A stretch of 20,000 nucleotides of DNA from an uncultured virus (IMG/VR IMGVR_UViG_3300028888_003544) (Duplodnaviria > Heunggongvirae > Uroviricota > Caudoviricetes): the IMG/VR virus record IMGVR_UViG_3300028888_003544; one strand, 5' to 3'. Positions 1-20,000 of this stretch are shown one piece after another (position 1 is the first letter of the stretch; each line of letters opens with the position of its first letter). The position numbers and the translations under genes are program-made. The notes beneath the pieces are model-generated. The model was not told the DNA's origin and made no database searches. It saw nothing but the letters and a program-made list of their open reading frames with translations.

Positions 1-2
1 TC

Positions 3-458
3 GAGGAGCACAAGGACTGGATTGAACAGGCGAGAAAAAAGACGTATGAGCGTCAGAAGCAGCGGGCAGAGTTCTACAACAAACTGCCACTGACCACTCG
101 CGCCCAAGCCGACGAAGCATTGAAACGGTTGAAGGCGCTGGTGGAACCGATGATGGAAAAACATGCCAAGGAAATGGGAGTTAAACCAAGCATCGTCTAT
201 TACAAGCCCACCATCTCGCGCTGGGGCCAGTGCAACGTGAAAGACCGTAGCATTTGTATCTCTGCCTACGTCCTACTGTTGCCGGAATGGTGCGTCGAGC
301 ATGTAGTGGTTCACGAATTATGCCACCTCTTGGAACCAAGCCACAATGCCCGATTCCATGCCCTCATGGACAAGTATTTCCCCCGTTGGCGCGAGGCCCG
401 TAAGGAAACACATAGGATATGCAGGTTAGAAGAGGATGAAGAAGATGAAAGTAAGTAA
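3..458 (+). CDS. YgjP/DUF45 (M48/SprT-like) zinc metalloprotein, 5'-truncated by the window edge
   Basis: Frame is open from position 3 (EEHKDWIEQARKK...). Motifs SRWGQCN, HVVVHELCHL (HExxH) and HNARFHALMDKYFPRW are typical of DUF45/YgjP. Confidence 0.85.
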   Translation, partial: EEHKDWIEQARKKTYERQKQRAEFYNKLPLTTRAQADEALKRLKALVEPMMEKHAKEMGVKPSIVYYKPTISRWGQCNVKDRSICISAYVLLLPEWCVEHVVVHELCHLLEPSHNARFHALMDKYFPRWREARKETHRICRLEEDEEDESK

Positions 459-504
459 ACTCAAGTATCACGTTTTCTTAAATTCTTTGGAGTTATGAAG
501 TTAA

Positions 505-523
505 GGTGTTATGTCATAACACC
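505..523. repeat. Perfect 19-bp palindrome GGTGTTATG-T-CATAACACC
   Basis: 9-bp arms with a 1-bp spacer, in the intergenic region between convergent genes at the left edge of the island. Confidence 0.8.
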
Positions 524-626
524 AGCATTGTGTCACGGGACAGATGACATTTATTTTTATGTGGATCAGAAGGAAACTGCAGATTAGAATGAAATCCTAT
601 AATCTAAGCTTGATATAACCATTGAT

Positions 627-1094
627 CTATTTATTTAAAGAGCTTCCAACGTTTTGTCTTGATTCCAGAACTTCTTGTTGCAAATGCTTCTGCTCATATT
701 TACAAAGGATGGCCATATTATCCCGACCCACTTTATCCAAACATTCCGCCATAGCTTTAAGAGCATAACACCTCTGATAAGTATATTTCTTTTCGTATAT
801 TTCCAGAATCCGATACATCGGCAACACTTGTTCAAGCAGATGTAATGCTTTGGCATACTCTCCCCTTTTCATATATATTCTTGAGAGATTGTCCATTGGT
901 GCAGCATATTGATCGAGTTCTAAGGGAACAAAACCACGCGTACCATCATCTACAAGGTCGTAAAGGTAGTTTTTTATATCATTCTCACATATGACAACCA
1001 TTTCCTTGTATATTTCAAATTCTTCATCAGAATCTACCTCACTATGCTCAAGGGCATCATACAAATCTCGATAGTTTTTTTCTACCATCATCAT
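627..1094 (-). CDS. TPR-like helical repeat protein
   Basis: MDNLSRIYMKRGEYAKALHLLEQVL and YALKAMAECLDKVGRDNMA fit the TPR pattern. Confidence 0.6.
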   Translation of the reverse strand: MMMVEKNYRDLYDALEHSEVDSDEEFEIYKEMVVICENDIKNYLYDLVDDGTRGFVPLELDQYAAPMDNLSRIYMKRGEYAKALHLLEQVLPMYRILEIYEKKYTYQRCYALKAMAECLDKVGRDNMAILCKYEQKHLQQEVLESRQNVGSSLNK

Positions 1095-1121
1095 TATATC
1101 TATAACAGCATTTTTGATGTA

Positions 1122-1841
1122 TCATATTAATCCATGCGTTGTTAGATGGTCCCTAATTTCTTTTGCTATATCTGCTATTATTCCATAATCAAAAAGATTA
1201 CTTAGCTGTCGGGTATGTATAACTAATTTCTTTCCATCGTCACCATGATGTGTGTAAAACCAATGCCCGGATTTATAACTATCTTTATGTTCTCCTCTTG
1301 GTTTACCCTTTGAATCAGGCTTAATATCATACTCCACACCAAAAGACTTATTAATTAAGAAACCTCTTTCTTCATCGTTTGTAATAAAGTTTCCACATGC
1401 CAATAATATAACTGGAAAACTCTTTATGAACTCTGATTTTTTAAAAAAACGAAGTCTCTCATCTATATTCTTGATGGTTTCATTATCTAGTTCTGCCTGT
1501 GGGCGAAACATTGTGTTGAGTTCTGTAGTAAAAGCGTATTCCTCAAAACCATACACAGTAGGGTTAAATTCCTTTTGTGGAAATACTTGTTCAATCATTT
1601 TTTGATAATTATTCCACGTAGGATTTCTTTTACGGACACCCTTTCCAAAATTATTATTTTTGCAAAGATCATAATCTTCTTGTAACAGGAGACGTATATC
1701 CCCTGGATCTGCGATCAAGCTCTCTTTATAAGGTTCTTTTCCAACAATTAGAATGTGAGAATTAGGATTTCCCAGTCCACACCACTCATTACGATTCTGA
1801 CATTCTACTAAAAACTCTTCAAACAGTTTCTTTTTTTCCAT
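1122..1841 (-). CDS. Uracil-DNA-glycosylase-superfamily-like protein (divergent)
   Basis: N-terminal WCGLGNPNSHILIVGKEP resembles UDG family 4/5 motif A (GxGnpxAxixxVGExP). C-terminal KLVIHTRQLS sits where motif B (HPS) is expected. Confidence 0.6.
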   Translation of the reverse strand: MEKKKLFEEFLVECQNRNEWCGLGNPNSHILIVGKEPYKESLIADPGDIRLLLQEDYDLCKNNNFGKGVRKRNPTWNNYQKMIEQVFPQKEFNPTVYGFEEYAFTTELNTMFRPQAELDNETIKNIDERLRFFKKSEFIKSFPVILLACGNFITNDEERGFLINKSFGVEYDIKPDSKGKPRGEHKDSYKSGHWFYTHHGDDGKKLVIHTRQLSNLFDYGIIADIAKEIRDHLTTHGLI

Positions 1842-1868
1842 AATTTCCTGTTATAGATTACGTGTTTG

Positions 1869-1876
1869 CAAATATA
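1869..1876 (-). promoter_or_regulatory. Bacteroidota sigma-A -7 box (TATATTTG)
   Basis: Matches TAnnTTTG, 27 nt upstream of the 1841 start. Confidence 0.6.
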
Positions 1877-1906
1877 GTGAATATTTGGGATATAACAAAT
1901 TGTTTT

Positions 1907-2425
1907 TCAAAAAAGAAGCACGGTATCACGCAAAAACCAATTCAATAGCAGCTTATTGCCACAGAATATGGGTCTTGAAACTATATCGAATGAGTAAGTG
2001 CAGAACATCACTCTTTCAATCATTGTGTCCTGTGAAAAAACTTGTGCAACAAACATTCGCTGCAAATTATCCTCAACGGTACATTCAGAAATCCATTTCA
2101 TTCCAAACAACTTCGCTGGATCGTGTTCCTGCAAATGGTTGCCATCAGGGAATATGTACTGAATAACTTGGAAACGCTCAAAGAAAGGATCTTTCAGTAA
2201 TTCCTCGTCATAGACAACATAATAACAATATAATTGAACATCAATATTCTTATTTTTTGAAGAACCAGGAAAGTCTCTAAATAGTCTCTTCAGATACTTA
2301 AAATCTATATCCTCGTTCCCTTCTTTTTGCGTGACAACCAGAATTTTCGCATCAGGATTGCCACAACCAACATTCTTATTGGGGAACCTTTCCCCCAGTC
2401 TATTAAGTTCATCATTATTTGCCAT
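1907..2425 (-). CDS. Degenerate UDG-like paralog of 1122..1841
   Basis: NVGCGNPDAKILVVTQKE aligns to WCGLGNPNSHILIVGKEP. FFERFQVI aligns to FIKSFPVI, and KLFGMKW to KSFGVEY. Confidence 0.5.
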   Translation of the reverse strand: MANNDELNRLGERFPNKNVGCGNPDAKILVVTQKEGNEDIDFKYLKRLFRDFPGSSKNKNIDVQLYCYYVVYDEELLKDPFFERFQVIQYIFPDGNHLQEHDPAKLFGMKWISECTVEDNLQRMFVAQVFSQDTMIERVMFCTYSFDIVSRPIFCGNKLLLNWFLRDTVLLF

Positions 2426-2445
2426 AACTCTTTCATTTTTGATGG

Positions 2446-2482
2446 CAAAGATATGGAGGCAATATGCAACATGATTGCATAT
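2446..2482 (-). promoter_or_regulatory. -7 box TATCTTTG (2446-2453) plus palindromic operator ATATGCAA-CATGA-TTGCATAT (2462-2482)
   Basis: Perfect 8-bp inverted repeat over the -33 region of the promoter for 1907..2425. Confidence 0.65.
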
Positions 2483-2491
2483 CAGAAAGAA

Positions 2492-3400
2492 TTATTCATA
2501 AAAATCGTGCATTTCTTGAATAATGGCCTTGATTTGCTGACGGAAGGAATCTGGCGAGAGTACTTCCAACTGGTTCCCATGACTCAAGATCTCCTGAATA
2601 AAATCGTAGGTTGGTGCTATCTTATATTCAAAAATGGTATACTCAGCTTTTGACTCTATTTCACGCTGGCTATGATGCAAAGGAAGTGAACGCAGATAAT
2701 GCGGTTTCTCGCGATAGGTCTTCAATCGTATAGTCATAGGCTTCGCATCATGGAATACGCCATAATAATCTGTGTAATAATCTTGGGGCGAGTAATCCTT
2801 TGGGTAGTTAAACTTGGATTCCATGACCTCCACGCGTTTGATGCGATCAAGTCCAAAGCGGTAAATCTCTTTCCCTGGCAATACAAGCGCCATCACATAC
2901 CAACGACGTTTGAACAACCTGATGAAGTAAGGATTAACCTTTAATCCCTGAACAGTATTGCCAAAGAAATCTTCATAATCAATCACTATTTGGCGATTAT
3001 CACGCATCGCAGTTGTAATGATTTCGAGGTAATACCTCCCAGATGGTACATCCTCCAACATGATCCTATCGCTAATAGAACGGTTATCCATCAAGAGATT
3101 ACTAACAGCAAAGGAATCGAGCAGCCATTGGTTGATGGAATCATTCTCCAGCGCATCAGGGTTATCAATATAATATAGGTTAGAACCTCTCTGACACTCT
3201 ATTACCACCCCAAACTGCATCAGGATCGCATTTCGATGATTATGGAAAGTTCGCAATTTCAGAGGCTGGTGCAGATCATTGATATATGCATTATCCCATT
3301 TGCGGGCAATATCCTCAAACGAAATCTTGCCAGCATCATAGATTGTGGAAATCAACCACATGTATTTTGCGTATAACCTATCAGTCATGTTTTTATCCAC
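2492..3400 (-). CDS. WYL-domain transcriptional regulator (wHTH-WYL-WCX)
   Basis: LRTFHNHRNAI (HTH), VNPYFIRLFKRRWYV and FGLDRI (WYL), LRSLPLHHSQ and LEVLSPDSFR (WCX). Start is GTG at 3400 or ATG at 3388. -7 box TAATTTTG at 3414-3421. Confidence 0.92.
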   Translation of the reverse strand: MDKNMTDRLYAKYMWLISTIYDAGKISFEDIARKWDNAYINDLHQPLKLRTFHNHRNAILMQFGVVIECQRGSNLYYIDNPDALENDSINQWLLDSFAVSNLLMDNRSISDRIMLEDVPSGRYYLEIITTAMRDNRQIVIDYEDFFGNTVQGLKVNPYFIRLFKRRWYVMALVLPGKEIYRFGLDRIKRVEVMESKFNYPKDYSPQDYYTDYYGVFHDAKPMTIRLKTYREKPHYLRSLPLHHSQREIESKAEYTIFEYKIAPTYDFIQEILSHGNQLEVLSPDSFRQQIKAIIQEMHDFYE

Positions 3401-3475
3401 TTAAATATGAGCACAAAATTACAAAAATTACTGATAATTCATCAACTTTGCAAAATGTTTTGATAATTATTAAGG

Positions 3476-3495
3476 TATGCCAGATAAAATGCACA
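3476..3495. promoter_or_regulatory. Candidate WYL operator TATGCCA-N7-TGCACA upstream of WYL-1
   Basis: Matches the consensus of the sites at 2463, 4339 and 5891. Confidence 0.45.
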
Positions 3496-3500
3496 CGTAA

Positions 3501-4295
3501 TTATTTCTCTTTGTTGTTTATAAAAATTGGAAGATCATCATATCGTGGTTCGCCTTTCAACACTTTAAGTGCAATGTCCTGCCAAGTCTTGCACTTGAAA
3601 TAGGGTGCATGAGCCATTTTGATATGCAAGTTGCGGACATTGATATTATAGGGAAATGCAAGCATTGCACAACGTTCGCCTATCTTCGCGTCCATGTTAT
3701 CATAGTCCAAATCATAAAAAACATTTCCAATGATAACTACTTTATTGGTATATCGCATTTGGATAGGACAATTGTCAAGTACGTAATAATAGTCATCATT
3801 ACCCTCCCCAAAGTTGTTGACCCCAGCAATAAAAGTGTATCCCTTATAATTCTTGTTTGGATGTCTTGCTCTACTCTTCTCACCATTGGAAATGATATTC
3901 GTGTTCATTATGGCCGTTGCTTTTACTACGTCGCCAGTGTATATTTTCTTGCCTTTATCATCTCGATAACCAGTATAGAAGCCTGCGAACATGACAGGAA
4001 ATATGTTGATAGGTTCGAACATATGCAAATTTCCCAATGAACCGTAAAGGTCGAAATCATCCAACGTCAAATGCTCTTTCAATGTTTTCCTTTGGGTCCA
4101 ATAATACATTTGATCGTGATAAAAGAACAAATCGTAGATGCTGGTATATCCAAAACTACCATCTTCGTTGATAAACCTGACTTCCACATCCTCGCCATAG
4201 TGCTCGATCTCATCTTCTGCTCCTAAAGAGCATAATTCTAAGAACCCGTTGCACATCTTTTTCAACTCTTCCAAACTTAAAACTCTTGCTTTCAT
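3501..4295 (-). CDS. YopX-like domain protein with N- and C-terminal extensions
   Basis: GFYTGYRDDKGKKIYTGDVV matches the YopX core (TGxxDkxGxxIYxGDiv). VIIGNVFYD matches the YopX C-terminal VIGNI motif. Confidence 0.65.
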   Translation of the reverse strand: MKARVLSLEELKKMCNGFLELCSLGAEDEIEHYGEDVEVRFINEDGSFGYTSIYDLFFYHDQMYYWTQRKTLKEHLTLDDFDLYGSLGNLHMFEPINIFPVMFAGFYTGYRDDKGKKIYTGDVVKATAIMNTNIISNGEKSRARHPNKNYKGYTFIAGVNNFGEGNDDYYYVLDNCPIQMRYTNKVVIIGNVFYDLDYDNMDAKIGERCAMLAFPYNINVRNLHIKMAHAPYFKCKTWQDIALKVLKGEPRYDDLPIFINNKEK

Positions 4296-4322
4296 ACTTC
4301 ACCCTTTTTTCGTTTGACAGTA

Positions 4323-4360
4323 CAAAAGTAAGAGTAGATGTGGCAAAAACGTTGCACAGT
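4323..4360 (-). promoter_or_regulatory. -7 box TACTTTTG (4323-4330) plus operator TGTGGCAAAAACGTTGCACAGT (4339-4360)
   Basis: 4341-4360 is 19/20 identical to 5893-5912. Confidence 0.7.
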
Positions 4361-4369
4361 GGGGAATAA

Positions 4370-5182
4370 TTATCTGAATATTTTTAATATTTCCTCATAT
4401 TTACCATCTTCAAAATTTGCTGGTGTGATATATTGGCTAATCATACTTGATGGCTTTTTCTCTACAATATTAAACTCATCAAAGAATTTCTGTGACAATA
4501 GTTTTGTCCATTCCTTTTTCGCTCTCATTATAAGAAAACACACTTTATCTCTACGACTCTCAGCAATATGCCAAAGCATTTTCTTTAGATAATCCTGTGA
4601 CTCTAACTTGTCGCCTTTGCGGGGAAACACTCGTCCTGAAGTTTGAGAAGTATATCCATGATACTCCACAAGTGCAATTCGTCGATAGAATTCTTTTTCA
4701 CTAAGACCTGTGTCCATTCTGAGCTGTTTCAGCATTTTTACCCAATACCAATCACCAAGCATATTTACAGCCTCATTACAGGTAATACAGCAATCCTCAT
4801 TTTTCTCATCTTCGGGCAAGAAAGCCTCTGCCTCCAGACGAAGTGTTTGGGCTTTATATTCTATTAGTTGACGCCGTACTGTCTCGTTGGTTTGCATAAG
4901 CAACGCCAGCGTTTTGTTAACTTCTGGAACATAACCAGGATTTAGACTTAATATAATTAGACGAGCTTTGAGTGGATTTCCCCACCATGGTTCTGCTGGG
5001 ATCTTAGTGATTATCTCGTCTGTTGTACCATTCGCTTTCTTATTGTAGTTTTCAATTGCGTCCCTATCACCTTCACAGAAATAGTTGTTTTCTCCGTAAA
5101 GACAATCCATTTTATTAGGTGAATACATTTTCGCAACCTCCAACCAGGGATTTTCGGTTATTTTAAACTGCTTTTCTGCCAT
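4370..5182 (-). CDS. UDG-fold DNA glycosylase, Brig1-like candidate
   Basis: IPAEPWWGNPLKARLIILSLNPGY (PxPxxG...LxLNPG motif A), ALVEYHGYTS and FLIMRAKKEW. Length 270 aa. Own -7 box TATCTTTG at 5206-5213. Confidence 0.6.
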   Translation of the reverse strand: MAEKQFKITENPWLEVAKMYSPNKMDCLYGENNYFCEGDRDAIENYNKKANGTTDEIITKIPAEPWWGNPLKARLIILSLNPGYVPEVNKTLALLMQTNETVRRQLIEYKAQTLRLEAEAFLPEDEKNEDCCITCNEAVNMLGDWYWVKMLKQLRMDTGLSEKEFYRRIALVEYHGYTSQTSGRVFPRKGDKLESQDYLKKMLWHIAESRRDKVCFLIMRAKKEWTKLLSQKFFDEFNIVEKKPSSMISQYITPANFEDGKYEEILKIFR

Positions 5183-5333
5183 ATTACAAATATTTAATTT
5201 TGGTGCAAAGATACGAAATATTTGTCATTTTTCTATCCTTTCCCTTTTTATCTCCCCCAAAAATCCTTATTTTCATCTTAACAATTATGTTTGTCGTTTT
5301 TTATAATCTTGAATCAACTTAAATTTCTCCAGA

Positions 5334-5861
5334 TTATCCTGTAGGGTTCCTTTTATGATAATCAATTTTTTTTCGCCTATCATCTGGCCAAAAGTTTAGA
5401 ATTGCATTTAAGCACGAATGTCGTACAACTAAATAAAGAACATTTAAGTCATCATTATGAAGTTCATTTCTGCCAATATAGTTCTTGGTTAATACAGTAA
5501 CCAATATATCCCATTCGTCATCATCGTCAAAATCAATGGTATCAATATACAGTTCATGTGCCAATTTCTTCATTTCTGAAACCATAGAATTAGTATCATA
5601 CTTAGGCAACAGTAGAAATAGTTTTTCGAGTATCTTTATGACATCTTCTGGAGAATAGAATCGATAATCAATCAACCAATAGGCATCTACCCAATCACAA
5701 TAAACATGATGAGAATTATATTCTGATTTACCAATATAGAAAATACGATCATCTTTAATAAGACGTATGCCACTGAATCCTTTATTGATGAAGTCCATTT
5801 TAACTTCAGCAATTCCATCCATCTTTATAATCATTTCTTTTACTATCTCTATCTTGCTCAT
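5334..5861 (-). CDS. Hypothetical protein divergent from WYL-2
   Basis: Long ORF. Start moved to ATG at 5861 (MSKIEIV) because the longer ORF runs through the promoter/operator region. Confidence 0.7.
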   Translation of the reverse strand: MSKIEIVKEMIIKMDGIAEVKMDFINKGFSGIRLIKDDRIFYIGKSEYNSHHVYCDWVDAYWLIDYRFYSPEDVIKILEKLFLLLPKYDTNSMVSEMKKLAHELYIDTIDFDDDDEWDILVTVLTKNYIGRNELHNDDLNVLYLVVRHSCLNAILNFWPDDRRKKIDYHKRNPTG

Positions 5862-5874
5862 AGTTGTTTTTCTG

Positions 5875-5935
5875 CAAAAAAACAAAAAGAAATGGCAAAA
5901 ACATTGCACAGTCTCAGATAATTTTGCTATATTTG
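5875..5935. promoter_or_regulatory. Divergent promoter pair with central operator TGGCAAAAACATTGCACAGT (5893-5912)
   Basis: + strand -7 box TATATTTG at 5928-5935 precedes WYL-2. A degenerate minus-strand -7 box (TTTTTTTG) lies at 5875-5882. Confidence 0.7.
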
Positions 5936-5953
5936 CACAAAAATCTATGAGTT

Positions 5954-6856
5954 ATGGCAAAAAATCTATTGGCACGCTACATTTGGGAGGTATCCACCAT
6001 TTACAGAGCAAGGCGAATAACGCTGAAAGAAATCAATGAGAAATGGCGCGATTCACCCTATTATGACGGCAAGGATATCCCAAGACGTACATTCGACTAT
6101 CACCGTAAGGAGGTAGAGATGATCTTCGACTTGAACATAGTTTGTGATAAGCACGATAACACTTATCATATTGAAGATGATGATGGTTATAGAAATGGGG
6201 AAGTCCGCCGTTGGCTTATTAACAGCTTTGCCATGACAAGTGTTATTCGCGAAGGCAGAGAATTAGAAGACCGCATATCACTAGAACAGATTCCTTCTGC
6301 TGAGCCGTTTCTATCAATTGTAATCCAGGCTATGCGTGAAAACAAAATACTCGATTTGCACTATCAAAGTTATGAGCGAGACATACCCACTATCCATCTG
6401 CTACACCCTTATGCTGTGAAACTGTTCAAGCAACGATGGTACGTTATAGGTTTGAGTGAAAAGAAAGATCGTATTTTGATATTTGCAATGGATCGCATCC
6501 AGGAATTAATAATTACTGATCAGAAGTTCCGCTATCCTAAAGAATTCAGCATTCATGACTATTATCGCGATTCATTTGGTATTATTATAGATGATATTAT
6601 AGTAGCACAGCGTATTCGTCTGAAAGTTATGAACAACCAGGCATATTATTTTCGTTCATTACCACTTCACTCCTCGCAAAAAGAAATTGAAACTCTTTCT
6701 GAGTATTCTATTTTTGAATATTGGCTAAAACCTACTTATGATTTTGAGCAGGAGATACTTTCCCATCGCGAAGATGTAGAGGTCTTGGAGCCTGCCCAAC
6801 TAAGAGAGACTATTAAAGAGAGCATCTTGAAAATGGCGAAAATATATTCTCTCTAG
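5954..6856 (+). CDS. WYL-domain transcriptional regulator (paralog of 2492..3400)
   Basis: RRTFDYHRKEV, HPYAVKLFKQRWYV, FAMDRI, FRSLPLHSSQ and VEVLEPAQLR. Confidence 0.92.
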   Translation: MAKNLLARYIWEVSTIYRARRITLKEINEKWRDSPYYDGKDIPRRTFDYHRKEVEMIFDLNIVCDKHDNTYHIEDDDGYRNGEVRRWLINSFAMTSVIREGRELEDRISLEQIPSAEPFLSIVIQAMRENKILDLHYQSYERDIPTIHLLHPYAVKLFKQRWYVIGLSEKKDRILIFAMDRIQELIITDQKFRYPKEFSIHDYYRDSFGIIIDDIIVAQRIRLKVMNNQAYYFRSLPLHSSQKEIETLSEYSIFEYWLKPTYDFEQEILSHREDVEVLEPAQLRETIKESILKMAKIYSL

Positions 6857-6968
6857 AAATTGTGTTATTTTTGGTTAACACCATTATATTTGTGTTAAAG
6901 ATACCTAATTTCTGTGATATAAAGTATAGTAAACTACGCATTATATATATTACATAATTAAAAATATA

Positions 6969-7493
6969 ATGATAGAAAAAGAAATAAGCGAAAACTATTA
7001 CTTTATACCTGCCGATTATAATGAAAGAGGTAGGCGAAAGACTGATGATATGACATTTCGTGATGTCATAAAGGAGTTTGAGCGAGACTTCCACAAATGC
7101 CATACAACGGAATATGCCCTGAATCTTTATGCTAACTCACAAACGATGAACTTGCTGGCAAGATCTTGTGATGCGGCTCCATTCATGACTTATGGCATGG
7201 ACCTAACACAAGGCAAAGCATTTGATGCAGAAAAAGATCCCTATGCTAATCACCAGATGGAAAAGTACAGCGGAAGTATTTTCGTCTATGGCATCGACTC
7301 GGCGTTTATGACAGAATATGACAAATGTGGTTATCCGATAATTGATGAAGATAGCGACATCTACCCTCTGACTCTGCTCATTGATGACACAATGAGGAAT
7401 GGCACCATTCGGCTGGCTGTTCCTACTCTTGATGATTCTGACGACGAAATGACCCCAATAACTGTTGACACACCAAAATACGCATATGCCTAA
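6969..7493 (+). CDS. Hypothetical acidic protein, first gene of the + strand operon
   Basis: 174-aa ORF preceded by a TATATTTG -7 box (~6885). Its stop overlaps the next start (TAATG). Confidence 0.7.
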   Translation: MIEKEISENYYFIPADYNERGRRKTDDMTFRDVIKEFERDFHKCHTTEYALNLYANSQTMNLLARSCDAAPFMTYGMDLTQGKAFDAEKDPYANHQMEKYSGSIFVYGIDSAFMTEYDKCGYPIIDEDSDIYPLTLLIDDTMRNGTIRLAVPTLDDSDDEMTPITVDTPKYAYA

Positions 7494-7726
7494 TGAGAAG
7501 TATTGCCGGTAACAAAGAGTGGTCACTTATTCATAACGACAATGGAGAATGGATAAGCGAGGAACATGTGGTGTTCATCTCCAAGACAGATGAAAGAATA
7601 TTCCAGAAGGAAGCCATGAAACATGGTTATAATCTTTCTGTTCAACATGGGCTAGACGATAGTCTATGGTGTTATAAACATGACTATGTTATTATTTCAA
7701 AATTATGCAATTATGAACAAAAATGA
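7493..7726 (+). CDS. Small hypothetical protein
   Basis: 77 aa, overlapping both neighbours (translational coupling). Confidence 0.6.
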   Translation: MRSIAGNKEWSLIHNDNGEWISEEHVVFISKTDERIFQKEAMKHGYNLSVQHGLDDSLWCYKHDYVIISKLCNYEQK

Positions 7727-8666
7727 ACTTTTAACATTGATTTGGCAGAAAATAGATAATAAAAACATTAGATTTCCATCTCAAATTGAATTCTGCGTAG
7801 AAAATGGAACTCTTAACATCGGCATATCTGCTGATGCCACATGCAATAATATGCAGACAGATGGTGCAGCTTTTGAAGGATGGGCAATATGCATAAAAAG
7901 CCAATTGCCTGAGATTGTCAGCATCGTCCAATTAAGTTGGAAGAAACCAGAAATAAGGAAGGATGGAAATAAAAAGCTTCATTATAACCGCTTTTTATAT
8001 CGTGTATTGAAGTTTTCAGAGTTATATGAATGGTTTTCCATATCAGAAATAAATATCCCTGAGATTGAAGATTTTAAACGAGAGCTCACGGACTTGCAAA
8101 ACAATAGTTTTTCTGAGAATCCTAAAATAAAAGGAGTCGATAAAGAAAAATTCAGATTAAGTGAGACGGTTGTTGAATACCTTTTGGCAAACGATCTTTC
8201 TTCTTCTATTAGAAAACGTTTTGATCTTGATTTTATAGACAGGCAATTCCCTGTGGGAGTAAAAAAAGGCGACAAGCCTTTCTTTACAGGAGGTATGTCT
8301 GCCATTGACTTGTGGGGGACAAAAGGTGACACTCTGACTATTATCGAACTCAAATATAATGGAGGTGATTCAAAAAACATCAAAGTAGGTATTATTTCCG
8401 AGATATTCATGTACTCATGTATTATGAGGGATATAATAAAAGGGCTCATATCGCGACCTTATAAGACTCCAAAGAAACATGAGGAGATGCTTTATGACAA
8501 TCATAAAAAGTATAAGCATATTGTGGCAAGAATGTTATCGGACAAGTATCATCCTTTATTAGAAAATGAAAAGGTATTATCAATACTAAATCAGCAAATT
8601 ATTGCAAAAGGAGATATTAACATTGAGTATAACAAAACAACATATAAGCTGATTGAAATGATATGA
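7713..8666 (+). CDS. PD-(D/E)xK-family nuclease-like protein
   Basis: SETVVE...RQFPVG...AIDLWGTKGDTLTIIELKY gives the E...D...ExK arrangement. N-terminal part carries MQTDGAAFEGWAI. Likely start is MNKNEL at 7713. Confidence 0.65.
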   Translation: MNKNELLTLIWQKIDNKNIRFPSQIEFCVENGTLNIGISADATCNNMQTDGAAFEGWAICIKSQLPEIVSIVQLSWKKPEIRKDGNKKLHYNRFLYRVLKFSELYEWFSISEINIPEIEDFKRELTDLQNNSFSENPKIKGVDKEKFRLSETVVEYLLANDLSSSIRKRFDLDFIDRQFPVGVKKGDKPFFTGGMSAIDLWGTKGDTLTIIELKYNGGDSKNIKVGIISEIFMYSCIMRDIIKGLISRPYKTPKKHEEMLYDNHKKYKHIVARMLSDKYHPLLENEKVLSILNQQIIAKGDINIEYNKTTYKLIEMI

Positions 8667-9916
8667 ACATCATAATCCATCGCGGAGCCAATCAAATAGG
8701 CGGATGCATCACAGAGATTACCACAGATGGTGCAAAAATCTTCATTGATTTTGGTAGCAATCTTCCTGGTAGCAAGAAAAAAGAACTAAACCCAGAGCAG
8801 ATTGCAGACATGACCTCTGGAGCGGATGCCATATTCTATACACACTACCATGGGGATCATGTAGGACTTCATCATCTGATTCCAGAGAGTGTAAGGCAAT
8901 ATATGGGGGCTGGAGCCATCAATGTAATGCGATGCAAGTACAAAGCTCTCAATGCGCATCATGATATGAGTGCAGAATTATCAGCTACAGAACGTATGAT
9001 CCCATTCAAAGAGACTGATTGCATAAGCATTAATGACGAGTTATATGTTACGCCTTACTTTGTTAGTCACTCTGCGTTTGACGCTTATATGTTTGTTATT
9101 GAAGAAAAAGCGACAAAAACAAAGATTTTGCATACTGGTGATTTCCGCAGGCATGGCTATCTTGGCAAAGGGCTTTTTCCTACCCTTAGAAAGTTCGTGG
9201 GGAATGTAGATATTCTCATCACAGAAGGAACTATGTTGGGCAGAAAGCAGGAGAAAGTTGTAAGAGAATCACAAATTTTGCAAAGAACTATAGAGGTACT
9301 CAATAATCACAAATATGTCTTTGCCCTCTGTTCTTCAACAGACATCGATCGTTTGGCTTCATTTCATGCTGCCTGTAAAGAAACGAAACAAGTATTCATT
9401 GTGGATGAATATCAGGATAGCGTCTTGAAGGTATTTACTGACTATGCAGGGAAGAAAACAAGCCTATTCAATTTTGATTCAACTTTTAAGCTCATTAACT
9501 TCGCGACTGAGAAAGTAAAAAAGAAGCTGATGAAAGAAGGATTTCTTATGCCTGTCCGTCAAAGTAGCAAGAAACTGATTGAGGGTATGATGAAGGTCTA
9601 TGATGATGAACAACCTTGGTTAATCTATTCGATGTGGAGTGGTTATGCGGAGGAGGGCAAAGATTATACCAATCAGGAGATTCTAAAAATTCGCAAGTTA
9701 TTTGACGGCCACATTATTGACGGAGTGAGGGACGGAGTCCATACCAGTGGGCATGCAGACATTAGGACTTTGCATGAACTTTGTCAAACCGTAAATCCTT
9801 CAATGGGTGTAATACCAATCCACAAAGATGCTGATGCGAGATATGTTACCAAGGGCTACCGCGTGTTCGAAGAAGGAGATACAAAAGTTGGAGACATTTC
9901 AATCCATATCGAATGA
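8663..9916 (+). CDS. MBL-fold / beta-CASP (RNase J-like) metallo-hydrolase
   Basis: HRGANQIGG, IDFG, THYHGDH (HxHxDH), VSHS, HTGDFR, LITEGT, HTSGHAD and IPIH. ATGA overlap with the upstream gene. Confidence 0.9.
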   Translation: MNIIIHRGANQIGGCITEITTDGAKIFIDFGSNLPGSKKKELNPEQIADMTSGADAIFYTHYHGDHVGLHHLIPESVRQYMGAGAINVMRCKYKALNAHHDMSAELSATERMIPFKETDCISINDELYVTPYFVSHSAFDAYMFVIEEKATKTKILHTGDFRRHGYLGKGLFPTLRKFVGNVDILITEGTMLGRKQEKVVRESQILQRTIEVLNNHKYVFALCSSTDIDRLASFHAACKETKQVFIVDEYQDSVLKVFTDYAGKKTSLFNFDSTFKLINFATEKVKKKLMKEGFLMPVRQSSKKLIEGMMKVYDDEQPWLIYSMWSGYAEEGKDYTNQEILKIRKLFDGHIIDGVRDGVHTSGHADIRTLHELCQTVNPSMGVIPIHKDADARYVTKGYRVFEEGDTKVGDISIHIE

Positions 9917-10485
9917 AAATACTTCACCTTTCCGATACTCACGGGTTGCATTACCAGATAAAAGAACTTCCTGCAGCTGATGTCATCGTCCATAGCGGTG
10001 ATATCAGCCATAATGGAACAGAGGAAGAAGTGTTGGATTTTATGAATTGGTTTATAGGGCTTCCCTATCTACACAAAATATTTGTAACCGGTAATCATGA
10101 TTTGTGCCTATGGGAAGCAGAAGGCATAGAAGAGCTGCCTGACAATGTTCATTTTCTACAAGACAAGAGCATTGTAATTAAGGGGATAAAATTCTTTGGA
10201 CTCGGCTATGACCATCAAGAAATGCTGATACCTGACGATGCAGATATCGTTGTGACACATGAGCCACCAATCATGATACTCGACAGATCTGCTGGTATTC
10301 ATTGGGGAAATACTCCTATTCGCAATCGAATCCAAACTATCAAACCTCGCTATCATCTTTTTGGACATGCTCATGAAAGTTATGGTACAATTAAGCAAGA
10401 CAACATAATGTACTCAAATGCCTCCTTATTGGATGATATGAATAGAATGGTCAGAGTCCCAAGATTATTGACTTCTATAATATAG
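9913..10485 (+). CDS. Calcineurin-like metallophosphoesterase
   Basis: HLSDTHG, HSGD, GNHD, THEPP and FGHAHE motifs. ATGA overlap with the upstream gene. Confidence 0.92.
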   Translation: MKILHLSDTHGLHYQIKELPAADVIVHSGDISHNGTEEEVLDFMNWFIGLPYLHKIFVTGNHDLCLWEAEGIEELPDNVHFLQDKSIVIKGIKFFGLGYDHQEMLIPDDADIVVTHEPPIMILDRSAGIHWGNTPIRNRIQTIKPRYHLFGHAHESYGTIKQDNIMYSNASLLDDMNRMVRVPRLLTSII

Positions 10486-10543
10486 CATTGTACTCAGCCC
10501 TTGATTCTTCATGACCTCAAACCGAACACTAACCTAGTGTCTC

Positions 10544-11113
10544 TTAGTCTTCATTGGCTTCAAAAATCTCGGGTAGGAAACGGATTTCATCCTCTGGGTC
10601 ATCGAGATAATCGTCATAGTGATCTTGGAAGTACGATGCTTCGTCAAACTCACGACTAATTCCACGTTCACGTACCGCTTTCATTTGTTTGAGGATGGCT
10701 TTTCGATGAGATACAACGTAATCATACATCTGTTGCGTCGTTGTCAGTCGTTCATTACAATACCACTCGAAGTGGCCACTAATATCAGGCCATTCATTGT
10801 GCTTTCTGACTAACAGATTATCACCTGTTTTTCCAACGACCTCAAAGACTTCATCCTCCATTTCATAGCCAGGATCAATATCGATCCAATAGAAATACTT
10901 GCCCAATTCTACAGGCCACTGAGGGGGGGAAGGCTTGGGCTCCTTTGGTTCAACTCCTCTTGGCAGAGAACTCATTGTCTCCAGTGTCACCATGTCATCT
11001 TTCTTATAACTCTTTTTCTTCGGCTCAATCATCCAGGCGTAGCCAATTATGTAGAGTGCGAAGATGATGATAATGATGATTGCATCAGATTTCTTAATCT
11101 TAGATTTCTTCAT
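10544..11113 (-). CDS. Hypothetical membrane-anchored protein
   Basis: Basic N-terminus, then hydrophobic AIIIIIIFALYIIGYAWMI, a Pro-rich linker and an acidic tail. Overlaps the stop of the upstream gene by 14 nt. Confidence 0.7.
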   Translation of the reverse strand: MKKSKIKKSDAIIIIIIFALYIIGYAWMIEPKKKSYKKDDMVTLETMSSLPRGVEPKEPKPSPPQWPVELGKYFYWIDIDPGYEMEDEVFEVVGKTGDNLLVRKHNEWPDISGHFEWYCNERLTTTQQMYDYVVSHRKAILKQMKAVRERGISREFDEASYFQDHYDDYLDDPEDEIRFLPEIFEANED

Positions 11114-11831
11114 CGATAATTTCTTTCACGATCTTCCATGACTGTTTTTTTTCTTCAAATGACTTGGCTAATGAATTCGAAGTCGATGGCAGAGATATGA
11201 TTTTGTAGTTCTGCATCAGGTTGTTAATGGGATAATTCTGTTCAAAGACACTTGTCGTTTCTCCTGTACCATTCAGAATGATAGTAGAAATTGTCGGATG
11301 ACAATTCAAGAAACCTTCAATCTCATTCGGCATATAGCTCTTAATGTTGGAATCAAGACTTCCTTTTCTATCAGCCTCTTTCATGCAATCCCAAAGAGCA
11401 ATGTGATTTTGCGTTATAAATTCTTTATCAGATATACCCATAGGACGTTCAAACAGAGATTCCATTATCTTGTAAAATGAGTTGTGACTCTTATTTTGAT
11501 AGTAAGCTTGGCTAGCCAATGATTTTTCACCAGGGAACGTTCCAAGAATTAGGACTATGGGGTTCTCGCCAACCCACGCTTCCAAGCCATTTTTAAATGA
11601 CAGACTCCTCTCATCACCGGCATCTAAAACTTTTATCTGACCTGATTCTATCAGTCCATGAAACTTCTCTATGGTCATGTCTTTTACACCATAGTCACTT
11701 CCATAAAAGCCCAAGTTCCGCATCTTACTGCGTATGTTCTTTTGCTGAGACTTGTCCGCATTACATCTTTGTAGAATTAAAGACTCTATCAATTCAACCT
11801 CTCTCTTGTTGAATGAACTTTTTCCTTTCAT
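11100..11831 (-). CDS. UDG family-6-like (hypoxanthine/MUG-type) DNA glycosylase with an extra ~75-aa N-terminal domain
   Basis: LILGTFPGEKSLASQAYY, IALWD, GSLDSNI, IILNG and LPSTS are family-6 signatures. Confidence 0.85.
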   Translation of the reverse strand: MKGKSSFNKREVELIESLILQRCNADKSQQKNIRSKMRNLGFYGSDYGVKDMTIEKFHGLIESGQIKVLDAGDERSLSFKNGLEAWVGENPIVLILGTFPGEKSLASQAYYQNKSHNSFYKIMESLFERPMGISDKEFITQNHIALWDCMKEADRKGSLDSNIKSYMPNEIEGFLNCHPTISTIILNGTGETTSVFEQNYPINNLMQNYKIISLPSTSNSLAKSFEEKKQSWKIVKEIIDEEI

Positions 11832-11863
11832 AATCTTTAATACGTTTCTAATGTATTCGTTTT

Positions 11864-12337
11864 TTATTTATTTCCATATGAACGAGCACCATTCCCTACT
11901 GGCAAAGCTCTATATTTTTGATAAAACTGATTTAAAAACATGGATTCCATTTCTTTTGACTCTTGTTTCCCTCGACATTTGAACACGTCAATATGACTAC
12001 CATTGTAATACATATATTGATATCTTGAAGGTAGCTGCCAATTTTTATCAATTCCCCAATCTGGATTATCAATAAGACGTTTTAATCCTTTGGTGAAATG
12101 CTCATCCTTCAGTCTTCTTAGTAAGTCATCAGACATACCTATATATATAATTGGACTTTTCTTCCCATTTGGGTATGTGTATTTTATGTCTGTCGAAGAT
12201 ATAACGTACACTCCAATCTCTCCTCTTTTAATTGGGCAATCAAAGTCCTTGTCTTCAAAATCTTGAAGATCAAAACTAGCATCTGTACCTCGAACGGGCC
12301 GGAAGTCTGGTAAGAATGACTTTATATATCGTTTCAT
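11864..12337 (-). CDS. GIY-YIG nuclease
   Basis: GVYVI...IIYIGMSDDLLRRLKDEH...EMESMFL...PVGN contains the GIY, YIG, Arg, Glu and Asn elements. Confidence 0.85.
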   Translation of the reverse strand: MKRYIKSFLPDFRPVRGTDASFDLQDFEDKDFDCPIKRGEIGVYVISSTDIKYTYPNGKKSPIIYIGMSDDLLRRLKDEHFTKGLKRLIDNPDWGIDKNWQLPSRYQYMYYNGSHIDVFKCRGKQESKEMESMFLNQFYQKYRALPVGNGARSYGNK

Positions 12338-12365
12338 TACTTTAATTATTATGGTTCAAAGGCAA

Positions 12366-13127
12366 TCACTTGCACAAAAATCTATTATCATTTTTATCTC
12401 TTTTGCTTTTCAAAGGACAAGCCGAATATTTACTGTTCCAATACTCTTCGTCACATTCAATGTAATATCTATATTCTGCTTTAAGATAGTTCTTAAACTC
12501 GTCTTGCTCTATTTCTAATTCTCTTCGTCTCTTTAGGTCTTCCAGCTTTGACTTAATTTTAGCTTCAATATTCTCATTTGCCTTTACCCTAAAAGGAATG
12601 AATCTGGGGCAATGATTAAGGTTTCTGTCAATACTTATGGGTACAGTGGGAATATAGCCAATCTCGTCATTTCTAACTATGCATGGAATATCATTCTTAA
12701 CATTGTAGTCAACAGCATTAATGTAATCAAATAGTTCTTCGACACATTTCATAGGACCACTAATTGGTAATGGTTCACTCACATCTGTACGAATCATGCT
12801 TCTTATAAGGATACCACCATAAAAATTTTTGTCACGCTGAGCTTTAGAACCAAATGTTATATCGACACCACTCATGTGAAAAAACCACATTCCGGGTCTG
12901 TCGGAGGTGCGTGGATATGTTATAATGTCTTTGTGACTATTAGAAAAGAAATAGAATTCTATTTCCAATAACTCATAATTGCGGTCTCCTTTCTGAATAT
13001 GGTAATTCGAAAAGAGCTCTACAGCAATCTCTTTAAATATTACTTTAATTTCTATTGAATCTGAACTTGCATCTAAGCATGTCAATAACTCTATCAAAGA
13101 TTTCTTTTGATTATTCTTGGTTTCCAT
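12366..13127 (-). CDS. Divergent AAG/MPG (3-methyladenine DNA glycosylase)-fold protein
   Basis: LLEIEFY (AAG: IVETEAY), HKD, GMWFFH, GGILIRS (AAG: aVLIRA) and GPMK (AAG: GPGK), in the correct order. Confidence 0.65.
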   Translation of the reverse strand: METKNNQKKSLIELLTCLDASSDSIEIKVIFKEIAVELFSNYHIQKGDRNYELLEIEFYFFSNSHKDIITYPRTSDRPGMWFFHMSGVDITFGSKAQRDKNFYGGILIRSMIRTDVSEPLPISGPMKCVEELFDYINAVDYNVKNDIPCIVRNDEIGYIPTVPISIDRNLNHCPRFIPFRVKANENIEAKIKSKLEDLKRRRELEIEQDEFKNYLKAEYRYYIECDEEYWNSKYSACPLKSKRDKNDNRFLCK

Positions 13128-13176
13128 TATTCTGTTAATCTGAAGTGAATATTATATAAGCGATTTAAATAGAGAC

Positions 13177-13590
13177 TCAAAAAAGGTCGAAGAAGAACAA
13201 TACAGCAGCGTATTTTGCATTGATGACACTAGCTGTACCGATCCTCATATTGTTATTGTCGCGTATAGTACCATCAGAGTTGATTGTTCCAAGACGCATA
13301 TTGTTATTATCACGAACTGTACCGTCAGAACTGACTGTGCCCAGGCGCATGTTGTTCCTATCCCTAATAGTACCGTCTTTCTCAATAGTACCCAAACGCA
13401 TGTTATTACTGTCTCTTATGGTGCCGTCATCGAAGATCTTTCCAAGTTTCATATTATTGGCATTGCGAATCGTCCCGTCAGACTCAACTTTGCCAAGCTG
13501 CATGTTGTTACTATCGCGAAAAGTTTGGGCATTTCCTGCACTCCCCACAAACATAAATATCAGTAATATAATAACCAATCTATACTTCAT
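13177..13590 (-). CDS. Secreted tandem-repeat protein (beta-flower-like, 6 x 17-aa repeats)
   Basis: Signal peptide MKYRLVIILLIFMFVGSAGNA, then repeats of GTIRDxNNMRLGTIxxD. Confidence 0.75.
   Translation of the reverse strand: MKYRLVIILLIFMFVGSAGNAQTFRDSNNMQLGKVESDGTIRNANNMKLGKIFDDGTIRDSNNMRLGTIEKDGTIRDRNNMRLGTVSSDGTVRDNNNMRLGTINSDGTIRDNNNMRIGTASVINAKYAAVLFFFDLF
13230..13525 (-). repeat. Degenerate intragenic 51-bp tandem repeat (~6 copies)
   Basis: Encodes the 17-aa repeat. Boundaries are approximate. Confidence 0.8.
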
Positions 13591-13594
13591 GCTG

Positions 13595-13602
13595 CAAATT
13601 TA
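13595..13602 (-). promoter_or_regulatory. -7 box TAAATTTG, 4 nt before the ATG (likely leaderless transcript)
   Basis: Minus strand reads TAAATTTG-CAGC-ATG. Confidence 0.55.
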
Positions 13603-13626
13603 CTAATATTTTGTGAAAAAGCGATA

Positions 13627-14583
13627 TTAAAATGGCAAAATCGTGTCCTTTGCCTCTGGTTCGAAGGGTAATTCTGATTTTTTGATATTCCAAGTAATTT
13701 CTTCTTCACTAATTGCTTTCTCTTTGAACCATTCATGTGGGGTTAGAGCATTGTCGATGCAAAAAGCCTTAGTCTTGTATTTGTCATCCAAAGCGAGATA
13801 TGCGTACTTCTTAGCAACTTTAGCTTTTGCTTCTTCTATATCATATTCAATCATGTCTGTGTTTAAAATCTTTTTGAACTCTGGACTGTTGAATACTGCT
13901 CTTTGTACTCCTTCGTTCCATATTTCAAATTGATGCACGACATCTGTCAAATCCATCTTTCTTAAATAATAGACAGCCAGATTAACATCTTGAAAAAGTA
14001 TAGGACCAATAACAAAATCTTTACCAGCATATGCATACCTCGATAGTTGGGGATAATCGCCGTCCTCAGTACAGACATCGTGGACTGTTTTATAAAGCAA
14101 ATCACGGGCTTCATCATCTGATAATGGTCTATCAGTATGATAGAGCACAGAAAGATAGTCTGTAATTGACAGCTTGCTCCTGTCAATAATATAGCTCTTA
14201 TCTTCTGCTAGTCTCAAACAAATAAAATAATAATCTCTATCATCGGTAAACTTATCGATATTTTGAGATAGGAATTTTGTAGGGAAGTAATGTATTACTA
14301 CCCAAGAGATTCTTCCTTCATGTGACTGTTCCCATAACTCTTTTATCCTGGGCTCAAATGATTTATCCCAGTTATCAAGAAGTTTAGTGTATGCCCATAG
14401 CCTATCTGCCTTTCCCGATTCAAGGAAAGCTTGCATTATCTTCTTCTGATCCTTCCAGTCTAGATGGTCAAAGCGTCTCTGAATTTCTTTACGTGACTCA
14501 GGAACTTTGCCACTTTTCTTGTTTATGTAGTTCTTAATCAACGTGGCTATTGGAGTATTTCGTTTTCTTTCTTTTGATTTCAT
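13627..14583 (-). CDS. Hypothetical alpha-helical protein
   Basis: 318-aa ORF. Its N-terminal ~50 aa are homologous to the C-terminal half of 14614..15045. Confidence 0.8.
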   Translation of the reverse strand: MKSKERKRNTPIATLIKNYINKKSGKVPESRKEIQRRFDHLDWKDQKKIMQAFLESGKADRLWAYTKLLDNWDKSFEPRIKELWEQSHEGRISWVVIHYFPTKFLSQNIDKFTDDRDYYFICLRLAEDKSYIIDRSKLSITDYLSVLYHTDRPLSDDEARDLLYKTVHDVCTEDGDYPQLSRYAYAGKDFVIGPILFQDVNLAVYYLRKMDLTDVVHQFEIWNEGVQRAVFNSPEFKKILNTDMIEYDIEEAKAKVAKKYAYLALDDKYKTKAFCIDNALTPHEWFKEKAISEEEITWNIKKSELPFEPEAKDTILPF

Positions 14584-14613
14584 ATAATTTGATTATTAAA
14601 CTATTATCAATCT

Positions 14614-15045
14614 TTAACCAACTCCAAATAGTTCTTTTCGCATTTGTGACTCTAACCAATTATTGTCTCTTAAAGAAGACTGGGCAAATGCTAAAGCTAT
14701 CTTCGTTCTATCCTCTTCAGTCTTTTCTATATATCTTCGTCTAAGTTCTTTACGAGCAAGCGAAACCATACCACCCTTCTTATCCAGCAACTCTTCTATC
14801 AATTTGTCAGTGTCCATTTCTTTTATCTTGTCGCTAAGTTTACCTATTTTATCAGAAAAGAGGAGTCTGAATACTTCTTCTTTTAGAGTCTTATTGTGAG
14901 AAATCCACCTGCTAGTATAAAGAGTTATAAGTTCTTGTCGAGTTAAATCCATCAGCATGTCAATACACTTTTTCAACTCAGAGTCATCCCAATTTGTGTA
15001 ATGAAACCTTTTGGCTTGCTTTAAGATATAGTTCAATTCTTCCAT
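14614..15045 (-). CDS. Hypothetical alpha-helical protein
   Basis: 143-aa ORF starting 5 nt after the deiminase stop. Confidence 0.75.
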   Translation of the reverse strand: MEELNYILKQAKRFHYTNWDDSELKKCIDMLMDLTRQELITLYTSRWISHNKTLKEEVFRLLFSDKIGKLSDKIKEMDTDKLIEELLDKKGGMVSLARKELRRRYIEKTEEDRTKIALAFAQSSLRDNNWLESQMRKELFGVG

Positions 15046-15050
15046 AATGC

Positions 15051-16340
15051 TTATTTATGAGTTTTCTTTATATTCCAAGTTATACAATGAAGTGCGCCAC
15101 CATTTTTAGCAATGTCTCTCATTCGGAAACCTCGCACAACACATCCCGGATTAGCCTCGCGGATATATTTTAAGGCTTGTTTGTCTTCAGGTATTCCAAA
15201 AGTTGGAACAATTATCTTATTCCCCACTTGTAGATAATTGACATAAGCCCAATTGAAATCACTATTTGGATCTGGTACGTCAAAAAGCATTTCTGTCACC
15301 TCGAATCCTACAACCTCCAAGCGGTATTTGATTTCCTCTGCCTCTTCTGGAAAAGAATCTCGATGATTACTCATTAAGACTCTATTATCACCAGCCCAAT
15401 GTATAAGACCGTCTGAATGTCCATAAACATCAGCATTAGGTTCCTGTGGATTATCACAATGCCAAGGAAGGAAAATGACTCTAGAATGTAGAACTTCGCT
15501 TATATAATCACAATAATCCGAATCATATTTTTTCTTTCCGTTCTCTTGGAACACTTTATCCGTGAGTACCATATGACCGGCACAGGTCACGATGTTTCCT
15601 CCATCAAGCGTTATATCATATTTTTCCTTATTACAATGATTAAGGATTCCTTCGGCTATGGCATGTGAATCCGTGAGATAATCTTCGCCAGAATCTTTCA
15701 GGTAGTCAGGATTGTAATTGTAAACGATGAAGCGATCATCGGATATCTGAATGGGCATATAATCACGAATCCAGATATCTTTAGTTCCCTCTATCTCACC
15801 CCATTCAATATTCATCTCATTAAATAGTTTGGTAAGCCGTGAATAGGTTTTTGGATAGAACTCTTTCAATTTATCGGAAATATACACGAAATTCGTCATG
15901 GTATCATTAAAGTTATCGACTGGAACACCAGATAAACTTGGCAATAGGTCATTAAGATTACGTTCATGTTTCTTAATCTCCTGACGGATTCGTTCAGTCT
16001 CTTCATAGCTATGAGGGATAACCACTTCGCTATCATCGAGAGTCGCTCCAGGAATTTGTTCAATCCAGTCAAACATAACGTTCACAATAGTTGCAATCTT
16101 ATCTAATGAAAAGATAATATGTTCCTTTTGCAACCAATTAGAGATAGATCTGACGGCAGAATTAAAATCTGGCCAGCCACCATAACCAACTTCAACATTC
16201 CAGTAATTGCCAAACGCATCATCGATGGCATCCCAAATATCATCTGGGAGTTCAAAATCAATGCCGTTTAAGACTACTTTGTGCATCACATCAGAAGAAA
16301 ATGCTTCTGGAGCTTTGGGGTCTAAAAGAAACTTTTCCAT
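15051..16340 (-). CDS. Agmatine/peptidylarginine deiminase-family protein with an extra ~145-aa N-terminal domain
   Basis: DIWIRDYMP, LDGGN, YGHSDG, YVNYL and GGALHCITW (catalytic Asp, His, Cys). Start moved to MEKFLL at 16340 because a -7 box TAATTTTG lies at 16368-16375. Confidence 0.85.
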   Translation of the reverse strand: MEKFLLDPKAPEAFSSDVMHKVVLNGIDFELPDDIWDAIDDAFGNYWNVEVGYGGWPDFNSAVRSISNWLQKEHIIFSLDKIATIVNVMFDWIEQIPGATLDDSEVVIPHSYEETERIRQEIKKHERNLNDLLPSLSGVPVDNFNDTMTNFVYISDKLKEFYPKTYSRLTKLFNEMNIEWGEIEGTKDIWIRDYMPIQISDDRFIVYNYNPDYLKDSGEDYLTDSHAIAEGILNHCNKEKYDITLDGGNIVTCAGHMVLTDKVFQENGKKKYDSDYCDYISEVLHSRVIFLPWHCDNPQEPNADVYGHSDGLIHWAGDNRVLMSNHRDSFPEEAEEIKYRLEVVGFEVTEMLFDVPDPNSDFNWAYVNYLQVGNKIIVPTFGIPEDKQALKYIREANPGCVVRGFRMRDIAKNGGALHCITWNIKKTHK

Positions 16341-16436
16341 ATGCGTATAGCTTTTGATTTGTGTGTGCAAAATTAGGCCAAATTCTGTCTCAGGCCAAAT
16401 TTTGAAGGCAGAAATTTGCGTCTTGCTAACATTGTT

Positions 16437-16503
16437 TAACTGCCTGGTTTTCAGTTATTTAATTATATAATTTATATAGAAATATACAGGGGTAAACCCC
16501 TGT
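16437..16503. repeat. Inverted repeats TAACTGCCTG-GTTTT-CAGTTATTTA (16437-16461, imperfect) and ACAGGGGT-AA-ACCCCTGT (16486-16503, perfect)
   Basis: Read directly from a very AT-rich intergenic stretch at the right edge of the island. Confidence 0.65.
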
Positions 16504-16583
16504 TAATAATATAATAATTATATAGCCGCAAAAGGGCTTTTTACACTTTTTAAGAATCCGTTTGAGGTGAAAAGACATAAATA

Positions 16584-16611
16584 GGAGCAACACCGCGATA
16601 GATGCTGCTCC
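16584..16611 (-). terminator. Intrinsic terminator after 16638..17771
   Basis: Minus strand GGAGCAGCATC-TATCGC-GGTGTTGCTCC forms a stem with G:U pairs and is followed by TATTTATGTCTTTT. Confidence 0.65.
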
Positions 16612-16637
16612 CAACCTATTTTCGTCTACTTTGACTT

Positions 16638-17771
16638 TTAGGATAAAGCCCTCTTCTCTTTGTAGTATTTATCTGGTTCTTCCTTGTACATATCGTCCAG
16701 TTTACGGTTGATGTCTCTTTCAAGGGTCTGGACGGTATAGAACCAGTCCGTCGGAACGGGACCTATTTCGTAGCGATGGGAGGCATCGCTCTCTTCCGCA
16801 TAGGCAATGACCAGCACCTTCAGGTTCGGTTTGTGGAAGAACCAGGAAAGTGAATAGACATCATCGGCTATCTGCTGAACGATCTTGTCATAAGTATATT
16901 GTGTCTGCTGCTTTCCCTCTCTGGCATCTTGGTATAGCTCGTCATCGGTACCCACATGGAAGAAGCGTCTCGGTATATAATAGCTATCCTGATGGGAGTC
17001 TAACCTGAAATGATGCTTGCCAGGAATCTTGGAAAGTTCAATGACGACAGTATCTGACAATTCTTCTTGCGAATCAATGGCTTTCCAGTTTGATATTGTT
17101 ATCCCCCTTCTTTCCAAGCCCACCAGCAATTCGTCATAACCGCACACATGCTCCCTGGCATTGTAATCGGCTGCATCCCTTAATGCAGCCAAGGGAACGG
17201 TATCGCCTGTCTTACCTATAATCAACCGCTCAAGACCATCTGATATGTCTTCATCTTCTAATACCCTCCAGTCGTCATCAACTATCGGAAAAGTAATAAA
17301 ACGGTTGCAATAGTATTTCTTCTTATCCTCTTCTGTGGCCTCACAAATCAATACGCCTTTGAGGTCGTAGAAATACGCGCCTATACGGATAACCTTTTTC
17401 TCATGATCAAGCTTCACTTCAAAGCTCTTGCGGACATCCTCTGTACTGGCCGCCTCGTTGACGTTCTTACCAGTATCATCGATTTCCTTATGGTCAACGG
17501 ATTCCAGAACCTTGAACTTTGTTTGCAGGGCATCTTCCTTGAAGTGAGGGTTATCGAGTACGTATTTCGTTTCAAACACTTTCTTGTTACCTGAACAGTG
17601 GTCCATGACGCTACAGCAGCGGAAGAAGGGATTCTTCTTCAGCTTGGAAGCAACAAGTTCCAAAACTTCATTCTCGCTACCAGTGACCACAGACGACGCA
17701 TAAGGAATGATGTTGAAAATGTCCTTTGCGCTGTTCGTATTCTTAACGTAATATGTGACTAAATATTCCAT
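16638..17771 (-). CDS. Hypothetical protein
   Basis: Long ORF. Start moved to MEYLVTYY at 17771 to avoid overlap with the divergent gene. Near-consensus -7 box TACCTTCG at ~17793-17800. Confidence 0.75.
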   Translation of the reverse strand: MEYLVTYYVKNTNSAKDIFNIIPYASSVVTGSENEVLELVASKLKKNPFFRCCSVMDHCSGNKKVFETKYVLDNPHFKEDALQTKFKVLESVDHKEIDDTGKNVNEAASTEDVRKSFEVKLDHEKKVIRIGAYFYDLKGVLICEATEEDKKKYYCNRFITFPIVDDDWRVLEDEDISDGLERLIIGKTGDTVPLAALRDAADYNAREHVCGYDELLVGLERRGITISNWKAIDSQEELSDTVVIELSKIPGKHHFRLDSHQDSYYIPRRFFHVGTDDELYQDAREGKQQTQYTYDKIVQQIADDVYSLSWFFHKPNLKVLVIAYAEESDASHRYEIGPVPTDWFYTVQTLERDINRKLDDMYKEEPDKYYKEKRALS

Positions 17772-17904
17772 CTTACTCTCAATTAGTGGCTGCGAAGGTA
17801 CGAATTTTCGATGAAATAAAGACCTATTATAGCATAAAACGTCAATAAGAAAGCAGTTTTCGCCCTTTTTTTCATACCTTTGCACCCGCTTAAGAGGTAA
17901 AAAG

Positions 17905-18219
17905 ATGAAGAAGAAAAGCTTGATTCCACAGTATCTGCAGGACGAACTCAGCAACTTAGTTCAGAAGAAGGATGCCTACACAGAGGAGGATATCGACCAG
18001 CTAAGTCGTGACTATGATTATGTCCTAAAGCAGCGGGAACAGCTGAAGGAGGCAGAAAAGTATGGTGCAATACCCAAAGAGGAAGCTGCCATCACCAACC
18101 TGACGCTAATGGTAAAGCAGTTCATCATACAGGAAACCACGAAAGATGCCGTGCGCTACCTGGAGCAAGAAAAGGAAAGACTTGATAATAGGATAAAAGA
18201 GCTGGAACAGGGTAATTAG
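17905..18219 (+). CDS. Hypothetical coiled-coil protein
   Basis: 104 aa, with TACCTTTG -7 box at ~17875 and a 3-nt gap to the next gene. Confidence 0.75.
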   Translation: MKKKSLIPQYLQDELSNLVQKKDAYTEEDIDQLSRDYDYVLKQREQLKEAEKYGAIPKEEAAITNLTLMVKQFIIQETTKDAVRYLEQEKERLDNRIKELEQGN

Positions 18220-18222
18220 ATA

Positions 18223-18690
18223 ATGGATAACAACACAAAACACAGAATACTTTTTGTCTGTCACGGGAACATCTGCCGAAGCCCGATGGCAGAGTTTGTA
18301 ATGAAGGATTTAGTGAAGAAAGTGGGACTGGAGGACAGTTTCATGATTGAATCAGCAGCCACCTCGACGGAGGAGGTAGGCAACAGCGTCTATCCCCCAG
18401 CCCGACAAAAACTGGCAGAGCACGGCATCGGTTGTGCGGGCAAAACGGCACGACAGATGACGCGCTCGGACTATAACCGCTACGACCTGCTGATAGGCAT
18501 GGACTCGTGGAACATCCGCAACATGCGGAACATTTGCGGTGGCGATCCAGAAGGGAAGATTGTGATGCTGATGGACTTCACCCGACGACCCGGCGATGTG
18601 ACAGACCCTTGGTATACAGGCAACTTCGAGGCTACATGGCGCGATGTCCTTGAAGGATGCCAGGCACTATTAGACAGATTTGCAAAATAA
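18223..18690 (+). CDS. Low-molecular-weight protein-tyrosine phosphatase
   Basis: ILFVCHGNICRSPMAE (CX5R P-loop) and DPWYTG. Confidence 0.96.
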   Translation: MDNNTKHRILFVCHGNICRSPMAEFVMKDLVKKVGLEDSFMIESAATSTEEVGNSVYPPARQKLAEHGIGCAGKTARQMTRSDYNRYDLLIGMDSWNIRNMRNICGGDPEGKIVMLMDFTRRPGDVTDPWYTGNFEATWRDVLEGCQALLDRFAK

Positions 18691-18695
18691 ATTAA

Positions 18696-18757
18696 GGGAG
18701 CCGCTCGACCACAGGTCGCTTGCTCAAGCAAGAACCCGCGATGGATGCTGCTCCCAA
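18696..18757. repeat. Terminator-like hairpin containing a REP-like double-hairpin element (18701-18734)
   Basis: Lies between convergent genes and is flanked by GGGAGC...GCTCCC. The inner element recurs inverted at 19910-19941. Confidence 0.6.
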
Positions 18758-18799
18758 ATGTTTTTAGATGTTCCTAACTTCTACAAAGCCCTGAAAGGC

Positions 18800-19225
18800 T
18801 TACGAGACCTCGATGGCCTTGGTGACTTTCTCCTTCGGTTCAGTCTTCGGCATGGTGATAGTCAGGATGCCGTCCTCAACCTTGGCAGAAATCTGGTCTT
18901 TCACCACATCGTCAGGCAGCACGTAGTTCTGCTCGTAGTTAGAGTAGCTGAACTCGCGGCGCAGATAGTGATGGTGCTTGTCCTCATGCTTGTGTTCCTG
19001 TTTGTCCTCAATGGCGATGGTGAGGTTGCCGTCGTCATTGATGCCTACGCGGCAATATTCCTTCTTAATGCCTGGAGCTGCAAGTTCCATCGTGTAGGCC
19101 TTCTCACTCTCCTTGACATTGACTGCGGGTGCTGTACTGTTGGCACGAGGCATGAAATCAGTGTTAAAGAAATCATCAAACATTGTTGGGAACCAACCAT
19201 TGCTTTTCATTAATCCGTTCAACAT
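18800..19225 (-). CDS. Hsp20/alpha-crystallin small heat-shock protein
   Basis: PAVNVKE, ELAAPG, RREFSY, LPDDV and ISAKVEDGILTITMPK. ATG at 19225 lies 8 nt after AGGAGG. Confidence 0.96.
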   Translation of the reverse strand: MLNGLMKSNGWFPTMFDDFFNTDFMPRANSTAPAVNVKESEKAYTMELAAPGIKKEYCRVGINDDGNLTIAIEDKQEHKHEDKHHHYLRREFSYSNYEQNYVLPDDVVKDQISAKVEDGILTITMPKTEPKEKVTKAIEVS

Positions 19226-19357
19226 AATCAATACCTCCTAATTATACTTTTAAAAGTTAGACAATATTTTTTATCCCTGCATTATAGCCGCCCCTTATCA
19301 AGGGGCTCTAAATCTTGATTGCCTCTGCTTGTTTGCTTCAGCTTTCACTAAGGATAA

Positions 19358-19421
19358 TGCAAGTTGCGTGCCTATGGAAAGAATCCGTGTCAGAATGACA
19401 ATCGCTGAAGTCAAACTGGCA
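19358..19421 (-). promoter_or_regulatory. Sigma54-type -24/-12 promoter (TAGGCACGCAACTTGCA, 19358-19374) with upstream palindromic activator-like sites
   Basis: GG-N10-GC with GGCACG and TTGC. TGTCA-GAA-TGACA at 19388-19400 and AGTCA-AAC-TGGCA at 19409-19421 are 21 bp apart. Confidence 0.65.
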
Positions 19422-19483
19422 CGGAATTTAAACTCACTTAAACTATGCTGACAATTTATTAAACTCGGTTAAACATTGAGGTG

Positions 19484-19852
19484 CTAAGCCAATTCTTTCC
19501 CAAAAGGTGAAAGAGCTAGCTTTGCCAGCCTAAAGTGCATCTTTCCAAACGGAATGCCAATGATGGTGATGCAAAATATGAGACCGTAGAAGATGTGGGT
19601 GAGCCATATCCAGATGCCGCCAACGAAGAACCACAGCACATTCATGAAGATGCTTAGGCAGCCAGGTTGCGACTCCCGCCATTTCACTTTCGTACCGAAT
19701 GGCCAGATGGCCAGCATACCCAGTTTCAGACTCTGCAAGCCGAAGGGGATGCCGATGATGGTTATCATCAGTATCAGTCCTGCGATGAAATACTCCAAGG
19801 CTATGTGCAGGCCCCCGAATACGATCCAGATGATGTTTCCTAACGTCTTCAT
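19484..19852 (-). CDS. yccF: YccF-domain inner membrane protein
   Basis: Duplicated GNIIWIVFGG...ITIIGIPFG...WPFG and NVLWFFVGG...ITIIGIPFG...SPFG halves. Confidence 0.92.
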   Translation of the reverse strand: MKTLGNIIWIVFGGLHIALEYFIAGLILMITIIGIPFGLQSLKLGMLAIWPFGTKVKWRESQPGCLSIFMNVLWFFVGGIWIWLTHIFYGLIFCITIIGIPFGKMHFRLAKLALSPFGKELA

Positions 19853-19909
19853 TGATTTGATTTCCTTTTAAATGTTTCTATCTGTTAGACGCATGAAAGA
19901 CAAGAAAAG

Positions 19910-19941
19910 TTCTTGCTTAGGCAAGCGGCAAAGCCGAGTGG
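19910..19941. repeat. REP-like double-hairpin element TTCTTGCTTAGGCAAGCGGCAAAGCCGAGTGG
   Basis: Second copy, inverted relative to 18701-18734. Confidence 0.6.
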
Positions 19942-20000
19942 CATCATTCTTCTTTTGTAAATTTGTAAACTGCTATTGTTGGTAGAATGACCATAAGCAA

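Follow-up and report, generated by a model that had tools for sequence, protein, structure and literature searches.

Two WYL-domain regulators, WYL-1 and WYL-2, lie close together in the window (the whole 20,000-nucleotide stretch of DNA that was analysed), each accompanied by palindromic operators that stand at one fixed distance from a -7 box, over the -33 region of promoters that lack a -33 element. Each of these neighbouring sensors probably switches on its own small set of defence-like genes, and the data as a whole are best explained by two independent WYL activator cassettes, a reading to which we assign a probability of roughly 0.7.

Operators at a fixed distance from the -7 box

The preliminary description had quoted four inverted repeats, beginning at 2463, 3476, 4339 and 5891, and all four strings are present there. 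Three are real sites (s1, s3 and s4 in Table 1) with a common 19-bp palindrome, TRTGCH-N7-DGCAYA, in one register (2463-2481, 4340-4358 and 5892-5910), whereas the fourth candidate (s2, 3476) has an 8-nt spacer, lacks a box and is not conserved. On the minus strand of the three promoters, a 9-nt gap separates the palindrome from the Bacteroidota -7 box behind it (TATCTTTG, TACTTTTG and TTTTTTTG, respectively), and the operator occupies the position of the -33 element. The constant 23-nt offset reported earlier holds at each of them (2453-2476, 4330-4353 and 5882-5905), but the 19/20 identity given for the sites at 4339 and 5891 is reached only when the compared strings are shifted by 2 nt and is 17/20 as they were written.

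A matrix of the palindrome alone fails to separate the window sites from chance (P = 0.15 for at least four matches), ranking 4340 14th in the window and 3476 outside the top 15. A composite model of site, 9-nt gap and box was built from 96 sites of other WYL clades, chosen by means of a matrix to which WYL-2-clade sites had contributed; it ranks 2463 first, 5892 second and 4340 third in the window, with scores reached by 0, 3 and 1 of 300 shuffles, respectively. De novo dyad counts upstream of 58 non-redundant WYL genes gave TGC-N9-GCA 19 times vs 1.6 expected and, in the same upstream sequences, GCC-N7-GGC 7 times vs 0 expected.

Table 1. Features of the two WYL cassettes, with positions in the window
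Feature	Position	Strand	Remarks
UDG-like gene downstream of the s1 target	1122..1841	-	-33 TTG and -7 box (1869-1876) of its own; without operator
s1 target, 172-aa protein	1907..2425	-	UDG-like N-terminal GNP motif, without GE-PG residues; no Pfam family
-7 box TATCTTTG	2446..2453	-	9 nt after s1; without -33 TTG
Operator s1, perfect palindrome TATGCA-N7-TGCATA	2463..2481	-	WYL-1 type; top composite score in window
WYL-1, wHTH-WYL-WCX regulator	2492..3388	-	helix KLRTFHNHR; Pfam WYL + WCX
WYL-1 -7 box TAATTTTG	3414..3421	-	canonical TTG 21 nt upstream
s2, palindrome with 8-nt spacer	3476..3495	.	cassette junction; probably no working site
YopX-family gene, s3 target	3501..4295	-	Pfam PF09643 E 5.8e-5; atlas 0.98
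-7 box TACTTTTG	4323..4330	-	9 nt after s3
Operator s3, TGTGCA-ACGTTTT-TGCCAC	4340..4358	-	WYL-2 type
UDG-superfamily fold protein (predicted)	4370..5182	-	own -7 box 5206-5213, no operator here
175-aa gene, variable first slot behind s4	5334..5861	-	one distant homolog in same slot, L016
Degenerate -7 box TTTTTTTG	5875..5882	-	9 nt after s4; without conserved A
Operator s4, divergent promoter	5892..5910	.	its TTG (5904-5906) is also the WYL-2 promoter -33 element
WYL-2 -7 box TATATTTG	5928..5935	+	
WYL-2, wHTH-WYL-WCX regulator	5954..6856	+	helix PRRTFDYHR; Pfam; closest solved structures DriD, PafBC

Recurrence beside WYL genes in Bacteroidota

The motif scan of orthologous loci and genomes that had been proposed as a check found the motif associated with WYL loci elsewhere, and the claimed arrangement, with WYL-linked sites that keep a constant distance to the box and cover the -33 region, is repeated next to WYL genes across the Bacteroidota. 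Among 1667 distinct -7 boxes in loci L001-L090, a palindrome stands at 9 nt from 49, at 10 nt from 15 and at 16 nt from 12, any other distance accounting for at most 4 boxes; with the training regions of these loci masked, 20 boxes have one at 9 nt and 12 at 10 nt. The 251 Bacteroidales genomes contain at least 39 exact matches with a spacer of 9 (among 150 listed of 164 matches) and 0 with a spacer of 12. A full WYL gene lies within 11 kb of 20 of 38 exact sites, and none within 11 kb of the other 18; 3 exact sites are located within coding sequence, and 3 precede clusters of bacteriocin-type peptides. At the one-mismatch level the genome-level link to WYL genes is weak (55/123 vs 41/128, p = 0.05), and the A1 profile has a member in 123 of the 251 genomes.

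A -33 TTG occurs at 0 of 35 site-bearing promoters vs 89 of 289 others, an absence that is partly forced by the palindrome consensus itself. In other WYL clades, 24 distinct sites precede the box of the WYL gene itself, again by 9 nt, and the site variant tracks the WYL recognition helix, clade by clade. A core WYL gene carries two exact divergent sites in each of the two Bacteroides genomes that were looked at (L171 and L172). Genes behind the sites include members of the GIY-YIG, GmrSD, Nmad2, PLD, RtcB, HIRAN, HsdM and TOTE families. The same promoter also stands in front of bcp-recA in all 6 genomes of one genus; among 8 other genomes examined, none was found to carry an operator before recA. 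Several sites without a nearby ORF head short peptides or fall in coding sequence, and searches for noncoding RNA behind such sites with Rfam (12 loci) and ARAGORN (20 loci) gave only unrelated tRNAs.

Composition of the two cassettes

Every one of the 75 loci with sufficient sequence has the s1 operator immediately behind WYL-1, 71 of them with a strict box at 9 nt, and the operator remains attached to the WYL-1 stop codon in all 75 while the neighbours change; WYL-1 loci are 74-100% identical and are not independent. The sequence upstream of WYL-1 varies between loci, and of the 74 WYL-1 loci whose upstream sequence is available, 3 contain s2; these 3 are near-copies of this island, and 2 of them carry it in mutated form. 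We reject s2 as an autoregulatory site in view of its non-conservation, its 8-nt spacer and the lack of a box at 9 nt (the WYL-1 box is 54 nt away). The proposed autoregulation of WYL-1 through 3476 is thus unsupported, since s2 is unconserved and the WYL-1 promoter has a -33 TTG of its own. Autoregulation of WYL-2 is at most a possibility: its promoter takes its -33 element from the TTG within site 5892, and DriD, which has the same divergent arrangement, does not control its own gene (PMC13004042).

In the WYL-2 clade, s4 is kept in 19 of 19 loci, in all of which the WYL-2 box is 16 or 17 nt away. The divergent box reads TTTCTTTG in the near-copies L094 and L111, and across the 19 loci it is strict in 12, TTCCTTT(G/A) in 5 and shifted by one base in 2. 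All 15 distinct sequences upstream of YopX show the s3 arrangement of site, 9 nt and box, and 18 of 22 WYL-2 loci have a YopX-family gene. In 4 related loci the counterpart of 4370..5182 follows the divergent operator directly; 5334..5861 gave no Pfam match.

The earlier UDG-like assignment stands at the level of fold for 4370..5182, whereas 1907..2425 shows only an N-terminal motif. The predicted model of 4370..5182 (pLDDT 94) has the UDG alpha/beta fold: all 50 listed VIA rows are UDG-family, the best among them with Z 7.3, rmsd 3.6 and 158 aligned, and the best Foldseek E is 0.02. Neither the Foldseek nor the listed VIA matches for this protein include a Brig1-like structure, although such a likeness may exist, and sequence searches with the three UDG-like families gave no PDB match below E 0.4. 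A homolog of 1907..2425 is present in 68 of 80 WYL-1 loci; the protein gave no Pfam or PDB match and atlas matches below 0.9, and its profile matches the 1122 family over 41 columns (93%). The 1122..1841 protein matches a UDG weakly (E 0.45).

Probable activation by separate WYL proteins

We infer from promoter layout and protein class that two independent WYL cassettes adjoin each other in a defence-type island, whose host is probably a rumen bacterium of the Prevotellaceae, and that each WYL dimer would bind a 6-N7-6 palindrome spanning roughly -40 to -22, the usual -33 position. The signal bound by the WYL/WCX pocket would be a nucleic acid, probably single-stranded DNA that arises through damage or phage replication, and the ligand-bound protein would recruit RNA polymerase to a promoter with a -7 box only. 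By this route WYL-1 would drive 1907..2425, the gene directly downstream of itself, and WYL-2 would drive both the YopX-like gene and the divergent operon, made up of 5334..5861 and perhaps 4370..5182.

Activation by the WYL proteins is likely, by analogy, because the promoter layout is DriD-like and the WYL-2 model is closer to DriD and PafBC than to BrxR and CapW. This predicted model aligns over its full length to DriD, and a fold search with it returned DriD and PafBC at E 5e-13 to 1e-11 and CapW and BrxR at 3e-9 to 7e-7. Both proteins have the wHTH, helical linker, WYL and WCX domains of the DriD/PafBC type, and the 6-N7-6 palindrome, with its AT-rich centre, stands at one box distance in place of the upstream element. 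The fixed spacing had already been read as fitting activation, and it agrees with DriD-type geometry.

It is unlikely that the WYL proteins instead repress from these sites, as BrxR and CapW do, releasing them on sensing nucleic acid. The genes concerned belong to defence islands, a known setting of WYL repressors (PMC9122601), and in all 19 loci s4 covers the TTG that serves the WYL-2 promoter as its -33 element, which would permit autorepression. However, this is the only overlap with an element of a complete promoter; the sites lie upstream of the -7 box, and no operator of the BrxR/CapW type, downstream of or across a complete promoter, was found among them. Repression does not need spacing fixed to one base, and the target promoters are presumably weak alone, because they have no -33 element and often no A in the -7 box (42 vs 30 at +9). 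The closer likeness of the proteins to DriD and PafBC also argues against it.

The preliminary description had placed all sites in a single regulon. In its fullest form this would have WYL-1 and WYL-2 binding all sites interchangeably, or as a PafBC-like heterodimer, with both self-regulating, which we consider quite improbable. The two proteins are 40% identical, with a common RT(F) helix core, and their sites share a TRTGCA half, so cross-binding is plausible where the cassettes meet; yet they meet in only 3 of 80 WYL-1 loci (3 of 21 when only those with 3 kb or more of upstream sequence are counted) and in 0 of 19 WYL-2 genome loci, each clade has its own site variant, and s2 is unconserved. 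Because co-occurrence is rare and the site variants are distinct, comparison of the loci indicates two separately travelling cassettes, WYL-1 with site 2463 and WYL-2 with sites 4340 and 5892, rather than one regulon. It is very improbable that another, unlinked Bacteroidota regulator binds the palindrome and that WYL genes merely co-reside in the islands: similar TGCAA-N5-TTGCA palindromes precede metal transporters at 10 nt and bacteriocin-type peptides at 9 nt, with no WYL gene nearby in either case, but s1 stays with the WYL-1 stop codon, the site variant follows the recognition helix and the architecture matches the DriD site.

Novelty and significance

PADLOC pointed to no known defence system: beyond its WYL models, it recognised just the phosphoesterase, as PDC-S10, and gave two weak matches; NCBIfam names neither WYL protein. 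In the literature searched we found no paper describing the motif or the WYL family in Bacteroidota, a statement of novelty on which supplementary motif tables could bear. The operator-plus-promoter signature makes this uncharacterised WYL family searchable, and it predicts island genes induced by damage or infection, thus pointing to candidate defence genes of unknown function. It also suggests that the geometry of activation by DriD is compatible with the unusual sigma factor of Bacteroidota, and the sites at bcp-recA open the way to testing whether Bacteroidales have a damage response independent of LexA. A broader and tentative reading, which we think possible but would not yet favour, is that nucleic-acid-sensing WYL activators serve throughout the phylum as plug-in switches for swappable anti-phage genes, with portable promoters that would be near-silent without the activator because they have no -33 and often no melting A; the divergent UDG-fold glycosylases here may attack modified phage DNA, and at least one genus may have wired bcp-recA as a LexA-independent damage response.

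Comparison with known WYL regulators

The mechanism itself is already known from DriD, SiwR and DdaA. BrxR and CapW are likewise WYL regulators of defence islands that bind inverted repeats, but they are repressors, with R-BOX1 (11-5-11) downstream of the BrxR promoter (PMC9122601), and they rank lower in sequence and fold searches. PafBC of mycobacteria is among the closest folds to the WYL-2 model, although it binds a non-palindromic site as a heterodimer (PMC13004042). SiwR, also mycobacterial, binds as a homodimer to an imperfect 19-bp palindrome within the promoter of neighbouring genes, but that site lies between -35 and -10 (PMC10693628). DdaA of Moraxellaceae is a WYL activator of repair and anti-phage genes (PMC12392091, PMC13010146) with a related site, CGWCA-N5-TGWCG, and has one ligand-pocket arginine replaced by alanine; in contrast to the mostly local regulons here, with operators centred near -31, it regulates genome-wide from a site ~50 bp before the start (PMC12392091).

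DriD of Caulobacter crescentus differs in sequence (15-16% identity) and in its site, TACGAC as opposed to TRTGCH; the DriD-ortholog core CGAC-N7-GTCG, read by Arg37/Glu40/Arg41, was not found, the core here being TGCH-N7-DGCA. On a mapping inferred from the motif, both helices, PRRTFDYHR and KLRTFHNHR, retain the R-T pair but lack the second arginine, and in a by-eye reading of the alignment the equivalents of the ssDNA-pocket residues Y168 and Y192 are kept, those of R178 and R207 apparently not. The systems here use Bacteroidota -7/-33 promoters in local mobile cassettes, often with several paralogs per genome, and some clades place the site before their own WYL box, whereas DriD does not regulate itself (PMC13004042). 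The likeness is nevertheless one of both protein and promoter. DriD is a wHTH-WYL-WCX protein (PMC13004042, PMC10853764) that binds ATACGAC-N7-GTCGTAT, like the operators here a 6-N7-6 palindrome with an AT-rich centre and a conserved G, which replaces the missing -35 at a fixed distance from the -10 (PMC13004042). By our own count on two promoter oligonucleotides printed there, the 19-bp core is 9 (possibly 10) nt from the -10 hexamer (PMC13004042), and DriD, as WYL-2 does, lies divergent from the operon that it activates (PMC13004042).

The operator element in the window

The four operator strings of the preliminary description are all present where it had placed them. When oriented with transcription, three of the strings prove to be the same element: a palindrome of 19 bp and, 9 nt further on, the Bacteroidota -7 promoter box. 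The 19 of 20 nt said to be shared by the sites at 4339 and 5891 are obtained once the two are shifted by 2 nt, but as written they share 17 of 20. The spacer of the site at 3476 is 8 nt long, and a box at 9 nt is missing.

Palindromes of the three operator elements in the window
Site	Position	Sequence
s1	2463-2481	TATCTTTG
s3	4340-4358	TACTTTTG
s4	5892-5910	TTTTTTTG

A matrix of the palindrome only did not place the window sites above chance (P = 0.15). The composite model (site, 9 nt and box), trained with 96 sites from other WYL clades, ranked s1, s4 and s3 first, second and third in the whole window; among 300 shuffles, 0, 3 and 1, respectively, scored as high.

The motif across WYL loci and genomes

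The comparison loci were 80 of 540 from genomes, 10 viral and 80 of 127 from metagenomes. Scanning them for the motif and its spacing to the box, as had been proposed, showed that it recurs upstream of WYL genes with a spacing peak at 9 nt. In an unbiased count of dyads in the DNA ahead of 58 non-redundant WYL genes, four of the six highest-ranked were GCC-N7-GGC, TGC-N9-GCA, GCA-N7-TGC and GTG-N11-CAC, and the site (consensus TRTGCH-N7-DGCAYA) is present at 35 of the 58; the palindrome is a trait of the WYL family. Over 1667 distinct strict -7 boxes (keeping the conserved A), the palindrome lies at 9 nt in 49, 10 nt in 15 and 16 nt in 12, with at most 4 at each remaining distance, and the peak persists when training regions are masked (20 at 9 nt, 12 at 10 nt). 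Among 283 oriented strong palindromes, many from related loci, the conserved A is missing from the box at 9 nt in 42, against 30 with a strict box; across the genome and viral loci (L001-L090) the A-less box is usually TTTCTTTG or TTCCTTTG. Part of the 10-nt class stands ahead of metal transporters, and some of its sites may be those of a different regulator. A TGCAA-N5-TTGCA palindrome at 10 nt ahead of ArsP/HMA and cation-efflux genes (L011:6496-7887; L030:3022-3918) is probably the site of a metal-responsive regulator.

The composite pattern, scanned with up to 1 mismatch over 251 genomes of the order Bacteroidales, gave 164 matches in 96 of them, against ∼35 (hand count) for the reversed control. 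At least 39 matches with spacer 9 are exact among the 150 of 164 listed, and a spacer of 12 gave no exact match in the 251 genomes. The association of the motif with WYL loci elsewhere, on which the preliminary description had staked its reading, was seen: exact matches occur in 21 of 122 genomes having a WYL match versus 6 of 128 without (p = 0.002). For any match (≤1 mismatch) the difference is small (55/123 versus 41/128, p = 0.05). Of the 38 exact sites considered outside the seed genome, 15 are no more than 11 kb away from a listed WYL gene; all 23 others were fetched, and 5 of them proved to stand beside full WYL genes and 2 beside WYL fragments. Exact sites without a WYL neighbor include 3 within coding sequence, 3 ahead of bacteriocin-type peptide clusters and others ahead of HIRAN, HsdM, FtsK or bcp genes; with neighbors so mixed, the WYL link is strong, not exclusive. 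Short leader-type peptides are preceded by TRTGCAATGAWATTGCACA, 9 nt and the box at L202:754 and 2387, L218:7938 and 8832, and L205:2648, with an HlyD/ABC exporter (L202, L218) or a CAAX protease (L205) also behind; no WYL gene lies in the fetched DNA of these three loci, and the sites possibly belong to a separate regulator with the same geometry. In two Bacteroides genomes (L171:976-1473, L172) a second WYL gene has two exact divergent sites facing an uncharacterized gene of 166-189 aa, a tractable experimental model.

Two cassettes and their regulators

WYL-1 (2492..3388, minus strand) and WYL-2 (5954..6856, plus strand) both have WYL and WCX domains and are 40% identical. The single WYL regulon of the preliminary description is not supported: of 80 WYL-1 loci, only 3 also carry WYL-2, each a near-copy of the window island, and site variants differ by clade; these are two cassettes. 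Directly after the WYL-1 stop codon, s1 is present in all 75 loci that extend far enough; 71 of these have the strict box at 9 nt, and the spacer is constant in length and variable in sequence. The WYL-1 loci are close relatives (74-100%), and 68 of 80 have a homolog of 1907..2425, the gene behind s1. Site s4 is found in 19 of 19 WYL-2-clade genome loci, its box at 9 nt pointing away from WYL-2 (strict in 12, TTCCTTT(G/A) in 5, shifted by one base in 2); which gene comes first behind s4 differs among these loci. All 15 distinct sequences upstream of the YopX-family gene (3501..4295) carry s3. The site variant tracks the recognition helix: PRRT(F/W)DYHR pairs with the asymmetric TGTGCA-ACGTTTT-TGCCNN, and in the WYL-1 clade KLRTFHNHR is matched by a perfect palindrome, TATGCA-N7-TGCATA.

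Outside the 3 near-copies the site at 3476 is absent, and 2 of the 3 have it in mutated form; it is thus best read as a junction relic. Given this restriction and an ordinary WYL-1 promoter with TTG at 21 nt, the proposed WYL-1 autoregulation through it is not supported; DNA upstream of WYL-1 varies between loci. In all 19 loci the distance between s4 and the WYL-2 box is 16-17 nt, so that the TTG within s4 falls at -33 of the WYL-2 promoter. This overlap may allow autorepression, but dual use of the TTG suffices to explain the spacing, and DriD, which has the same divergent layout, does not control its own expression (PMC13004042). In other clades, 24 distinct sites stand 9 nt ahead of the box of the WYL gene itself, an arrangement suggestive of positive feedback in those clades.

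Genes behind the sites and the island

The 4370..5182 protein has a UDG-superfamily fold in its predicted model (pLDDT 94; best Z 7.3, rmsd 3.6, 158 aligned); homologs lie immediately behind the operator in 4 related loci, but in the window the gene has a separate box with no site. The 1907 and 1122 families have only a UDG-like N-terminal motif in common. Many of the 58 representatives of site-headed genes scanned across loci had no family match; the named families include GIY-YIG, GmrSD, Nmad2, PLD, HAD_SAK_2, PNP-UDP, MoxR, tubulin/FtsZ, DnaE and an exonuclease. From such neighbors we infer that the window targets may act in defense or repair. Sites also precede a DnaE-type polymerase (viral contig, L083:7453-9870), a tubulin/FtsZ-family gene (L078:6056-6718), RtcB (L217:8183-9352) and, at L220:4036 and 8829 (-), near-duplicate genes for very acidic ∼45-aa peptides.

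A strong site precedes bcp-recA in 2 of 10 recA loci, both from one Bacteroidales genus (G182, G061); in the remaining 8 genomes, 7 of which were searched across 5.5-6 kb, no site was seen ahead of recA. All 6 genomes examined in this genus (L231-L236) have operator, 9 nt and box ahead of their bcp-recA operon, a candidate LexA-independent damage response.

The nearest WYL-2 relatives are rumen Prevotellaceae records, and gut runs containing the window stretch are bovine or sheep where the host is recorded. The island also encodes YopX-family, metallo-β-lactamase-fold, phosphoesterase, deoxyinosine glycosylase and GIY-YIG proteins, the phosphoesterase matching PADLOC PDC-S10 (E 8e-64). Downstream of WYL-2, a 317-aa gene, an MBL/β-CASP-like gene and this phosphoesterase overlap as an operon (window:7713-10485), a candidate defense module without the operator; the 317-aa gene, uncharacterized, has by eye a DLWG..IELK nuclease-like motif. 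The deoxyinosine glycosylase (window:11100-11831; TIGR04274 above cut-off, with an N-terminal extension) is the island's fourth UDG-superfamily-like gene. A 54-aa segment (35%) is common to window:13627-14583, 14614-15045 and the 1907 family, and at WYL-1 loci similar segments adjoin 1907-family genes or are fused to them; this suggests shuffling of domains inside the island.

Direction of regulation and comparison with known WYL systems

The Bacteroidota -33 element is TTTG, 19-21 nt upstream of the box, and in the promoters of this set the TTG peaks at 20 nt. It is found in 0 of 35 site promoters versus 89 of 289 others, an absence that the palindrome consensus partly forces. According to PMC9723704 the -7 box covers -12 to -5, so that the palindrome occupies about -40 to -22. 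The DriD site, ATACGAC-N7-GTCGTAT, is described as lying over a missing -35 at constant distance, with polymerase recruited (PMC13004042), and in the didA and CCNA_03891 oligonucleotides printed there 9 nt, or possibly 10, separate the -10 hexamer from the 19-bp core (hand count). Repression as by BrxR fits less well: R-BOX1 lies downstream of the BrxR promoter (PMC9122601), whereas the window sites lie upstream of the target -7 box. Sequence and fold searches (WYL-2 model pLDDT 76, pTM 0.54) ranked DriD and PafBC above CapW and BrxR. The missing -33, the DriD-like geometry, this ranking and the downstream BrxR operator together favor activation, and predicted activation by the WYL proteins is the best reading. 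The fit of the fixed spacing to activation, as argued in the preliminary description for three of the sites, is supported.

The ligand is less sure than activation. In the WYL-2 alignment, judged by eye, two tyrosines of the DriD pocket are kept and two arginines are not; DdaA likewise lacks one ligand-pocket arginine (PMC12392091). We found no account of the motif or of the WYL family in Bacteroidota in the literature covered (main texts, mostly open-access). The operator element is real, and a predicted WYL activator of the DriD/SiwR/DdaA mechanism is well supported. The mechanism of activation is already known from DriD (PMC13004042), SiwR (PMC10693628) and DdaA (PMC12392091).
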